The notes beneath the pieces are model-generated. The model was given only the letters and a program-made list of their open reading frames with translations. It ran no database searches and was not told where the DNA came from. Below, piece by piece: positions 1 through 64,000 of a stretch of DNA of 64,000 nucleotides (positions are counted from its first letter, which is position 1; every line of letters begins with the position of its first letter). A program made the position numbers and the translations under genes. Source of the DNA: Picochlorum sp. SENEW3 (taxonomy: Eukaryota); the NCBI GenBank assembly GCA_034226945.1, contig CP120463.1, forward strand, positions 868,001 through 932,000, given 5' to 3'.

Positions 1-1464
1 AAGGCACTCGATGCTCTGGATAGCCCGGCTGGGAACCTAACGTTTCGATGTGTGGCAGGGGGCACGCCCAGAGGGTGCCTGAAGATGCTGGAGGATGGGA
101 GTGCGGCGTTAGCCAAGGTACCTGCTAGTGCAGCAGTGTTGGGACAGAGCTATGGGGTTGAGCCCGTGGTGGCAGAATATTTTGATGATGGATTGGGTGA
201 CAATACAGAGGGGTACTCTGTAGCTCTTGTGAATTCAGATTGGTGCTACAATCAGCATGATGGCAACCCTGGTGCAGAGGACCTCAAGGATTTGAAAGCC
301 TGTTTCTCAGGATATTCCTCCGACGGAGGTTGGTTTGCTCCCGTGGGATATCTGATGAACAAGGGAAATATGACCATTTCAAATGAGAGGGATACAATTG
401 GTGATGATGCCGAATCTGTCTTGGCGTACTTTGATAAGATTTGCGCCCCAGGGAATTATCAGATGGCTCCAAAGATCAATGGAAAAACTCTGAAAGATAT
501 GTGCAAATTGTGTGAAGATCAGGAGAATTGCAGAGTGTCGAATGAGTGGCATGGCCTGCAGGGCTCATTGATGTGTGGAACGGTTGCTGGCGATGTTGTC
601 TTCACTCGATACCCTGCTTTGGATGAAGCTAATGGTGCGGGAACCTTGCAAGCTACAAATGAAACTCCAGAAGAACCATCACCACCGGCTGATGAATACG
701 CTGTCGACTATAATCCCACTGAATACGCTAATGAAGAAGAGATCTATGAAGTGCCGCCAGGCCCTGATGATGCATATAATGCTGAGGAGGCGTATGAAGC
801 ACCACCTATAATCACCGATGAAGATGAGGATGGTGGAAAGAAGAATGATGATGAAAAGAGAGATGACGACAAGAAGGAAGAAAATGATAATAACAAGGAC
901 AGGAGACTCCTTCAAACTCCAATTTCCACTGATGCTCTGTTTGCAAGCAAGTTGCTCTTTTGTCCTCAGAAGTCTCCTTCCTGTCAGCCACTGAGCAACT
1001 ATAAAGAGTGCAATTTTGGGAGGATTCCAAGTCAGTCCTTTTTGGCAAAGAAGGGGTTTATCGACAGTGAGGAGGGCTCCCAAGTCATTGATAGACTGAT
1101 AGCGGGAGGGTCGAATCCAGAATTTATGAATAAGGCCTCAGAGTCTGGAGAATCCCCGTATTGGTTAATCAGCCCGGGCACTACTCAGTTGAAAAGGGTG
1201 GAATCATATGACTCGTACATGGACAGTGATTTCTCTGATTCCACCAGGAAATCAATCATGTATGCAAACAACATGGGGGCTGGAAGCACAGCAGAAGGGA
1301 GTTCCGGTGGCCTCAGTACTGGAGCAATTATCGGCATCGTTGTTGCATCAGTTGTTGTGGCAGCACTACTAGTAGGGTTGATCGTTTACTGGGCAAAGAA
1401 AGACAGGTCAAATCAAGGATGGAAACAGTATCAAGATGCTGTTAGAAATTTAGAAAGGCGTTAA
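1..1464 (+). CDS. Transferrin-like membrane protein (5' end probably outside the window)
   Basis: Transferrin-lobe-like motifs YSVALV, ACFSGY..GGWFAPVGYL, CAPG, CKLC, GDVVF, CNFGRIPS; acidic low-complexity insert; C-terminal TM helix GAIIGIVVASVVVAALLVGLIVYW; TGTAA just after the stop. Confidence 0.7.
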   Translation, partial: KALDALDSPAGNLTFRCVAGGTPRGCLKMLEDGSAALAKVPASAAVLGQSYGVEPVVAEYFDDGLGDNTEGYSVALVNSDWCYNQHDGNPGAEDLKDLKACFSGYSSDGGWFAPVGYLMNKGNMTISNERDTIGDDAESVLAYFDKICAPGNYQMAPKINGKTLKDMCKLCEDQENCRVSNEWHGLQGSLMCGTVAGDVVFTRYPALDEANGAGTLQATNETPEEPSPPADEYAVDYNPTEYANEEEIYEVPPGPDDAYNAEEAYEAPPIITDEDEDGGKKNDDEKRDDDKKEENDNNKDRRLLQTPISTDALFASKLLFCPQKSPSCQPLSNYKECNFGRIPSQSFLAKKGFIDSEEGSQVIDRLIAGGSNPEFMNKASESGESPYWLISPGTTQLKRVESYDSYMDSDFSDSTRKSIMYANNMGAGSTAEGSSGGLSTGAIIGIVVASVVVAALLVGLIVYWAKKDRSNQGWKQYQDAVRNLERR

Positions 1465-1494
1465 AGACATGTAATTCTATTTAATGTAAGTTCA

Positions 1495-3204
1495 TCAAAA
1501 GAAAACAAGTACAATCAAAATCGAGGCGAAAACAGAATATGCCGAGAGGGAGAACATTGGAGTTCCCAGGCTTGAGGCCTGCAGAGGAGCCGAGGGAGAG
1601 AGCGATACGCTTTCCTCAGATGGCTGTGAACCTGCTGAAGTTGCTGCATCTAAAATCTCTTGGCTCTCAGGAACAACAGCTGTGGTCAAAGTAGATGCAG
1701 TAGGAACAACTGCGGTAGTTTCTGCCACCGGAACGACAGCAGGAACAACTGGCTCTGGAACAACGGCAGGAACAACTGGCTCTGGAACTGCTGCTTGGAC
1801 GACTGGCTCTGGAATGGCTGCTGCCAGAGCGACAGCCGGATCCTCGACAGACATAGGGGCCTGAGCTATTTGAGATGCGTCAGACTTACGATTGATAGCT
1901 CCTGCAGCATTACCACCGGTCATGCACCCAAGCCATTCATTCATCTTGCTGATAGGGACTGGGTTTTGCATCCACTGAACCAACTGATGCATTGTCACGA
2001 AATATGTATCGTTTGGATGATTTTCCCGTACCCAGGAGATAAACTTCTGGACATCTTTCATATTGCCGTTCTGTTGAAGCCATGGAGAATGCACATAGAG
2101 AGGCACAGGTGCCCTGTTCCCATTGTATGCCAATTCAAAGTTGGATTTCAGTAATTCGTATGGATCACATTTGATCTTCGCAGCATCACAAGGATCCAAT
2201 GCATATGCATTTTCAGGGTACTTGTCAGTCTGAATGTTCCACACAGGTACTTCCCACAGGCCCTTGTATGACTCATCTTCAGTGCAGAAGTTTCCTGTCC
2301 ATGCGCAGTTCTGTGGAATCCCATTGTCCATAGTATACGGCCAAAGCCTGGATTTGCCGTTCGGTGATACCGTGTTTGGCTCAGGATTATTCAAAGTTTG
2401 GTCAGGCCAGTGCTCGTTGATTGTTGAATCATACAGGAAACCACCCTTCTCGAGAGCTTGTCTGTGTTTTGGGTTATTGACGAGAAATGGAGACCTGTGA
2501 CCAACGACATCCTCAGCTGGAATTCCACATTCATTGATTAACCAATTTCTTAGGCCGACAATTTCTTCCTCGGTAAATTTGTATTTCATATCCATGGGTT
2601 CGTGACTGATGGTATGCCCAGCAATTTCATCGCCAGCATTCCAGGCTTCTTGAATCTTTTCACAAGTAGAGTATGCCTGCATGGTGAAGTATGTCACTGG
2701 AATCTTGCATCCATTAGGGTTGGTATTCTTTCCAATAGCTTGATTCATTAAACTTGTCGAGAGATCGCCAGTCGAATCATCATGAGTGAAGAGGATAAAT
2801 TGAGGAGTCTGTTCAACTGGTAAAGGAGAACTTTGCGTTGGACAGTGGCATTCCGGAGCTTTGCAGACATTGGGATCACAAGAATATGCTGCACATATAT
2901 AGGATCAAATTAGTCGCAACCTCGTTTGCGTCCCACACACGTTGTCTGTCTCAAACGCGGTGTGCCCCCGACCACCACAAGAAATAATCGCCCATATACC
3001 CAAAAGTGCTGAAAGGCTCTGCCTTTTGTTCTCCAAAGATAATAGGAGATGCCAAGGAATGCTCAAAACAGTTGTTGGTGCTCCAAGTCGGAAGCGCCGC
3101 TCCAGCAAACAGCTAGATCTTCCTAGTCAGCACGTACCTGCTTTTGCCGGCAAAGCGTTGAAGATGCACAATACTGTGCATGAAAGTAATATATACCCTT
3201 TCAT
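1495..3204 (-). CDS. Secreted or membrane-anchored polysaccharide (chitin-type, CE4) deacetylase
   Basis: Exon 1 (3204-3138) encodes signal peptide MKGYILLSCTVLCIFNALPAKA; GT-AG intron 3137-2889; exon 2 has CDPNVC..PECHC, LFTHDD, EIAGHTISH, GHRSPFL, GFLYDST, NRAP; Pro/Ala/Val linker and hydrophobic C-terminus. Confidence 0.8.
1730..1814 (-). repeat. 27-bp coding tandem repeat (PEPVVPAVV, about 3 copies)
   Basis: ggaacaactggctctggaac recurs with a 27-nt period; translates to PEPVVQAAVPEPVVPAVVPEPVVPAVV. Confidence 0.8.
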
Positions 3205-3549
3205 TTTAATTTAATGCCTCTATCGTATGCGGAATGGTCCAAATGCTGTCAGTTAGCTCGGGAAGGCCCCAACACTCTCGCCGGTGTAGCGTAGGCTCTT
3301 TTTTCCACGAACGGGCCCACGCAATTTAATTCACAAGACAATCGCTTTTGAATTTAGAGAAGGGCATTTCAAGGGGAACTATGGGTACATATCTCAGCAA
3401 GTGCCAATGCAGAAACTGCCGCGTGCTGATCTCAGCATGCTGAAGCCCCCGCGGGATGTCCCGAGCGCAACCGCTGTCCCGAGCGTCCGAGTCCGACTTG
3501 AGCCATCAACACGGGATCTGGGTAATGTTACATTCATTGCGTGGAATAA

Positions 3550-6243
3550 TCATTCAAGTACATTCTTCATGAAGACACCGACTTTGTCTCCCACGCTTTG
3601 CTTGATTTCAAACTCAGTTTCTGCATACTCTTCGTCATTCTCTAACGTCTGATCAGCATCCTGAGACCTACCTCTACCACAAGGGAAACATCCAGAAGAA
3701 TCCGCATCTCCATCACCAGCTGGTGTCTTCTTTTTCACTCGTGGGACCTCTGCCAATTCAATTGGCTGGACGTCGAGATTTTGATCGGACAGGCACTTGC
3801 CATCCAAAGACTGGACTAGTATAGTTCTTTCCAAGTCCATCGCCTTTGCAAGCTTCTCAACTCCTTGTGATGCACCAGATAGAGACAGGCTTGGTACAAA
3901 TTGGGCTTTCAAAAATTGGCCCACTCGCCGACCATACACCGCCAGCATATGGTCGGAAACCTTTCCTCCCACTGACCCAAAAAGACTTGCCTCAAAGTGT
4001 GTGGGATGGATATCCACATTTCCTAGTGACCCAAGAATAACTCTTTGCCCAGACCTTTTATACGATCCTTTAGGAATTCTGGCTACTGGATCATTCGTAC
4101 CAACAATGTGCCAGTTGTCAGGAATCAATGCATTGCAATATGTTCCAAAGGCTACATTGCCTACCCTCGGGGCACCAAAGGTGTACACCTCCACATGCTG
4201 GGATGGCAGCGCAATTTTGACCTCGACAGAAGCCAAACCAGCTAGAGCCCCTCCTAGGGAGTGGCCTGTGACATAAATCTTTATTTTCGAGGGCTCCGAA
4301 CCATTCTCAATCATATTGTTGACTCTCTCGACGACAGAATCAACCACCCTTGTATTGAACCCTTCCGCAGTCCATGCCTGATAAAATCCCTTATGCACTC
4401 TCACAGGGGCCTTGAACACTTTTGAAGATAACGCATTCTCAGATCCTCCCAACGTATCTGAGGACGTCAAGTACGGGTGGGGTTCATACCGGACACTCCA
4501 AGCCTTCAAATCAGTCATTATGTTTGCATTTGACGCTGTGCCTCTGAAGGAAATCACAACAGTGTCGTTTCCAGATCCCATGATGGCATATGTATCAGTT
4601 TTCTCCTCATAAAAGTATTCGAATTGTTCCATACCGAACGTTTGCAGACATGCGTCGATTGTGTAGGGGTATTTATCTCGACTTACCTCTGTGACATAGT
4701 CAGGGAGTCCCTTCTCCATTCCCCTGTATGCTGCCCGCGACCAGAGGAACAGTTTGCACATGTACTCCACACAGAATATGGACTCCATCGGCTTTTCAAA
4801 AAGTGCAAATGTATCCGGAACACCAATTTGCTTCGCAAGAAACTTGGCGGGCGAGGCTGTGAGATTCAATAGACTTTGATGCTTGTGCATCAGTTCAATC
4901 TTTTCAAGACGCTCCCTCTTCTTCTCCTCAATGTCATCTTCTGTCCACGCAATGCTTTTGAAAATCATATGACTATAGGTATCATTTGCCCTTGCAGGTG
5001 CAAAGAGAAGCAGTACAGTGCAAGCATACACAGCGAGGGCCAGATGAGATGATGGAGATCCAAGAACTCCCTGCACAACACCCCGACACGTCCCCAGCGT
5101 CGCCAGGTTCGTGATCACATCACCAAAGAAGATTGCCACGAACAGTAATCTTCCATATCGCATTTGTATTCTCAAAAAGATTTTCGACAGCCTGAAATGT
5201 GAATTGGGCAGATCCCTCTGGGTTCTCCATGATTTTCTCACCCCTATAGTGTAACAGACCAGAAAGAAGATGACGGCCACGCTACTGATGACATATCCGA
5301 TGATATCCGGTGTCGTTGTTTTGCACGAAAACTTTCCATTTTGCTCAAAAAGCTCAGGCGGGCAGGTTGAAGGATCAAGTGGCGGCACAAATGTCTTTCC
5401 TGCTGCAGTTTCCAGAACTGCCGCAACAACCAATACTGCAATCACGATGCCGTACACCGTAAGGAACACCGCCTGTTCTCTCAGTATTACTTTAATTGGC
5501 TGATCAACGAGCAAAATTCGATCAGGATCATCCGGCGCCTCGTCAGCCATTGAATCTTTTTCCTTGTGGTTCTTCTCAGAACCAAACCCAATACGCGACC
5601 GATGCTTCCTGTACACTTGCATCAGACGAGCTGCAATGGTCATCCATACCAGCACACCAAGGTCTCCAATAGATCGAAACAACCCCAAGATACTCAGCAC
5701 AGTCGCATTCGGTATGCATGTTGAGTCTAGGTAATATGCATAGGCCGTTGTCACCATGGCAAGATCCACCAACGTCAACGTGCCAATAATCCTTGCATCC
5801 CACACCAAGAACCTCTGCCTTGTCTTGTAAGATTTCTTATGGCGCCACACATTCGCCATGCGATAGGAGAAGAACACCACCATGTACAACAAGATCCCCA
5901 GGAGGACTCCCAGCACAATTGTATTCCCCAAGTAGTAATTTGTATTGGTCGAAGTATCCCCCGAGGTGTCATCCAGCGGCGACACTGTGGCCGATATAAC
6001 AATAATGGCAATCCCATACACAACGAACAAGGTCATGAGGAGGAAGAAGAGCACTTCAAGCACCTTTGCTTCAATGTTCCCAGTCTGCTCCACCCGCAAC
6101 ACTGCCATGTTGCCCAGGTCTTCCTCTTGTTCCGCAGTCAACCGAACTCCATTAAACTTGCTTTTCACTTGAGAAAGCTCCTTTTTATCGCTATATTCTC
6201 CCCTCGGGACCCCACTCTCCTCCTCTTGGGTCGTCGTGGGCAT
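3550..6243 (-). CDS. Multi-pass membrane class-3 lipase
   Basis: 897-aa ORF with several N-terminal TM segments and lipase-3 motifs ISFRGT, VHKGF, YVTGHSLGGALA, YTFGAPRVGN, DPVARIP, DH. Confidence 0.85.
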   Translation of the reverse strand: MPTTTQEEESGVPRGEYSDKKELSQVKSKFNGVRLTAEQEEDLGNMAVLRVEQTGNIEAKVLEVLFFLLMTLFVVYGIAIIVISATVSPLDDTSGDTSTNTNYYLGNTIVLGVLLGILLYMVVFFSYRMANVWRHKKSYKTRQRFLVWDARIIGTLTLVDLAMVTTAYAYYLDSTCIPNATVLSILGLFRSIGDLGVLVWMTIAARLMQVYRKHRSRIGFGSEKNHKEKDSMADEAPDDPDRILLVDQPIKVILREQAVFLTVYGIVIAVLVVAAVLETAAGKTFVPPLDPSTCPPELFEQNGKFSCKTTTPDIIGYVISSVAVIFFLVCYTIGVRKSWRTQRDLPNSHFRLSKIFLRIQMRYGRLLFVAIFFGDVITNLATLGTCRGVVQGVLGSPSSHLALAVYACTVLLLFAPARANDTYSHMIFKSIAWTEDDIEEKKRERLEKIELMHKHQSLLNLTASPAKFLAKQIGVPDTFALFEKPMESIFCVEYMCKLFLWSRAAYRGMEKGLPDYVTEVSRDKYPYTIDACLQTFGMEQFEYFYEEKTDTYAIMGSGNDTVVISFRGTASNANIMTDLKAWSVRYEPHPYLTSSDTLGGSENALSSKVFKAPVRVHKGFYQAWTAEGFNTRVVDSVVERVNNMIENGSEPSKIKIYVTGHSLGGALAGLASVEVKIALPSQHVEVYTFGAPRVGNVAFGTYCNALIPDNWHIVGTNDPVARIPKGSYKRSGQRVILGSLGNVDIHPTHFEASLFGSVGGKVSDHMLAVYGRRVGQFLKAQFVPSLSLSGASQGVEKLAKAMDLERTILVQSLDGKCLSDQNLDVQPIELAEVPRVKKKTPAGDGDADSSGCFPCGRGRSQDADQTLENDEEYAETEFEIKQSVGDKVGVFMKNVLE

Positions 6244-6597
6244 GTGGAGTAGCGTAATCCTTTAGGTGGGTAGACGCCCCGTTCTTATAGACAGTCCGAT
6301 GCTTGTAACATTTATTCGATGCAACATAATTTGCATTACAGGGGATCTGCGGCGTTGAGCATCGTTCATGGACTCCACAGACTGACATGTGAACTGTACT
6401 GTTCTCTCACTTCCCTTGGATCGAGGGTCGCGATCGGACCCACTGATTCATCAACGATAATCAGAATGGCCGGTCAACCGAGACTGTACAAGGCTGTCTG
6501 TTATGCATAACGGATTTGTAACGGAATGTAGTATTTTGGGCTTGATTCGTGCATCTACGCACAGAATAATAGATAAGAGATACGAAGAAGAACCAGG

Positions 6598-7461
6598 ATG
6601 ACTGTACTGTCAGAGTATGAGCAAGCTCGTCAGGTGCGAAGCCTCATCGTTCTCGTGGCACGATTCAACAACAATCATTCCTTTGGGTTGGCCTAGTCCC
6701 CGATCATCGTTTTATATGCTTTGCAGAGGAGAATAGAGGAAAACAAGGCTAGGATGGGTAGTTTGGGTCTGGTAGAGGCTGTACAAGACACGCTGAAAAG
6801 TGCCCAGCCAACCAAGAAGAGGAGGCAAAACAGGCTGAGTTCGACAAAAAGCAAGCAGGACAAGGGCGAGCCGGTGAGGAGGCGTTCCAAGCGAGTTGCA
6901 GGAGAGTCGGCGCCAGAATTGTACGAGCCAGGTGTTCAGGTTAGACCGGTGGAGGAGGTGGAGGAGTATGGTATTGAGCATGTGAGGGCTCTGGGGCGGT
7001 CCACAGGACCATGGGAGCTCTTTGTGGATGGGTACGACGCGCACGGAAATAGAGTCTACGACAAAGCTGCAGGAATGACGTGCCATCAGTGCAGACAGAA
7101 GACACTGGGGAAGAGGACATCGTGCAGTAGTTGTGCATCCCTTCAGGGGGTTTTCTGTGGAGACTGTCTGTACATGAGATATGGAGAAAACATTGATGAA
7201 CTGCCCAAAGAGGGGTGGGTATGTCCCCCGTGTAGAGACTTGTGCAACTGCTCTTTTCATAGATCTCGCCGAGGATGGTGCCCAACTGGCTCGCTGTATC
7301 GAAAGGCGCAAGCTGAGGGATACCCTAGTGTGGCCCACTACCTGGTGTTGCAGAATTTGAAGGATTGTGAAGAGACACGAACATGTGCTAGGGAGATGTG
7401 GGGAAGTCTGGTCAACAGTAGTGATACGAGTACAACAACTGAAATGCGAAATGCGGTGTAA
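6598..7461 (+). CDS. zf-4CXXC_R1 zinc-finger protein (CDCA7-like)
   Basis: Exon 1 6598-6633 (MTVLSEYEQARQ), intron 6634-6726, exon 2 RRIEENKARM...TCHQCRQKT...CSSC...FCGDCLYMRYGE...WVCPPCRDLCNCSFHR. Confidence 0.85.
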
Positions 7462-7644
7462 ATATGTGCTGATGCGATAGTTGACCAGAGATGTGTGCCC
7501 TGGATCTCCTGCCACATCTTGACAACATGCGATTTGTCCCAGATCAAAAAAAAAAAAAAAATCATTGTAACAATGTAACAACTCTCCTTAAAAAAAATTG
7601 CTATGAAGAGCATCATACTTTGCTGAGAAACTCTTTTCTCGCAA

Positions 7645-8408
7645 ATGAGATGCCCAGTGTGCAGGACACAGACAGTGATGGTTCCTCAATGCAGGCACCA
7701 GAGGACTCAGCCATGTCTTGGCTGATGGATGAGGACGAGGATGGAGAAGACACAGCCTCGATTGGCGAGGCCAGCAGCAGCCAGCCACAGATCCCGTTGT
7801 GGCAACGTGTAGGCAGATTTTTACATCGAGTGCTCGGCAAGCACTTTCAGAACATTCGTGATAAGGTGACCCAGCGCAGAGGGTCACCCCCGGTCCGTCC
7901 CAGAGCCAATGCACCGTTTAGTGTAAGGCAGTTCTTTGCTGAAAGGACCACCGCCCCCAGGCTCGGGGCTGTTCACTCCCATGTCGCCGAGGCGGCAGAA
8001 CAGCTCGGAGACAGCGGGGTCTGGTCTGGACGGCCCAGAACAACCAGTCGACGCCAAGGGGTTGGGTGATCCCATCCCGAGGTGTGGGAGTGAGTTTTTA
8101 GTGAGTGCAATCCTCACATGCCTGGAATGGTATCTGGACACCCAGCTGGCGGCCACTGCTCTGTCTCCTGACAGGCACGGGCCACCAGGAAGGAACCACT
8201 TGCAACGTGGGCGCTTCTCATTGACACCCCAAGCTTCCTCAGTCGCACAGGCAGCCGGGTTCCCTCACGAGGAGGCCGCCCACGCAAGCAGCAACTTTGT
8301 GTCGGCCCAGATTTTCTCACTCTCTTGCTTCTTCAGCACACCAAGGGGCGGTCGGATCCGCTGTTCCAGGGCCTTGGCGTGCAGAAAACACGGCTCAAAA
8401 AAAAAAAA
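7645..8408 (+). mobile_element. Non-LTR retrotransposon copy 1, 5'-truncated (752 bp plus poly(A))
   Basis: Near-identical to 12248-12999; ends ...acacggctc followed by poly(A). Confidence 0.95.
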
Positions 8409-8424
8409 TAAAAAAAATCTTTTC

Positions 8425-9473
8425 TCACCAAGTTCTTCGACGACCACCAGCTGCAACGTCGAAGTGACACTGTGTGGACAGCGTGCCTTGGAGGTCTCTC
8501 CACCACTGACGCTGAAATTCTTCAGAAATTTCAGCAAATGTGGGTGGGCACGCCGTTCCCACAGCCAGCCAGGGGGACAGCCCCCCACGTGGAAGGGACT
8601 CCCTCCCAGCCAGCCAGGGAGTCCCACAGGTATGACTTACGATCTACGTCTTCTACTGACCATACTAACAATTTATCTACTCACGTGCGAGGGACGAGCC
8701 CTCCAGATGAGATGCCCAGTGTGCAGGACACAGACAGTGATGGTTCCTCAATGCAGGCACCAGAGGACTCAGCCATGTCTTGGCTGATGGATGAGGACGA
8801 GGATGGAGAAGACACAGCCTCGATTGGCGAGGCCAGCAGCAGCCAGCCACAGATCCCGTTGTGGCAACGTGTAGGCAGATTTTTACATCGAGTGCTCGGC
8901 AAGCACTTTCAGAACATTCGTGATAAGGTGACCCAGCGCAGAGGGTCACCCCCGGTCCGTCCCAGAGCCAATGCACCGTTTAGTGTAAGGCAGTTCTTTG
9001 CTGAAAGGACCACCGCCCCCAGGCTCGGGGCTGTTCACTCCCATGTCGCCGAGGCGGCAGAACAGCTCGGAGACAGCGGGGTCTGGTCTGGACGGCCCAG
9101 AACAACCAGTCGACGCCAAGGGGTTGGGTGATCCCATCCCGAGGTGTGGGAGTGAGTTTTTAGTGAGTGCAATCCTCACATGCCTGGAATGGTATCTGGA
9201 CACCCAGCTGGCGGCCACTGCTCTGTCTCCTGACAGACACGGGCCACCAGGAAGGAACCACTTGCATCGTGGGCGCTTCTCATTGACACCCCAAGCTTCC
9301 TCAGTCGCACAGGCAGCCGGGTTCCCTCACGAGGAGGCCGCCCACGCAAGCAGCAACTTTGTGTCGGCCCAGATTTTCTCACTCTCTTGCTTCTTCAGCA
9401 CACCAAGGGGCGGTCGGATCCGCTGTTCCAGGGCCTTGGCGTGCAGAAAACACGGCTCAAAAAAAAAAAAAAA
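8425..9473 (+). mobile_element. Non-LTR retrotransposon copy 2, 5'-truncated (1034 bp plus poly(A))
   Basis: Near-identical to 11966-12999; same 3' end and poly(A). Confidence 0.95.
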
Positions 9474-9479
9474 CAACGG

Positions 9480-10002
9480 ACCCCCGGTCCGTCCCAGAGC
9501 CAATGCACCGTTTAGTGTAAGGCAGTTCTTTGCTGAAAGGACCACCGCCCCCAGGCTCGGGGCTGTTCACTCCCATGTCGCCGAGGCGGCAGAACAGCTC
9601 GGAGACAGCGGGGTCTGGTCTGGAAGGCCCAGAACAACCAGTCGACGCCAAGGGGTTGGGTGATCCCATCCCGAGGTGTGGGAGTGAGTTTTTAGTGAGT
9701 GCAATCCTCACATGCCTGGAATGGTATCTGGACACCCAGCTGGCGGCCACTGCTCTGTCTCCTGACAGGCACGGGCCACCAGGAAGGAACCACTTGCAAC
9801 GTGGGCGCTTCTCATTGACACCCCAAGCTTCCTCAGTCGCACAGGCAGCCGGGTTCCCTCACGAGGAGGCCGCCCACGCAAGCAGCAACTTTGTGTCGGC
9901 CCAGATTTTCTCACTCTCTTGCTTCTTCAGCACACCAAGGGGCGGTCGGATCCGCTGTTCCAGGGCCTTGGCGTGCAGAAAACACGGCTCAAAAAAAAAA
10001 AA
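9480..10002 (+). mobile_element. Non-LTR retrotransposon copy 3, 5'-truncated (511 bp plus poly(A))
   Basis: Near-identical to 12489-12999; same 3' end and poly(A). Confidence 0.95.
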
Positions 10003-10006
10003 CAAA

Positions 10007-12672
10007 GATGCCATTATAGCCAGCTCGCCACGGATCCAGACAGTCAATCGCTACAATGGTGGGCCGACCACCAGCCCATGGAACAGCAGCCGCCGATTGA
10101 AGCCTTGAATGAAGACATTACATGGGAGGAATTGAATGGTGTCCTGCACCAGCTCAAAACCAGTAAGTGTCCTGGCATGGATGGTCTCCCTAACGAATTC
10201 CTTCGCTTGTGTCGTGTAGATTTGACCTCCAGCTCCCCAGAATCGGCGATGGGCACGGTTTTGCTGCGGACGTGCAACTCGGTATTCTCGGGCAACATCT
10301 CTGATGCCCTGAATACCAGTCTCGTCGTCTCCCTGCCCAAGCCAAACAAGGATTTCACCTACTTGAGCAACAGGAGAGGTATCAGCTTAATCTCCTGCGT
10401 GCTCAAGTTGGTCACGAAAATTGTCGCAAACAGATTCCAACAACATGCAGTCCCAGGCACGGGAGGCCTGCGCAAGGAGCAAGCAGGCTTCCGCCTGCGG
10501 GAAGAGTGCAACGCACAGGCCGCCACCCTCATAGAAATTGCAGGTAGACGGGGTGCAGAAGCGAAGCCGACATATGTCGCCTTCATGGACCTCCAGAAAG
10601 CCTTTGACATGGTCCCACACAATGGCATGCTTCACATCCTCAGAGCCAAAGGAGTCTCAGGTAAGTGCTGGTCTTTCATTCAACGCCTGTATACCAACGG
10701 TACCTTCCGCGTTCTAGTGGGTCCCACAACCTCAGACCTGGCCCCACTAGAACGCGGGGTGCGGCAGGGGGACAGCTTGTCTCCCCTGCTGTTCAACTAT
10801 GTCATGGATTCTTGCCTTGACAATCTGTCAGGAGTTACTGTCCCTGGAATGTCCCAGCGCATTCCAGGGCTCCTCCTGGCAGATGACGCTGTTATTCTTG
10901 CCAATACAGACACGGAGATGAGGGATAATCTGGCAGCCTTTGGGGAGTGGGCGACGTCGTGGCACATGAAGATTGGCCACGACAAATGCGGACTCATGGT
11001 CTTGCACGATCAGCCTGCACACAGCAAAGCCAAAGATTCAGTCTGGCGTACACAAGGGAGTGTTATTCCAGTTGTGGATCAGTATACATACCTGGGACTC
11101 ACCATCGACACAGAGGTATCCACAGCTACCATGGCAGAAGCCAGGGCAGTCACCGGGGCCAAAACGCTCAGCCACTTGGCCCCGTTCCTGGCACACTCCT
11201 CCATCCCAGTGGCGATGAAGAAGATGGTGATCAATGGTATCCTCCTCCCTCAGCTGTGCTATGGTGCAGAAGTCTGGGCAGACAAGCAGTGCAACATTCC
11301 TCCAGTACAGCGCATCCTGAACAATGCTCTCCGCTTGACCACAGTCGGCAGAATGAAGAACAAGCGAGCCATCAGCACCCACATCGTTCACGAGGAACTG
11401 GACATAGCAAATATCAGCGCTATTGCTACGTCCCAAAGGGTACGTGCATGGATCAAATGGCGTCACCTCCATACTTGGATTGCAGATTTCGTCAGAGACC
11501 GCAGCTTCTCTCGGCTCAGCTGGACCCAGCCCTCCAGCAGGATTTTCAGCAAACAGATGGCACGCTTGGGACTCTCGTCTGCAGATGTTGAAGACCTACA
11601 GCCAAAGACGGTGGCTAAGCAAGTGAAAGAGGCATTGAGCAGAGAATACCGGTCCACCAGCACGGCAGCCGCTGGGGGACACTACTTTGCCAACAATATG
11701 CAGAACACGAAGACATACCTGAAGACTAGCACACATCGGGCCACCCCTGTGGACATGCATCGACTTCTTAGGACCAGACTGAACGCGTGGCCAGGCCTGC
11801 TCTACAGATTGTCCAAATGGCACGAAGTATGCCTCTTGCCAGGCTTTGAATGTGTGTGCCCCTCGTGTGACAGCGCCCCGAGGGATGACCTCCACCACAT
11901 TGGCATGGTGTGTCCAGCATTTCAGGAACAGCGAGAAGCCATTCTCAGACCAGCGATAGACGCCATCACCAAGTTCTTCGACGACCACCAGCTGCAACGT
12001 CGAAGTGACACTGTGTGGACAGCGTGCCTTGGAGGTCTCTCCACCACTGACGCTGAAATTCTTCAGAAATTTCAGCAAATGTGGGTGGGCACGCCGTTCC
12101 CACAGCCAGCCAGGGGGACAGCCCCCCACGTGGAAGGGACTCCCTCCCAGCCAGCCAGGGAGTCCCACAGGTATGACTTACGATCTACGTCTTCTACTGA
12201 CCATACTAACAATTTATCTACTCACGTGCGAGGGACGAGCCCTCCAGATGAGATGCCCAGTGTGCAGGACACAGACAGTGATGGTTCCTCAATGCAGGCA
12301 CCAGAGGACTCAGCCATGTCTTGGCTGATGGATGAGGACGAGGATGGAGAAGACACAGCCTCGATTGGCGAGGCCAGCAGCAGCCAGCCACAGATCCCGC
12401 TGTGGCAACGTGTAGGCAGATTTTTACATCGAGTGCTCGGCAAGCACTTTCAGAACATTCGTGATAAGGTGACCCAGCGCAGAGGGTCACCCCCGGTCCG
12501 TCCCAGAGCCAATGCACCGTTTAGTGTAAGGCAGTTCTTTGCTGAAAGGACCACCGCCCCCAGGCTCGGGGCTGTTCACTCCCATGTCGCCGAGGCGGCA
12601 GAACAGCTCGGAGACAGCGGGGTCTGGTCTGGACGGCCCAGAACAACCAGTCGACGCCAAGGGGTTGGGTGA
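10007..12672 (+). CDS. LINE-type reverse transcriptase, N-terminally truncated (RTE/RTEX/L1-like; clade not resolved)
   Basis: KCPGMDG, NRRGISL, EQAGFR, AFMDLQKAFDMVPH, GVRQGDSLSPLLF, LLADD, YTYLG; C-terminal CPSC-x8-H-x4-C zinc knuckle. Confidence 0.9.
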
Positions 12673-13018
12673 TCCCATCCCGAGGTGTGGGAGTGAGTTT
12701 TTAGTGAGTGCAATCCTCACATGCCTGGAATGGTATCTGGACACCCAGCTGGCGGCCACTGCTCTGTCTCCTGACAGGCACGGGCCACCAGGAAGGAACC
12801 ACTTGCATCGTGGGCGCTTCTCATTGACACCCCAAGCTTCCTCAGTCGCACAGGCAGCCGGGTTCCCTCACGAGGAGGCCGCCCACGCAAGCAGCAACTT
12901 TGTGTCGGCCCAGATTTTCTCACTCTCTTGCTTCTTCAGCACACCAAGGGGCGGTCGGATCCGCTGTTCCAGGGCCTTGGCGTGCAGAAAACACGGCTCA
13001 AAAAAAAAAAAAAAAAAA
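10007..13018 (+). mobile_element. Non-LTR retrotransposon copy 4 (about 3 kb, 5'-truncated: RT, CCHC finger, 3' UTR, poly(A))
   Basis: Carries the RT reading frame to the stop at 12672, about 330 bp of 3' UTR and A19; no endonuclease domain upstream, consistent with 5' truncation. Confidence 0.95.
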
Positions 13019-13088
13019 CAAATTAGGTTTTGCGGATAGACTTAGAGCAAAAATTCATTCACGGTATCCCATGTCTCAATCCTGGAAT

Positions 13089-13188
13089 AGCCGGAGGTCG
13101 CCAGTTCGAATCTGGCGGATGGCATCTTCCGTCACAAACAGAGTTAGTGCCATCCTAGCTTAGCCTTGGTTAGAGCGTCGGTTTCATA
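13089..13188 (+). tRNA. Circularly permuted tRNA-Met(CAU): 3' half 13089-13124, 24-nt spacer, 5' half 13149-13188
   Basis: Joined 5'+3' halves give GCCATCC TA GCTT AGCCTTGGTTA GAGC G TCGGT TTCATA|A GCCGG AGGTC GCCAG TTCGAAT CTGGC GGATGGC A: perfect 7-bp acceptor stem, perfect T arm; T6 Pol III terminator at about 13213. Confidence 0.9.
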
Positions 13189-13485
13189 ACAATCAAATGA
13201 CATGTGAGACTCTTTTTTCGTCTGTTTGCCCGTTTCAAAGTATGCAAGCTTCTTTTGGACCAAGTCTACATAGTAAGAAGCGTCTGATGTGGTCACCATG
13301 GATGGGCCGCATTCAACATGGTTGAATTAGGATTAGGAATATGTTCGAAATGTACTATATTTTTGATCGAAACTTTGGATAGAGCGTGGGTTTCATTACA
13401 GACATGAAATGTGATACAGGGCCCTGGACGGTATTTCATGCATTGTACCATCACACATACTTTATTTGTTACATACATCTATATG

Positions 13486-14577
13486 TCATGACACCCGTCG
13501 TCTGCACCACAGAAGGATCCTTTGTTGTACAAACACGAGGAAAGAAAGGACATATCGCAATCCCATTGAGATGGAGGAAAGCAGGGCACAACATGCGTCC
13601 CACCAAACCCAAGGCCATTCTTGGGCGAACAAGAATCGGAAGCCGAAATTAATCATTCGCCTGGTTCTCTTGCCGTGTGGAAACAAGATGTCCAGCACTG
13701 AAAATGCCAACTTGTTCACCTTCCTGGATGCATACCGAGGTCCCCCAGGTTGCGTGAGTGAGTAGATGGTTCCCTGTAAACGAATCCTAGTCGAAGTCCG
13801 GAGCATACCTATGAACTTTCCCACCAATTTCAGCCTGTATAGGTATTGCATACAAGCTTGATCTGCCCTGATGTCTTTAGCAAGGGCATCAACAATTCTA
13901 GCAATCACGAAATCAATCAAATCTTCTCCTCCTTTTTCATTCAACTCGTCCAAAATTCTACTAAATTCGACATCTTCCTGGACGTAATAAGGCATGAAGG
14001 ACACCGATAGACCTGTGAGGTTCTCCTCTACATGCTCATGTGTCAAAACCATCCGCAGAATAAAAGTATACAGAGGCTCAAATGCCATGGATGACGTCTC
14101 CACATCTCCCAGAAAGAGCTGTCGAGCGCCAGATGTTAGAATATTCAAGTGTTTCAGTCGTTCATCAGCCCCCCCTGCATCTGGATGAACCAGTAACCAC
14201 TGATGAAGGAGCAGGGCAAATATTGGAGCTGTGAATGGCTGCCCCCACAGTTTCTTGCATACCGATAATAATTCGTCCCCAGTCGATGGATGGCTCGAGA
14301 AGAATGGTGCCAATACCTCGTACCACCTCGTGTTGGCATCAGACTGGCCGGTGCTTTCGCGAGCAGCTGCATTCAACGTCCCAGTGATATCTGCAAAGAC
14401 CTCGCTGCATACGATATCCCTATCCTCTTTTTGCTCTGCCTGTGTGGCCAGTCCTAGTTTGCGTATAATTTCTTTAGATAAAACTGTTTTTATTTTACAA
14501 TCTGCAGTGCTGTCATCGTTATTGATTTCCCTCTGTTTCCTCTTCGCTGAGGAAGACGGAGAAAACAGGCGTCGCAT
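13486..14577 (-). CDS. Uncharacterised protein
   Basis: 363-aa ORF with globular composition and a hydrophobic C-terminus; no motif I can name. Confidence 0.65.
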   Translation of the reverse strand: MRRLFSPSSSAKRKQREINNDDSTADCKIKTVLSKEIIRKLGLATQAEQKEDRDIVCSEVFADITGTLNAAARESTGQSDANTRWYEVLAPFFSSHPSTGDELLSVCKKLWGQPFTAPIFALLLHQWLLVHPDAGGADERLKHLNILTSGARQLFLGDVETSSMAFEPLYTFILRMVLTHEHVEENLTGLSVSFMPYYVQEDVEFSRILDELNEKGGEDLIDFVIARIVDALAKDIRADQACMQYLYRLKLVGKFIGMLRTSTRIRLQGTIYSLTQPGGPRYASRKVNKLAFSVLDILFPHGKRTRRMINFGFRFLFAQEWPWVWWDACCALLSSISMGLRYVLSFLVFVQQRILLWCRRRVS

Positions 14578-14634
14578 CTATATCGTCGACTGTCGTGCCA
14601 TCCTGTCTGCATTACATTGAATAAATAAATACAA

Positions 14635-16707
14635 CTATCGACTTAATACGTACTCCAACACCTCTTCTCGAATGGCGTAGCACATGTCCAGATGCCCTGC
14701 ATTGAATTCTTTGTATGACACTTCCACCCCAGCATCCTTCATGGCCTTGTAGTGCCGCATGACGTCGGCTTTGTTGATGACACCGTCACGAGATCCTGCT
14801 ACCAAATCGATAGAAATGCCTTGCAAAGCGCCATAATGCTCTGCGACATTCGGTGGTTTGGGCACCCCATACTTTTTCATGTTGACGCTTTTTGATCCAT
14901 AATCGTACATTTCAAACTCTCCAGTTCGAATCAGCTGTATCAGGTGCGCCCCAGTGTGAACCGAAAGTGCTGGCATCGACGCTACGGCATAATGAGGCAT
15001 CTGCAGAGCTCTGTCCCATTCGCTGGAATCTCCGTTGAACAGCAGGCGCAGCGCTGCCCTTGTCAGCTCATTCAATGCTGGAATCTGGTGAAGGTCTGTC
15101 GACAATTTGAATGTGATATAGCGCAGTAACGATGATGGAATATACGCAGGTGCCCCAACCCCAGGCCTATAAGCATTCAAAAATCTCATGATGATTGGCA
15201 AGACATGATAGAAAGGCAGTGCTATGGTTGGGTAATTCTTGTGAAACCCCGCTGGTGTAAGCAAAACCATTTTCGAAATTCGGTGCGGTTGACCCAAGAT
15301 GCCACACATGACGGCGTACATCAGTACAGAGGCGGCTCCTAGAGAATGCGCAACAACCTTCAACCTGTATGGCTGAGAGGAGTCATTCTGAAGAGGCATG
15401 GTTCGTTCATAATACGATGAGGAGGATCCCTTTGTTGCTCGTGTCGGCGTGGTCGTTATTATATTCTTTTTGGGCTTCTCTCTGTCTTTCGAGCTCGAAA
15501 GCCGACGAAAGTCCACCTTCCCTTCCAACGACGTGGGGACGGAAGTTTCTGTGTTCTCTGCACTGAAAAGCTCTGGGTTGCTATTACTCCGACCATGATT
15601 TGCATATTGGGTTCTCCTCCGAGACGCAGTGAGCTCAGATCTCTTTACGGAATCAATCCGCGATATGAGAGCGGTGATATCTTCCATGGCTAATTCATTT
15701 ATGCTGTATGCCCAATACGAGGCTGCCGTCTTCCCTGGCTGTACGTGAGCCCTGGGCGGATTTGCCCGGCAGTTTCCAAGCCACACGTCAGCGCCAGCAT
15801 CATACGCTGCAAAAGCTTGGGATCCTTGAGGCCCATTGCATACCCACCCTAGAGATGTGTCCAGCACGCCATGTTGGAAAAAGACCACCTCCTTTGAGTT
15901 TTTCCTGGGAATCCGCTGCATGGTCAGAATATAGCCATCCCGTGTTTGAACAACGTGCTCTTCCAACGGATACCCAGATTGCAAAATGACATCACTCGGT
16001 GTCCATACATTTAAATCTTCCCATTGTCCGGCTATTCCAAATCTTCGCGAAGACACGTTTTTCGCATCCACTTTGCCAATAAGAACAAACTGAATGAGGC
16101 CTCTCAATGCTGCAAATACGATTTCCACACCGAGCTCCAACCACACCTTGACAGACTCAAGAAGACCTCGTCGCTCCATTCTCTCCGAGACTCCAAATCC
16201 GTAAGGTCTCTCGAACAAGTCACTCCCGCTGCGCCTCATCCCATGTTTTTCTGGCCCTTTCCTTCTCCCCCTCAAGACATCCAAGTCCCACCACCATGAA
16301 GAAGGGTCGCGACTCTGATAGAGAGCCTGCTCTGGCATTGAGGCGCTTTTAATCATTCCCCTCTGTTCTATTACAGCATTCAAGGTGCTGTTTGTTCCAT
16401 TCTGCGCCCAGAAACTGCTCCATGCCTCAGACCTCCTCTTCCTCCTTGGGGACGTCTTTTTCTTCCCATAAAAACCTCTGTCGATGAACAAGGCCACAAA
16501 GACCAGAGCCACACCGTTGATAACCCTACCGAAAAAGGAGAATGTCTCACGAATCGCTGCCTTGGTACTCTCCTCTGCTGTCGTCATGATGTTATCGACA
16601 ACCCACTGGGCAAAGGGGGAAATGAACACTGCGTGAACCCAGTGGAAGAGTATCAGAGCGGCCCATACTGGCACCCCTGCAGCTCTTTGAATGGACTGTA
16701 AACCCAT
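14635..16707 (-). CDS. Alpha/beta-hydrolase lipase (acid lipase / sterol esterase family)
   Basis: GYPLEEHVVQTRDGYILTMQRIP, FFQHGVLD, DVWLGNCR, VVAHSLG, GHLD. Confidence 0.85.
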   Translation of the reverse strand: MGLQSIQRAAGVPVWAALILFHWVHAVFISPFAQWVVDNIMTTAEESTKAAIRETFSFFGRVINGVALVFVALFIDRGFYGKKKTSPRRKRRSEAWSSFWAQNGTNSTLNAVIEQRGMIKSASMPEQALYQSRDPSSWWWDLDVLRGRRKGPEKHGMRRSGSDLFERPYGFGVSERMERRGLLESVKVWLELGVEIVFAALRGLIQFVLIGKVDAKNVSSRRFGIAGQWEDLNVWTPSDVILQSGYPLEEHVVQTRDGYILTMQRIPRKNSKEVVFFQHGVLDTSLGWVCNGPQGSQAFAAYDAGADVWLGNCRANPPRAHVQPGKTAASYWAYSINELAMEDITALISRIDSVKRSELTASRRRTQYANHGRSNSNPELFSAENTETSVPTSLEGKVDFRRLSSSKDREKPKKNIITTTPTRATKGSSSSYYERTMPLQNDSSQPYRLKVVAHSLGAASVLMYAVMCGILGQPHRISKMVLLTPAGFHKNYPTIALPFYHVLPIIMRFLNAYRPGVGAPAYIPSSLLRYITFKLSTDLHQIPALNELTRAALRLLFNGDSSEWDRALQMPHYAVASMPALSVHTGAHLIQLIRTGEFEMYDYGSKSVNMKKYGVPKPPNVAEHYGALQGISIDLVAGSRDGVINKADVMRHYKAMKDAGVEVSYKEFNAGHLDMCYAIREEVLEYVLSR

Positions 16708-16999
16708 TCACCTTTCTATTCAACGTCCTGCGCCGTATGAAGCCAACCAAAGTCCTGTGGCATTGTTGTTGGAGGGATGGCACGAAAGCTGTGCCTGTCC
16801 TTGTACGAGCTGCGAGTCGTCTTTCCTTTACTTGATCAACATTATGGTATTTATAGAGAGACAAAGCGGTACGTCGTGCCACAAATGGATTTCCAGAGGC
16901 GCCTCTCCTAATTTCGAATATTGCAATCAAGAATTGAACCTTTTTCAGCCAGATATCTGGCAACAGGGTCAGATCGAGGCATTTCAATCACCAAGTACC

Positions 17000-17995
17000 A
17001 TGCTGAACTCTCATCGTGGGCTATCTACGACACGCTACGCTTGGCCATTGTCGGCTGATACTCTGGCAGTGTGCCAAAGCGCCAGACAAAAAAAAAGTCG
17101 CCTCGCAAGGGAACGAATAGTCGCCATATATGCCAGCAACAACGGATCTGAGGACACGGAAGACGAAGATAATGATTTAATTGCTCGATTGAAAGCTGCT
17201 GAAGAGGAGGCGAAGGCTCTCAAGCAGGAGTTGAACAGGGTTCAGGCTGCAACCACAAAAGCTGAAGAGGGAGCACCTGGCACGAAGGCCCCACCATCCG
17301 CTGTTTCTCGAATTGATGGAGCTGATCTTCGCCGTGAGACTTTATCTTTTGTGGAGAACAAACCAAGAAATTGGCTAAGTGAGAGTGACATAGAGTTTTT
17401 TACCGGAGGAGGGCCAAGTGAGGCAGGCACTCAGACTGGTTCTGGCCAAGGGGTGGATGCGTCCAAATCCAGCGAGGATGCGGTCGTTCAGAGACGACTA
17501 GCGATCGGCATAGGACTCTCTGTGGTGTTGGGCGCATTCGCATTGGTTCCAACAGAGAAGCTGCAACCCCCTCCATCCAAGCCTCTTTTTTTCTACTTGG
17601 TTCCATTGATCCGGACACAGGAGATTTTAAAAGAGGTGATAGATATTCTACCAGATGGGGATTATGACAAGCTTCGTACTTTGCTGTCTCGGATCGAAGG
17701 TGCTCCAAATAACGTGCAGGAGAATTTGAAATCTGCCGTTGCTTCCATCTCTGATGCTCGCATTGCAGGAAAGGCAGACCTGATCGCCAGGGATGCATAT
17801 GAATACTTAAAAGGCATCGATTATCAGACATACTACGAGTCACGATCAATGGAAGGCCAACAATTGAAAGAAATGTTTGATTTTTCCAGCAATAGTGCAC
17901 AAGCAGCTCAAAGAAAGCTGGAAGAGTTCTTGAGCCTGATGCCAGAGGATGAGGTGATGGCTGCAAGGCAGCAAGTGTCTCAATCGTATTATTAA
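17000..17995 (+). CDS. Putative plastid-targeted single-TM protein
   Basis: Transit-peptide-like N-terminus from ATG 17000, coiled coil, TM segment (LAIGIGLSVVLGAFALV), helical C-terminal domain; the longer listed ORF overlaps the start of the neighbouring gene. Confidence 0.6.
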   Translation: MLNSHRGLSTTRYAWPLSADTLAVCQSARQKKSRLARERIVAIYASNNGSEDTEDEDNDLIARLKAAEEEAKALKQELNRVQAATTKAEEGAPGTKAPPSAVSRIDGADLRRETLSFVENKPRNWLSESDIEFFTGGGPSEAGTQTGSGQGVDASKSSEDAVVQRRLAIGIGLSVVLGAFALVPTEKLQPPPSKPLFFYLVPLIRTQEILKEVIDILPDGDYDKLRTLLSRIEGAPNNVQENLKSAVASISDARIAGKADLIARDAYEYLKGIDYQTYYESRSMEGQQLKEMFDFSSNSAQAAQRKLEEFLSLMPEDEVMAARQQVSQSYY

Positions 17996-18029
17996 ATAAT
18001 AAATATATATATAGAATTTAATGTTAAAC

Positions 18030-19511
18030 TCAGTGCGTCTTCCATCCATACGGCAGCTCATTGTGGGTCAAATCTTTGATTGCCCCCAATCCCTGTGGAT
18101 GGTCTCCAGGATTTGCAAGCCGTAAGCTGAGACTCCGCACTGTCTCCACAGATGACGACAAACGCTCTAAAAGATTCACGAGCGCTATGACTTCGTTTCT
18201 TTCCAGGATCAGGTTATTCGTTCCTGGAGACCCCGAGCATGTTTCTGACGAAAACAGGATTTTTAAAGATGTTGCAATTCCCAGAAACTGTAATTTGCCC
18301 CACATCTTGCACTTCTCGCACCCAACACAGTCCATGGCGCGAGTGATATTCTGGAATGACGCTTGCAAATCTTGTTTCAACTCGTCAGCTCCTTTCCCTT
18401 TCCAGAGACGGCCTTCATCAAAGGGAACAGGACACGAATGCCGAAGATCCTTATTGTCCACCAACATTGTCATCAGCTTTTGTGTGTGTTGATCTTCTTT
18501 CGGGTACCCAGTATCATAGCTGACATTTTTTAGGATTGGACTAGCTTTGACTACCGCACGCAAGACGAACAAGTACGTGAAGTACAAGTTCTCAACTCGC
18601 TCCTTGACATCTGGATTTCCTAATCTGGCTTCAAACATTTCCAGGTTGGGGCCCCATGTCTGTGTTGCCTCATCAATTAGATAGTCACCCACAATATGTG
18701 CGGTAATTGAGGAGTGGATGCCAGATATCAGCCGATAAAACACTTTTTTCTCGTCCGGTACATCTTCGTCATGGATTCCCTCAAAGCACTTTTGCTCGTA
18801 TATAGCCTTCCATACCCTGTTCGCGTGCTCGCCCTTGTATCCAGTATATCTTTCTCCATTTCGAAGAAGATTCACGTATGTGTATTCATAACCGTTCTCC
18901 TCAGGCATCCAGGGATTCATGTACCCCTTCCAGTCTTTCACTTCGAGCAATTTCGTCTTAATATCCGGCAAAATCGTCCTATCAACATGCGATTCCTGCT
19001 CAACTTCATCACACGATTCTCCTTCCTTCCATGGCTTTGGAACCTCATCTGACTCGCATTCGCATACTGAGCAGTCTTTCAGAGAGCACATGCCATCATC
19101 TGGCCACAGTGGACATTCACAATACAAGTCAGTTTTAAAATACCTGAAAAACGGTGTCTGGACCAACTCCTGCAAGATCGACTTCATACTGTTTAAATTC
19201 ATCCTCTCCACCGCAGCATATGAGCAGCAGCAGTGAGGGACGAATCCTTCCAACTGACAAGCAGCCTTCTGCTCCCACATGGAGGGGTCCACGACGTTGC
19301 CCCCGCACGTGCAAGAATCTGCACCGTTCACCGCAGTATCCTGTCGACGAGGAATTGGAATCTTTTCTGAAATTTTCTTAAGAAATTCATTGTGTTTCAA
19401 GACATCCGCCACAGCATGCTGAGCCTTTTCGAACAAGAAAATGTTGTTCAACGACAAAAAGATGGCTGCGAGAGCCACAAGAGCATGCAGATAGCCATTA
19501 AGTTTTATCAT
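18030..19511 (-). CDS. ERO1: Endoplasmic reticulum oxidoreductin 1
   Basis: FFRYFK..L..ECPLW, NGERYTGY, RLISGIHSSI, MDCVGCEKCKMWGKLQ; signal peptide. Confidence 0.95.
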   Translation of the reverse strand: MIKLNGYLHALVALAAIFLSLNNIFLFEKAQHAVADVLKHNEFLKKISEKIPIPRRQDTAVNGADSCTCGGNVVDPSMWEQKAACQLEGFVPHCCCSYAAVERMNLNSMKSILQELVQTPFFRYFKTDLYCECPLWPDDGMCSLKDCSVCECESDEVPKPWKEGESCDEVEQESHVDRTILPDIKTKLLEVKDWKGYMNPWMPEENGYEYTYVNLLRNGERYTGYKGEHANRVWKAIYEQKCFEGIHDEDVPDEKKVFYRLISGIHSSITAHIVGDYLIDEATQTWGPNLEMFEARLGNPDVKERVENLYFTYLFVLRAVVKASPILKNVSYDTGYPKEDQHTQKLMTMLVDNKDLRHSCPVPFDEGRLWKGKGADELKQDLQASFQNITRAMDCVGCEKCKMWGKLQFLGIATSLKILFSSETCSGSPGTNNLILERNEVIALVNLLERLSSSVETVRSLSLRLANPGDHPQGLGAIKDLTHNELPYGWKTH

Positions 19512-19679
19512 TTCGGAAAATGATGAGGCTTGTAGGCCGATTCACCGCAGTCACGAGAGTTGAAGAGCACCGAACGATTGATCTCGGTCAACAGTTGCAA
19601 CTCCTGGACGTTTTCCTTCCTATAGAACCTTCAAAGGAGGTTTACGCCTGAAAACAAAAAAATTCACAATTAAAATGTA

Positions 19680-20010
19680 TTTGGACTAGCTTTCGCTCAT
19701 GGAATTGACGAAGGCGAGCCTGTATGCGGCACCTGACGATGAAAAAGAAAGACGGAAAAGGACACGTATCCTATTCATGAGAGCTCTCGGGAATGAGATT
19801 GCGAAAACTGGCAACGAGATGTGAATGCAGCCATCAATCTTGCCGAGGTTTCCCTGTGAGATTGAGAAGTCAATGATGACTGATGGAGAAAACAGAAGTC
19901 TTTCAAAGACCTCAGAAAGTAAAAGAGGAGTCAAGCGTGATGATGAAACGAAATAAAGTCACATTGCTACATGCATATGATTTCCGGATGCAGTGACATT
20001 GCCGAGGTTA
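19680..20010 (+). pseudogene. Degraded Fanzor/TnpB-like C-terminal fragment
   Basis: One frame reads YPIHESSRE*DCENWQRDVNAAINLAEV (RuvC-III-like RDxNAAxN at 19815-19838); shifted frames continue KSMMTDGE and EVFQRP; stops and frameshifts present. Confidence 0.5.
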
Positions 20011-20033
20011 TATAAAGGGCGAAAAGTATGTCA

Positions 20034-21581
20034 TTATTTTTGGAAGAATTTTGCAATGCTGTTGGCACGCTTCTTCTTTGCGCCATCATATGCTTTCAAT
20101 ACCTTTTTGACACCGCTCGACAGGCCTTTCTGGGATAATTCCTCGTAGGTCAACCATTGCATTTCTACATCCTCCGGGGACGAGTCCGGAATTGACCCTA
20201 CAAGGCACAATTCTTCAATCACCATGGTCATTCGAATGTGAGAGAAAACATGCACAGCCTCTCCAAGCTGATTTCTCTCCATCACTCGAATGGTCTCCGA
20301 TGAAAGATATGGAAGATGTATAGTTTCTGTCAAATATGAATCAAGAACGCTTTGAATTTCCTTCGTGGAAGCCGAGGCATCCACATGCTGCAGAGGAAAC
20401 TCCCATAGACCTGCAAGCAGCCCACCAGCAGGCCTCTTGACCAAGAGAAACTTCCCAGATGTCTTTTTTGTCTTTTCTTTTGGATCCGGGATGATGCGCA
20501 GCACTGTGATGCCCACTCTTTCCTCTCTTTTCTGAGGTTTCACGCTCTTCGATGGGTAGTCTGTGACAGGCACTCCCGACAACCGTGCCTTGCACAAGTC
20601 TGACACAGGGCATGCTTTGCAGGCTGGCTTCCCATTTGGTATACAGACTGTGGCACCCAATTCCATGAGGGCTTGGTTGAAGTCTCCTGGGCGCTCACGG
20701 TCCAGGGTCTTTTGAGCCAAATCAGCAAACAGCTTTACCATACCAGTATTTTTCGGATCGCCTGCAATTTTCCTCAACCGAGACAACACTCTGACAACAT
20801 TGCCATCTACAACAGCCACTTCTTCTCCACACGCTGTGGATGCAATGGCACAGCTTGTATAGGCACCAATTCCCGGTATCTTTTGCAAATCTTTAGCACA
20901 TCTGGGAAATTTTCCATCGAGATCGTCCATCACATACTTGGCCCCTTCTAATAGATACCTTGCTCTCCTGTAGTATCCAAGGCCTGCCCACATCTCGTTC
21001 ACCTCGTCCTGAGTCGCCTTCGCTAGGTCACCCACCGTGGGCCACTTTTTTATCCATCTCGTAAAGTACTCACAGACACGAGAAACCTGGGTCTGTTGTG
21101 ACATAATCTCACAAACCCACACATAGTATATAAAGTCGTCATCTGGGAGATCAAGGGGAGCAGCCACCAGCCCCTGCTTCCTGTATTCCTCTATCGTTTC
21201 CTTCTCAAGCTTTGAATGTGCATTTCGCCTCCAAGGAAGAACTCTGTGGTTCGCGTCGTACCACTCCAATAACGCCTTTCGAAGCCTTGGGAGCTCTGTC
21301 TCGGCATCAAAGAGACAGTCCTCCAAATCCGGCACCACCAAAGGCTCTGCAGCATCCAGCGACGCACCTCCCCGGCTTTTCAGCAACAAACGCCTCTTTT
21401 TTGGCTTGCCCCGCCCCTCCAGCACCACCGAGTCCTCACTTTCCTCAGAAGACTCTGGAGGAGGAGGAGACGACGAACCTTCAGGCTCAAGATCAACCTC
21501 ATCCTCCCGTGAAGCCTCCTCCTCCTCCTCGCTGGACCCGATGACAAAATCAGGGTCTTCTTCTCCCTTCTTACTCGCCAT
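20034..21581 (-). CDS. MUTYH: A/G-specific adenine DNA glycosylase (MutY homolog)
   Basis: VWVCEIMSQQTQV, WAGLGYYRRA, HhH IPGIGAYT, VVDGNVVRV, Fe-S motif C-x7-CxxC-x5-C, NUDIX-like GLLAGLWEFP; likely start MASKK at 21581. Confidence 0.95.
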   Translation of the reverse strand: MASKKGEEDPDFVIGSSEEEEEASREDEVDLEPEGSSSPPPPESSEESEDSVVLEGRGKPKKRRLLLKSRGGASLDAAEPLVVPDLEDCLFDAETELPRLRKALLEWYDANHRVLPWRRNAHSKLEKETIEEYRKQGLVAAPLDLPDDDFIYYVWVCEIMSQQTQVSRVCEYFTRWIKKWPTVGDLAKATQDEVNEMWAGLGYYRRARYLLEGAKYVMDDLDGKFPRCAKDLQKIPGIGAYTSCAIASTACGEEVAVVDGNVVRVLSRLRKIAGDPKNTGMVKLFADLAQKTLDRERPGDFNQALMELGATVCIPNGKPACKACPVSDLCKARLSGVPVTDYPSKSVKPQKREERVGITVLRIIPDPKEKTKKTSGKFLLVKRPAGGLLAGLWEFPLQHVDASASTKEIQSVLDSYLTETIHLPYLSSETIRVMERNQLGEAVHVFSHIRMTMVIEELCLVGSIPDSSPEDVEMQWLTYEELSQKGLSSGVKKVLKAYDGAKKKRANSIAKFFQK

Positions 21582-22087
21582 CGATCTGTAAATCCAGCGA
21601 CTTCCTTCAACTCGAGGACAATTCAAATTCAAACCATGAAAGCGTGCTCTGATTCCTCTGAAACAAAGCAACGCGTTCGAAACTCGTGTTACAACTGATG
21701 AAGAAATTTTCAACGAAGTTTTGGGAATGAAATGAAAAAATACCCCACCCATCAGCTCCCCAGGGTCTGTTCAGAAGATGCCACACTCCGTAAATAGATA
21801 CATAAATATCCGGATGCCGGCCACTCGGCATTCGAGTATATGGTCCCTTGTTGCACACGCCCCTCCACACAATGTATATGATATAAAATTTACAGAGAGA
21901 TATTGTCAAAGTTTGCTGGTTTTGAGTGAGTACAGAGAAACACCAACGACGCGTCTCGTGTCGGAGAGAGAGAATATTCTTCTGTAAAGCTTCGTGTCGG
22001 GCAATTGATACGCATTTTTTGCTATAAAATACTACGTTATTATTGGAATATATCGTCTGTGAGCACGAATAGTGATACCGCCAAAGG

Positions 22088-24112
22088 ATGATTGGAACAA
22101 CGACGACCTCGTCTCTGGAAGGACAGGTTCGAGGTGGAAAAGGAGTGCTTGGGTTGCTGAAAAACTTGGTTGGGAATGGAAATTACCAGCCTCAGCAGAA
22201 TAGAAAGGAGGGCATCTCGGCTGCAGTTGGAGCCCCTGTCGAGGCGGTTGAGAGCGGCCGAGGAGGCCGAGGAGGAGCCGTAGGGGTGTCGACCCTGGCT
22301 CGAGACTCGGTGAAAAGCACGAAAGATGCCGTGGAGGCTGGAGAAGATGCGATTGATTTTGGGTACCAGAGAGGTCTGGAAGAGAGATTTGTCATCAAGG
22401 ATGAGATTGCCAGAGGTGGGAATGGCGTGGTTACACTTGTGACAGACTCGAGAACTGGACAAGAGTGGGCAATGAAGAGCATCCCCAAGGTTTTGCGTGA
22501 AGACGGTGATAAGAATATTTCAGAGAGAAAGAAGATGGACCACGCGGACGCGATTAAGCGCGAAGTGGAGGTTTTGAAGAGATTGAGAGGGTGTCTGAAC
22601 GTTGCCTCTCTTGAGAGTGTGTATGAGGATGATACAGATGTGCATATTATCATGGAGTATTGCTCTGGAGGAGAACTTGTTCATCGTATCGGGAAAGCTC
22701 ATTATTCGGAGCGTACTGTGGCCTCGTTCATGAGGGCTACCCTGAGGACCTTGGCCCAGTGCCATGGGAATGGAATTCTGCACAGGGACATCAAGCCTGG
22801 AAATTTCCTGTTGGCTTCCGACAAAGAGGATGCTCCGTTGAAGGCTGTGGATTTTGGTCTGGCAGTGTTCAATCCAGATATGAAGAAGCCTCGTGGGGAC
22901 CTCGGCTTGGAAGGGACACCATGGTTTATGGCTCCAGAGACTCTGCAGTCAGAGGTGTACCCAGAATCTGATATATGGGCAGCAGGGGTGATGGCATATC
23001 AGTTATTGACAGGGAAATTCCCTTATAATGACAAGTCAAACCCTTATAACCCATCCCTGACAAAGGTGTGGAAGTCTATACTCATGGATCAGCTCAATAT
23101 GAGTGGGTCTCGATGGGATGGTATCAGTGAGGAAGCGAAAGACTTTGTCCAAATGCTTTTGAACAAAGACCCGATGAAGCGTCCGTCAGCGAAGGAAGCT
23201 CTCAAGCACTCGTGGCTCAAGGGAACAATCGAGGAGCGCTCAAAGGGAAGCCCATTGTCTTTGGCAGTTGTGCAGAGGATTCAAAGATACTCACAAGCAT
23301 CTGTCTTCAAAAGAACCGTATTGGAAATGATTGCTGATGAGTTGCTTGATGCCAGCGAGTACGGTGGAATCGATTGCCCGCTCGGGGAAGATAGTCGAGC
23401 ATTGATCATGCATCCAGCTTCCTCACCCCTGGAATATTTGTATGAGAGGCTCAGGTTGGTTGACAGGGCATCCGTGGACCGCTCGGTTTTGGCCGAAGGC
23501 CTTCGAGATATGGGGTACAAGCTCTCCAATGAGGAGGTTGAACGCTTGCTGGACCAACTGGACGTCGGATTCACAGGTCAAGTCGGCAAGACACAATTTG
23601 CTGCATCTCAGATGGATTGGAGAGCTATCCAAAGTAACACGGAGCAGTGGCTCAGCTATGCAAGAAAGGTTTTTGCTGACCTTGACAAAGACAAGGATGG
23701 CATTCTCAGTGCTGAAGACATGGCTGCACTTTTGCGTCACAAATTGCCTCCATCAGAGGTGGAAGGTGCACTGCGTCATGCTATTGCAGAGGCAGCCAAG
23801 CGCCGCAGCGAGCCACATGAGGAGCATGAACCAGCAGATCCAGAGGGCTCGGTAGGAAAGGATTCGAGCGCCCATGGCAGTGCATACGACAAATCAATCA
23901 GAGATGGAATGAATTTCAGACAATTCCTTCGAATGCTTAGTCCAGGATCCTACGATTCCTTGGACTTGTTTGAAGAGCGCATGGGTTCTCCAGGGAGCAG
24001 AATGTCTGGTTCTTTGCATGCAATTGGCTCATTTAATGAGGTCGATAAATTGCTGGAGAAGAGCGTTAAAGGGGGCACAATGTTTGCAGTAAGCCCAGGA
24101 AATGGTGTGTGA
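22088..24112 (+). CDS. Calcium-dependent protein kinase-like (CDPK family)
   Basis: IARGGNG, AMK, HRDIKPGN, DFG, GTPWFMAPE, junction region and partly degenerate EF hands (DKDKDGILSAED). Confidence 0.9.
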   Translation: MIGTTTTSSLEGQVRGGKGVLGLLKNLVGNGNYQPQQNRKEGISAAVGAPVEAVESGRGGRGGAVGVSTLARDSVKSTKDAVEAGEDAIDFGYQRGLEERFVIKDEIARGGNGVVTLVTDSRTGQEWAMKSIPKVLREDGDKNISERKKMDHADAIKREVEVLKRLRGCLNVASLESVYEDDTDVHIIMEYCSGGELVHRIGKAHYSERTVASFMRATLRTLAQCHGNGILHRDIKPGNFLLASDKEDAPLKAVDFGLAVFNPDMKKPRGDLGLEGTPWFMAPETLQSEVYPESDIWAAGVMAYQLLTGKFPYNDKSNPYNPSLTKVWKSILMDQLNMSGSRWDGISEEAKDFVQMLLNKDPMKRPSAKEALKHSWLKGTIEERSKGSPLSLAVVQRIQRYSQASVFKRTVLEMIADELLDASEYGGIDCPLGEDSRALIMHPASSPLEYLYERLRLVDRASVDRSVLAEGLRDMGYKLSNEEVERLLDQLDVGFTGQVGKTQFAASQMDWRAIQSNTEQWLSYARKVFADLDKDKDGILSAEDMAALLRHKLPPSEVEGALRHAIAEAAKRRSEPHEEHEPADPEGSVGKDSSAHGSAYDKSIRDGMNFRQFLRMLSPGSYDSLDLFEERMGSPGSRMSGSLHAIGSFNEVDKLLEKSVKGGTMFAVSPGNGV

Positions 24113-24226
24113 TGGACCATTTCGAGCCAATTTTGAAATTGAGTATTTTGAGCGGAGAGTTTCATTTCTTTTTTGAGCGTTTATTAAATGTTGAGAGTCT
24201 ATGAATACAACAGTAGTGTAAAGTGT

Positions 24227-24712
24227 CTATTTTTTCTTTTTGAGGCCAAGCGTGATTGTATTGATTCCCCACCTGGGATTGTTGCTGCTCAAAGCTGCCA
24301 TTATTGTATCGTACTGCTTGCCTCTACAATCAAAGTACACAGTCTCCCAATTATCATACGGCCTCTGACCGTACCCTTCCTTTTCAAAACTTCCCGACAA
24401 CTTGGCCTCTTTCAGCACAACCCCGGAACAGCCGACAAGAATGTCTCCGACGCTAACCTGCCCGTTCTTGTCCGCATATGACCCTGGCTCTATGCTCTCC
24501 ACAAAGACGAGCTTGTCGGTCACGTTCTCGGCCAATGTGATTCCCAGAGGCTGTTTGATGGTGACTCTCACAACGTCAGGGTCCTCATCCGCGGAGGAAT
24601 CCGCGCTCTGTGCTCTCGTGCGAGAAATCCAACGGCGTGACATCAGTACGTGCCCTGTCGGTTTCTTCAACTTGGTCGGTACTGCCGCTCTGCACTCTCG
24701 TGCATGCATCAT
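24227..24712 (-). CDS. Small PDZ-domain protein, probably plastid-targeted
   Basis: KQPLGITLAE...VFVESIEPGSYADKNGQVSVGDIL after a transit-like N-terminus. Confidence 0.7.
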   Translation of the reverse strand: MMHARECRAAVPTKLKKPTGHVLMSRRWISRTRAQSADSSADEDPDVVRVTIKQPLGITLAENVTDKLVFVESIEPGSYADKNGQVSVGDILVGCSGVVLKEAKLSGSFEKEGYGQRPYDNWETVYFDCRGKQYDTIMAALSSNNPRWGINTITLGLKKKK

Positions 24713-24951
24713 GATGGCTTTCTCTAGTTTTATCAGAACAAATAAGTCCTCGATCAAGAATCGATGTGCCCAATGTATCTTAGAATGTGAAATTTGAAAT
24801 TTTTTAAAGTGTGGCCAGGATGATGAGCACCCATCATTTTCATACAATATGAGGGAAATTTCCGCCCCCTGGACAGAGGAATTCTAGATGCAAACCATAT
24901 TTAATGATTAGAAGTGTATTCTTATTATTCTACTGAAGAACGTATCGTCAA

Positions 24952-25707
24952 ATGTCCACAAATCCTTTGGAAGACCCAGAAACTGCGAAAAAATTTGTAA
25001 AGACATCTGCTCTTCTCTCTAGCAGCGGCACATTCAAATCTAGCGAAGGATGTCCAGTCATCAACAATAATTCGACACCACAGATTCAAGGGGGAGGATG
25101 TCCAGTTGTTGGAGTGAACCCTGGCAACCAAATGGCTCCTTCCCCAAACCAGCCTGCATTCTCTGACCAGACGAAGCCGTTGCAGAAAGACAGACAAGTT
25201 TCGTCGATCCCAATGGTAGAAAACAAGCAAGGTGAAGAGGAGAACTGGGTATATCCCTCTGAACAGATGTTTTATAATGCAATGAAGAGGAAGGGGTGGA
25301 CACCAACAGAGGAGGACATGCCTGCTGTTGTAGCGATCCATAATGCAGTAAATGAGAGAGCATGGGCTGAGATTCTGAATTGGGAAGCTCATCAAGGCAT
25401 TTCTTCTTCGTGTGGTGGTCCAAAGCTAGTGAAGTTTCGGGGCAGGCCCCGGGATTTTTCTCCAAAGGCAAGGCTGTTAAATATGCTGGGGTACAAACTT
25501 CCCTTTGACAGACATGATTGGATCGTAGACCGATGTGGTACCGAGGTTAGATATGTGATAGATTTTTACAATGGAGCATCGTCAGCAAGCATGCCTGCCG
25601 CTCTACATCTGGATGTTCGGCCAGCTCTTGACAGCCCGTGGTTGCTGTTTGAGAGGCTTTCCATGCAGGTCAAATGGATGCTCTCTGGACGATGGTATAA
25701 GGAATGA
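24952..25707 (+). CDS. HCCS: Cytochrome c heme lyase (holocytochrome c synthase, System III)
   Basis: Two CPV heme-regulatory motifs, WVYPSEQMFYNAMKRKG, IHNAVNERAW, PFDRHDWIVDRCG, RYVIDFY, LDVRPALDS. Confidence 0.95.
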   Translation: MSTNPLEDPETAKKFVKTSALLSSSGTFKSSEGCPVINNNSTPQIQGGGCPVVGVNPGNQMAPSPNQPAFSDQTKPLQKDRQVSSIPMVENKQGEEENWVYPSEQMFYNAMKRKGWTPTEEDMPAVVAIHNAVNERAWAEILNWEAHQGISSSCGGPKLVKFRGRPRDFSPKARLLNMLGYKLPFDRHDWIVDRCGTEVRYVIDFYNGASSASMPAALHLDVRPALDSPWLLFERLSMQVKWMLSGRWYKE

Positions 25708-25709
25708 AT

Positions 25710-25721
25710 TGTAAAGTTACA
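25710..25721. promoter_or_regulatory. Back-to-back TGTAA polyadenylation signals of the convergent HCCS and PreP genes
   Basis: tgtaaagttaca carries TGTAA on + and TGTAA on - within a 26-bp intergenic gap; TGTAA is the established chlorophyte poly(A) signal. Confidence 0.65.
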
Positions 25722-25733
25722 TGCTTTAATTTG

Positions 25734-28700
25734 TTACAAGACTCGTTTGATTTCTTGGAAGAATCCCTCCCGTTCCTTATTTGCAGCCTCAACCCTCTCA
25801 GAAGATGTGACTGCAACCACCTGTCCATTCATGCGCACTGCATCCAACGCTTCTGCGAATTCTTTAAAGTCTTTTAATGTTGTTCCAAGTACTTCGTCTC
25901 TCCTGATCTGGCGCTGCTCTTCCGTGACACCCAGGATGTGTCGCATGAATGCTGTCCTACCCTTGGAATCAGGGAGCTGATAGGAGTCAATATCACCAAT
26001 TGTTCCGATGATTGACTTGTTCAGCTCTTCAGATGTCAAATCGAGATTTCTCAGGAAATCAGGAGTGCCATCATATACATCGACAGTGGAGAGAAGGTTT
26101 GGATCTCTGTATGAGAGGTATGAGAACATACCAGAATGGGTGTCAAAGTCGCAGAAACCTCCATAGGCTCCCCCAGATACTCTGACTCTATCCCAAATCC
26201 AAGTCGTTCCCAGAAGCTTGTTGATGACATATGATGATCCAGAGAGCTCATATCCAGCGTCTTCGTACAGGTTTGCTCCCTTGCAGACATAGTTTACCTG
26301 GGTAGGAACAACCAAGGCGGTGTTCTGTCGTGGCAAGATTGCATCCCAGTCATTCTCTCCCGAATGTGACAAAGCTGGAATGGATGACCAGAAGTCTTTC
26401 AAGGCCTTGTCTGCAGCAGAAAGAGCTCCGTCATCACCCGTGATGTTCACCAAGGCTCCTTTCTGCTGCAAAATCGCTGAACGGATGGTTTCGAGGTCCT
26501 TCTTTACACCATCCCAGTCTGATTCCACTCTCGACACTAGCTTTCTGATCTTATCCAGATACATCACTCCACCCATCTCTTCTCCAACCCACCCAGCTGT
26601 GCTTCGCTGCGCATCCAGTCTTGTTCCTGCAAAACTATGACCACTGCCAATGATGCCACCCTCAAGAGAGCTCTTCGTTTCCAAGACCATCTGCTTGAAC
26701 CTTTCCTTATCGTCTAGTTTGGCTGAGACAAGAATATCCCGTGTGATATCCAGCATGTCCTGAGTTTTGCCTGCCATTGTTTTTCCCCGCACCATGATGT
26801 AGCCCACAGGGTCAGAGGAGCCCCTGACTGCTGATACGAATGGGGATACGCCGATTCCACCAGTCTTTCTGCCAATACGCTCTGTCAATTCAATGAAGCT
26901 TTCCTTTTCGGTTCCCATCTGTGTGAGGGATCGACAGAAAAGAGGAACCAAATGCAAGAGATTGCTTGGGACCGACTTCAAGTCAAATGCAATGTCCATG
27001 TATAAAACGTCATTCGTGAAAAGATCGTGTGCAAGAGTTGTGACTCCAGACTCGGATGAAGTGATGGCTGTTGGGACTGGCGTGACATCTTTTGGAATAT
27101 CAGCAACACTCAAGCTGGGCACACACGAGAGTGCCTCTGGTGGATCTGGTGTTTCCTGCTTCTCTTTCAGAACTTTGGTCGCCTCAATGACCTGGTCGAG
27201 ACTTGCCTCAAGCCTCTGTCTCTCTTGCTCCAACCGCTCTTTTTCTGTGGTCTCCATCTCCTTGCTCAACTGATCATCTGGATTCAATTCAACAGTCACC
27301 CTGTGAGCATTGTCCAGCAAGTATTTACGAATCAAGGGGCTGAAGACATCCTCTCCTGCATCGAGACGGGCCTTGAACGCTGAAAGATCATCCTGCCACT
27401 TCATTGGTCTGAATGGATCCCTGTCGTAAATCCAATTCGACATTGATCTCAACATGAGAGACAGACCCCTTGGGAACCTCCCTGTGTTGTTCTCCCTAAG
27501 GCTGAATTCAATCGTATTGATGGCTGCTTCAACAGCGCTTGATGCAAATCCTTCCTTTTCCAACCGCTCCAAAGTTTCAATGATCAGTTTTTCAACCTTG
27601 CTAGCATCCTCTTGCTTCACACCTTTCAGACCAATCGAAAATATTGGCTGGCACAATTCATCCTCAACACCTCCTCCAATAATACTTTCTCCCAGGCCAC
27701 TGTCCGTCAAGGCTTTTCTGAGCGGTGACGCAGATGTTCCCAACATCAAATAATTAAGGAATCCTAAACCAAGCTCGGTTTCCAGGTCCAATGGCTCCTC
27801 GGAAAGCAACCAGTTGACAGACAGGAATGACTTGGGCTCCTCTTCCGACCCATCTGCTTCCCCGACCGCATATATTTCCACAACTCGCCTTGGTTGATCA
27901 AAAAGCTTCTGCAACTGGACAGCAGAGTTCACCTGTCTCTCCTCAAATTCATCCAAGTACCCACTGAGAATCCTGAGTCTCTCCTCTGCTGGATCATCTC
28001 CATAGAACCAGAATCGAGCATTGCTTGGGTGATAGTACGATTCATAGAATCCTTTGAATTCCTCAAAGGTCAAATCAGGAATGTTCCTTGGATCGCCTCC
28101 AGAGTCCTTTGCATAGGATGTATCTGGGAAGAGAACATTCTGAGTCACCCTTCCATTCACCGAGTCTGGAGACGAGTACACGCCCTTCATCTCATTGTAT
28201 ACGACACCTTTATACGCTAAAGGGTCGGAGGGGTTGTCAAGTTCCAAATGCCATCCCTCCTGAGCAAAAATTTGAGGATCTCTGATACAATTTGGATGCA
28301 GCACAGCATCAAGATATACATCAACCAGATTGTAAAAGTCCTGAAGATTGGCAGACGCAACTGGATAACAGGTTCTATCAGGATACGTGAACGCATTCAG
28401 AAACGTATTCAGAGACCCTTTGAGCAACTCCACAAATGGCTCTTTAATGGGGTACTTTCTGGATCCACAGAGAACACTATGCTCCAAGATATGGGGAGTT
28501 CCCTTTGAATTGTCCACGGGAGTCCTCAAAGTGACACCAAATGTCTTATTTTCATCCGAATTCACGACAGACATCACCTGTGCCCCTGTCTTGTCATGTC
28601 GATACAACCCAACCCGAGATCCATACTCGGCAATGTACTGCTCTTCCACCAAAGTAAACCCATGAGCCTGTTTCGCCATCGGAGCCTGTGATGGCACATT

Positions 28701-28841
28701 CTCGGTCTCTGCTGCAGTAGAAGCAGCCGGCACAGACACCATCCTCCTGGCATGGTGCCCGGAAGCCACAGTGTGTGGCCTCAGGCTTCGAGAAACACTG
28801 TTGCTGTACATTCTCCTCTGCACGACATGAAGACCCACCAT
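25734..28841 (-). CDS. PREP: Presequence protease (M16C metallopeptidase)
   Basis: HILEHSVLCGS, FLNAFTYPDRTCYP, KGVVYNEMKG, RVSGGAYGG, SYRDPN; likely ATG at 28841. Confidence 0.95.
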   Translation of the reverse strand: MVGLHVVQRRMYSNSVSRSLRPHTVASGHHARRMVSVPAASTAAETENVPSQAPMAKQAHGFTLVEEQYIAEYGSRVGLYRHDKTGAQVMSVVNSDENKTFGVTLRTPVDNSKGTPHILEHSVLCGSRKYPIKEPFVELLKGSLNTFLNAFTYPDRTCYPVASANLQDFYNLVDVYLDAVLHPNCIRDPQIFAQEGWHLELDNPSDPLAYKGVVYNEMKGVYSSPDSVNGRVTQNVLFPDTSYAKDSGGDPRNIPDLTFEEFKGFYESYYHPSNARFWFYGDDPAEERLRILSGYLDEFEERQVNSAVQLQKLFDQPRRVVEIYAVGEADGSEEEPKSFLSVNWLLSEEPLDLETELGLGFLNYLMLGTSASPLRKALTDSGLGESIIGGGVEDELCQPIFSIGLKGVKQEDASKVEKLIIETLERLEKEGFASSAVEAAINTIEFSLRENNTGRFPRGLSLMLRSMSNWIYDRDPFRPMKWQDDLSAFKARLDAGEDVFSPLIRKYLLDNAHRVTVELNPDDQLSKEMETTEKERLEQERQRLEASLDQVIEATKVLKEKQETPDPPEALSCVPSLSVADIPKDVTPVPTAITSSESGVTTLAHDLFTNDVLYMDIAFDLKSVPSNLLHLVPLFCRSLTQMGTEKESFIELTERIGRKTGGIGVSPFVSAVRGSSDPVGYIMVRGKTMAGKTQDMLDITRDILVSAKLDDKERFKQMVLETKSSLEGGIIGSGHSFAGTRLDAQRSTAGWVGEEMGGVMYLDKIRKLVSRVESDWDGVKKDLETIRSAILQQKGALVNITGDDGALSAADKALKDFWSSIPALSHSGENDWDAILPRQNTALVVPTQVNYVCKGANLYEDAGYELSGSSYVINKLLGTTWIWDRVRVSGGAYGGFCDFDTHSGMFSYLSYRDPNLLSTVDVYDGTPDFLRNLDLTSEELNKSIIGTIGDIDSYQLPDSKGRTAFMRHILGVTEEQRQIRRDEVLGTTLKDFKEFAEALDAVRMNGQVVAVTSSERVEAANKEREGFFQEIKRVL

Positions 28842-29350
28842 CGTATTATTATCTCCACGCAAAACACCCATGACTGTAAGAAAAACGCACCGCACACAGC
28901 CCAGACACCTTCGTCAGACAAGATACAGTGGAAAAAGAAGAAGGCACAGACGTGCTCCTTGACATGGTTCCAAAACGCATACTCTCAATACTCCTCGCAA
29001 GCTTGGACAGCAATGCCACAGATGATTCAAATACTTTTTTTCCAGCCAGTGTTGTCAACAATCCACGGTACGTTGTGATTCCTTCGCGAGTGCCCACTAC
29101 CACAGACGATCCGATGTTTCAAAGCAATGCGCGTACAGGTGTCTATGACCCAATAATTCAAAGTTTACTATGTATTCTTTTTGAATTGGAAGAAACGAGG
29201 ACATCCTGTGGTATAAGAGGCATTCACAAACGTTGTTCTCAATCTCTTAATTAGGACCATCTGGTGGAGACTTTAGACTCTGGTCATGTAGTTAGTCTGA
29301 CACCCGGCAGATGTTCTGGCTGATATATATAGCCATACATCTGTTGAATC

Positions 29351-30706
29351 ATGGAGGAACTAAGCACTCACCTCAGATCACTCCAGGTGCGTTGATACTC
29401 TTGGCCCCTCGTGGAACGACGATTCCCCTCTTACGCGTAGTACCCATATCCACAGAGTGCATTAAAGGAAGCAGTGAGCCATGGGCCTTTGTCAGATGAT
29501 ATCAAACGAACGGCAAAGGAGGTTCAGACGGCTCTCGGATCGCTAGTTGAGAAGAATGGCAATGTCGCTGCTCCACGGGAGAAGGCAGAAAAAATGAGTG
29601 ATCAGGTCGTCGATACAAACCCATATAGTCGCCTTATGGCTCTGCAGAGGATGGGGATTGTGGAGAATTACGAGAAGATTCGATCCTGCACGGTGGCAGT
29701 TGTTGGGATTGGTGGTGTTGGGAGCGTTGCTGCTGAAATGTTGACACGGTGTGGCATCGGCCGGCTGTTGTTGTATGATTATGACAAGGTAGAACTGGCG
29801 AACATGAATAGGTTATTTTTCAGGCCAGAGCAATGCGGATTGACCAAGACAGAAGCAGCTGCAGACACATTGACTGACATCAACCCTGATGTTGAGATTG
29901 AGCCATATACCATGAATATTACCACGATCCAAGGATTTGATGCGTTTAAGAATTCTATAACTGATGAAAACGATGCGTCGCGGGTGGACTTGGTGCTGTC
30001 CTGTGTGGATAATTATGAGGCTCGGATGACCATAAATCAGGTGTGCTTGGAGCTGGGACAGACGTGGATGGAGTCGGGGGTGTCTGAGGATGCGGTGTCC
30101 GGTCACATTCAGGTTGTACAGCCTGGAAAAACTGCATGTTTTGCTTGCGTCCCCCCTTTGGTGGTTGCCTCTGGGATTGATGAGAAGACGCTCAAAAGAG
30201 AGGGTGTCTGTGCAGCATCCCTACCCACGACAATGGGCATCGTTGCTGGCATGCTGGTGCAAAATACACTAAAATACTTGCTTGGATTTGGACAGGTGAC
30301 GCAGTATTTGGGATACTCTTCACTGACAGACTATTTCCCCACAATGGAAATAAAGCCCAATCCAACATGTGATAACACAGAATGCGTCAAACGCCAAGAG
30401 AAATGGAATGCCGGTGCCGAAGAAAGACAGGCACTAGAAGAAAAGGAACAAGAAGCTAGCAGGATTGCCGAATTAGATGACGACGTGGTCCATGAGACAA
30501 ACGAGTGGGGTATAGAGGTGGTTGATGATGCAGATGGGCCATCTGCACCAAACGCGTCTACAGCATCCACACAACTTCCCGTTGGTGTACAATACGCGCA
30601 TGATGTAGGACATACACAGCCCGTCAGTTCCAAGCCAGAGGGCAGGAGTGCAGCTGAGGACATGATGATGGAAGAACTTTTAGCTAAATTAGAATCTATA
30701 CAGTAA
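29351..30706 (+). CDS. UBA5: UFM1-activating E1 enzyme
   Basis: Exon 1 29351-29386, intron 29387-29455; NPYSRLMALQRMGIV, GIGGVG, DYDKVELANMNRLF, REGVCAASLPTT, NEWGIE. Confidence 0.95.
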
Positions 30707-30713
30707 CACAATG

Positions 30714-31710
30714 CTATTTCCACGATTCGTTTCTTCTTCTATATATTCGGCTGATTGATTGCATCAGCCAGTCTCTCCATACCAGGCCATAATAGAATGT
30801 CCAGCGAAATCCCTGGATGCAAGATTGCTGGCATGCCATGCCAATCTCTCTACATATTCTCCTCGAGTCGCCACCGTCTCCCCGCCAAAAATTCTTGAGA
30901 GAATACGCAATAGGCTTTTTCCCTCGATATCTGCACTCCGACGCAGACGCCCTGCTCGCTGCATGCACCATAATGACCACCACAGACACCATCATGGCAA
31001 GAAGCAGTATTGGCATGCATTTTGAGTACACCATCGCCATCCACGTCAACGCTGCTATCAAAATCGTCTTATTACTACTTCCACCGCCGAGGTCCGCTGA
31101 GCCAATCTCTTGCTGCTGCGTTCCGCGCGATGCTTGTAACGCTCTCTCATAATTGCTGTACATGTTGAACCCCAACACAGCAATCCCTACAATCGACCGC
31201 GGCCTCAGATACGTCATTAATACAAGTATGCATAGGAAAACCCTCATATAATTGCCAAAATAGTACACGAGATTCTCCTGTAACCAGGAAAAATGCGTCA
31301 GTAATTCAACCCATGCAACATACATACTCTTGATGCCAACGTACATCCACCCTCTCCGCTAGAAGATCCAAACTGGCAGGAATACTGAACGATCCTCCAC
31401 CACGTGGAACTTTATTACCCCTTCGACCTCCAAATTCACTCCACGACTTGGCATCCCGCTTCACATCTTCCAATCCCAGAAATTCTACAAATGGCCCCTT
31501 ATATCTCTGATATCGCTGACGAACCCCAGCATGCTCCTTTTTTGGTTTATCTTTATGATTTCTATCTGAAACAATCAGTTCTGCTGTCCGCATTCTCTCG
31601 AGAGTGGAAAGGCCTCGGACTGTGTCTGTGCCCTCCAGGGGAACGCTCGGAACCAGGGGATTCCTCTGCAGATTCCATGATGATGGTCTCTTCAACCACC
31701 CAAAATCCAT
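30714..31710 (-). CDS. PRA1 (prenylated Rab acceptor)-family membrane protein, two exons
   Basis: WSEF...FSIP...LAERVD|ENLVYYFGNY spliced across an intron at about 31341-31278; TM pairs; HAA.R motif. Confidence 0.7.
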
Positions 31711-32008
31711 GGTAATACCATAGCAGTAATAGGCTATTCGAATGTGGATTCATACGAACTAGATGCATGGCATACCCACAGAGTGAGATCTCTGAATTAA
31801 GAGATCGGATCTCTCGTAGGACATCCCACGATACTGTAATTAATTTTCATTCCGTTAGTCGACCAGTCAAAATAAAAATAAGCGATTCGAATAGTAGTAA
31901 TACGAACACGCCTGCATTACAATCTCTGCGGAAGGGAGGGAGGAAAAATTCAAGAAGAGGAAGAAGGCAACACGAATAATACTGGTCTGCGTTCAACAGA
32001 GACTGCAG

Positions 32009-32770
32009 GTGAGACTGCCCGGCAGTGCCACGCATAGAGTTCATAGGCGGGAATCACCGATATGCAACGCCAGGAGGAGGGTGGATGGACTTTTCACATC
32101 AGAGGGGAAGGGGAAGATGAGCACGAGAGAGGAGGAGGCCATGGTGTCTTCTGACAGGGAGAGGGAAGAGGAGGAGACAGAAAAGAAGAAGACGCCACGG
32201 CAAAAGAGAAAGCCCATGAGTGAAGAGACCAAGAGGAAAATTGCTGCGGCAAAGAGAGGGAAGCAGCAGACGGAGGAGACAAGGCAAAAGATTTCAGATG
32301 CCATGAAGCGCCGCACCTTGTCTATTGGCCATCGGTTCCACATTGCGGAATCCAAGAGGGGGAAATGCCATTCCCCGGAGACGAGAGAAAAGATTTCGAG
32401 GGCAGTGTCATCCACAAAGACAATGCTGAAGAAACAGAGGCTGGCAGAAAGGGCTGCCTCTGTTGCAGCAGCAGCCACTGCAGATCTGAGACCAGCATTC
32501 AAGGACTCGGCCATGCAAGAGGATGAGGATGAGCTCATCCTGGATATGATTGAGCTGGAAAAGGCAGTGATCGAGGTTACAATGCTACGAGATCAGTTGA
32601 CGATGTGGATGGAGGCGTATGAGAACAAGTATGGTAGAAAGCCAGATCTGACAGAGACATCAGAATCTCATCCCCATGTCTATGGAAGATTTGTAAGGTA
32701 TGTAGCCCTCCGGGAGATTGTTCGGCGGTCATCTATGAGGATTGGTTCATCCCCTGCTGTATGGAATTGA
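32009..32770 (+). CDS. NUMOD3-repeat protein (start uncertain)
   Basis: Repeats MSEETKRKIA, QTEETRQKISDAMK, HSPETREKISRA; C-terminal helical domain WMEAYENKYGRKP. Confidence 0.7.
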   Translation: MRLPGSATHRVHRRESPICNARRRVDGLFTSEGKGKMSTREEEAMVSSDREREEEETEKKKTPRQKRKPMSEETKRKIAAAKRGKQQTEETRQKISDAMKRRTLSIGHRFHIAESKRGKCHSPETREKISRAVSSTKTMLKKQRLAERAASVAAAATADLRPAFKDSAMQEDEDELILDMIELEKAVIEVTMLRDQLTMWMEAYENKYGRKPDLTETSESHPHVYGRFVRYVALREIVRRSSMRIGSSPAVWN

Positions 32771-32825
32771 TTTCAAAATCAATTCCGTACAATACTTGTT
32801 TGTAAACGTTGTAAACGACGTGGTC

Positions 32826-33756
32826 ATGGGTACGAGTGTATCGGATTGGAGTCAGGCTGAGGTTGCTTCGTTTCTTGAGGATATTGGGCTCGGACACTTG
32901 GCACCCAAATTTAAAGACAATGGGGTGAATGGAAAGGATTTATTAGAACTCGAAGATGAGGATTACAGAGAGAGTTTGGGTTGCTCGAATCTGCAGGTAC
33001 GATTGTCGACACGGCGAATTGATTGATTACATGTCGCCTGGAATACCAGACAACGTATTGATACCTGTATTCTCCACAACATAGATTAAGAAGATTAAGA
33101 GGGAACTTGAATCTCGTTCCTCTGGGGCAGTGACCAAGCCACACGTTACGCCCAGTGCTACGGTAGAGCAGGAGACGAAGACTCCACCGACCGACGATCT
33201 TTCGGCGCTGCGAGAGAAGCTTGCAACAGCGGAATCTGCTGCTGAAAAGTATTCGGGAGCATCGGCGCTCCTTGAATCTGCCTGCAAGAAGATGCAGTCT
33301 GCTGCAGGTGCCCTGACAATCACCCAAGCATCGGGGGGACTTGAAATGATGCAGGACATACGCCGTCCCGGGCGAGGACGAGGGTTTCGTGGAAGAAGAG
33401 GAGATTTTGGACATACGATGATTGAAATGGGAACTGTCAGGAAAGCTCAAGGAGCCCTCAAAGAAGCTGGAGCAGATATCCAGAGGGCTATGCAGCTGGT
33501 GCCAACAATTCCACATATCAAGCCTGCGACAGTGCAGGGAGCCATGTCGGGAGTGGTATTGAATGCTCTGCTCATGCCTGGGATTGCAGGGGATATGATG
33601 CAACAGGCCAAAGTCAAACGGGCCAAGGATGAGATCACAACGATGGCCAATGAGTGCCGTCAAGCACAGGAATGGTGCAAAAAATCGCACATGGCTGCCC
33701 ATACTGAAGCTACCGAGGTCAAAACCACCCTTCGTCTGAAAGAAATAAATGTTTAG
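32826..33756 (+). CDS. SAM-domain protein with coiled-coil C-terminus
   Basis: Exon 1 32826-32996 (WSQAEVASFLEDIGL...VNGKDLLEL), intron 32997-33084, exon 2 in frame with the 33130 ORF. Confidence 0.75.
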
Positions 33757-33792
33757 TTGTACTATGTAAAGGGTTCAGATGGACTGAGACGG

Positions 33793-35523
33793 ATGAACTC
33801 GTTGCGTGCCACAGTCCTCTGCTCGATTTTTTTATTCCAATACGGGGCATCTCTGCGGCCTCCTGATCGCCAAGAAGGACTATCGTCAATAGATATTCAA
33901 GGGGAAGGTCCGAAATGCTTGGAGGTTCCTGCGGGGGCAAACCTGACGGAAGACGAAAAGGCAGTGGTTGCTCGGCACCTGTGTTTGCCAGTAGACGTGT
34001 CGGTTCCGGGGCCGAGCCATGGGAATACTCGAGACACAAGGAGGGGTATTCCGTCCAATGTGCAGTGTGAGGAAGAAGAGTGGTGTGATGACACGGCATG
34101 CTCTACGGTTTGTAAGAGAGGCTCTGTTCAGGTGGCTGAGTGGCTGAGGGAGGCCCACAGGTTGCAGCATAGGCTGTCCGCCTCTCTTCCATTGTGCTAT
34201 TCATCTTGGTTTGGAACTCATAACAGTGCCATTACATTGGCGGATGGATACGGGAACCTAGACCCTTTGTATGAATCTATGTTTGATTACGTGAAATGGC
34301 TGGCTCCCATTGGGTCATCCTCTGTGCTGAGGACCAATGACCAATATTTTAGCATTACAGATCAATTAAATATGGGAGTTCGGATGATAGAAATAGACAC
34401 ACATTGGGTGGAAGGCTGTCTCCGAGTGGCTCATTGTGGAGGACTGCATGTGGAGGCACTGAACAAGCTTGTCAAAGTTTTGAACGTGGCAGCAAAAGTG
34501 CTGGGGTACGATATACGATGGGATACAGAGACGGTGGGGTGCGATCCTTCACTGTCATCGATTCCTGCTCAGGATCAGAGACCCCTTGTGGAGGCTCTGA
34601 AGGAGATTCAAGAGTGGATGGAATTGGAATCAAACAAGGATCAATTTCTCATTGTATATTTCGATGACGAGCCGGACTTGAAAGCATGGGTATGTCTTTG
34701 GTCTTGAACATTGCATTTATTTTGATTGATATTGACGTGTATGATACGGTTGCAGGGTGTGGTGCCAAGGCTCTTGCAAGATATTTTGGATGTCTTCCCC
34801 CGCCAGGACATATTTACTCCTGGCGACTTTGCTGAATACAACGAGTGGCCATCCGTTGCTACCTTACTTGAGCAAGGTTTTCGGATATTCTTTGTATCCT
34901 CAACAAACTATGGGGAAGCCATGAGATCTTTAATCTTTCCAAGGGGGCGCGATGTCTGCAATTGGTTTGAGCCAAGCCTGAAAAGGATTCATGGGCCCCC
35001 AGAATGCATAATACACAGCCGTAAAGGTGATATAGCCTTTCAAACGGGGTCTTTGATCCGCTCACCATCATGTGAGATTCAATACGGTCCATTGAATTGT
35101 GACTTTGTATGGAAAAATAGAAATTCCCCTATTTTGGATGAAGTCATATTGCCGCAGGTTGTGGAATGCGGTTTGAATATACCATGCCCTGATTTACTCA
35201 CTCCCGAACGTGCTGCATCAGCAGTGTGGACATGGGCTCCAGGGCAGCCAGGTGATGGTGCGTGTACATATGTTGCATCATCAGATGGGAGGTGGCGCTC
35301 AATCGGTTGCGAGGAGGCGGGAAGCATGCCCCTCGCATGCCGCGCAGGCTTCACACGTGGTAATAACCAGACTGTCTGGATCTTAGGAACTGGTGATGCC
35401 AATGCATGTCCAAGTGGGACTACATTTGACCTCCCCAGGCACCCAAAAGAAAATTTTGACCTGAAAAGGTTGCTGGAAGAATCTTCCTGGCACCGAGCGC
35501 TGATAAACTTAAAAGCAATTTGA
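33793..35523 (+). CDS. PI-PLC-like phosphodiesterase, secreted
   Basis: Signal peptide, FGTHNSA, DQYFSITDQLNMGVRMIEIDTH, HCG; intron about 34690-34755; C-terminal WTW..GQP..C....DGRW module. Confidence 0.75.
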
Positions 35524-35546
35524 ACACTCTATGTATATGATATATA

Positions 35547-36443
35547 CTATGAAAAGTCCATCTCTCCTGTCAGTTTTTTGAATAAATAGTCTCGTCCATT
35601 AATACTGGCCACGCAGCCCTTCAGATTAACCTTCCACTTATTCTTGCTTCGATGAACCCTCTCGAATTGACCAAAAACCATATTCTTTACTTTTGATTCG
35701 TCAACCTTGTTTAGACTATCTGCATCTGCCAAATCGTCCTGCACACCAAGAGCTTCAATCTCGCTGTCGTCTAGGTCAGAGCCAAGTGCCTCTTCGTCAT
35801 CATCCTCGTCTTCCTCGGGACCGTCCCTCTGAGGAATCACATGTGTCATCTGCTGCTTCTCTGGACGCCCTTCAGTTGGTCCTTCTTCCATCACACGCTT
35901 GTTTCCTGTCAAGGAAGGACCAGACTCTCCCTGGCTAGAAGCGCCATTCGCTGCGCTTGGAGCTGGTAGCGACACCTTGCCCACAGGCTCCCCCAAACCA
36001 CCAGAAATTGATTCTCTGCGTTGTAAATGGGTAACCAGTTGAGATCCTCGTCAACAAAAGCAATAGCAACACGAGATTTGTTCGAACGATAGGCTCAGTG
36101 CAAAAGTCACACCTTTGATTGGCTGCCTGCTCCTTTTCTCCTCCCTCTTCGACCTTAACTTCTGTATTTTTGCTAGGATCCCCAAAAGCTCCAGATTTCG
36201 CAACGTTGAGTTCCCATAAAGCTCTCAGTTGAATCAGGACATCTCTGGAATGAAAAAACGCGCCGTGAAAGGCATTCCAAGGCGCTGCATAAGAAATGAC
36301 TCATTGAATATGTATTTCACGTACTCAGATATACCCCGTTCCACGAACTCTGACTTCATCCTGGCGCAGGTGTTGTCAATGACCTTCTGGTACAGGTCCT
36401 TTGTTTTGGAGTATACCTTTCGTTTTGCTTTAGCTTCTGACAT
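35547..36443 (-). CDS. Transcription initiation factor TFIIA large subunit (multi-exon)
   Basis: N-terminal LYQKVIDNTCARMKSEFVERG; C-terminal PQRDG..DDEEALGSDLDD, MVFGQFERVHRSKNKWKVNLK, GEMDF. Confidence 0.8.
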
Positions 36444-36480
36444 TGTAAAATATGACAGAAATTACAAATAAATAAACATC

Positions 36481-38298
36481 TCAGTCTGCGAAAGGGTTTT
36501 GTGACTTTGGCGGCATGGGATTGGTGGAGGACACGGACGCAGTACTCTCCTTTCTGCTGACCGGCATGGTAAAAGCCTTACCGTACATTTCACCCGCAGC
36601 GCCCAGCACGAACGCATCTGGGATGGGATTTGTTGATGAGTGTTGGCTGAGTACTCGTTCTTCAACAGGTTGTGGGTCTTTGTTCTCTACATCCGATACG
36701 TGCAATGAGGAGAAGTCCAATTCACTCAAGAGATCCAGGGGTGACGATTCCTTTGCTGCTTCCTCTTGAGGAGGAATATGATCATCCACAATTTTCTCCC
36801 TCTCAGGCTCGAACTCCCCTATATCTAACAGATCGATGGGCTTCTCCGGTTTCGCTTCGGCCTCGTCCCTCACAGGTGGCAATGCTTCAGCCGTCTCCTG
36901 TGGCTCGCTGACAGCAGATATCTGCCTTGACAACGGAGCAATAATCATCCCTGGATCCATCGATCCTATTGCTGTACCAATATCAGGAGGGCTAAAGTTT
37001 AGCTTCCACTCTTTACCACGTCTGAGAGGCTGATTCGCCTGCAAAAATCAGATTCAACATGAAAAAAAATACTCTCCCAGCCATAGACAGTCACCCACAC
37101 CCACACACCTGCTTGTTCTGAATACCACTTTCTTTTTTCAACTGCTCCAAATGCTCGCTCATTGAATCCAGAAAATCTGTCGGAGGCACCTCAATTTTCG
37201 GAAATTCAATGACCCTTTTCACGGCATCCAACTGCTGCAAAGAGGCATAGTATTTTTGCAAATCATCACCCTCCTGCAGAGCTTTGCTGTACACTTCTCT
37301 GGCTTGCGCTCCACAGTAATATTCCATTTGAAAGAATTTGTCTGCCAGGTTAATGACGCCTTCACTGATTGCCTTGTAGATCTTGAAGGAGTCCCGCACA
37401 ACCAAGGAAAGGGCAAACAGTGTATTGTCATTCTGACAGGCACTCCCAGTTGGCTTGCAGTCCACCAATCTCCTCTGCAGTCGTTGAATCCGTGGAAGAT
37501 ATTCCAAGAGTTTGTCGCTCGGCAAACTTCTAAAAGTTGACTCTTTCCCAGACTTTTCCACATCAGCGTACCACCCACTCTGGTAGTATGCATCCAAACT
37601 TTCATCAATAAATTTGCAGTATGCTCGAACCCATTCAGAGAAGTCGTACTTGCCCTCGACCGCTTTTGTGTCTAAAAATCCATCCATATTCAATGGATGC
37701 ACCCGCCGTCTCTTCTGTTTCCCTGATGATGCCGAGCCCTGCTGCTGCTGGGGCTGCCTCTCCCCTCCATTCACCATACATAATTCGTCCATAAACTGCG
37801 TGCCCTCCGTCTCTTTCATCAAGCGATGGATCACCAAGGAGGCCTTCAATGCAGTCTGCATGCATGACATTCATCGTCGCGTCAAAGAAAGACCTATTTC
37901 AATGAGAGAGAAGAAACAACATACCACCCAGTCCTTGGCCCCATGAAGGCGCTTCAACAAAGAGAAAACAACATACCCACCCTGGGAGGGGACTGCCATT
38001 TTCAACGCTGCATCAACCATGTAGTAGTCAGGAAATGACATGCACCAACAAATAATACTGACAGGGACGTACCAACAACATGCTTTTCTTTGGGTGGGTC
38101 TTCTGGCAAATGCCCACGGGTTGCCTTCTGTACAGCGACATCAATATCCTGCAAACACAGTCAGTACATTTCATCCAGTATGGCCATATCTGATGAGAGG
38201 ATTGGCATCCCTGCCAGCATCGGAACAAAGAGATGACGCACTTTTGTAGTTATACCCACCCCCACTGAAGCCTTGCCCTTCTTCCCGAGAAGACCCAT
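36481..38298 (-). CDS. ANTH-domain clathrin assembly protein (multi-exon)
   Basis: TALKASLVIHRLMKE, DFSEWVRAYCKFIDE, LVVRDSFKIYKAISEGVINLADKFF; DLL motifs and terminal NPF; start approximate. Confidence 0.8.
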
Positions 38299-38547
38299 CT
38301 TGGCGATGCTCCTCTGGAATCAAACAGAATTAATACTAGTTACAGAGTACTTGCCATGGTGCCTGGGACCTTGTATGGAAACAGAACCGTGTCTTCAGAA
38401 CAATCAAGTCTGTCCTCCTATTGGGATCCACGTTTGATGGGAAACGCCCAACCAATTTCATTGTCCGATCGTAAGAGTCCCATTCTTTGTGTTTCCTGAT
38501 ACCTACGTCCGTAACAGTATTTTAATCTCATCAAAAACATTGTAAAG

Positions 38548-39506
38548 ATGAGTAGGATTGCAGCTGATGAGGGTCGCCTTGTTTACGTGGGTAATTTGCC
38601 AGAAGACGTAAGAGAGCGAGATTTGGGGGACCTGTTCGAGAAGTATGGGAAGATTGTCCATATTGAGATCAAAATTCCTGCTAGACCACCGAACTTTGCC
38701 TTTATTGAGTACGACGATTGGAGGTACGTGCTTATGAGCCCTGATGATTGGTGCTGATGAGCAGCCGCACAGAGATGAACCCCAGCACGCTATTGATTGG
38801 ATGAAAAGGTACTGAAACGATCCTAAATTAATTTATTCCATTTTTCAGGGATGCTGAGGATGCCGTTCGGGGCAGGGATGGACGCGAGCTTTTGGGTGCA
38901 CGCATGAGGGTCGAAATTGCCCGTGGTCGCGACAGGAGGGAACGGGATAGGTTCCAGGACAGGAGAGCTCCACCTCCTACGACAGGATTTAGAGTGGTTG
39001 TTCGTGGTCTTCCTGCGAATGTGTCTTGGCAAGACCTGAAGGATTACTTTAGAAAGGCAGCACCACCTGTGTACACTGATGTGAAGAGGTCCAGAGACGG
39101 ACCGCTTGGCATTGTTGAGTTTGAGACTGGTGGAGATATGGACAGGGCGATCCGGGACCTGGATGGATCTGAATTTAGAAATCCGTTTGGGTCTGGAGTT
39201 ATCAAGGTGATGGAGGATAAGCTTGGCCCACCACAGCGGGGCAGAGGTCCACCTCCCAGGGGACGCTTTAGATCACGCTCTCCCCCACGGAGAAGACCAC
39301 GTTCATACTCGCCAAGAGGAAGGCGTGGGGACTCGAGGTCGCCTTCGCCGCGGGGAAGACCTGACTCGAGATCCGTCTCACCAAGGAGATCACCTTCACC
39401 AAGGAGGTCGCGATCTCCAAGAGGAAGATCAAGGAGTGTGAGCAGGAGTCCACCCCGAGACTATAGTCCTCGGGCTGATGACAGGTACGAGGGACGGGAG
39501 GATTAG
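38548..39506 (+). CDS. Serine/arginine-rich splicing factor (SR30/SR34/SRSF1 type)
   Basis: RRM1 VYVGNLP...FAFIEY, one intron, pseudo-RRM SWQDLKD, RS-rich tail. Confidence 0.92.
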
Positions 39507-39794
39507 GCTGCGAGCAGCCTGATACATCGTTTCCTCAGAGGGGGGTGGACTGACACTTGACAATGGCCCGAGATATTGGGCTTGACCGGGGCTACATGTT
39601 GCTATTGATTGTTTGCTGTAATAGTGTTTGATCTTGAGCTGTTGCTGCTGGAGCATCCTACCAAGCTTGACTTTGGATGGCGGAGCATGCAGTTTTCCTT
39701 TGTAACGATGAATTTCTGATCAGTGCTTCATGAACTGAGTATTCTAGGAATAAAGAATAAATATGCGATGAACGAATCATGAAGAATGATGGCG

Positions 39795-40911
39795 CTAATT
39801 TTGCCGATTGTCCTGTGTGATGTCGACAGACCATTGCCAAAGCCAGGAGACGAGAGCATCATCATGGATGGATGGGTGTGGGGTCCCTGGTTCACAATTG
39901 GAGTCGATATAGCATACGTGAGCGTATTCTTTTGTAGCAAAATTTGAGCTGGTAGCGCAGTACACAGTCGATCTTGCACCTGCGTGATGAAACAAATCAA
40001 TGAATGAATCCTGAACATATGTAGTGTACTGAACCTGATCACCTACCTTGGGCTGGTGTTAGTAAAAATAAACGCATAATCATTCTATATAAATGTTGCA
40101 TAAAAAGCGGCAAGCTGCGAACGACATCGGTGAGCACCTCCCCTGGATGAACACTCATACAATGCACAATCCCTGCATGCTTCCTGTTGCACTCCTTTGA
40201 GAACATAACTTGCGCCAGTTTACTCTGAGAATAGGCCACTAGAGAGTTATAACTACCCTTTAATTTCAAATTTGGATCATCTGTGTGGATTTTACCCATT
40301 CGATGCAACTTTGAGGACACGTTGATTATCCTCGCAGGCGCACCAGACTGTTGCTGAGCCTTTGCCATCCACGGCATCATCAACTCAGTCAGCAGGAAAT
40401 GCCCCACGAAATTCGTGCCCATATGAGATTCTAACCCATCTTTTGTCTCTGTTCGAGGAGCTGACATTGCGAACACTCCTGCATTGTTGATCAAAACATG
40501 CACAGGCATCTTGACCTTGCGTCCCCATGTCCCTGCAAATTCTCTCACCGACTGCAACGATGAAACATCGAGCTGCATTACCTGCACCTCCCCTCTATGA
40601 GTATTTTCAAACCTTGTCCTCATTTCATCGGCCAACTGCCTGCCTTTTTTCTCATTTCTGCATGCCAGAACCACATGCCAGCCTCTGCGATACATTTCCT
40701 GAGCAGTCTCCCTGCCAATGCCACTCGTTGGGCCTGTTACAATACAATATCGATCCTCTGATATCTCATCATTGTTTCCTTCCTGTCCAATATGCTCGAG
40801 AGACGGCAGACCCATCATGCACACCTTTTGAAAAAGCACTTCGACTGCAACCACCACCGTCTCCCACAACACCAGCCACCAGGTGCCATGGCACCGATGC
40901 TCCTCACTCAT
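39795..40911 (-). CDS. Short-chain dehydrogenase/reductase (retinol dehydrogenase-like)
   Basis: IVTGPTSGIG, LINNAG, INVSS, YSQSK, VHPGEV; last exon GARSTVYCAT...WLWQWS after an intron near 40047-39981. Confidence 0.88.
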
Positions 40912-41162
40912 AATACCTTACTATAATGCGTCGAAGAGACCATCCACCGCAAATATGGTGAAATCGCTGCGTCGCCACCGGGGAATTCGTCACACACTGT
41001 CGAAGCACCCGTACGACCGGTAATCGCTCATCCACGAGAGAAATCCTATCGAGATGGCTCAATTCCCTAATACGGAGAGAATCTCTCGACATCCGGCATA
41101 AAACTTTCTCTTAAACACCACTGTATTCAATTGGTAAAGATCAACATTTACACATAGTTAAG

Positions 41163-42202
41163 ATGCAGACTGCTTTGACTCAGAAATCCTGCGTATCTGG
41201 TGTGGCTGTGTCCACCAAGGCGAGAAACGCACCATCAGCCCGCAGAGCGGCAGTGATGGTCCGTGCCTCTGCCGATGAGGTATGTACCATATCATAGCAA
41301 CATTTATTTTTATGTTTGAATCCACACTTTCCAGTGGGCCTTGCGGGAGACTGGGGGATCACGCAGCAACATCTTTCCAAGTCTAGTGATGGATAAGGTG
41401 GATTGCAACGGAGATTGGAGGAGGCGCCTTTTCTCTGTCGGAAGTGAACTGCGTCTTCCTGCCGCCCATAAGCCCAGCAGTACCTCATTAAGGCTCCTAC
41501 TGACGGAAGGATTCGATGAAAACCTGTTCTTGGATGCTGACGTGTTGATGTGTTGTCCAGGTTGACCGTCGTGCCACCCTCGGAATGATGGCTGCCGCTG
41601 CCACTCTTGCTGGAGCAGCCCCATCCAAGGCCGAGTATGGTGACGCTGCAAGAGTTTTCGCATCCAAGATCACCAATAAGTCTGGTTTCATTCCATATGC
41701 CGGTGAGGGATTCGCCTTGTTGCTCCCATCAAAGTGGAACCCATCCACTGAGAACGATTTCCCAGGAACCGTCCTCAGATACGAAGACAATGGTGATGCC
41801 GTGAACAACGTCGTCGTCCTTCAGCAGAAGGTCGGAAAGGGTTCCATTGAGGATCTGGGTTCCCCAGACAAGTTCCTCCAGGACAATGCATATCTCTTGG
41901 GACAGAGTGCTGCCTTCACTGGAGACACAGTTTCTGAGGGAGGATTCAGGAGGGGATCCGTTGCAGCTGCCTCTGTTCTCGATGTTGAGGAGGCTACTGA
42001 CAAGAATGGAAAGAAATACTACAAATACTACGTCCTCTGCAGAACTGCAGATGGTGATGAGGGAGGTCGCCACCAGTTGATTGCTGCCACCGTGTCCAAG
42101 GGAGACTTGTGGTTGTGCAAGGTTCAGGTTGGAGACAAGCGTTGGTTCAAGGGAGCCAAGAACGATGCCCTCGGATGCTTCAACTCTTTCACCGTCGCCT
42201 AA
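41163..42202 (+). CDS. PSBP: Photosystem II oxygen-evolving enhancer protein 2
   Basis: Exon 1 41163-41279 (transit peptide), intron 41280-41560, twin-Arg VDRRA signal, YGDAARVF, PSKWNPS, ADGDEGGRHQL, GDKRWFKGA. Confidence 0.95.
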
Positions 42203-42314
42203 GCACAGTGAAAGCCATAGACTGGTCCCGGGATGGGTCTGGTACACTGCCTGAATCTCGAATCATGAATACAATTTACAATGGTGTAAAATGATGTTAG
42301 TTCTCGCATGTGTT

Positions 42315-43718
42315 TCACTTTTGACCAGATGAATCAGTAGCTGCGCGGATCACAACCATGCTGGGCCGTGCTGTGTACAGAGCCTCCACAGCATCTGCAA
42401 CCTTGTGCCCTTCAACATCCGGGTTGGCTGCAATCACGAGGGTTTGGAGGCAAGAAAATACTGATATTCCATGAGGACTTGCCAATCGAGAGAGGAGTGT
42501 GACCATACAATCCTCTGGAATATTATTGCCAGAGATGTCCAAATCCCTGAGGGGGTGAGCACCCTCTGCATGCACCTCCAGGGCACGTATCAAGGATTCT
42601 ATGCCACGTGTCCCTAAATTACATCCATGAAGCCTCAGAGAGAGTACACGATGACAGGTGAGAACGTATGAGAAAATTTCATCGTGCCCCAACCCTATAT
42701 TCTCACCAGCATCCAACTCCAAACCTTTTCCATCTGGCAGATGTGAGGCAGCTTCTAACAATGTAGACATGCTCTGTGCCGTCAAGCCGCAACCCGAAAT
42801 ATTGATATATCGTATATGGGGTAACTTTTGGGACCTCAAGCATGCAGCCAAAGAACAAATCCCAGCATCTTGGGCATCTGTATGGCTAATATCAATACTC
42901 TGTATTCCTGCTGGTAGGGCCTCAACGAGAGATGAAACCCCCTCTGGACCAAGAGGATTTGAGCTTAGTGATATTTTCTCCAGAAGAGTGCAGTGAGAAA
43001 GCCCCTCAGCAAGCAAAATTGCGCTGCTGGCATCCAACATGTTGTGATCTAGCTCCACTCTCTTCAACGCAGATGCATTCCTCATGGCGACAGACAACGC
43101 GGTCGATGATCCTGCACATCCTATACCACACGAATGAGACACAAAACTCTCCAAACCTGACACACACGGAAGAACATCCTCCAGCCCTCCTTGCAAATCA
43201 TTATGGGAAAGCATCAGGTGCCTGACAGATGTATTCTTCTCCACAGCCCTACATACAGCAGCAGCAGAGCTGCGAGTCAACCCTTTCCTCTCTAAATCTA
43301 TTGTCGTGATACTCGTATTCTCCTCGAAACACCTGCATAATTCAACCATGGCCTGCAACACATCATCGCAAGGAGTCCATTGTGTGAGACAGCACCTCCA
43401 GGAAGCAGTCCTTCAGTCCTCCACCAAAATACCACGCACCTCGTCTCCAAATGTCGAATTCCCTATTGAAATGAACCTGATGCTCTGGTTTGACTTCAAC
43501 CCCGCCCCGAGGATACCAGCTACCCGCGGACTAATAGCATGACTGCTCAGGTTGAGTTCAACAAGCGTCTCTGACCGCGACAGGGCATCAGCCAGCCTTC
43601 CCGCATCCTCCTCATTGAACCGACGGTGCCTCATCAGATACAAGGATGTCAAAGTAGCATCGTTCTGAGATATTCGTCTGACAATATCGTCAATCCCCTG
43701 AGACTGGGCCCCCCACAT
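42315..43718 (-). CDS. Leucine-rich repeat protein (RNI-like)
   Basis: Repeated LxxLxLxxNxL units across two exons. Confidence 0.8.
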
Positions 43719-43964
43719 GCTTCCCACCAAACACCGGATGCTATGCCTCGATGAATAAATAAATACAAATGTAGTACATCAACCATGCATGCAGATCAAA
43801 AAAGGTACCATTCCAGATCGACCTGGTGGTCATCAACGTGGTGAATTCCCTTAGTTGATGAAGGCAATCATCCATCCTGGGAGGACGAGATCTTTATCAG
43901 AAGATACAAGCCACTGGCATGACCTATCCCATTCGCAATTCCCATATAAAACTTTAGTAGCACC

Positions 43965-46829
43965 ATGCCCCAGCCTCAGCCACCTATTGGTGGTAAACAA
44001 ATGCTTCTGGACAAGAATACGAAACTGAGTGCTCAAGTGGCAACGCAGCGAAAGGAAATCAATGATTTGAAGGACAGACTGCATAATTTAGAAAACGAAG
44101 AAATAAAATGGAAGGATACAGCTGCTTGTCTGACGTCTGTATGGGACGAGTTGAACTCATCGCTTGGCTTTTTGCAATTCAAGTACGTGGCCGTCTATTA
44201 TGGTGTCTTCTTGCTGATTCTTCCTTCATTGTTTACATATGTTTATTCAGAGTCAATGAGAGTGCCGAGGTTGCACCCGCTGGGTTGGATGCGTCTTCTG
44301 CGAAAGCTCTTCTGGAGGAGACGAATCCTTTCCTGGCCCATCTCCTTTCTAGGTACTTGCCAGACGATCCTGTGGCGGCCAAGTCGGCCAAGAACCTGGC
44401 AGATGATTTATCTGAGACGGAGAAGGCGCTTCGAAATAAAATGAAGGACACAATGGCCGTGGCTTCGTCCATTTTGAATGCTATAGAGGAAATGAAAGGA
44501 GCAGGGATTGGTGGAGGCAGCCTTCCTGGCTTTGAAGAATCCAAGCTGGCAGCTCTTGTGAATATATTAAAGTCTGAGAATGGCAAATTGGTGAAGGATT
44601 CCCTGTCGGACTCGATAGCGATCAGGCAGCTGGAGGCAGACATTGCTGATAAGGAAGCAGAGATACAAGTGCTGCATCGCAAGCTCATGATGGAGAAGAG
44701 TGTCGACAGGGGTGGAGGGGATGTGGGCGTGTCTCGGTCGGAAGAGGCCCCAGAGGGCATGAGCAAAGGGGTGTCTCGGAATGGGTCTGAGCAGAAATTA
44801 GTATTGGACCAAAAGGATGAGGCTGCACCTCAGGTGGAGGCTCTCAAGAAAGAGGTGGAGAAGAGGGATGGAGACATTGCTCGTTTGGAGAGGTATGTGT
44901 TTCTTGCAAAATGTCTAAAAAGTAGTGCCGAAGTCTGGCGCGCTAATCCACTGCGCTAAGGCGACAGAACGAGATGAACTCGTTCTCGCATAGTACCTCT
45001 ATGAAAGAGGTCAGACTATATGACCCTCCCTGTCACGGGAGTCTAGAAACCGGAATCTAGGACGATTTTACTGTCCTAAACACGGAATTTCGCCATCGCC
45101 TGCGGGGATCGAACCCGCGACCTCCAGATGACATCTGGGCGCCTTGGCGGCATAGTGCAAATAAAGAATTTTTTTTTGCTTGGATCCATGGGTGGTTGTG
45201 CGGCGCGTCGTTACATCATGTCGTTCGTCTTGTTCTTGCAGTGAATTATACACGCTGAGGCGTGAGATGGACGCAGTGTCCGAGAATACAAAGATACAGG
45301 TCGCGCAGCGCCAAGAAAAACTGGACCTGCTGACTGAAGATGTGGAAAGGGTGAAGCAAAAATTGAAAGATTCCTATAGAGAGCAAGATCGCCTGAATTC
45401 CAAGTTGCGGGATGCAGTGCGGGATCTTGAAAAAGGTCAAAGAGCTCTCAGACGTGAATCCAGGCTGGAACATGCAATATCGGAGCTGGAGGCACAGGTG
45501 AAGCGCCTTAGGACAGAGCGGAATGAGGCTGAAAGACAGTTGCAGGAATGCAAGCACAATGATTCCTCTCAGACTCGAGATGAGTTGCTTCAACAAATGC
45601 AGGGAATGGAAACAGAGATGAAGATGCTGAAATATGCGGTTTCAAAGCACCAAAAGGCTGCCGAGGTTGTGGAGGAAGCAGACAAGCTCAAGTCTGCCCA
45701 TGAGGTGGAGATTGCAGAGTATAGATCCCGGGTTGCTGACATGAATAAGCAGGTGAGCGCTTCGATGGTGAAACTCAACGATTGGATTCAAAAGTATGTG
45801 GATCAAACAAAGGTCAATGAAGAGCTCCGCTGCTTCCTGGAATTGTCCCAGGAGTATCTGGGAAAACATGAGACAATGGAGGCTAGCATCAGGGATGCCA
45901 TACACGAGTACCTGAAAACGCAGATGTCGTCTTTGGAAAATCGGTTCACAGCAGCGATGAAAGAGTCGCGTTCAGAGAGAGAAAGACAGATGACTCAAGA
46001 GATCAATGAGCTTCGGAATGAGCTCGAGGGCATCAAGGGAAAGCAGGCAGGCTTGCTTTCAGAGGTTGAAAAGGTCCGTTCTGAGAAGGCAAATTTGATG
46101 ATCGAGGCAGATACGTTTTGGAAGGAAATGGATAGTGTCAGTGAGGCTTATGAAGCTTCGCGAGATCAAAATACAAAACTGCTGTCTGCCATGTCCAAGA
46201 GAGATGAGGACAATGCCAGACTTCTGAGTGAAGCAGCTGCTGCAGCTAGAGACAAAACAATCATGGAGGAGGATAGGGATATGGCGCAAAGAATGATGAA
46301 GCCTATGGAACAAAAAGCACAAGATGCGGAAGAAAGAGCGAAAGAAATAGAAGAAAGGTTTGATCGATTATCTAAAGAGCGAGATGTCTACAGGACAGAT
46401 GTGCAGCACTCGAAGGAGCAAATAGAGTCTTTACAGAGCGAGGCCAAAGCTTTGAGAATTTCCATGGATGCATTAAGATCCGAATTATCGAACGCAAAGA
46501 AAGATATCGTGATGATAGAAGCTGACAAAGCAAAGCATTTGGCAGCATTGAAGTCTGAGAAAACAAGAGCTGATAGGGCAGAGAGGATTCTGTCAGGTAG
46601 AAAAGACCTGAAACTACAAGCGGGCGAAGAAGCGGAGAGGGAGGTACTGAGAAAGATGGTTAATTGCAGTGTCTGCTCGACACGTTTGAAAGATCGTATC
46701 ATCACCAAATGCAATCATTTGTTCTGTTCTGCATGCATTGATGTCAACTTGTCCAGCAGGCACAGAAAGTGCCCTGGCTGTGGAGAAAAATTTGGCGTGG
46801 GCGATGTGAAACCATTTTATTTTACATAA
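43965..46829 (+). CDS. HUB1: Histone H2B ubiquitin ligase BRE1/HUB-like
   Basis: Exons 43965-44182, 44251-44892, 45242-46829 splice in frame; long coiled coil and terminal RING CSVC..KCNHLFCSAC...RHRKCPGC...F...DV. Confidence 0.85.
44928..45129 (-). tRNA. Circularly permuted tRNA-Arg(UCG): 3' half 45129-45094, 128-nt spacer, 5' half 44965-44928
   Basis: Joined halves give GTCGCCT TA GCGC AGTGGATTA GCGC G CCAGA CTTCGG|A TCTGG AGGTC GCGGG TTCGATC CCCGC AGGCGAT G: all four stems pair; TTTTT terminator 6 nt after the 5' half (44921-44917). Confidence 0.92.
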
Positions 46830-46846
46830 CTGTAACTTTTATAACC

Positions 46847-49800
46847 TCATGGTGTTGATTTGCCGGAATCTCGTTCCCTCAACGGGGTTTGCTGTACAGC
46901 AGTCTTTGACTTTGATTTGACCCCACTACTGGCAGTATTCATCTTGGTCAGGACACGGTTCGCATACTTGAGTATCGTCGAATTTTTTGTCGTGCTTTCA
47001 ACTTCCAGCATTACATCAGCCACTCTCAATTCCTGGAACTTGGGCAAGCACTCATGATGAGCTGCTAGATTGCCGAGGGAGAACAAGGCTATCTGAAATG
47101 CAGTTGATTTTCCTTCGACAGCAGAAAGTGCCTCGCGAATTATCCTGAGAAGAGATTCCACTGCTCCACATGAAAGCATCTTGGGAACTAATAGAGATGA
47201 ATTTCTCACCAAATTTCCAAGAGCGCCGGCCGCATTTGCCCTCGTTCTGTCCTCCTCGTCTTCTAGCAAGCGGACTAGGATGGGCACTGCCCGCTGCAGG
47301 TCCTCGTACAGGTAATCGCTATGAAAGCCAGCATTTCCAATAGCGAAACATGCAAACTTTCTAGTTGAACGATCATCGTCCTGACACAGCTCGATCAGTG
47401 GAGGCAAAATCCCCAACTCCTGAATACTTGGATACACGGCATCGCTATACCGACAAAGATTGCCCAACAAATTGCATGCCCTTGCCCGAACGCCAGAGGA
47501 CGTTGACTCACTCAGCAAAGGGGGAATCAAGTTCATGATACCAGAGTCAACAAACTTTTCGATTTGATGCTTGGACGTCGCGGTCCTTGCCAGTTGAGAC
47601 ACAACCAGCAACGCACTGGCAAGCATGGAATCAGAATTGCCGGCATTTAGCAAGCTGCAAAATATGATAGGTCGTATCAAGATGAATACATGTCATACAT
47701 TAAATTCAGGTATGATTCAACGTACGTTTCTAATACAGCACTATCCAGACCTCCAGATCTGGCAAATATAACAACTGCTTCGTCCCCATGGATGAGCACC
47801 AGCCTAGCAAGCATTGCTGCTGAGGACGGCAACAATATCTTTCCACAAGGATCATCAAAATTCACAGAATGCAAGATTCCTACCAAATACGGAATTATAT
47901 TGGACTCTAGGCTCAGGTGGCTTTTTATAGGGTCGAGGACTTTGTCAACGTCACTGGTGAAGATTGATGCATGTGTCCACGGAGCCTGGAGGATTGAAAG
48001 CGCTGCAGCTAATATGTTATTTGCCAACGACATGGATCCTGAGGATTTTCCATTGATATACTCGTGCAGCAAATTTCTGTCCACTGCTCCCGCACCAGCA
48101 TAGAATTTCTTCGTGGCAGCAAGGAAGTTTGGGGACATGATCGAGATGAGTGTCTTCACCAGAGATTCGTTCTCCACAAGACCTTCCAGAGCACCCAAGC
48201 TATTTTCCACTCCTATTTGAATGCACTGCAAGGCATTGAGCAATCCTACTGGCGTCATTTCCATTGCATATGAATTTGAAGTGGAACCAAGGCCACCAAT
48301 AAAGTGCATTACACATGAGACCAGTCCTGCATCAATAGCACCTTTGTGATCAAAGAGAGCAAAACCGTGCACAAACCTCATAGGTCCGTCAACGAGGCCC
48401 CTAGGACATGGTGCCCCTTCTATTGACGAGAAAGCCGGGGCGCCTGGGGTAAATGTCCACGTATCCAAAATATCCCTGATCACAGGCATGCAGCCTTTCA
48501 ACGCGGTCACATGGGAATAGCGGGATCCTATGGACCAATATCTGAAAAAAAGAAGCATAAAAGATCCTATTGCATCACAGAAAGCAGCAGTAAGCACCGT
48601 GTCGGCTTTTTGATTGATAATCATGGGAATCCACTGGCCCTTCATTGCATCAAAAATCGAGGATGCAAATTGCTGTTCAAAAAAGGCAACATCCTTTGGG
48701 GCGCAGGTCTTTGAAATTCCCTCACAGATATTTGATAGTAATAAAGCTGAAGATATCATCCGAGTCCTGCTTGAATTTCTCAGCAAGCCATCCGAAACCT
48801 TGCTGAGACATACTGATTTTGATATTCTGGGCTCGAGGCGAATCAATCTGCCAAGCATGCAGGTCAACATACTGGATGAGACTGGTTGAGAATTTTCTCT
48901 CACGTGTCTCACTAGACTTTTGAATGTGTCGTTCGACTCATAAATGGATTGTGTCGTTAGAATCCAGAGAGACAACAAATGACTCGAGTCGCTAATTTTT
49001 AATGTGTTCATCACAGCTTGAACATCCTCACACAAGAGCAAACATGGTGACCAGTCAGCTCTACTTTCCAACTCGCTCACAGATCCGTGAGAACAAGGCA
49101 AAAGAGTTGCCAGACACGTCAAGGCAGCAATATCTAGAGACTCGCTTTGTGATTGCGATGACCTAGCATTATCCTCTATGCACCTGCAGATTCTTCCGGC
49201 TACCCTCTTCTTGCACAATGTGTCGATGACTTTTTCAGACATGACCTTGAACCTTGAAGCCTTATCGAGGACTGTATACTGAGATTTGAGGGCCCAATGG
49301 CGTATTCCACAACATCCTTCCTCTACCACAGCCCAGGATGTCCGGGAACTCACCAGTTCACAGCAAAGGGATACTGTTTCCAACGAGATGACCCAGTCGT
49401 TGCACTTTCTAAGAACTCCTGCAGCCCCAGCAGAAAATTGAGGATTCGCGCCAACACAGAGATGAGCTGATTTCGCTAGCAAGACGAGAACAGACACCAA
49501 CTGGCCGGTTGGATCAATCTCCTGCAAACTAGCGTTAACAGGTAACTTTGCCAGGATTTGATCCAAGAGAGTCAGGACATGCTGCGTCTCTTGTAATTTG
49601 CACCACTTGGTCAATGCCAAACCGCTTGAAGGAGGGTTGAGGGCCCCTTTTATTGCCTCTAGAATCGACGGATTGAGCAGAATATTCACAGCATCACTGT
49701 ATTCGCCTTTCTTAACTTTCCTCTCTGCATCCACAAGCACCGTCAGTATAGGGGGACTTTGATGCTGCGGATATGATAACGGTGAAGCGGATCCAGCTGC

Positions 49801-50956
49801 CTTCGATAGAGATGACGCAGCAATCGCAGACCCCATAGGCCCATCCCCTGGGGAGCCTTGCGGCGAGAACTGGGGTGGATCTAGAAACATTGGCTCGTGG
49901 CCTTGATTCGTCGATCCACCATTAGGCTTCCTCAATGCTGAAGATGCGCTTGGAACATTAATGCCACTCTTGGATGGAGACGAGCGCTTCTGGGATGGTG
50001 CACTTTTGTGATGTGGGGCCGTGCTTGGCGTAGGCACCTCGGTGCTCTCTACCTTCTGGCCAGACACAACCCTGCACTCTTCCTCAGTTCGCCTGTCCTG
50101 GACAGATTTTACCACAAAAGGATGATTCATTATTTCTGGCCAGTCAAGCCTTCTGTTAGGATCCTTTTCCAGCAAACCCTTTAGGAAAGACTTGAACGGT
50201 CCAGACATGCTGGACGGATATACTGGTGGATCGTGAACAATCTGCTTGATCAACGCATAAATTGACGACGTATAGAATGGAGGCTTCCCAACGAAGAGCT
50301 CATACAGGATGACACCCAATGACCACAAATCGACAGCATGGGTGTATGGCTTTTCCTGGACCAACTCTGGGGCCATGTACAGGGGAGTCCCTTTAATGGA
50401 GGTCAGCACGACTGTATTCTGTGACATGGCTCTTGCAAAACCAAAGTCACACAGCTTCACCGTTCCATCCGCCGCGATAAGGATATTCTGTGGCTTCATG
50501 TCTCTATGGATGATTCTATTTGAATGTAGATAGTGCAATGCATCCACCAACTGCCCAGCCAATGTCTGGACCACCTCCTCAGACAGACTGGTATCCGTCT
50601 CCAAAATCTCAAAGAGCTCACCTGCAATCAAATCATGGTCATGATATTCTTCCATGACGCCAACCAGGCATGGCATACGTACCTTGAGCAAATTCTGTCA
50701 CCACACAGAAATCACTGCCAGTCTCAAACGCGTCAATCATCTCAATGATATTCCGATGCCGTAATTTTCGCAGTATATCAATCTCCTGTCGAAGCCCTCG
50801 TATATCCTTGTCCTTTTTTCCCCTCTTGGGAATGAGTTTAATCGCCACCGTCCGTAAGTCGCCCACCTTCCGGGCCTTCCACACCTTGCCAAAAGAGCCC
50901 TCACCAACAAGCTCCAAGAGCTTGTACTCCCCGACCAGAGCCTTTTCTCCAGACAT
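46847..50956 (-). CDS. TIO: FUSED/TIO-type Ser/Thr kinase with C-terminal ARM repeats
   Basis: [81 protein letters not shown]; two introns. Confidence 0.9.
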
Positions 50957-51383
50957 CTATCAGGTATTGTGTAATTCTATGTTGACATAAATCGCCCCTA
51001 TCTATCGGTAAAAAAAGCCACAACGTCACCACCCGAGTTGCAGTTAGAGTAACAGCGTCTTATTGTTTCTCTCTTTCAAGCCTATGGACCTTCTCCAGCA
51101 TACAAAATCATTTTTTCATTCATTAAATCATTATATACAGATGATTGTGACTCTATGGGTCGTTCTTCCGGCTGAATACAAGCATTAATAAAAAGACACA
51201 GCCATGTGCTGACTCGAACATCTCCCATCCAGTACATCTGTTGATAGGCACAAAGACCGCATCTCAAAATAGTCTCGGCAAGGCGCATGCCCTTTTTCCG
51301 ATTGGTGACACGACGTATTGCCCATAATGGCATGATAAATAATTGGATAGCAGCAAGGGCATCTCTCCTCGGAAGATATCTCG

Positions 51384-51977
51384 ATGGGGACCAGCCCTGC
51401 AGATGCAACGTCGTCATCCTCAGAGGATGACGAAGAATACGCCAAATTTGCATCCGTTGCTGTGAATGCAGAAGATGTAAGACGGGAGAGCGTGTCAATT
51501 CGGGGCAAGGGGGTTTCGGATGGTGGTGCGGTTCCAGAAGGGGTTGCTACAACCGTCTCAGAGGCCCTGTGGAAAAAGTTGGATGCGGGAATAGAATTCG
51601 GAACCATCAACGAGGACTCTAATCCTTCATGCTCGACACATCATGATACACAGGGCCCTAGTAGAGTGGAGAGCAGCCCAGGGCTGCGTTTGTTTCGAAG
51701 GGGACCCACCGTCAAAGGTGACTGTACTCCTCGGAAGGAAACCACGAGACACACTGCGCGCACGGAGAGCATACTTCCAAGAAAAAGGCAAATAGACCAT
51801 GAAGGAATATTAATCAGTGATATAGAGCCTCTTATTGTGCTCGGGCAGGATATCATGGTGGGCAGGCAGAGACAAAACCCACCTCCCAGTGTGGACATCC
51901 CCAAGGCCAAGAAACGGCGGATGCTCCGTAATTTTGAACTATATAACACTCCTATTGACGTAGAGGAATATTCATAA
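51384..51977 (+). CDS. Small low-complexity protein (possibly CUSTOS-like)
   Basis: 197-aa ORF with SSSEDDEE...FASVAV, GLRLFRR and a basic C-terminus; family assignment tentative. Confidence 0.45.
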   Translation: MGTSPADATSSSSEDDEEYAKFASVAVNAEDVRRESVSIRGKGVSDGGAVPEGVATTVSEALWKKLDAGIEFGTINEDSNPSCSTHHDTQGPSRVESSPGLRLFRRGPTVKGDCTPRKETTRHTARTESILPRKRQIDHEGILISDIEPLIVLGQDIMVGRQRQNPPPSVDIPKAKKRRMLRNFELYNTPIDVEEYS

Positions 51978-51994
51978 ATACCATGATGCTTTTT

Positions 51995-52718
51995 TTATTC
52001 TGCCTTGTATGATACGAGGGCTTCTACATTGTGAACAGATGTCTTGAAAGACCTGAGCTGAACATTGGCTCCGCCCTCGATGATGCGAGGATCGCTCTCT
52101 TCCCTACGGACATGAGCAAGTACGATACATTTTGACCCAAAGTACACGATCACAACAGCCATAGATACAATCATCTAATTCATATGAGACTACGCACCAT
52201 TCACTTGGAACAGCCAAATCTTTATCAGTGTACGCTAGTAAATCTATCGAGCACGTCTCCTGCAGGAGCGGCAAAAATGTTACGCTTGCAGTTATCTGGC
52301 GAATGATTGCCTGGACTTCTTGCATCACCTGGCCCTCGTCCTTTTCCGTGGCCTCTGTCTCCCCCCTCACCACCCCCTTGTCCGTCTGAATATCAAACGA
52401 CCACCTCTCCAACACCTGTCCACTCGCTGCCCCCAAGATTACCAAGACAGCCTTCTGCAGAGTGCCAGTCTCCAACCACTTTGTAAAGTACTCTAGAACA
52501 TCCTTGAGGTACACCTGCAGTTTCATGTCCCTGACAGTCATAACGGTTATCCCATACTTTTTCGTTGGCTCGAAGTTGTCCGCTGGATACACTCCACGCT
52601 GGTATAAAACTGAACTTAAAGCATATTGAAAGAATTCTGACACCGTATTCGTCGACCCCTTGAGCAGAATGCTGTTCCGTTCAGAACCACCACCGAGTCG
52701 TTGTTGATCCGCAACCAT
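51995..52718 (-). CDS. MAD2: Spindle checkpoint protein MAD2 (HORMA domain)
   Basis: LKGSTNTVSEFF, VLYQRGVYP, VLERWSF, IIRQITASVTFLP, DLLAYT; final exon EESDPRII...QLRSFKTSVHNVEALVSYK. Confidence 0.93.
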
Positions 52719-52950
52719 TCTCTTTCTCCCGATTCCAGGACTCTAAACCACTTGATTTTTTTAGTAGTATCTATTGCTATTACAAAACAAATGGCATGAG
52801 GCAGAGACAGGCGGGTCTCCATCAAAGCGGTTGTTGTTCCTTATTTAGTTGGCCACGTGACAAACGTTGCCATTGCAATCAATTCACGTCCATCCACATG
52901 CTCGCACGGGACAAGACGTCATTATTTATTTCCACAGAGTTGATATAGCA

Positions 52951-54021
52951 ATGGAGAAGGCTCACCGACGGCCATCGTGGCACTCCTCTGTCCACCACCA
53001 CCTGGAACAGGCTGGTGAGAACGTCAAAGTAGCCTTTGTTGGGGTCCAGAATATTGTACAGCGTGCTACAGAGTCGTTACATACCTTTGGCAAGCATCTG
53101 ATGCCAGGAGATGAGGGCATGACCGTTCCTGCATTTGCATCCCTGTCTGCGAACCTGGGGAGGAAGAGAAGCCCTGCGGTGGATAACCCAATTGTTGGTG
53201 ATATTTCAGCAAGTCCAGCAGAGATTCGTGCGAGGTTGGCAGGTGTTCCCGTGTACGCTGTGGTGAACAGTAAGAAGGAGTTCATTTTGGTCAGCGGTGA
53301 CGACGACTCTGGTCGTCAGATGAGCTTCCTTTTCTTTAGCAAAGAAGATGCTGAAGGGTTTCAAGCGACGATAAAGCAGGAGAATCCTAAATTGGGCAAG
53401 ACCGCGCAGGTCTTGGCCACGTCCCTGGAGGCAGTGTATGAGCTCACCACTGCCAAGAATAAGAAATTCTCCGTGGGCGGGGCGGAAAATGTGTCATTTA
53501 GGTTCATGCCGGACAGCAAGCAGGTGATGAAGGCCTTGGATCTATATAAATCTGCCGGTATCCCCAAAGAAGGCTTTGTTGGAGTCCCGCTCTTCCAGGC
53601 TGAGGGGCTGACTGTCAAGGGGGATGCCTCCCGATACACTCCTCTCTTCTTCTCGAAAGACGACCTGGATGTGGCTCTCAAAGAGACATACTCGCATCAG
53701 TTGTCGAGTTCCTTGAAAAACTTGATGCAAAAGGTGGACAGAGCAAGGGCAGAGATGAGCGAGCTAGAGGAGCAGGTGCGCCAAGAGAAGGATGCCAAGG
53801 CAAAGAGCAAGGCAGAGAAATCACTGGCAGAGGCAAAGAAACGGGTGGATGAATACACAAGAAAGCTTCGTAAGGAGCAGTCGGAAGAAGAGAAAAAGAC
53901 GTACCCGAGGGTAGATGTGGGTAGCTTTGAGGAAGTCCTGGTCAAAATGCAGCAGGATTCCAAAGGGGATTGGTCTGATGTCATCTTTGTCCCTTTGAAC
54001 TCGTTGGCAAATAAAAATTAG
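52951..54021 (+). CDS. Tic22-family chloroplast import protein with a coiled-coil insertion
   Basis: LAGVPVYAVVN, FLFFSKEDA, FRFMPD..QV..AL, FVGVPLFQA, TPLFFSKDDL. Confidence 0.85.
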   Translation: MEKAHRRPSWHSSVHHHLEQAGENVKVAFVGVQNIVQRATESLHTFGKHLMPGDEGMTVPAFASLSANLGRKRSPAVDNPIVGDISASPAEIRARLAGVPVYAVVNSKKEFILVSGDDDSGRQMSFLFFSKEDAEGFQATIKQENPKLGKTAQVLATSLEAVYELTTAKNKKFSVGGAENVSFRFMPDSKQVMKALDLYKSAGIPKEGFVGVPLFQAEGLTVKGDASRYTPLFFSKDDLDVALKETYSHQLSSSLKNLMQKVDRARAEMSELEEQVRQEKDAKAKSKAEKSLAEAKKRVDEYTRKLRKEQSEEEKKTYPRVDVGSFEEVLVKMQQDSKGDWSDVIFVPLNSLANKN

Positions 54022-54131
54022 TAATTTTGTAATGCAAATATGTCGTATTAATACTGCGAGGAGAGATATCCTAGCCGTACCTCTGCGAGAGTGCAGTGAA
54101 CCAATGCAACTCATTTTCAGGGCGATCGGGC

Positions 54132-55072
54132 ATGGAATTTGTGATTGAAGATACCTTGTATAGAATCGATGAGTTTTTCGTTCATCCAGGGGGGGATGAG
54201 GTACGGCCCATGTGCTTGACTGGTTGCATAGTATTCTGTGGCGTTTGAGCGCTGAGGTGCGGTTTGTGTAGATACTGAGGGCTCATTCTGGCCAAGATAT
54301 TACCTCATTGTTCAATGGAACAGATGCGTCTGGCCACAAGCACGGTGCTGCAGCCAAGGACTTGCTCAAGAAATGGGAGGTGGTTGAGGGGGTGAGGAGT
54401 GATGGCCCCATTGACCTGGAGCAGCCCATTATGGATCAGCTGCCATTGGTGAAGGATAGATACATGGATTGGATCAATCGACCTGCTGCTGTGCAGCCAA
54501 TATTTTTTAGAAGCAAATCAGCGGAGCAGTTGACCAAGGTCAAATGGTGGCTCGTGCCTTTGCTATGGATTCCAATTGCATGCACCTGCCTGGTGACATC
54601 GTGTGGGTCCATCATAATGTCACGCGCTGCGATGCTATCATGCATGGGAATTCTACTGTGGCAAGGAATTGAGTACGGTTTGCACCGCTTTGTGTTTCAT
54701 TGGGAGCCTCACTGCATGCCTGCAGTATACATGCACTTTCTTTTCCATGGTTGCCATCACAAGTTCCCAACCGACGTGGACCGCCTTGTGTTCCCCCCAG
54801 TCCCGGCTTCAATCATAGCCGGATTCGTTTTTTCAGTAATTAGGATATTTTACAATTATGCAGAGTCACTCTCTGTGTTTTCTGGAGTTCTTTTTGGATA
54901 TATCGCATATGATTGCTCTCATTATTTCATTCATTCAGGCTGGTACAACAATAGGTTATCAAGAAGCCATATGCACCATCACTATGTGGATCACACCAAG
55001 AACTTTGGGATAACATCTCCTCTATTGGATATTGTCTTCAACACGATGTACTCCAAAGCAAGCTCGGATTGA
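54132..55072 (+). CDS. Sphingolipid fatty-acid 2-hydroxylase with fused cytochrome b5 domain
   Basis: Exon 1 54132-54200 (HPGG), intron 54201-54271; His boxes EYGLHRFVFH, HGCHHKFP.D..RLVFPP, YDCSHYFIH, HMHHHY. Confidence 0.88.
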
Positions 55073-55108
55073 ACCAGGCCACTCGCGTGACTTGCTCTAG
55101 GAGATGAA

Positions 55109-55894
55109 TCAATGCTTGGCCTTCCTGGGTTTCTTCTTCATGCGCGGATTGTCAGTTTTCCGACCTCGAGGCTTTCGGGACCAGTACCCTGCATCATCTT
55201 GGATGCGGTTGTACCTCTTCTTCCTAACACTGGAGAGGTATGGATCATGCATGATTTCCTCGGCCATGGTACTCTTTCTCTGCTTGTTTGTAAGCCTGGA
55301 TGAATAAAAGTCTGCTGCTGGTTCAACAACAGTACCAACGTGGAACTGAGTAGGAAATTTTGTTTCGTCAAACTTTTTGTAAAATTGCTTTGGATCAAAT
55401 GCTGATCGAAGCCTCAACACCCTCAAATCTGTTTTCAATTGGCCTGTTATCTCTTGCGTAGGTAGCTGGAACCAATCCTTAGAGGCATTTTTAGGTGGCA
55501 ATCTCCTCCGACTCGATGCTTCAATCGCCTTGTACGAGTTGCCATGTTTTGTGTCGATACCTGCCGAAGCCTTCTCCTGGCCTGAGCTCCTCCTCTCAGG
55601 CACAATGCTCACATCTGGTTTCCACGATAAGCCTGCAATCGACACTGGCGCACCAGATGTACTTTTTCCAGTGCTATTTTGAGCTTGGAAAACATCTGCA
55701 ATGGAATTGATCAGCGCATTGTCTATGGACTTTGAATCCGTCAAAGTTGCATGCCGCTCATCTCCTGCAGTCGCGCTACTCGGCGTTGGTGTTCCTTCTG
55801 AAGTCATATGCTGAGGTACTATGTTCTTATTATTCCTATTTTTCATGTATGCGGCATCAGCAGGATGGGATTTCGACCTCCTTGTTGACACCAT
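55109..55894 (-). CDS. FCF2: Fcf2-domain pre-rRNA processing protein
   Basis: DWFQLP..EIT..LKTDLRVLRLR..FDPKQFYKK...FP..FHVGTVVE..ADFYSSRLT. Confidence 0.85.
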   Translation of the reverse strand: MVSTRRSKSHPADAAYMKNRNNKNIVPQHMTSEGTPTPSSATAGDERHATLTDSKSIDNALINSIADVFQAQNSTGKSTSGAPVSIAGLSWKPDVSIVPERRSSGQEKASAGIDTKHGNSYKAIEASSRRRLPPKNASKDWFQLPTQEITGQLKTDLRVLRLRSAFDPKQFYKKFDETKFPTQFHVGTVVEPAADFYSSRLTNKQRKSTMAEEIMHDPYLSSVRKKRYNRIQDDAGYWSRKPRGRKTDNPRMKKKPRKAKH

Positions 55895-55960
55895 GGCTGC
55901 AACGTATAGAGCTGCCGTTTCTTTATCTGTCACAATTCATGCAGTAATTAATTAATTATA

Positions 55961-58900
55961 TCAGTTCTGCGTATCTTCCGCTTCTCTCATGGCTGCCATG
56001 ATGGCCTCAGCAGCGATGCCACCTCCAAATACAGGTGCAGTCTCATTCTCTGTATTCTGCATCCTCTGGCAAACATCCTCTGCAGAGGATTCGCCAGTTG
56101 GTGAAGCTTTGCCAGGAGGAACGATGGGGGATGATTCTTTGGCATGATCTTTATCCTCTGTGATTTCAACGTCTTTGTGTTCCTCTTGATGCACGTCTTG
56201 CTCCTGAACGGGCTGGTGTGTGTCCAGCTCAGTTCCTCTGCTCTCTTCTTGAGGGGACAAGCCCAGGAAATCCTTGGATTCTTGGATACTCATCTGAAAG
56301 CTAGCATCTCCGAGTTCCTTTTGTTTCCGAGCCTGTACAACTTGCTGAATTAAATTGTCTACTAGAGGCATGGTGCTGCACAGAGCCTCCTGTAGCTGCT
56401 TTGTGAAATCATCACCCATGCTCTGAGAGGCATACCCCATGACATTTCTCGCGTACAATGATATCATGTCACACGTTGAGGTCATTCCAGACATTTCACT
56501 GATCCCTGAAGTCCCCAAATCGGTTGCAGGAGCAGGAATCTGCGTGGTGCACACCTGTATGTCCTTTTGAATAAGATCCTTCAATACTGGCCATACATTC
56601 ATACACAGAATCATGCCTAGATATTCGCCGGAATTTTTGGGCGATGTGTTTCCTTGAAGTCTGAAAAATTCTTGATATACATCAAGAAGTGTCTCTGCTT
56701 CTGACAGATCCACCAGGCGCCTTATGTATAGGCATGCGTACTGCCCCAAAACCCTGGTGCCTTTCTTTTTTGTGATGAAAAACTTCCCAAACATCTCGTC
56801 AGACGTATCACCTTGTCGAATTTTCCACAGCAAATACTTGCTTACAGGATGCACGACGGTCGATAGCCATTCTTCCCCCTCTGAGAAGAGATACTTGAGA
56901 AACACATTGTACATGAATTTTAGGGAGCTCAATTGGTGCTCAACAACAGGGGCGTTGCATTCCGAGAACATTGGCAGGGGCTCGCGGTTGTAAATGAACA
57001 CAGTTGGATTCTTTAATTCCAGGAGCTCCAAGGCAGGGAACATTGAGTCCAACTTGGAGATGTTCAAGACGAGTTTACAGCCCTGGCACACTGCAGAAAT
57101 GTCTCGAAATTCCTCTGTGTTGAAGATTCCTTGGCCACCGTTTCCCAAATACATGATGATTTTATCCAATACGTCAGCTGCTCCTAAAATTCTGATGATT
57201 GTAATGTATTCCAAGAGAGCTTTTCTCAGTTTTCCACGAAAGATGCGCGGAAACTGGGCATCTTCTTCCAGGCCAATGCCAACCATTCTTTGGCTGGGCT
57301 TTGCACAGACACCCTCAAAATTGATATCTGCGTACAGAGCACCATTTAAAACCCGTGTCACAGCATCATGATGACTGCAGTATGGTGTATCAACCAAAAC
57401 ATCTTCCCTGCGAAGGGCTCGTTTCTTTTTATCCTTGGACTTTTGCACATTTTGACCTTTTGTGACAATGCGCCACATGTTAAAAACAAATTCGCTTTTG
57501 CCTCTGCTAAACAGGCTGTTTACAAAATCAAAGCGTTTCTCAGGGCTATAATGTTCTGATTTCCCAAGCCTACAAAATGGAGTGCACAAAGCTCAAGTCT
57601 ACCGGAGTCAGTCAAATGAATACCAGAATAGGACCAAGAACGTACCGCAGTGATGCCTTGTAGTAATGCGAATCTATTTCCAGACACCATTCCATGGCTT
57701 CGATCGCGTCTGTGTATAATTCTGTGACTCTTTCTTGCATATTATCGGCTGAAATTCCGGGCTTCTCGCGAAAAGAGTACAAGGCACATTGATGCAGAAT
57801 TTCCTCTCTTGTTTCATCATCCAACCCTGCTGTGAGAGAATTGCTGCGAAAGTCCCAAAGAGATTCCAGTAAATCGAGTCTACATGCATGTATCTCATAA
57901 ATTGGATCAATTATAGCCCCAAATTCTTCGTTCGCTAGCTGGCATGCGTGTGCAAGGGGAGGCATATACACTGAAGGTTTGTGACCCAGACGCTTTAGGC
58001 ACATGCCAATGAACAAATGGGACGACCAATTATTGGGACAAACTCGAGACACTCCTATAAAAGCATCCAAAGCATTCTTTAAAATATTTAGAATGCCTGG
58101 ATCTTCCTCTTTAGGTTTTTTGAAGCATTGATCAAACTCTGGTGGAGCATCTGCGATATGATTCAGCAAGGAGAAGCCATAGAACTCAAATATGTTGCTC
58201 ATCAGCCCTTGGCGATATTGCGTCATACCCTGGGAATTCCATTCGAGCTCCGAGTATTTAATAGCGAAATACGAACACCAATAACCAATATTACGATGCC
58301 TAGAGACACGCAGAGACTCTGTGTGGGTCAACTGGCGACCCTCCATCATGCATTCATCTAGGATCCACTCCGCCAGACCTTGATGAAATTCTGCAAGCTC
58401 CTGCCAATTCTCAAAGCGCGTTCTGTTGAAGGTCAAGTCCCAGATACATGCATCCATCTTACTCTCAAAATCTCTGTCAGACTTATCAAGCAATCTTCCT
58501 TCTTGCCGTTGCAGTGCAGATAAATCAGGGGCATAAACGCGTGAATAGTAGTGGAAGACTGTACTGTATACAGCAAGAGCATCACTTTGTATTTCGCATT
58601 TCGGATCGATGTCCATTCGCTCCTGATCAGTGCAATCTGATCTGGGGGCAACCTCAGCTGTGACATTGGAATCTCCAATTTTTGGCGGCATCAGCAATCC
58701 AAATTTGTCCAAAGCAGTAATCATCTGATGCCTCATGGCCATGGGCAAACTTTCGGCAGCTACAAGATAGCATTTCTCCAAAAATTCCCCTCCTCTCTTT
58801 TTCAACATTTGCTTGCTCAGAGATGAAAAGTGCTCGTCACAGAAGGGCCACAGAACAATCAGTTCCTCTATGCACCTCGGGTTCCGGTGGTCATAACTAC

Positions 58901-61506
58901 CGAATGATGTCACATAACGAATGGCTTCAGGCTTTTCTGCTGCCGGCAATATGACTCCAAAGGCAAATCTTAATAGATGCTGAAGTAGCTCACTCAAAAG
59001 ACCAAAGCGATGGTCTTCCACATCATGCTTGCTTTGGCAATTGTTAATCCTGACAAGAAATGGGATGGCGCAATATGGCACAAGAGACTTTCTGAATAGG
59101 AGGGCATCTACTTGCCCGAGGGCTCTAAAAGAATCATCCAATACCCCAACAACATCCAAACCCTGATCCGAGTCCCATTCTAGTGGCAATAGGGCCATGA
59201 AAAATGCACAACAATGCGATAAAAGCACCTTGAGATTTTTTTTCTTCCCTACATGATCCGTTTCAGCGCTCAGCAATTGGTACGATGCATGCATGACCAG
59301 AAGAAGTCGTCTTAAAACATCCCTAAACATCTCCATTTCAAAGTCCTCGAAAACGCTTGAGATGTCTGTGTGATACACAATATTCTCTATCTTGATGGAA
59401 TTCATGATGACATTCATGAATGATGTGCTCAAAAGAGGCTGCACATATTCTTCTGGTTGCTCTCTCGCTGTCTTCATGTCATTCGATGTGGCTGAGGGCA
59501 AGTTGGCATTCAACAACCGTATCTGGCACTTGATGCACACGCGTACATTTTGTACCCGTTGAGCCGCATCATGGAGTTCTCTGAGAATGTTAGACCAGCC
59601 TCTTCGATCTATGGACAGCATGAAGGCCTCTCTCTCTGGGCCGGATAATATAGTGCTGGCAAGAGAGTCCACACTCGTCTGAGAATCCCGAGTGGCTGGA
59701 AGATCCCTTACCTTGTGAATCTCGCTGTGCACATCGAGAGTATCATACTTGAACTTCACCCTAGAGTAACTGACTATGTTATCTTCAGTCACATGGCCGA
59801 GGCGTAAGCCTTCTTCAGAGCATCCAATGGCATCCAAGCATTCCAAGAAGTACTGCTTTGCTGTTTCCATCCGCTCTAAAATCTCAAAATACTTGGCCTT
59901 TGCGAATAAGTACCTAGCTCTCCACATACCTTGATCATTTCCACCAGACATATTCTCCATTAATTGAGGCTCCATGGTGGCCGCGCAGGTCCTCAAAAAG
60001 TTTTCAGCCAATGTCTGGAGCGATTCAAACTTCCCCTGCGCCATGCTCGAATCCCCAAGATCTGTGGATGCTTTGATGCTAGCGAGGCCATCAATGAGCC
60101 ATTCGGTCAACCTTAGAACATACTCTAGTGGAAGTTTACGCTTCATAGACCGACATATATCGATCAGGCTGTCCTTGCCCTGGTCCTCTAAATTATTCAG
60201 CTCCTCAGACTGCAAAAAATACAAAAGAAGCAGCTCACACAGTGAGTCTAGCGTCCAATCACAGCCAGTACAGTGCAATAAAAGAGCAGGGTTTGATTCC
60301 ATCACTGGGCAATCTTTTATGCGTTCTGCCAATGCTGGCGTAGAGCAGCTTCCCACAGGGGAGCCAGACGGCTCCTGGATTTTGTCCATCCACCCGTCAA
60401 TAAAACTGAATGGATTTGATGTCGAATCTAGCTGCGGACTTGCACGCTCAGGAGTCAAATTACCCCTTAACCTCCTGTAATAAGAAAATAAAGTTTCATC
60501 CGCTGTCCTAGAAAAGACTGTGCGCATGTGCAACTTCGTACCTTGTTTTCCGAGGTGAATTTTGCGCTACTTTCAGTTTTTTGTCCTGGTGCGTCTCTTC
60601 TACTCCTCCTGACCCACTCTGATCCATTCCTTTCTCATCTAATTCTATCACTTCCACGCCATTTTCCTCCAAATCGGCGTCTGTCGTCCCATCCAGCTCA
60701 AGGACAATATCGTCACAGTTAGTCACAAGAATATTGATGAGGGGTGTAGGTCTCTCTTCGGAAGACATCTGTGCTCCCACCTCATTCAATAACTCCATCC
60801 AATTCGATACCGTGATACAACATTTGTTCGTTTCTTTGTCATCATCCATTGCCTCATCATACTGGATGGCTTGTGGGATGTCCCCAAGCAGATTCCTCCA
60901 TCCTTGACTGCTCCGAGTGCCACGTGGAAGAAATTGGGAAATCCTATACAGAGTTTGATAATCCTGCAAGTGTCTCAAAACCTCGTACAGTTTCATTTTC
61001 ATCGTTATATGCTCATTGTCTAGGCTTAAACCGGTCAAGAAGGCGTCCTTTGAGGCATTCCATTCTCCAAGTCTGGCAGCAAGAGTCCCATACCGGTCTA
61101 TAAGTCCTGAATCCTCTGGATTCTTCTCGATTGCCTCACGAAAAAGTTTGATCGCTTCTTCAATACGGTCGCTTTGTTTCCCGACCGTTATTGCCAAATT
61201 TTTCGCCGACAGAACTTCCAAACGCTGCAACTGTTCAGTTGCTCCTCTCACAACCAGCTCGCTCGACAGGACCGCGCGAAAACATTCCTACGAGTCAAAG
61301 CCACCATTGATTATTTCACGCTTGAGATAGACTTTATTTCACAACAACCGTACCTCAGCTTCCTGCACATGGCCGTCCAGAGCAGCTTGAATTCCCTGTT
61401 CATACGATTCGATCACAGCCGCTTCCTCGGCTTCCAATGTTGGCGAAAGACCTTCCTCATCCTTCTCAATCGGATTCACCGACGTGAATCCAGACAGTTT
61501 CACCAT
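55961..61506 (-). CDS. CABIN1/HIR3-like TPR scaffold (HIRA complex), multi-exon
   Basis: Consecutive minus-strand ORFs joined by short GT-AG introns; TLEAEEA..IESYEQG, LSAKNLA, DLTFNRTRFENW, IIDPIYEIHACRL, FVFNMW. Confidence 0.7.
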
Positions 61507-61598
61507 ATTTTACTCCACTAGAAAAAGGTGCGAATTTCAAACCTCTCTACTTGTCGAAAGTAACGTTCCGTTGTACAATTCTTACACGCCATTGCAGA

Positions 61599-63599
61599 TT
61601 AAGATTCATTATTTTTGTTGTGTCTAAGACGCCATGGCGAAATACTCTGGAGTGAATACAAAACCATGTAGGCCTGGCAATTCCGCACGACGTCCTCCGG
61701 CACCTCGATCACAAAGGCATCATCACACAGGTACCATTTGTTGTCATCACACCGCACATATGTCACGTAGTGGCCTCCTTGGAAGGTTCCCCGATGGCAA
61801 ATGACCGCAAAAGCATCGTACACGAAATTGGCATTGCTAACAAAGCCCTGGCTCTTCCTCACTCGGTGCCGGTCCAGTGATATTCTGGATGTCAGGTAGG
61901 GCGACATGTCCAAATCGTTCAGTGGAAAGGCCACGAAAGTTTCTAATTTGCGACCCCGAGCCTGCGTGCCTCCAATATGCTCAAATCTCTTGAAGTGCAA
62001 AGTCAGAATCGGGGGCAATCTGAGGATAGAAATTTGCTTTGCTGCTCCAGATTTTGCATTGCAGTCTGTACACGTCCAGTTGTGAGTCCCCGAGTCCAAG
62101 ATCTCAGGCGTGGTGAAACGCCTCAAGCATCCCAACAACGAGTCTCCAGGCCAATGAAGATATCCTACTAGGGATGGATGATTCCAATGAACCTTCTCCT
62201 GGCATGGAGCCCCATTTTGGTCATCCTCATCTCGAAGATGTTTCCTGCCCGGGGAGGACAATGTATCATGAATATCGTCTATACCGGTCTCTGAAACTGT
62301 CCTTACCGACGGGATATCCGATACATTCTGCAGAGCGCTCTGTGATGCCGAAACAGAAACTTGAGATGACCCAGACTTTGCCTGCTTGCTCCCCTTGCTT
62401 CTCTTTGCACGTCGGATGGGCTTTGCCTTGGACTTTGCGACAATGGGCTGAGGAAGGAGGCCGGCGGGAGGCAAGACATCTAGCGACAAATGCGAAAACT
62501 CGTCGTTTTGCACCGATGTTCTCCCGCACGCCTGACAGAATATGTGCGACTCCATCTGCCCAATGAAGAGGGTTGTAGCTATGCTGCTGGGGCCTGTCAA
62601 CATTTGCAGGATGAAGAGGAAAAATTCGTGGGCATCCTGCTGCTTATAACCACTCAAAATCCCACCTGCCATCATCCACCAGGTATGTAAAAAGTTCACC
62701 GGCGAATATGGAGTCCGCTCTCCACTGAAGACCTTGGAGATGACGGCATCCAACTCGCACTCAACACAGCGTCCTCCTTCCCCTGACACTCTACAATTCC
62801 CTTTAAAATGCCTTCCTTGCAAATAATAGTCTCTAATCTTGGGAGTTCGGATAAATGCTTGGAGTATGGAATTCATGAAACACGTGTTGCCCATATTATT
62901 CATTCCTCGAAGGCCCAGAGGCCATGTGTCCTTGTTGGACACATTCACAAACTCTTCACTCTTTACGTCAAGTGACTCGGACAGAATCACTTCATCATCT
63001 CCAGAATCTGACTTCCAATCTTCCGTCTGATGCGCACCACCGCTAACGCTGCCCTCTCCCTGGGCAGCCTTTGGCCCTCCACTGCTCGAGGTGACCAGAG
63101 GTGCCAAAGCTTGACCTGTGTCTTTGTTCCTCAATGCGTACATGACGACATCAAAATCATCTAGGTATACATAATCATCGCATTTAGTGCAATAGAGCTC
63201 CCTAAGCTTCCTATCAAGAAAAATATCGTGAGCTTTTGACCTTTTATTGCCGTGTTTCCTCGTGAGCTCCTTTGGTGTTTCAGCTACTAGCTGACAGTCC
63301 ACACACGCCATGGTGCTTCCAGGTATCACGGTCGCCGACAGCTCGCGTTTTGAAGCACTATTTCGGACAGAGTACGCGTCAGAACATGGCTCATTGCACT
63401 GGCACAGAAGCGTTGCAAGCAACTGTGTCAGTCTCTCGCCCTTTTCCTCCTTCCACGCCTGTACGTGAGGACAATGGGTGGGACCCACTAGTGGTGAGTT
63501 GACATTATTATTGTGTGAATCTTGTGTTTGAATTTCGCCTCCTATTCTCTTCGGGAAAGTTGTTACGCCATTGGCCTTCGAACGGCCCCTCACAGCCAT
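61599..63599 (-). CDS. UBP22: Ubiquitin-specific protease with zf-UBP (UBP22/USP22/Ubp8 type)
   Basis: CPH, ELYCTKCDDYVY, GLRGMNNMGNTCFMNSILQ, GYKQQDAHEFF, LHFKRF, GHYVTYVR, DDA. Confidence 0.85.
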   Translation of the reverse strand: MAVRGRSKANGVTTFPKRIGGEIQTQDSHNNNVNSPLVGPTHCPHVQAWKEEKGERLTQLLATLLCQCNEPCSDAYSVRNSASKRELSATVIPGSTMACVDCQLVAETPKELTRKHGNKRSKAHDIFLDRKLRELYCTKCDDYVYLDDFDVVMYALRNKDTGQALAPLVTSSSGGPKAAQGEGSVSGGAHQTEDWKSDSGDDEVILSESLDVKSEEFVNVSNKDTWPLGLRGMNNMGNTCFMNSILQAFIRTPKIRDYYLQGRHFKGNCRVSGEGGRCVECELDAVISKVFSGERTPYSPVNFLHTWWMMAGGILSGYKQQDAHEFFLFILQMLTGPSSIATTLFIGQMESHIFCQACGRTSVQNDEFSHLSLDVLPPAGLLPQPIVAKSKAKPIRRAKRSKGSKQAKSGSSQVSVSASQSALQNVSDIPSVRTVSETGIDDIHDTLSSPGRKHLRDEDDQNGAPCQEKVHWNHPSLVGYLHWPGDSLLGCLRRFTTPEILDSGTHNWTCTDCNAKSGAAKQISILRLPPILTLHFKRFEHIGGTQARGRKLETFVAFPLNDLDMSPYLTSRISLDRHRVRKSQGFVSNANFVYDAFAVICHRGTFQGGHYVTYVRCDDNKWYLCDDAFVIEVPEDVVRNCQAYMVLYSLQSISPWRLRHNKNNES

Positions 63600-63704
63600 T
63601 GCCGTCCTAAGCACCTATCGAGACGAATGCAGCATGTGAAGTAACCTTTACACACGGAAATAAACTTTAGGTCTTAATCGATATGGCAATGAGGGATCCC
63701 AGCC

Positions 63705-64000
63705 TCATGATCCTAGGGCCTTCATCAGGGCCTCCTGCTGTTTGGGCTTCAAGGCCCCGACGCAAGATTCGAAATGATCCGGGAAGGCGCCCCGCAATTG
63801 GTCGATCAAAGTAGCCATCTCAGGTACATCGTTAGTCTGTACCAGTTTCTCACCCGATCCAACAACTCTGATTAAGACTTCCATGATTTTGGGGAGATTT
63901 GAGTTGCCTTGACCGAGAATTCTGGAATCGTTGGCAGAAACGAGCCTCACCAGCTGCGGGTGCACAATCCGTGCTTCCTCCTCGTCTTCCACTAATGGCA
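63705..64000 (-). CDS. C-terminal end of an importin-5/karyopherin-beta-3-like protein (partial)
   Basis: EDEEEARIVHPQLVRLV...RILG..NSNLPKI..VL resembles the importin-5 C-terminal HEAT region. Confidence 0.7.
   Translation of the reverse strand, partial: PLVEDEEEARIVHPQLVRLVSANDSRILGQGNSNLPKIMEVLIRVVGSGEKLVQTNDVPEMATLIDQLRGAFPDHFESCVGALKPKQQEALMKALGS

What the first reader, a model, noticed from the sequence alone, without database searches (positions are those of the whole stretch)
7632..13030. LINE inserted four times at one site about 70 bp upstream of the permuted tRNA-Met: candidate tRNA-targeted retrotransposon
Seen: four same-orientation copies with different 5' truncation points (752, 1034, 511 and about 2990 bp), each with its own poly(A). 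Junctions repeat target-site sequence: left flank TCTTTTCTCGCAAAT; after tail 1 TCTTTTCTC; after tail 2 CAA; after tail 3 CAAA; after tail 4 CAAATTAGG. This reconstructs an empty site ...TCTTTTCTCG^CAAATTAGG, with three nicks at one position and one about 10 nt upstream. The few SNPs assort independently (cttgcaAc in copies 1 and 3, cttgcaTc in 2 and 4; private SNPs in 2, 3 and 4), which favours separate recent insertions over segmental duplication. Established: Dictyostelium TRE elements and yeast Ty1/Ty3 target Pol III genes in compact genomes. Inference: an analogous safe-harbour system in a green alga, with the 3' end facing a tRNA gene whose A and B boxes are in reversed order.
Basis: partly seen in the sequence, partly recalled or inferred. 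Interest (0 to 1): 0.88.

Follow-up and report, generated by a model that had tools for sequence, protein, structure and literature searches.

The report
LINE that lands upstream of tRNA genes
A young jumping gene of the green alga Picochlorum has inserted four separate times at one spot about 70 bases in front of an unusual "permuted" tRNA gene, and related copies elsewhere sit in the same position before other tRNA genes, which suggests it aims at tRNA genes as a safe landing site.

Summary
Four head-to-tail, 5'-truncated copies (>99.6% identical) of a non-LTR retrotransposon with endonuclease (APE) and reverse-transcriptase domains lie at 7647-13018. Each has its own poly(A) tail and target-derived junction letters. 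They sit 71 nt upstream of a permuted elongator tRNA-Met(CAT) at 13090-13189. The host is Picochlorum (a named SENEW3 protein is 100% identical).

Copy 1's 15-bp target-site duplication is split by copies 2-4. So copy 1 came first, and three later events reused one nick.

No genome could be searched. Instead I used ORFs that other gene callers had read through the LINE 3' UTR, tail and flank; these gave 10 other 3' flanks. Of the 4 that were at least 100 nt long:
- two back-translate to a permuted tRNA starting 62 and 68 nt after the tail, one of them a complete tRNA-Val;
- one has a candidate at 211 nt;
- one has none.

The flank sequences differ between loci, so the shared feature is position, not sequence.

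Best reading (about 0.7): integration directed at RNA polymerase III (Pol III) / tRNA genes, convergent with Dictyostelium TRE elements but in the opposite orientation. The main rival is Zepp-like self-targeting arrays. The support is indirect (read from proteins); whole-genome mapping is still needed.

The parts
7546..7561 (+). A16 tract 85 bp left of the array. It is the only A run of 12 or more in the window apart from the four LINE tails. Origin unknown.
   Evidence: No flanking duplication was found.
7632..7646 (.). Left copy of the 15-bp target-site duplication of copy 1 (TCTTTTCTCGCAAAT).
7647..8417 (+). LINE copy 1: body to 8396 (about 750 bp, 3' end of the element) plus tail A12TA8. 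It is the oldest copy.
   Evidence: Its right-hand duplication is interrupted by copies 2-4.
8418..8426 (.). First 9 nt of the right-hand copy of the target-site duplication (TCTTTTCTC).
8427..9473 (+). LINE copy 2: body to 9458 (1032-1034 bp) plus tail A15.
9474..9479 (.). Junction letters CAA (matches the target) plus CGG (unexplained).
9480..10002 (+). LINE copy 3: body to 9990 (511 bp) plus tail A12.
10003..10006 (.). Junction letters CAAA (matches the target).
   Evidence: The loose end shows that the element's own sequence differs here.
10007..13018 (+). LINE copy 4: body to 12999 (2993 bp) plus tail A19. It has an open frame to the stop at 12670-12672 and a 327-nt 3' UTR.
10336..11106 (+). 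Reverse-transcriptase domain of copy 4. The endonuclease part is missing through 5' truncation.
   Evidence: RVT_1, E 5e-28. Full-length relatives carry APE plus RT.
13019..13023 (.). CAAAT, the remainder of the right-hand target-site duplication. The bottom-strand nick used three times lies just left of it.
13049..13059 (+). A/T-rich stretch (CAAAAATTCAT) 31-41 nt before the tRNA 3' half. It is a possible TATA-like Pol III promoter element (inference).
   Evidence: The review PMC3978253 (passages) describes TATA-like elements within 50 bp upstream of permuted tRNA genes.
13090..13124 (+). tRNA-Met(CAT) 3' half (positions 39-73). It includes a B-box match at 13097-13112.
   Evidence: The B-box consensus is taken from a passage of PMC3159450.
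13125..13148 (+). 24-nt intervening sequence between the two tRNA halves.
13149..13189 (+). tRNA-Met(CAT) 5' half (positions 1-38), including the A box.
13213..13218 (+). T6 run, a likely Pol III terminator. The leader 13070-13075 pairs with the trailer 13199-13204 in the predicted fold.

Best explanation
**What it is.** An active single-ORF non-LTR retrotransposon of Picochlorum. Its domain order is an N-terminal region, an APE endonuclease, a reverse transcriptase, a CCHC motif and a long C-terminal tail. The full element is about 4.6 kb.

**What it does.** It integrates by target-primed reverse transcription into a narrow window about 60-70 nt upstream of permuted tRNA genes, always with its 3' end facing the gene.

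**How it most likely works (inferred).** The element's protein is held by something assembled on the tRNA gene: TFIIIB on the upstream TATA-like region, or TFIIIC on the B box, which comes first in a permuted gene. From there the endonuclease nicks the strand that is the tRNA template.

**How the array arose.** Each new insertion lands at the same distance from the gene and pushes older copies upstream, producing a head-to-tail array of 5'-truncated copies. Here copy 1 inserted first, 81 nt from the gene, with a 15-bp duplication. Three later insertions from at least two source variants then used one nick 71 nt from the gene.

**Shown:** separate insertions; that copy 1 came first; the APE plus RT architecture of relatives; the same geometry at two further loci, read from proteins.

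**Inferred:** the Pol III tether; the left-to-right order of copies 2-4; the safe-harbour benefit.
For: **(1) Placement in the window.**
- The array sits 71 nt upstream of the only tRNA gene found in 64 kb.
- It lies in a short spacer of about 650 bp between two convergent ORFs.

**(2) Order of insertion.** Copy 1's duplication TCTTTTCTCGCAAAT is split by copies 2-4. So the founding insertion, which had no older copy to home to, already landed 81 nt from the gene.

**(3) Other loci.** ORFs called by others that read from the LINE 3' UTR through the tail into the flank gave 10 distinct flanks. Four are at least 100 nt long.
- P0161 (312 nt) back-translates to a complete permuted tRNA:
  - anticodon-stem 3' strand at nt 62;
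  - variable loop ARGTN;
  - T-arm CCNWS / TTCGATT-compatible loop / YTNGG at nt 72;
  - acceptor 7 of 7 pairs compatible;
  - 10-nt spacer;
  - D-stem 4 of 4 and anticodon stem 5 of 5;
  - anticodon loop YTNACNC, i.e. U33 and a Val anticodon.
  - It scores 22.97. This was reached by 0 of 1500 shuffles and by 0 of 230 real 312-nt ORF segments of the window.
- P0154 (147 nt):
  - T-arm GGNGG / TTCGATT-compatible loop / CCNCC at nt 78 (own locus 81);
  - 24-nt spacer (own locus 24);
  - a stretch compatible with TGGCGCAGTGGT (A box), its first base 56 nt after the T-stem start (own locus 56).
  - It scores 17.8, reached by 6 of 1500 shuffles. The T-arm alone is reached by 43 of 5000 shuffles, and only 5 of 5000 also fall within 5 nt of the expected place.
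- P0157 (330 nt): a candidate at nt 221 scoring 20.72, reached by 15 of 1500 shuffles and by 0 of 230 real segments.
- The three tRNAs and their upstream flanks differ from one another, so these are independent loci sharing a position, not a sequence.

**(4) A likely empty site.** P0160 carries the same downstream sequence as P0161, but ordinary sequence stands where the LINE and tail would be. This fits an unoccupied allele.

**(5) The family is young and multi-copy.**
- The ORF of copy 4 is open.
- Longer copies exist (P0145, 1163 aa, on two other contigs; loose end at 10007).
- A related Picochlorum transcriptome holds a 1104-aa product (P0003).
- Word depth rises about tenfold from the 5' to the 3' part of the element.

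**(6) Precedent.** Targeting of tRNA genes evolved repeatedly in compact genomes (PMC5006619 abstract; PMC5911963 Table 1 passages).
Against: - The support from other loci is back-translated from peptides, so a third of the bases are free. No DNA of those contigs could be fetched.
- P0154's acceptor stem has one definite mismatch. A weaker canonical-order reading of that flank also exists. Its score of 17.8 is reached by 6 of 230 real control segments, though those are twice as long.
- P0156 (102 nt) shows nothing, and P0157's candidate lies three times farther away. Targeting is therefore not uniform, or some hits are false.
- Six of the 10 flanks were too short to test.
- The informative ORFs come from a sister family and unnamed assemblies, not from this genome.
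- Three nicks at exactly one nucleotide are tighter than a pure tether would give, so some local sequence preference must act too.
- 80 distant relatives from metagenomes (40% identity or less) show no tRNA nearby.
- The order of copies 2-4 cannot be told. The reverse order would mean a constant left-hand context rather than a constant distance to the gene.
- Head-to-tail arrays of 3' ends are also the hallmark of Zepp-like LINEs of green algae (PMC8226300 passages).
Confidence: 0.7

Rival explanations
1. Zepp-like self-targeting. The element homes to its own earlier copies or to centromeric chromatin, as Zepp and Zepp-like L1 elements do in Coccomyxa, Chlorella and Chlamydomonas. That builds arrays of 3' ends, and the tRNA gene next door is a coincidence.
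For: - Arrays made mostly of 3' ends, all in one orientation and more GC-rich than the host DNA (54-58% against about 48%), match published descriptions of Zepp clusters (PMC8226300 and PMC3446292 passages).
- Another junction of poly(A) directly followed by a 5'-truncated copy exists in run X17 (loose end at 11885).
- The genome paper for this alga reports LINEs at 1.25% of the genome and 12 centromeres located by Hi-C (PMC11092101 passages). That is compatible with one cluster per chromosome.
Against: - The founding copy had no older copy to target, yet it landed 81 nt from the tRNA gene.
- Two other loci show the same distance to other tRNA genes.
- No copy is interrupted by another, so the array is tandem, not nested.
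- A C follows every later tail, so the nick was not inside the old poly(T).
- The sister element has one 1486-aa ORF on a 4.6-kb contig. Zepp-type L1 elements are described with an ORF1 (PMC5203782 passage).
- The array lies in a short gene-flanked spacer.
- No tree including Zepp was made.
Confidence: 0.1
2. Local sequence hot spot. The endonuclease prefers this particular DNA sequence or structure (nick before CAAAT), independent of Pol III.
For: - Three of four nicks fall at the same nucleotide.
- In most flanks seen, the first non-A letter after the tail is compatible with C.
- Named relatives of the protein include Tx1-type elements, a group known for sequence-specific insertion (recalled, not checked here).
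Against: - Copy 1 used a different nick 10 nt away with an unlike sequence.
- The 15-nt target occurs once in the 64 kb.
- Flanks at the other loci are unrelated in sequence, yet they keep the distance to a tRNA.
- A unique site cannot sustain a family whose 3' ends are many times more abundant than single-copy DNA.
Confidence: 0.08
3. One complex event. Copies 2-4 arose in a single round of reverse transcription with template switches between LINE RNAs, or by capture of several cDNAs at one break, so the site was hit only twice.
For: Copies 2-4 have almost no target duplication (minus 1, 3 and 4 nt) against 15 nt for copy 1. They also lie back to back.
Against: - CAA and CAAA after tails 2 and 3 repeat the target CAAAT. 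Template switching does not predict this.
- The SNP states alternate between neighbouring copies.
- This reading bears only on the number of events here. It does not explain the same geometry at other loci.
Confidence: 0.07
4. Assembly artefact or segmental duplication of one copy.
For: The array is repetitive, and the contigs laid do not bridge the poly(A) junctions.
Against: There are four different truncation points, four different tails, four unique junctions and copy-specific SNPs. Duplication would copy the boundaries.
Confidence: 0.02

Closest known systems
TRE5-A (and TRE5-B/C) of Dictyostelium discoideum
   Same: - A non-LTR element with APE, RT and a zinc-finger-like motif.
- It integrates in a narrow window upstream of tRNA genes (40-54 bp) in a fixed orientation.
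- Copies are often 5'-truncated.
- The host genome is compact and gene-dense (PMC5911963 and PMC3159450 passages).
   Different: - TRE5 faces the tRNA gene with its 5' end; this element faces it with its 3' end. So the opposite DNA strand is nicked first.
- TRE5 has two ORFs, and its ORF1 protein binds TFIIIB. Here there is one ORF.
- The window is 60-71 nt from a permuted gene.
- The host is a green alga, not an amoeba.
- No phylogeny was made.
NLTR-B of Polysphondylium pallidum and TRE3 of D. discoideum
   Same: Non-LTR elements at set distances from tRNA genes: 39-64 bp upstream for NLTR-B and 40-150 bp downstream for TRE3 (PMC5911963 Table 1 passage).
   Different: They are amoebozoan lineages with a different ORF layout. 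TRE3 sits downstream of the gene.
Ty3 and Ty1 of budding yeast
   Same: Integration aimed at Pol III-transcribed genes through contacts with TFIIIB (Ty3) or Pol III subunits (Ty1) (PMC5911963 passages).
   Different: They are LTR elements that use an integrase, not target-primed reverse transcription. Their positions also differ (1-4 bp from the start site, or a window of about 1 kb).
Zepp and Zepp-like L1 elements of green algae
   Same: Green-algal L1-type LINEs that form arrays made mostly of 3' ends and are richer in GC than the host.
   Different: - Zepp clusters are described as nested, one per chromosome, and centromeric or telomeric.
- Here the copies are tandem and uninterrupted, in a short spacer beside a tRNA gene.
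- Other loci share the position relative to a tRNA gene.
Tx1-group sequence-specific LINEs that insert into multicopy RNA genes (for example Dewa in tRNA arrays; recalled from Kojima and Fujiwara 2004, not read here)
   Same: L1/Tx1-type APE elements with precise, oriented insertion linked to small-RNA genes. Tx1-named proteins are among this protein's named relatives.
   Different: Those elements recognise a DNA sequence inside the repeated gene. Here the insertion is outside the gene, in flanks that differ between loci.

Membership tests
tRNA-gene-targeted non-LTR retrotransposons (functional class: TRE5, TRE3, NLTR-A/B) | Non-LTR element with APE endonuclease and reverse transcriptase that inserts by target-primed reverse transcription | tested here: met
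   - RVT_1 in the window copy.
- APE plus RT in near-identical longer copies and relatives.
- Poly(A) tails, 5' truncation and a 15-bp duplication.
tRNA-gene-targeted non-LTR retrotransposons (functional class: TRE5, TRE3, NLTR-A/B) | Copies across the genome lie at a set distance and orientation from many different tRNA genes | tested here: inconclusive
   - This locus: 71 nt.
- Of 4 other flanks long enough to test, 2 fit at 62 and 68 nt, 1 has a candidate at 211 nt, and 1 shows nothing.
- The evidence is read from proteins only. No genome was available.
tRNA-gene-targeted non-LTR retrotransposons (functional class: TRE5, TRE3, NLTR-A/B) | Targeting depends on Pol III factors (B box / TFIIIC, contact with TFIIIB) | not testable with these tools
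   This needs a retrotransposition assay with mutated target genes, or protein-interaction tests.
TRE clade of Dictyostelia (descent) | RT/APE phylogeny groups the element with the TRE elements, and it has two ORFs | not tested
   No TRE sequences were on hand. The opposite orientation and the single 1486-aa ORF of the sister element argue for an independent origin.
Zepp / Zepp-like L1 | New copies insert into existing copies (nested clusters) | tested here: not met
   All four copies run uninterrupted to their 3' ends. Later insertions went into copy 1's target duplication, not into a copy.
Zepp / Zepp-like L1 | One cluster per chromosome at the centromere | not testable with these tools
   No genome was held. 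The centromere table of PMC11092101 is in a spreadsheet that could not be read.
Zepp / Zepp-like L1 | Membership of the Zepp-like clade in an RT tree | not tested
   No Zepp sequence was reachable. No named Coccomyxa, Chlorella or Chlamydomonas protein is among the 120 hits listed.
Sequence-specific Tx1-type LINEs | The same DNA sequence at every insertion site | tested here: not met
   The flank translations of the 10 loci are unrelated. Two different nick contexts were used at this one locus.

The most novel reading that the evidence does not exclude
This is the first tRNA-gene-targeting non-LTR retrotransposon outside the social amoebae and the first in the green lineage. It would have evolved independently (single ORF, opposite orientation). 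It reads the reversed promoter layout of permuted tRNA genes, measuring about 80 nt from the B box, which comes first in such genes. If so, it reports where Pol III factors sit on permuted genes, whose mode of transcription is unsettled, and it marks natural safe-harbour sites in an alga used in biotechnology.
Probability: 0.55. Interest if true: 0.8.

Novelty: new variant of a known kind. Interest (0 to 1): 0.7.

Why it matters
Targeting of tRNA genes is a textbook example of how mobile elements survive in gene-dense genomes. For non-LTR elements it is known only from dictyostelid amoebae (PMC5911963 Table 1 passage).

A green-algal case with the opposite orientation would be a further independent origin of the habit. 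It would also show that permuted tRNA genes still assemble a Pol III complex that an element can read. That bears on the open question of how such genes are transcribed (PMC3978253 passages).

It would also point to natural neutral landing sites in Picochlorum.

My literature searches found no report of such an element in green algae. The library searched lacks most subscription journals.

Tried and rejected
**Reaching the genome or other copies as DNA**
- No assembly is held for this window.
- Exact 3'-end patterns found nothing in metagenome, genome or viral contigs.
- Protein-guided scans of genome and viral contigs found nothing.
They carry no tRNA by ARAGORN (0 in 80 loci) and no credible permuted candidate (3 weak raw hits in 325 kb).

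**Reads**
- Contigs of four runs do not bridge the poly(A) junctions, so they gave no 3' flanks, no check of the array and no empty allele of this site.
- In runs X5 and X8 the flank right of the array has next to no cover.

**Earlier notes of this scan**
- Nothing was on record.

**Simple compatibility tests of back-translated flanks**
- These were far too permissive (about 3.7 chance T-arm sites per 423 aa; 914 of 5000 shuffles pass). I replaced them with a log-odds score.
- The stricter model cannot see the window's own tRNA, because the own-frame peptide stops before the A box. The looser model recovers it at the right place with score 24.5.

**Other searches and ideas**
- The exhaustive profile search added no new locus: 4 hits, of which two were already held (P0154, P0156), one (P0158) has the same flank as P0157, and one (P0159) is an unrelated repetitive protein.
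- The fold of the N-terminal 200 residues had mean pLDDT 45, too poor to search with.
- Local re-insertion from read-through transcripts of the array: rejected for copies 2 and 4, which are longer than any copy to their left. It is also a poor fit to the SNPs.
- Nicking inside an older poly(A)/poly(T): rejected, because a C separates every later tail from what follows.
- The A16 tract as the tail of a retrocopy of the upstream gene: no flanking duplication was found, so it is left open.
- Supplementary tables of PMC11092101 (repeats, centromeres) could not be read. They may bear on the centromere rival.

Full report
**What is there**

The stretch 7632-13023 holds four copies of one non-LTR retrotransposon, all on the + strand, head to tail. 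The motif at the 3' end occurs four times in the window against 0.01 expected by chance. No other fragment of the element is in the 64 kb, by blastn or by tblastn with four relatives.

| Copy | Body | Length | Tail | Letters after the tail |
|---|---|---|---|---|
| 1 | 7647-8396 | about 750 bp | A12TA8 | TCTTTTCTC |
| 2 | 8427-9458 | about 1032 bp | A15 | CAA, then CGG (unexplained) |
| 3 | 9480-9990 | 511 bp | A12 | CAAA |
| 4 | 10007-12999 | 2993 bp | A19 | CAAATTAGG... |

The left flank ends in TCTTTTCTCGCAAAT.

The copies differ at only four positions where they overlap:
- 12808: T in copies 2 and 4, A in copies 1 and 3
- 12400: C in copy 4 only
- 12778: A in copy 2 only
- 12634: A in copy 3 only

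**Order of events**

The 15 nt TCTTTTCTCGCAAAT stand intact to the left of copy 1. To its right they are split: TCTTTTCTC, then copies 2-4, then CAAAT, with the G lost. So copy 1 inserted first, with a 15-bp duplication. Its bottom-strand nick lay 81 nt from the tRNA gene.

Copies 2-4 went later into the right-hand duplicate. All three nicks fell just before CAAAT, with a 1-nt loss for copy 2 and duplications of 3 and 4 nt for copies 3 and 4.

Two orders of copies 2-4 give the same final sequence. In the left-to-right order each new copy lands next to the tRNA side. In the right-to-left order each lands next to copy 1's tail. Tail lengths and the few SNPs do not decide between them.

The copies came from elsewhere:
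- Copies 2 and 4 are longer than anything to their left.
- The A/T state at 12808 alternates along the array.
- In four public runs A is the commoner letter at 12808 and T at 12400. At least two source variants were therefore involved.

**The element**

- Copy 4 has an open frame of 889 codons with a reverse-transcriptase domain.
- It is 100% identical over 51% of its length to an NCBI protein named LINE-1 ORF2, partial, of Picochlorum sp. SENEW3.
- It is close to a 1163-aa product on two other contigs of that organism (P0145).
- It is 92% identical to a 1104-aa product of a Picochlorum transcriptome that carries APE plus RT (P0003).
- A sister family at 70% identity has a complete single ORF of 1486 aa on contigs of about 4.6 kb (P0121).
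- The nearest solved structure by sequence is human LINE-1 ORF2p.
- Contigs of four runs show word depth climbing along the element. In X1 it is about 39 near 10004-10900, 108 near 12056-12283 and 240-480 at 12512-12967, against 16-21 in the flank at 13196-13400. The tool warns that this is no copy number, but it fits many 5'-truncated copies.
- The contigs also show longer copies (loose end before 10007 in X1 and X8), other 5' junctions with non-LINE flanks, and one more junction of poly(A) followed directly by a 5'-truncated copy (X17, at 11885).

**The tRNA gene**

ARAGORN and Rfam at gathering thresholds find no tRNA in the 64 kb. At 13090-13189 the 3' half of a tRNA (positions 39-73) precedes the 5' half (positions 1-38), with 24 nt between them.

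- When a script joins the halves, ARAGORN calls tRNA-Met(CAT).
- The T-loop reads TTCGAAT, which marks an elongator tRNA according to the review PMC3978253 (passage).
- A bacterial Y-RNA-like model, whose tRNA-like part has the same permuted order, aligns across the locus (E 0.03).
- The predicted fold of 13060-13226 forms the cloverleaf. The leader 13070-13075 pairs with the trailer 13199-13204 (the z-score of -1.15 is not significant in itself).
- A T6 run follows at 13213-13218.
- My scan for T-arm, acceptor and spacer finds no other credible candidate in the window (1 of 4 raw hits).
- The array sits in what was a spacer of about 650 bp between two convergent ORFs.

**Is the tRNA gene the target?**

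One locus cannot tell, and the genome could not be searched. Pattern and protein scans of the three contig collections gave no close copies.

I therefore looked for ORFs that other gene callers had called through the LINE 3' UTR, across the tail (a run of lysines) and into the flank. Two word-index searches, one exhaustive profile search and two cluster look-ups gave 10 distinct flanks:

| Protein | Flank length (nt) |
|---|---|
| P0150 | 33 |
| P0151 | 63 |
| P0153 | 72 |
| P0154 | 147 |
| P0155 | 51 |
| P0156 | 102 |
| P0157 (same flank as P0158, P0164) | 330 |
| P0161 | 312 |
| P0163 | 18 |
| P0165 | 33 |

Only four are long enough to reach a T-arm about 80 nt away. I scored each with a log-odds model over the bases that the peptide fixes. 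The model covers the T-loop TTCRANY, five T-stem pairs, seven acceptor pairs across a spacer of 3-60 nt, and the A box. Results are:

| Flank | Score | T-stem start (nt) | Spacer (nt) | Shuffles reaching the score | Real 312-nt ORF segments of the window reaching it |
|---|---|---|---|---|---|
| P0161 | 22.97 | 72 | 10 | 0 of 1500 | 0 of 230 |
| P0154 | 17.8 | 78 | see below | 6 of 1500 | 6 of 230 (segments twice as long) |
| P0157 | 20.72 | 221 | 58 | 15 of 1500 | 0 of 230 |
| P0156 | -2.52 | none | - | 393 of 1500 | - |

- **P0161.** Every other part of a tRNA also fits. The acceptor is compatible at 7 of 7 pairs, the D-stem at 4 of 4 and the anticodon stem at 5 of 5. The variable loop reads ARGTN. 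The anticodon loop reads YTNACNC, that is U33 and a Val anticodon.
- **P0154.** Its T-arm alone is reached by 43 of 5000 shuffles, and by only 5 of 5000 within 5 nt of the place expected from the window.
  - The best-scoring solution uses a 15-nt spacer. With a 24-nt spacer, a stretch compatible with TGGCGCAGTGGT follows at the same 56-nt spacing as in the window's gene.
  - In that 24-nt reading the acceptor has one definite mismatch.
  - A weaker canonical-order reading of this flank exists.
- **P0157.** The peptide ends before the anticodon, so the candidate cannot be checked further.

In all three the tRNA is on the same strand as the LINE, T-arm first. The 3' half would start 62, 68 and 211 nt after the tail; in the window it starts 71 nt after it. 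The tRNAs differ (Met here, Val in P0161, another T-stem and D-arm in P0154) and the flank translations are unrelated. These are therefore separate loci that share a position, not a sequence.

P0160, from a different large contig, has the same downstream peptide as P0161 but nine ordinary residues where the LINE and tail would be. It looks like the unoccupied site.

**Weighing the readings**

The main rival is the behaviour of Zepp and Zepp-like L1 elements of green algae. These build arrays of 3' ends by inserting into existing copies and lie one cluster per chromosome at presumed centromeres (PMC8226300 and PMC3446292 passages). The array here resembles such a cluster in orientation, truncation and GC content.

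Four points count against that rival:
- The founding copy had nothing to home to.
- No copy is interrupted by another.
- The C after each later tail rules out nicking inside an old poly(T).
- The sister element has one long ORF.

Above all, the rival does not predict a tRNA gene at the same distance at other loci.

A pure sequence target is unlikely. Two unlike nick contexts were used here, and the flanks differ elsewhere. Even so, three nicks at one nucleotide show that local preference adds to any tether.

A single complex event could account for copies 2-4, but not for the repeated target letters or for the other loci.

I put tRNA-directed integration at about 0.7. What holds it back:
- the support is read from peptides;
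- one of four flanks is negative;
- one candidate lies far from the expected place.

**Comparison with what is known**

Non-LTR elements that target tRNA genes are listed only from dictyostelids:
- TRE5: 40-54 bp upstream, 5' end facing the gene, ORF1 protein binding TFIIIB
- TRE3: downstream of the gene
- NLTR-A: 2-6 bp upstream
- NLTR-B: 39-64 bp upstream

These details come from the PMC5911963 Table 1 and text passages and a PMC3159450 passage.

The Picochlorum element works like these, but it faces the gene with its 3' end, has a single ORF and sits before permuted genes. That points to an independent origin.

In permuted genes the B box comes first, and the review PMC3978253 argues for promoter use driven by an upstream TATA-like element and TFIIIB. 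Here the insertion point is 78 nt before the B-box match at 13097 and about 30 nt before an A/T-rich stretch at 13049-13059. Which factor is read remains inference.

My six literature searches found no report of such an element in green algae, and none of permuted tRNA genes in Picochlorum. Permuted genes are reported for prasinophytes and, in 2025, for Auxenochlorella (PMC12636532 passage).

**Verdict**

- If the genome-wide map bears it out, this is a new variant of a known kind of system.

Noticed in passing
window 13090-13189: A permuted elongator tRNA-Met(CAT) gene in Picochlorum. ARAGORN and Rfam miss it. The organism's genome paper annotated tRNAs with tRNAscan-SE only (PMC11092101 passage), so its tRNA set may be incomplete. 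My searches found no paper reporting permuted tRNA genes in Picochlorum.
   Followed up: partly
window 13376-13412: A degenerate look-alike of the tRNA 5' half, from the D-loop to the trailer (about 35 of 40 letters alike, no acceptor stem), lies about 210 bp downstream of the gene. It may be a relic of a half-gene duplication.
   Followed up: partly
window 7546-7561: An A16 tract on the + strand, 84 nt after the stop of the upstream ORF (6697-7461) and 85 bp before the array. It is the only other A run of 12 or more in 64 kb, and there is no T run of 12 or more. It could be the tail of an older retro-insertion, but no flanking duplication was found.
   Followed up: partly
proteins P0160 and P0161 (unnamed contigs of 982574 and 1499 bases): The same flank and putative permuted tRNA-Val occur with the LINE tail (P0161) and without it (P0160), with a few residue differences. 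This looks like a filled and an empty site in related strains or haplotypes.
   Followed up: partly
junctions at window 9474, 10003, 13019, and flanks of P0153, P0154, P0156, P0157: The first non-A letter after the poly(A) tail is C, or compatible with C, in most junctions seen. In the window and in P0161 the pattern is compatible with C followed by AAA. This hints at a preferred nick just after a G on the primed strand.
   Followed up: no
window 10004-13400 in runs X5 and X8: A salt-lake and a marine metagenome hold the LINE at 95-99% identity, with many shared variant letters. They hold almost none of this locus's right flank, so related populations carry the family at other sites.
   Followed up: no
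window 12673-12999: The 327-nt 3' UTR is open in two further frames. Gene callers therefore call spurious ORFs that run through the tail into flanking DNA. That nuisance is what made the flanks of other copies visible.
   Followed up: yes
window 13535-13652: A weak match to the U6atac model (13.5 bits, E 0.91, far below the gathering score of 33). It is most likely chance.
   Followed up: no
C-terminal 250 residues of the ORF (window about 11920-12669): After the CCHC motif comes an acidic, low-complexity stretch. It is followed by a conserved end (PLWQRV...RPRANAPFSVRQ...SRRQGVG) that is shared with relatives at 49-70% identity and has no Pfam match. This end and the N-terminal 190 residues are candidate targeting parts.
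   Followed up: partly

Follow-up and report, generated by a model that had tools for sequence, protein, structure and literature searches.

Two stretches that look like the halves of one tRNA lie next to each other in the window (the whole 64-kb stretch of DNA that was analysed), the 3′ half ahead of the 5′ half. Does this locus hold a gene whose halves are put back in order at the RNA level, or is it the leftover of a duplication, the source of another kind of RNA or an error of assembly? A first-pass annotation, made from the letters of the DNA, had proposed a circularly permuted tRNA-Met(CAU) gene. Our analysis leads to the same reading, to which we give a probability of about 0.85: the locus would be a circularly permuted type II (37/38) nuclear elongator tRNA-Met(CAU) gene of Picochlorum. 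This layout is rare yet already known, and the Met gene is a real, intact-looking type II gene and not a new kind.

The window is gene-dense eukaryotic DNA with a G+C content of about 48%. The ORF encoding ERO1 (18030-19511) matches a protein from the transcriptome of Picochlorum oklahomense (taxon 249345) along its entire length at 99% identity, the next matches being at 74-75%, followed by Nannochloris (66%) and Chlorella (59-64%). The identity of this ERO1 protein thus indicates that the host belongs to Picochlorum (Trebouxiophyceae).

Anatomy of two permuted tRNA genes

Standard scanners miss the Met gene, as had been anticipated: in the unrearranged 64-kb window, ARAGORN detected no tRNA and no Rfam family was found at gathering thresholds. 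With introns allowed, ARAGORN reported a tRNA-Leu(gag) with a 1274-nt intron at 50175-51547, inside a kinase ORF, which is probably a false positive.

The permuted order and the coordinates proposed in the first-pass annotation (13089-13124, a spacer of 24 nt, 13149-13188) are all correct against the sequence (Table 1). From its start, the 3′ half comprises A38, the 3′ strand of the anticodon stem, a variable region of 5 nt (AGGTC), the T arm with a 5-bp stem and the loop TTCGAAT, the 3′ strand of the acceptor stem and A73. The 5′ half continues with the 5′ strand of the acceptor stem, U8 and a D arm that contains G18G19, followed by the 5′ strand of the anticodon stem, U33, CAU and A37. The proposal that the halves form a complete cloverleaf was borne out as well, since their in silico join, 76 nt in length, is accepted by ARAGORN as tRNA-Met(cat), with 7/7 pairs in the acceptor stem and 5/5 in the T stem. 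The joined sequence displays U8, A14, G15:C48, G18G19, U33, T54-T55-C56, A58, G53:C61 and A73, to be compared with the eukaryotic consensus list of U8, R15:Y48, G18G19, U33 and U54U55C56 (PMC3978253, section 4). A73 is followed by TCT, so that the 3′ CCA is unencoded, as is typical of eukaryotes. Eukaryotic initiator tRNA-Met is characterized by A1:U72, A54 and A60. The Met gene has T60, together with G1:C72 and T54, and the latter two features make it an elongator type and not an initiator, for which the sequence A54U55C56 is stated (PMC3978253, section 4).

The arrangement is not a product of chance. When segments of 36 and 40 nt separated by a gap of 24 nt were joined at every offset on both strands, only 15 of the 127,800 joins matched in ARAGORN, every one of them an offset of the Met locus. 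A wider scan, in which the window was cut every 2 nt and the 62-nt flanks were swapped, with an intron allowed, gave 36 matches among 63,876 rearrangements, 30 at the Met locus and six near position 45,068. Finally, we scanned both strands for acceptor hairpins, taking every 7-nt pairing with at least six pairs and a gap of at most 300 nt (531,865 candidates); the candidates passing the end filters correspond to exactly two loci, Met and a minus-strand tRNA-Arg(UCG), with the rearrangement scans being sensitive to 37/38 junctions only, such that permuted genes with their break in the D or T loop would escape. An exact pattern of T loop, acceptor, spacer and 5′ start had no match in metagenome_contigs, and a 22-nt piece of the Met 5′ half had none in metagenome_contigs, genome_contigs and viral_contigs.

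The Arg gene, absent from the first-pass annotation, is located in unique sequence 32 kb from the Met gene; its neighbours are a coiled-coil ORF and a RING-finger gene, with no retroelement nearby. Its joined halves (74 nt) are identified by ARAGORN as tRNA-Arg(tcg), all stems being Watson-Crick except for G1.U72, with G37 and G73 present; G73 is followed by GCG, CCA again being unencoded. Both joins thus form cloverleaves that ARAGORN accepts, the elements being read from its output. The second gene is alike in build: in both, the two halves share a strand with the 3′ half ahead of the 5′ half, a spacer links position 73 to position 1, as in type II genes, the junction is at 37/38 and there are no introns. 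An Rfam tRNA match covering the Arg leader and 3′ half (14.8 bits, E 3) is not significant.

Table 1. Features of the two permuted tRNA genes and of their surroundings (positions in the window).
Feature	Positions	Strand	Basis
Four head-to-tail, 5′-truncated LINE-like retroelement copies, ~100% identical	7640..13019	+	RVT_1 domain, repeats
A/T-rich motif AAAAATTCATT, candidate Pol III upstream promoter element, 40 nt before Met 3′ half	13049..13059	+	
Met leader strand GTCTCA of distal leader-trailer helix	13073..13078	+	complement of 13205-13210
Met leader TGGA (splice-site helix, partner positions 32-35) and AT of bulge	13083..13088	+	sequence
tRNA-Met(CAU) 3′ half, positions 38-73, CCA unencoded	13089..13124	+	sequence, ARAGORN join, offset scan
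Met intervening sequence, 24 nt	13125..13148	+	sequence; no T run of 4 or more
tRNA-Met(CAU) 5′ half, positions 1-37, anticodon CAT at 13185-13187	13149..13188	+	sequence, ARAGORN
Met trailer, including leader-pairing TGAGAC (13205-13210)	13189..13212	+	sequence, precursor fold, contigs of other runs
T6 run, candidate Pol III terminator	13213..13218	+	sole run of 4 or more T within 13060-13225
Relic: partial copy from D loop to position 37, with trailer	13374..13418	+	local alignment score 53, reached by 0/2000 shuffles
T5, candidate terminator, 6 nt past position 37 of Arg gene	44917..44921	-	sequence
tRNA-Arg(UCG) 5′ half, positions 1-37	44928..44965	-	ARAGORN on join
Arg intervening sequence, 128 nt, structured	44966..45093	-	no T run of 4 or more
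tRNA-Arg(UCG) 3′ half, positions 38-73	45094..45129	-	rearrangement scans
Same A/T-rich motif, AAAAATTCTTT, 44 nt before Arg 3′ half	45163..45173	-	

Splice junction, transcription signals and proposed maturation

The first-pass annotation had noticed that the leader TGGA (13083-13086) can pair with positions 32-35. This helix is present and consists of three Watson-Crick pairs and one G.U pair with TTCA (13183-13186). It places the predicted 3′ splice site, between 13088 and 13089, inside a 3-nt bulge, AUA, after its second nucleotide, and the 5′ splice site inside the opposite bulge, U36-A37-A, after A37. A13086, at position -3, pairs with the opposite U32, which we take to be the anticodon-intron pair used by eukaryotic endonucleases. 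Such pairs are named A.I pairs in PMC3978253 (section 8). The Arg junction helix, formed by GAUG and CUUC, has a central U.U mismatch in its 4 bp, and C32 pairs with G at -3. The annotation had further described the site as a BHB/BHL geometry for 37/38 cleavage; its junction, splice-site helix and 3-nt bulge hold, and the strict BHB does not, because there is a gap between the bulge and the outer helix, trailer and leader being unpaired beside the bulge. Both the Met and the Arg genes present a relaxed hBH at 37/38, the form that is the rule for green-algal permuted tRNA genes (PMC3978253).

Further out, the complementarity of GTCTCA (13073-13078) with TGAGAC (13205-13210) and the T6 run at 13213-13218 are found just as described in the first-pass annotation. 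The predicted fold of the Met precursor (-46.4 kcal/mol, z -2.08, with 3/200 shuffles as good, a modest margin) includes the T arm, an acceptor hairpin that closes the spacer, the D arm, the anticodon stem and a leader-trailer helix, for which the thermodynamic fold favours an overlapping register, CAUGUC/GACAUG, over GTCTCA/TGAGAC. For the joined sequences, the minimum free energy (MFE) folds are not cloverleaves: the MFE is -33.6 vs -27.3 kcal/mol for the cloverleaf in Met, and -34.1 vs -29.5 kcal/mol in Arg, placing the cloverleaf within 5-6 kcal/mol of the MFE.

In permuted genes the A box comes after the B box, and such genes need an upstream element rich in A/T (PMC3978253, section 5). 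The consensus AAAAATTCNTT has only two matches on both strands of the window, one ahead of each permuted gene in the correct orientation, for an expected count of 0.33, and two matches occurred in 1/100 shuffles. Being selected after both genes had been seen, AAAAATTCNTT is to be taken as a lead only, a candidate promoter that agrees with the published view of an upstream A/T-rich element. The other three matches of the pattern CAAAAATTC (30886, 56631 and 58779) have nothing tRNA-like downstream. A related sequence, AGAAAATTC, is present at the equivalent place in another Met copy, in run X10. Downstream, the T6 (Met) and T5 (Arg) runs are preceded by no run of four or more T inside either unit.

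Maturation of the Met tRNA most likely involves a circular intermediate, as in its relatives, by analogy with the pathway of Cyanidioschyzon and Mamiellophyceae (Soma, 2014; PMC3978253, sections 5, 6 and 8). RNA polymerase III would start at the upstream A/T-rich element and produce a single RNA comprising the leader, the 3′ half, the 24-nt intervening sequence, the 5′ half and the trailer, stopping at T6. The two halves would then pair to form the anticodon stem, while the leader TGGA, bound to positions 32-35, would create the hBH, with both splice sites in 3-nt bulges and the U32-A anticodon-intron pair, and the distal GUCUCA/UGAGAC helix would clamp leader and trailer together. The tRNA-splicing endonuclease would cut after position 37 and before position 38, and a ligase would close the circle. 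Transcription of the Met gene, each of these processing steps and the function of the product in translation are predicted from this analogy.

Independent contigs, decayed copies and alternative explanations

The Met core is present in independent data sets. Parts of the region 13020-16700 occur in public runs (20 of 24 listed, from nine studies), the RNA-labelled ones (X15-X20) containing small shares only. We compared four of the runs with the locus, as contigs (X5, X9, X10 and X11). A 104-nt contig of X5, a gut metagenome, covers 13089-13192 in the permuted order with no differences. The same order is found in a contig of X10 covering 13071-13192 (five differences, low depth of 4.1) and in one of X11 covering 13089-13169 (three differences, low depth of 3.3). 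Contigs of these three runs pass from the 5′ half into the trailer up to 13192, with no break at 13189/13190, a weak hint that the genome may lack a conventional gene for this tRNA. The X9 contigs do not cover the Met core, a gap that carries no evidential weight, and the same applies to the lack of cover of 13021-13073 in X9, X10 and X11 (depth 0-0.23).

Contigs end at 13089 and at 13192, and their loose ends carry other leaders and trailers, from which it follows that the Met core recurs with different flanks, be it in paralogues, haplotypes or strains. Two other Met copies, with otherwise different flanks, retain GTCTC/GAGAC, and a T run is also present. In one other copy TGAA replaces TGGA, the pairing with UUCA being retained as the G.U pair becomes A-U. 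The preservation of the leader-trailer pairing, the T run and the splice-site helix amid variable flanks supports the processing structure proposed above and rules out an assembly artefact.

Decayed copies exist as well. A partial 5′ half with its trailer is located 190 nt downstream of the Met gene (the relic of Table 1), preceded by T-rich sequence, and similar truncated versions are present at the syntenic position in three other runs. Contigs of X9, X10 and X11, syntenic with the window downstream, diverge from it before 13168-13172, are T-rich and then share only the part from the D loop to position 37 and the trailer. Other strains or haplotypes may therefore hold only a truncated fragment here. 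We rejected the interpretation of 13286-13418 as a decayed copy of the whole unit, the upstream part of the alignment being equalled by 1777/2000 shuffles.

The truncated copies at and near the locus indicate that it does decay and rearrange, and they speak for a first alternative, in which the Met locus is a non-functional leftover of a tandemly duplicated, intron-containing tRNA-Met gene, combining the 3′ half of copy 1 with the 5′ half of copy 2 and being unexpressed or unprocessed. In O. lucimarinus, the permuted tRNA-Cys gene is followed downstream by an additional 5′ half, which has been interpreted as the trace of a tandem duplication (PMC3978253, section 10). No fossils of such an event were detected above shuffles when leaders were compared with their own 5′ halves and trailers with their own 3′ halves (shuffles as good, of 2000: 573 for the Arg leader, 911 for the Met leader, 1167 for the Met trailer and 2000 for the Arg trailer). 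A leftover would not explain why both Met halves are intact, with all stems paired and all universal tRNA positions present, nor why the core shows no difference over 104 nt in X5, versus at least 24 differences among runs in the 200 nt downstream. Copies whose flanks differ still have the splice-site helix, the -3 pair, the clamp helix and the terminator, and an unrelated gene, Arg, is built alike and has the upstream motif too. We thus regard the leftover explanation as unlikely, and retain that of an intact permuted gene.

A second alternative, which we find highly improbable, is that the locus specifies a non-decoding tRNA-like RNA, either a YrlA-type Y-RNA-like module or a tRNA-derived SINE tied to the adjacent LINE array. 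The tRNA-like part of YrlA runs in the order T arm, acceptor and D arm, and lacks an anticodon arm. This shared order accounts for YrlA (RF02553) being the only Rfam match to the Met locus at relaxed thresholds, with 22.7 bits (E 0.023), a score far below the gathering score of 69. YrlA, a Y-RNA-like RNA with a permuted tRNA-like domain, is bacterial according to the description of the Rfam family, whereas the Met locus is eukaryotic and its joined halves yield a complete anticodon arm with U33 and CAU. As for a SINE, the LINE-like array does end 69 nt before the Met 3′ half. Its copies terminate in poly(A) tracts of 12-20 nt, at 8416, 9478, 10010 and 13019, and the array could result from successive insertions into a single site, with its own tail or a Pol III gene as a possible target. 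However, neither poly(A) nor a target duplication flanks the Met unit, and the Arg gene has no such element beside it.

That the Met halves were swapped by an assembly error, as the adjoining repeat array and the repetition of the core in the genome might invite one to suspect, has a negligible probability, since contigs from three of the four runs compared have the permuted order and the Arg gene, also permuted, lies in unique sequence.

Relation to known permuted tRNA genes

The 2014 catalogue comprises 34 permuted genes: 11 in C. merolae, 19 in Ostreococcus and Micromonas, two in the Bigelowiella nucleomorph and two in Thermofilum pendens (PMC3978253). Elongator Met and Arg(UCG) are both absent from its table (PMC3978253, Table 1), in which intervening sequences range from 1 to 74 nt, and green-algal permuted genes are almost all of type II. 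The closest counterparts of the Picochlorum genes are those of the Mamiellophyceae and of the Bigelowiella nucleomorph (Maruyama et al., 2010, listed in PMC3978253), with which they share the order of 3′ half, spacer and 5′ half, the hBH at 37/38, an AT-rich upstream region, a downstream T stretch and an unencoded CCA. The intervening sequences of green-algal type II genes, which have an hBH at 37/38, measure 5-64 nt (PMC3978253, Table 1 and section 8), a range that includes the 24 nt of the Met gene. The present genes differ in their host, a core chlorophyte, and in being known from sequence alone. Those of Cyanidioschyzon merolae, a red alga (Soma et al., 2007, via PMC3978253), resemble them in the presumed circular-intermediate route and in an upstream promoter, in Picochlorum a candidate one, and T stretch, and the table lists type II members in this species, one of them with a 24-nt intervening sequence. 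In contrast to the plain type II pair of Picochlorum, C. merolae genes also have junctions at 20/21, 50/51 and 59/60, often with extra introns.

The first-pass annotation had assumed a different algal lineage and asked for a check of novelty. The Trebouxiophyceae, indicated by the ERO1 protein, are indeed outside the lineages that it listed, but the step is smaller than it supposed, because permuted genes of another trebouxiophyte, Auxenochlorella, were published in 2025. According to the available excerpts of that work, the tRNAscan-SE set of strain UTEX 250-A was incomplete and permuted genes were then found (Plant Cell, 2025; PMC12633428), with tRNA-Pro(UGG) given as an example (PMC12633428; PMC12636532, legend of supplementary Fig. 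S1). As far as these excerpts go, Auxenochlorella is similar to Picochlorum in being a trebouxiophyte with a streamlined genome, and differs in genus and in its example, Pro(UGG). A review from 2026 that deals with photosynthetic eukaryotes names, in the part available to us, no species other than O. tauri, C. merolae and B. natans (PMC13578239). We found no report of permuted tRNA genes in Picochlorum in literature searches covering this genus, Trebouxiophyceae and Chlorella. New details are Picochlorum as host genus, both tRNA species, the Arg spacer of 128 nt, the common upstream motif and the neighbouring LINE array. A second trebouxiophyte genus and two tRNA species beyond the 2014 catalogue thereby gain permuted genes, and a candidate promoter motif can be offered for Pol III genes with reversed A and B boxes.

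Picochlorum species are fast-growing biotechnology algae. A set of 24 nuclear tRNAs is probably too few for reading all codons. The excerpted Table 1 of PMC6141220 gives 42 nuclear tRNAs for P. costavermella and 24 for strain SE3, and the tRNAs of Picochlorum genomes were annotated with tRNAscan-SE, according to extracts of two genome papers (PMC6141220, PMC11092101). The presence of two permuted tRNA genes and no conventional one in 64 kb suggests that the layout is common in the Picochlorum genome, and permuted genes may fill gaps in the tRNA set, including elongator Met.

A bolder extension, which we hold to be rather unlikely as a whole, is that a sizeable share of Picochlorum nuclear tRNAs are permuted, driven by AAAAATTCWTT ~40 nt upstream and spread by LINE reverse transcription. 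If true, it would account for the short tRNAscan counts published for Picochlorum. Permuted or circular pre-tRNAs reverse-transcribed by the abutting LINE would then represent the 'RT origin' model (PMC3978253) in action, and, among strains, the truncated copies and the differences in flanks would be marks left by such movement.

The intervening sequence of the Arg gene, at 128 nt, is the longest among those listed, exceeding the 74-nt maximum of the 2014 catalogue. A tRNA-Met(cat) with a 15-nt 'intron', obtained with a 5′-half candidate in this spacer, is regarded as spurious, its D arm being poor and its acceptor containing a mismatch. The spacer contains, on the minus strand, an 8-bp hairpin directly before Arg position 1 (about 44967-44987) and, at 44995-45009, a 5-bp hairpin with a 7-nt loop, TTTCATA, that resembles an anticodon arm.

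Follow-up and report, generated by a model that had tools for sequence, protein, structure and literature searches.

Structure of the locus

The window, meaning the whole 64-kb stretch of DNA from the green picoalga Picochlorum analysed here, contains on its plus strand a predicted RING ligase gene whose coding frame is interrupted by a 349-nt spliceosomal intron. The two halves of a tRNA-Arg(UCG) lie in reversed order on the minus strand of this intron (Table 1). The intron splits a Ser codon between AG and T, and compares with mean intron lengths of 88-133 bp tabulated for three Picochlorum genomes in PMC6141220. Transcript contigs from two of four runs (X10 and X12; one study and one organism, a strain 95-99% alike) join position 44890 to 45240 and so omit 349 nt, which begin with GT and end with AG when the cut is set at +2, and the spliced contig spans 44500..44890 of the upstream exon. 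The X15 and X17 contigs cover the stretch in part, and the contigs of all four runs are unstranded. Low-depth contigs over the intron run across the exon-intron borders and are thus attributed to unspliced pre-mRNA or DNA, not to a Pol III product. In the downstream exon, Pfam zf-C3HC4 matches residues 475-513 (E 1.5e-08), and relatives of the protein carry the JGI name 'E3 ubiquitin-protein ligase BRE1', supporting the assignment of the host gene to RING ligases of the BRE1/HUB1 type; HUB1 is the Arabidopsis name. The initial annotation, which had placed a tRNA gene antisense inside a 349-nt intron of HUB1 with flanking exons in frame, is therefore confirmed by the reading frames and by splicing in the X10 and X12 contigs, with the host given as RING/BRE1-type.

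Table 1. Positions in the window of the host gene parts and of the elements of the permuted tRNA gene
Feature	Position	Strand	Basis or remark
Upstream host exon (checkable part), coiled coil	44207..44892	plus	open frame
Host spliceosomal intron, 349 nt, GTATGT..TTGCAG, phase 2	44893..45241	plus	reading frames and transcript contigs
Downstream host exon to stop codon, C-terminal RING finger	45242..46829	plus	open frame
A9 run and TTTATTT, AT-rich possible upstream promoter	45159..45177	minus	sequence; not conserved
Conserved leader block, -25..-3	45132..45154	minus	alignment of three loci
Junction part of leader	45130..45135	minus	-1/-2, bulge; -3 to -6, GATG (5'-3')
3' half of tRNA-Arg(UCG), tRNA positions 38-73	45129..45094	minus	call on script-joined halves; anticodon-stem 3' strand, variable loop, T arm, acceptor-stem 3' strand, G73
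B box in 3' half	45115..45105	minus	exact match
Spacer between halves, 128 nt	45093..44966	minus	without T4 run
Spacer block GTCTGACCTCT..AGAGGTA..CGAG with hairpin	44985..45016	minus	common to orthologous locus L001 only
5' half of tRNA-Arg(UCG), positions 1-37, 38 nt including one extra D-loop base	44965..44928	minus	acceptor-stem 5' strand, D arm, anticodon-stem 5' strand, anticodon TCG
A box in 5' half	44958..44948	minus	exact match
Trailer CACTAC	44927..44922	minus	sequence
T5, presumed Pol III terminator	44921..44917	minus	sequence

When joined by script, the two halves are called once by ARAGORN, as a 74-nt tRNA-Arg(tcg) cloverleaf in which all four stems are paired with a single wobble, G1:U72. 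Read by eye, the joined sequence has the nucleotides conserved among tRNAs, namely T8, A14, G18G19, A21, T33, a purine at 37, G53-T54-T55-C56, A58, and C61; CCA is not encoded after G73. On a single strand, the 3' half thus precedes the 5' half, and joining them yields a complete cloverleaf. At the 37/38 junction, C32:G(-3), U34:A(-5), and C35:G(-6) are paired and U33/U(-4) are not, so that the junction fits a relaxed hBH motif, including the anticodon-intron pair. An outer helix between leader and trailer is absent, which places the junction in the relaxed form given for green algae in the available part of PMC3978253. The spacer lacks a terminator, and a T run follows the 5' half, in all three loci compared below, as for a single transcription unit. 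The coordinates and the ARAGORN call accordingly agree with the earlier reading of a permuted tRNA-Arg(UCG) joined at 37/38 with every stem paired. The C32:G(-3) pair and the two further pairs claimed for a 4-bp helix are likewise present, forming a partial helix with U33/U(-4) mismatched, as are the 128-nt spacer free of T4 runs and the TTTTT beyond the 5' half.

Detection and chance controls

Standard tools did not report this gene in its native arrangement: on the unjoined 64-kb window, ARAGORN called no tRNA, Rfam at the gathering score returned no match on unjoined DNA, and at a loose threshold the Rfam tRNA model reached only 14.8 bits on the 3' half, compared with a cut-off of 29. A dedicated scan was based on a T-arm with a fully complementary acceptor strand at most 400 nt downstream, followed by ARAGORN on the joined pieces, and reaches anticodon-loop junctions with an intact T arm. 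In the real window, nine candidates yielded two tRNA calls, tRNA-Arg(UCG) and an intergenic tRNA-Met(CAT) of the same permuted build, while 163 candidates from 30 dinucleotide-shuffled windows yielded none. Permutation may be common in this genome, as had been proposed earlier, given that both tRNA genes found in the window are permuted; two genes test this idea weakly. Exact matches to the A and B boxes of tRNA-Arg(UCG) occur once each in the 64-kb window, and over the whole window A-box and B-box matches are about as numerous as expected by chance (24 vs 23.9 and 12 vs 13.8, respectively). A loose Rfam search of 44700..45400 for a snoRNA or other known RNA gave weak matches, none of them in the spacer, and no C box was seen there by eye.

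Orthologous loci and selective constraint

A 25-nt probe lying wholly within the 5' half was searched against metagenome contigs and recovered two loci (L001 and L002), in both of which the permuted gene recurs within the corresponding intron of the host-gene orthologue; a canonical layout was found in neither of these two matches. Their host proteins are 51% and 42% identical to that of the window, with 48-49% identity to both over the upstream exon 44207..44892 (tblastn). The introns occupy the same codon and phase and measure 350 and 338 nt, compared with 349 nt in the window, while the spacers are 103 and 72 nt, compared with 128 nt. The trailer of 6 nt plus T5 corresponds to 9 nt plus T5 and 3 nt plus T6 in the orthologues. 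A T4 run occurs in none of the three spacers or the three 40-nt leaders, and the joined halves produce a complete 74-nt tRNA-Arg(tcg) with ARAGORN at all three loci.

The alignment of the three loci shows that the tRNA parts have been under purifying selection in three lineages. In the 5' half, all 38 columns are invariant; 25 of these were preset by the probe, leaving 13 of 13 invariant outside it. The 3' half is invariant in 32 of 36 columns, the spacer in 11 of 128 positions, and the far-upstream intron in 21 of 88. Cloverleaf pairing is intact in 63 of 63 cells and includes a compensatory change in the T-stem of L002 (G49:C65 to A49:U65), although a single covariation among three sequences is not significant, the same being reached in 170 of 500 shuffles. 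The junction helix is paired in 9 of 12 cells: C32:G-3 and the two further pairs are identical in all three loci, U33/U-4 is unpaired in all three, and the bulge bases -1 and -2 vary. Constraint is confined to the halves and the leader, and the exact A-box and B-box matches are single, a pattern unlike that of a tRNA pseudogene or repeat.

Variation between close relatives shows the same distribution. Contigs of the strain that is 95-99% alike differ at 14 intron sites, none of them within the 74 nt of the halves, for which the probability under random placement is ~0.04 by our own arithmetic. Six of the differences fall in or near the AT-rich element (45159, 45160, 45163, 45174, 45175, and 45179), and nothing matching this element (TTTATTT, A9) occurs at that place in L001 or L002. 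No strain difference falls within the conserved leader block.

Leader, spacer block, and predicted folds

The leader is invariant over the three loci in 15 of 24 columns, and its pairwise alignments exceed shuffled sequences with p values of 0.000-0.022. Its bases -9..-4 are complementary to tRNA positions 38-43, and minimum free energy (MFE) folds contain the resulting leader hairpin in place of the true anticodon stem, with an advantage of 7.9, 4.8, and 2.6 kcal/mol at the three loci; of the 21 cloverleaf pairs, the respective folds retain only 12, 12, and 5. Smith-Waterman comparison of the 45-nt leader with its own 5' half did not exceed shuffles (p 0.20, 0.26, and 0.72), nor did alignment of the trailer with the 3' half (p 0.15-1.0), and the leader held no pseudo-A-box matching the consensus TRGCNNAGTGG with at most one mismatch. 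The block shared by the spacers of the window and L001 has a local alignment score of 27, compared with a maximum of 26 among 1000 shuffles, and is absent from L002.

Proposed function and alternative explanations

The locus is very probably a functional type II (37/38) permuted nuclear tRNA-Arg(UCG) gene, nested antisense in a BRE1/HUB1-like intron and maturing through a circular intermediate. RNA polymerase III would produce one transcript comprising the leader, 3' half, spacer, 5' half, and short trailer, ending at T5. The halves would then pair into a cloverleaf whose acceptor stem is closed by the looped-out spacer, and leader bases -3..-6 would pair with positions 32-35 to form the relaxed bulge-helix (hBH) junction. 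The tRNA-splicing endonuclease would cut after G37 and before A38, tRNA ligase would join the ends into a circle, and RNase P and tRNase Z would excise the 128-nt spacer before addition of CCA. This pathway is modeled by analogy with Cyanidioschyzon merolae; what the present analysis shows directly is how the locus is built, that the host intron is spliced, and that the tRNA parts are under purifying selection. The context also speaks for a functional gene: CGA accounts for 13% and CGG for 12% of Arg codons in the 19 ORFs of at least 350 codons, and the window holds another gene built in this way, tRNA-Met(CAT). Counting against it are the U33/U-4 mismatch and the missing outer helix at the junction, the preference of the MFE folds for the leader hairpin, the poor conservation of the AT-rich element, and a spacer longer than those tabulated in 2014.

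Were the rearranged copy instead a decaying or redundant relic, silent or dispensable because a canonical tRNA-Arg(UCG) elsewhere supplies the tRNA, the lack of conservation in the upstream AT-rich elements and the failure of MFE folds to favor the cloverleaf would be readily understood. Such a relic is improbable, however, since the halves are near-invariant within an otherwise diverged intron despite host-protein identities of 42-51%, the T-stem carries a compensatory change, terminator placement and T4-free spacers are maintained at all three loci, and neither of the two metagenome matches of the 5'-half probe is canonical. A host-serving role, in which the conserved sequence is an intronic splicing or antisense regulatory element of tRNA origin that makes no tRNA, would account for the conserved position in the same intron and for the similar intron lengths (349, 350, and 338 nt). 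It would leave unexplained why conservation tracks the cloverleaf exactly, down to the compensatory change and the ends of both halves, why a minus-strand T5 or T6 run follows position 37 after 3-9 nt, and why the window holds another gene of this permuted build, one that is intergenic, and it is regarded as highly improbable.

Equally little probability is given to a split tRNA, in which two half-genes would be transcribed separately and joined in trans, with the promoter of the 5' half inside the 128-nt spacer. The unusual spacer lengths (72-128 nt) are compatible with such an arrangement, and the spacer block common to two loci could be that promoter; yet this block is absent from L002, a T run follows the 3' half in none of the three loci, leader and trailer are not complementary as trans-joining requires, and the placement of the acceptor strands on either side of the spacer is exactly that of published permuted genes made as one transcript.

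Beyond the permuted-gene reading itself, a speculative extension, considered unlikely as a whole, is that the locus is an obligatory nested unit. The intron would be kept at the same codon and at ~340-350 nt in Picochlorum-clade lineages because it houses the sole tRNA-Arg(UCG) gene. The leader block, which resembles positions 22-31 and can pair with 38-43, would be a fossil of the 5' half of an upstream copy, and hence a trace of tandem duplication. In its present role it would either hold a place for the 3' half during transcription or, with the B box, replace the usual internal promoter and so allow Pol III to read a gene whose A and B boxes stand in reversed order. Since similarity between the leader and the 5' half is at shuffle level, the fossil component is unsupported by sequence similarity alone.

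Comparison with known permuted tRNA genes

Permuted tRNA genes have already been published for prasinophytes, Cyanidioschyzon, and Auxenochlorella; what the present gene adds is its anticodon, the length of its spacer, and the conservation of both its nesting in an intron and a block of its leader. The closest counterparts are type II (37/38) genes of Ostreococcus tauri, O. lucimarinus, Micromonas pusilla, Micromonas sp. RCC299, and the Bigelowiella natans nucleomorph (available part of PMC3978253, citing Maruyama et al. 2010), which are alike in the relaxed hBH junction, the downstream T stretch, the terminator-free intervening sequence, and the lack of CCA (same part of PMC3978253). The host lineage here is, in contrast, trebouxiophyte, and the intervening sequences of those genes measure 5-64 bp, as opposed to 128, 103, and 72 nt. 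Among the 34 genes of the 2014 table in PMC3978253, spacers range from 1 to 74 bp, all shorter than the 128 nt of the window, and Arg(UCG) is absent, Arg being represented as Arg(TCT) in O. tauri and Arg(CCT) in C. merolae. Sections 4, 5, 8, and 10 of PMC3978253 do not mention a permuted tRNA gene nested in an intron, as present here.

The permuted genes of C. merolae share the layout of the Picochlorum gene, and this species is, in the available part of PMC3978253 (reviewing Soma et al. 2007), the sole system in which the circular-intermediate pathway, aminoacylation, and an upstream TATA-like promoter were studied. As described in the same part of PMC3978253, it is a red alga with junctions at four positions, in many cases combined with strict hBHBh' motifs and additional introns, and its TATA-like element is conserved, unlike the AT-rich element of the Picochlorum loci. 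In the archaeon Thermofilum pendens, permutation is likewise resolved by the splicing endonuclease; its genes differ in having a 59/60 junction, spacers of 1-7 bp, encoded CCA, and an archaeal promoter (available parts of PMC3218864 and PMC3978253). The Nanoarchaeum type of split, trans-spliced tRNA gene was considered as a further model and rejected, because the halves share one strand, are separated by 72-128 nt that contain no terminator, and have a leader and trailer that are not complementary. A case from the same class, Trebouxiophyceae, is Auxenochlorella UTEX 250-A, in which the tRNAscan-SE set is incomplete because some genes have reversed halves; the permuted example shown in the available parts of that report is trnP-UGG (Plant Cell 2025, PMC12636532 / PMC12633428). 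Among the matches listed, no publication on permuted tRNA genes in Picochlorum was found, and for Trebouxiophyceae only that on Auxenochlorella was relevant.

Implications for Picochlorum genomes

With the present locus, Picochlorum becomes a second trebouxiophyte genus with permuted tRNA genes. The locus also suggests that spacers well above the published 74 bp are tolerated and, through the three-lineage comparison, points to joint inheritance of a permuted gene and its host intron. Picochlorum species are industrially used algae and can be transformed, so that the conserved leader offers a handle on how Pol III reads reversed A and B boxes and on how permuted genes originate.

There are also consequences for annotation. 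In the genome paper of Picochlorum sp. BPE23, non-coding RNAs were annotated by Rfam cmscan and tRNA is never mentioned, and published tRNAscan counts for Picochlorum genomes go down to 24 and 42. Since standard finders and Rfam miss the gene described here and published counts are low, Picochlorum annotations probably lack part of the decoding set.

Structure and chance expectation of the permuted tRNA-Arg(UCG) gene

The initial annotation had proposed a permuted tRNA-Arg(UCG) gene on the minus strand, with its 3′ half preceding its 5′ half. Once the two halves were joined by script, ARAGORN made a single call on them, a 74-nt tRNA-Arg(tcg) with four complete stems and one wobble pair (G1:U72), bearing out both the proposed identity and the pairing of all four stems; the 128-nt spacer and the T5 run after the 5′ half likewise lie where they had been placed. 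In unjoined DNA, ARAGORN found no tRNA across the entire 64-kb window and Rfam gave no match at gathering score; at a loose threshold, the Rfam tRNA model reached at most 14.8 bits, on the Arg 3′ half (cut-off, 29).

Both strands were also scanned for a T arm with a fully complementary acceptor strand at most 400 nt downstream, and the joined pieces were passed to ARAGORN. The real window yielded nine candidates and two tRNA calls, Arg(UCG) and Met(CAT), compared with 163 candidates and no tRNA call in 30 dinucleotide shuffles; both calls are permuted, as had been said of the tRNA genes in this window. Single A-box or B-box matches occur in the window at chance frequency, and it is therefore the combination of features that counts. 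The Arg gene is real and very probably functional.

Features of the two permuted tRNA genes and their surroundings, with counterparts in two metagenome loci and invariant columns of the three-way alignment
Feature	Window position	Strand	L001	L002	Invariant columns
Host intron (GTATGT..TTGCAG)	44893..45241 (349 nt)	+	1252..1601 (350 nt)	737..1074 (338 nt)	
Far-upstream intron					21/88
A9 run, AT-rich upstream element	45177..45169	-			
TTTATTT, AT-rich upstream element	45165..45159	-			
Arg unit including leader	44917..45154	-			
24-nt leader					15/24
Leader block -25..-3, GCCGCCA..GGCGCCC(A/G)GATG	45132..45154	-	1324..1346 (+)	944..968 (-)	
Arg 3′ half, tRNA positions 38-73	45129..45094	-			32/36
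Arg spacer	45093..44966 (128 nt)	-	103 nt	72 nt	11/128
Arg 5′ half, tRNA positions 1-37	44965..44928	-			38/38 (25 fixed by probe; remaining 13/13 also invariant)
Arg trailer CACTAC, then TTTTT	44927..44917	-			3/11
Rest of intron					8/24
Met unit including terminator	13089..13218	+			
Met 3′ half	13089..13124	+			
Met spacer, 24 nt		+			
Met 5′ half	13149..13188	+			
Met trailer, 24 nt, then T6	T6 13213..13218	+			

Host gene and intron

The intron, which interrupts a Ser codon (AG/T), is flanked on either side by coiled-coil exons, the downstream one with a C3HC4 RING finger at its end. Relatives of the host protein carry the JGI name "E3 ubiquitin-protein ligase BRE1", in line with the proposed HUB1 host, HUB1 being the Arabidopsis name. 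The intron is really spliced, because contigs from two of four public transcript runs examined (X10 and X12, both from one study of an organism 95-99% alike to the window) connect position 44890 directly to 45240, a jump of 349 nt whose ends, at cut +2, are GT..AG; the remaining two runs gave no spliced contig over this junction. The predicted spliceosomal intron stands, with the Arg gene antisense inside it. The X10 and X12 contigs lack 3 nt at 44757 (+) in the upstream host exon, an in-frame difference within a low-complexity linker of the coiled coil. A neighboring PsbP gene encodes a protein 100% identical over 205 aa to one from Picochlorum sp. BPE23 (NCBI name), so that the window comes from this trebouxiophyte or a strain almost identical to it.

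Conservation across three loci

A 25-nt probe, running from the D loop to position 37 of the Arg 5′ half, matched two stretches in a metagenome contig collection, L001 and L002. Both are permuted and arranged like the window gene, their joined halves each give a 74-nt tRNA-Arg(tcg), and both lie antisense in an intron of the BRE1 orthologue at the same codon and phase. The loci probably come from other members of the Picochlorum clade, since their host proteins are 51% (416 aa, L001) and 42% (412 aa, L002) identical to that of the window, compared with 33% for a named Nannochloris homologue. Total intron length is nearly kept, while the inner segments vary, not only the spacer but also the stretches before the 3′ half (112, 97, and 133 nt in window, L001, and L002) and after the T run (24, 62, and 50 nt).

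Invariant columns, counted in an alignment of window, L001, and L002, reveal that the tRNA parts are under selection. Of the four changes in the 3′ half, L001 has one, at a T-loop base, and L002 has three, at the discriminator and in a compensatory pair, G49:C65 to A49:U65; this single covariation is not significant with three sequences, being reached by 170 of 500 shuffles. Cloverleaf cells are paired in 63/63 cases on the alignment (72/75 with the junction helix), compared with 32-48% in slid controls. The strain contigs differ from the window at 14 intron sites, all of them outside the halves (74 nt) and leader positions -25..-1 (counted upstream from tRNA position 38). The window (44985..45016, -) and L001 have in common a hairpin-containing block of 33 nt in the spacer, with the stem CCTCT/AGAGG kept and the loop changed; L002 lacks its 5′ strand.

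Junction, leader, and proposed maturation

Besides the annotated anticodon-intron pair C32:G-3, the two further helix pairs are U34:A-5 and C35:G-6, and every locus has these pairs in identical form. U33 and U-4 do not pair, the bulge (-1 and -2) differs from locus to locus, and the Arg junction has no outer leader-trailer helix. This corresponds to the relaxed hBH form described for green-algal permuted genes (Soma 2014, PMC3978253). The spacer is free of T4 runs, as annotated, and so are the other two spacers and all three 40-nt leaders; the terminal T run is T5 after 6 nt (window), T5 after 9 nt (L001), and T6 after 3 nt (L002).

By analogy with the pathway published for permuted tRNA genes (Soma 2014, PMC3978253), a single Pol III transcript would fold into a cloverleaf from both halves, its acceptor stem closed by the spacer. 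Splicing endonuclease would then cut at 37/38 and ligase join the ends into a circle, from which RNase P and tRNase Z would remove the spacer before CCA addition.

All three loci conserve the leader block, and the strain contigs match it exactly. Neither holds for the AT-rich elements farther upstream: six strain differences fall in them, and nothing in L001 or L002 corresponds to them. Leader bases -9..-4 are able to pair with tRNA positions 38-43, and predicted MFE folds favor this hairpin by 2.6-7.9 kcal/mol over the true anticodon stem. The block resembles tRNA positions 22-31; the leader is no more similar to the 5′ half of the same gene than shuffles are, and the block has no match to the A-box consensus within one mismatch. 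As ideas for its role, it could be a fossil, a placeholder, or a substitute promoter.

Comparison with known permuted tRNA genes

Genes of this kind are already known: 34 were listed in 2014, from C. merolae, four prasinophytes, the B. natans nucleomorph, and T. pendens, nearly all green-algal ones being type II (junction at 37/38) and intervening sequences spanning 1-74 bp (PMC3978253). Relative to that list, the Arg(UCG) isoacceptor is new, and the spacer is longer than any in it. Further new details are the conserved leader and the location of the gene, which three lineages retain in antisense orientation within a spliceosomal intron. Permuted tRNA genes are reported for the trebouxiophyte Auxenochlorella, where Figure S1 displays trnP-UGG only (PMC12636532/PMC12633428), and the relevant passages of a 2026 review name red algae, O. 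tauri, and B. natans only. Among the papers listed by a literature search, none reported permuted tRNA genes in Picochlorum; tRNAscan counts for three Picochlorum genomes are 42, 24, and 75 in the tabulated data (PMC6141220), and the BPE23 genome paper, where ncRNAs were annotated with Rfam, does not contain the word tRNA.

A second permuted gene in the window

The second gene, an elongator-type tRNA-Met(CAT) also with its junction at 37/38, is intergenic and outside introns. In contrast to the Arg gene, its junction helix has, by sequence reading, all four of its pairs, and leader and trailer also form a helix (GTCTCA/TGAGAC). About 70 nt upstream of it lies the A19 end of a stretch with a 968-aa reverse-transcriptase ORF (9766..13018, +), whose terminal part is repeated at 12775..13018. 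The stretch has the look of a non-LTR retroelement with a poly(A) tail, perhaps present as two head-to-tail copies, that inserted immediately upstream of a Pol III gene.
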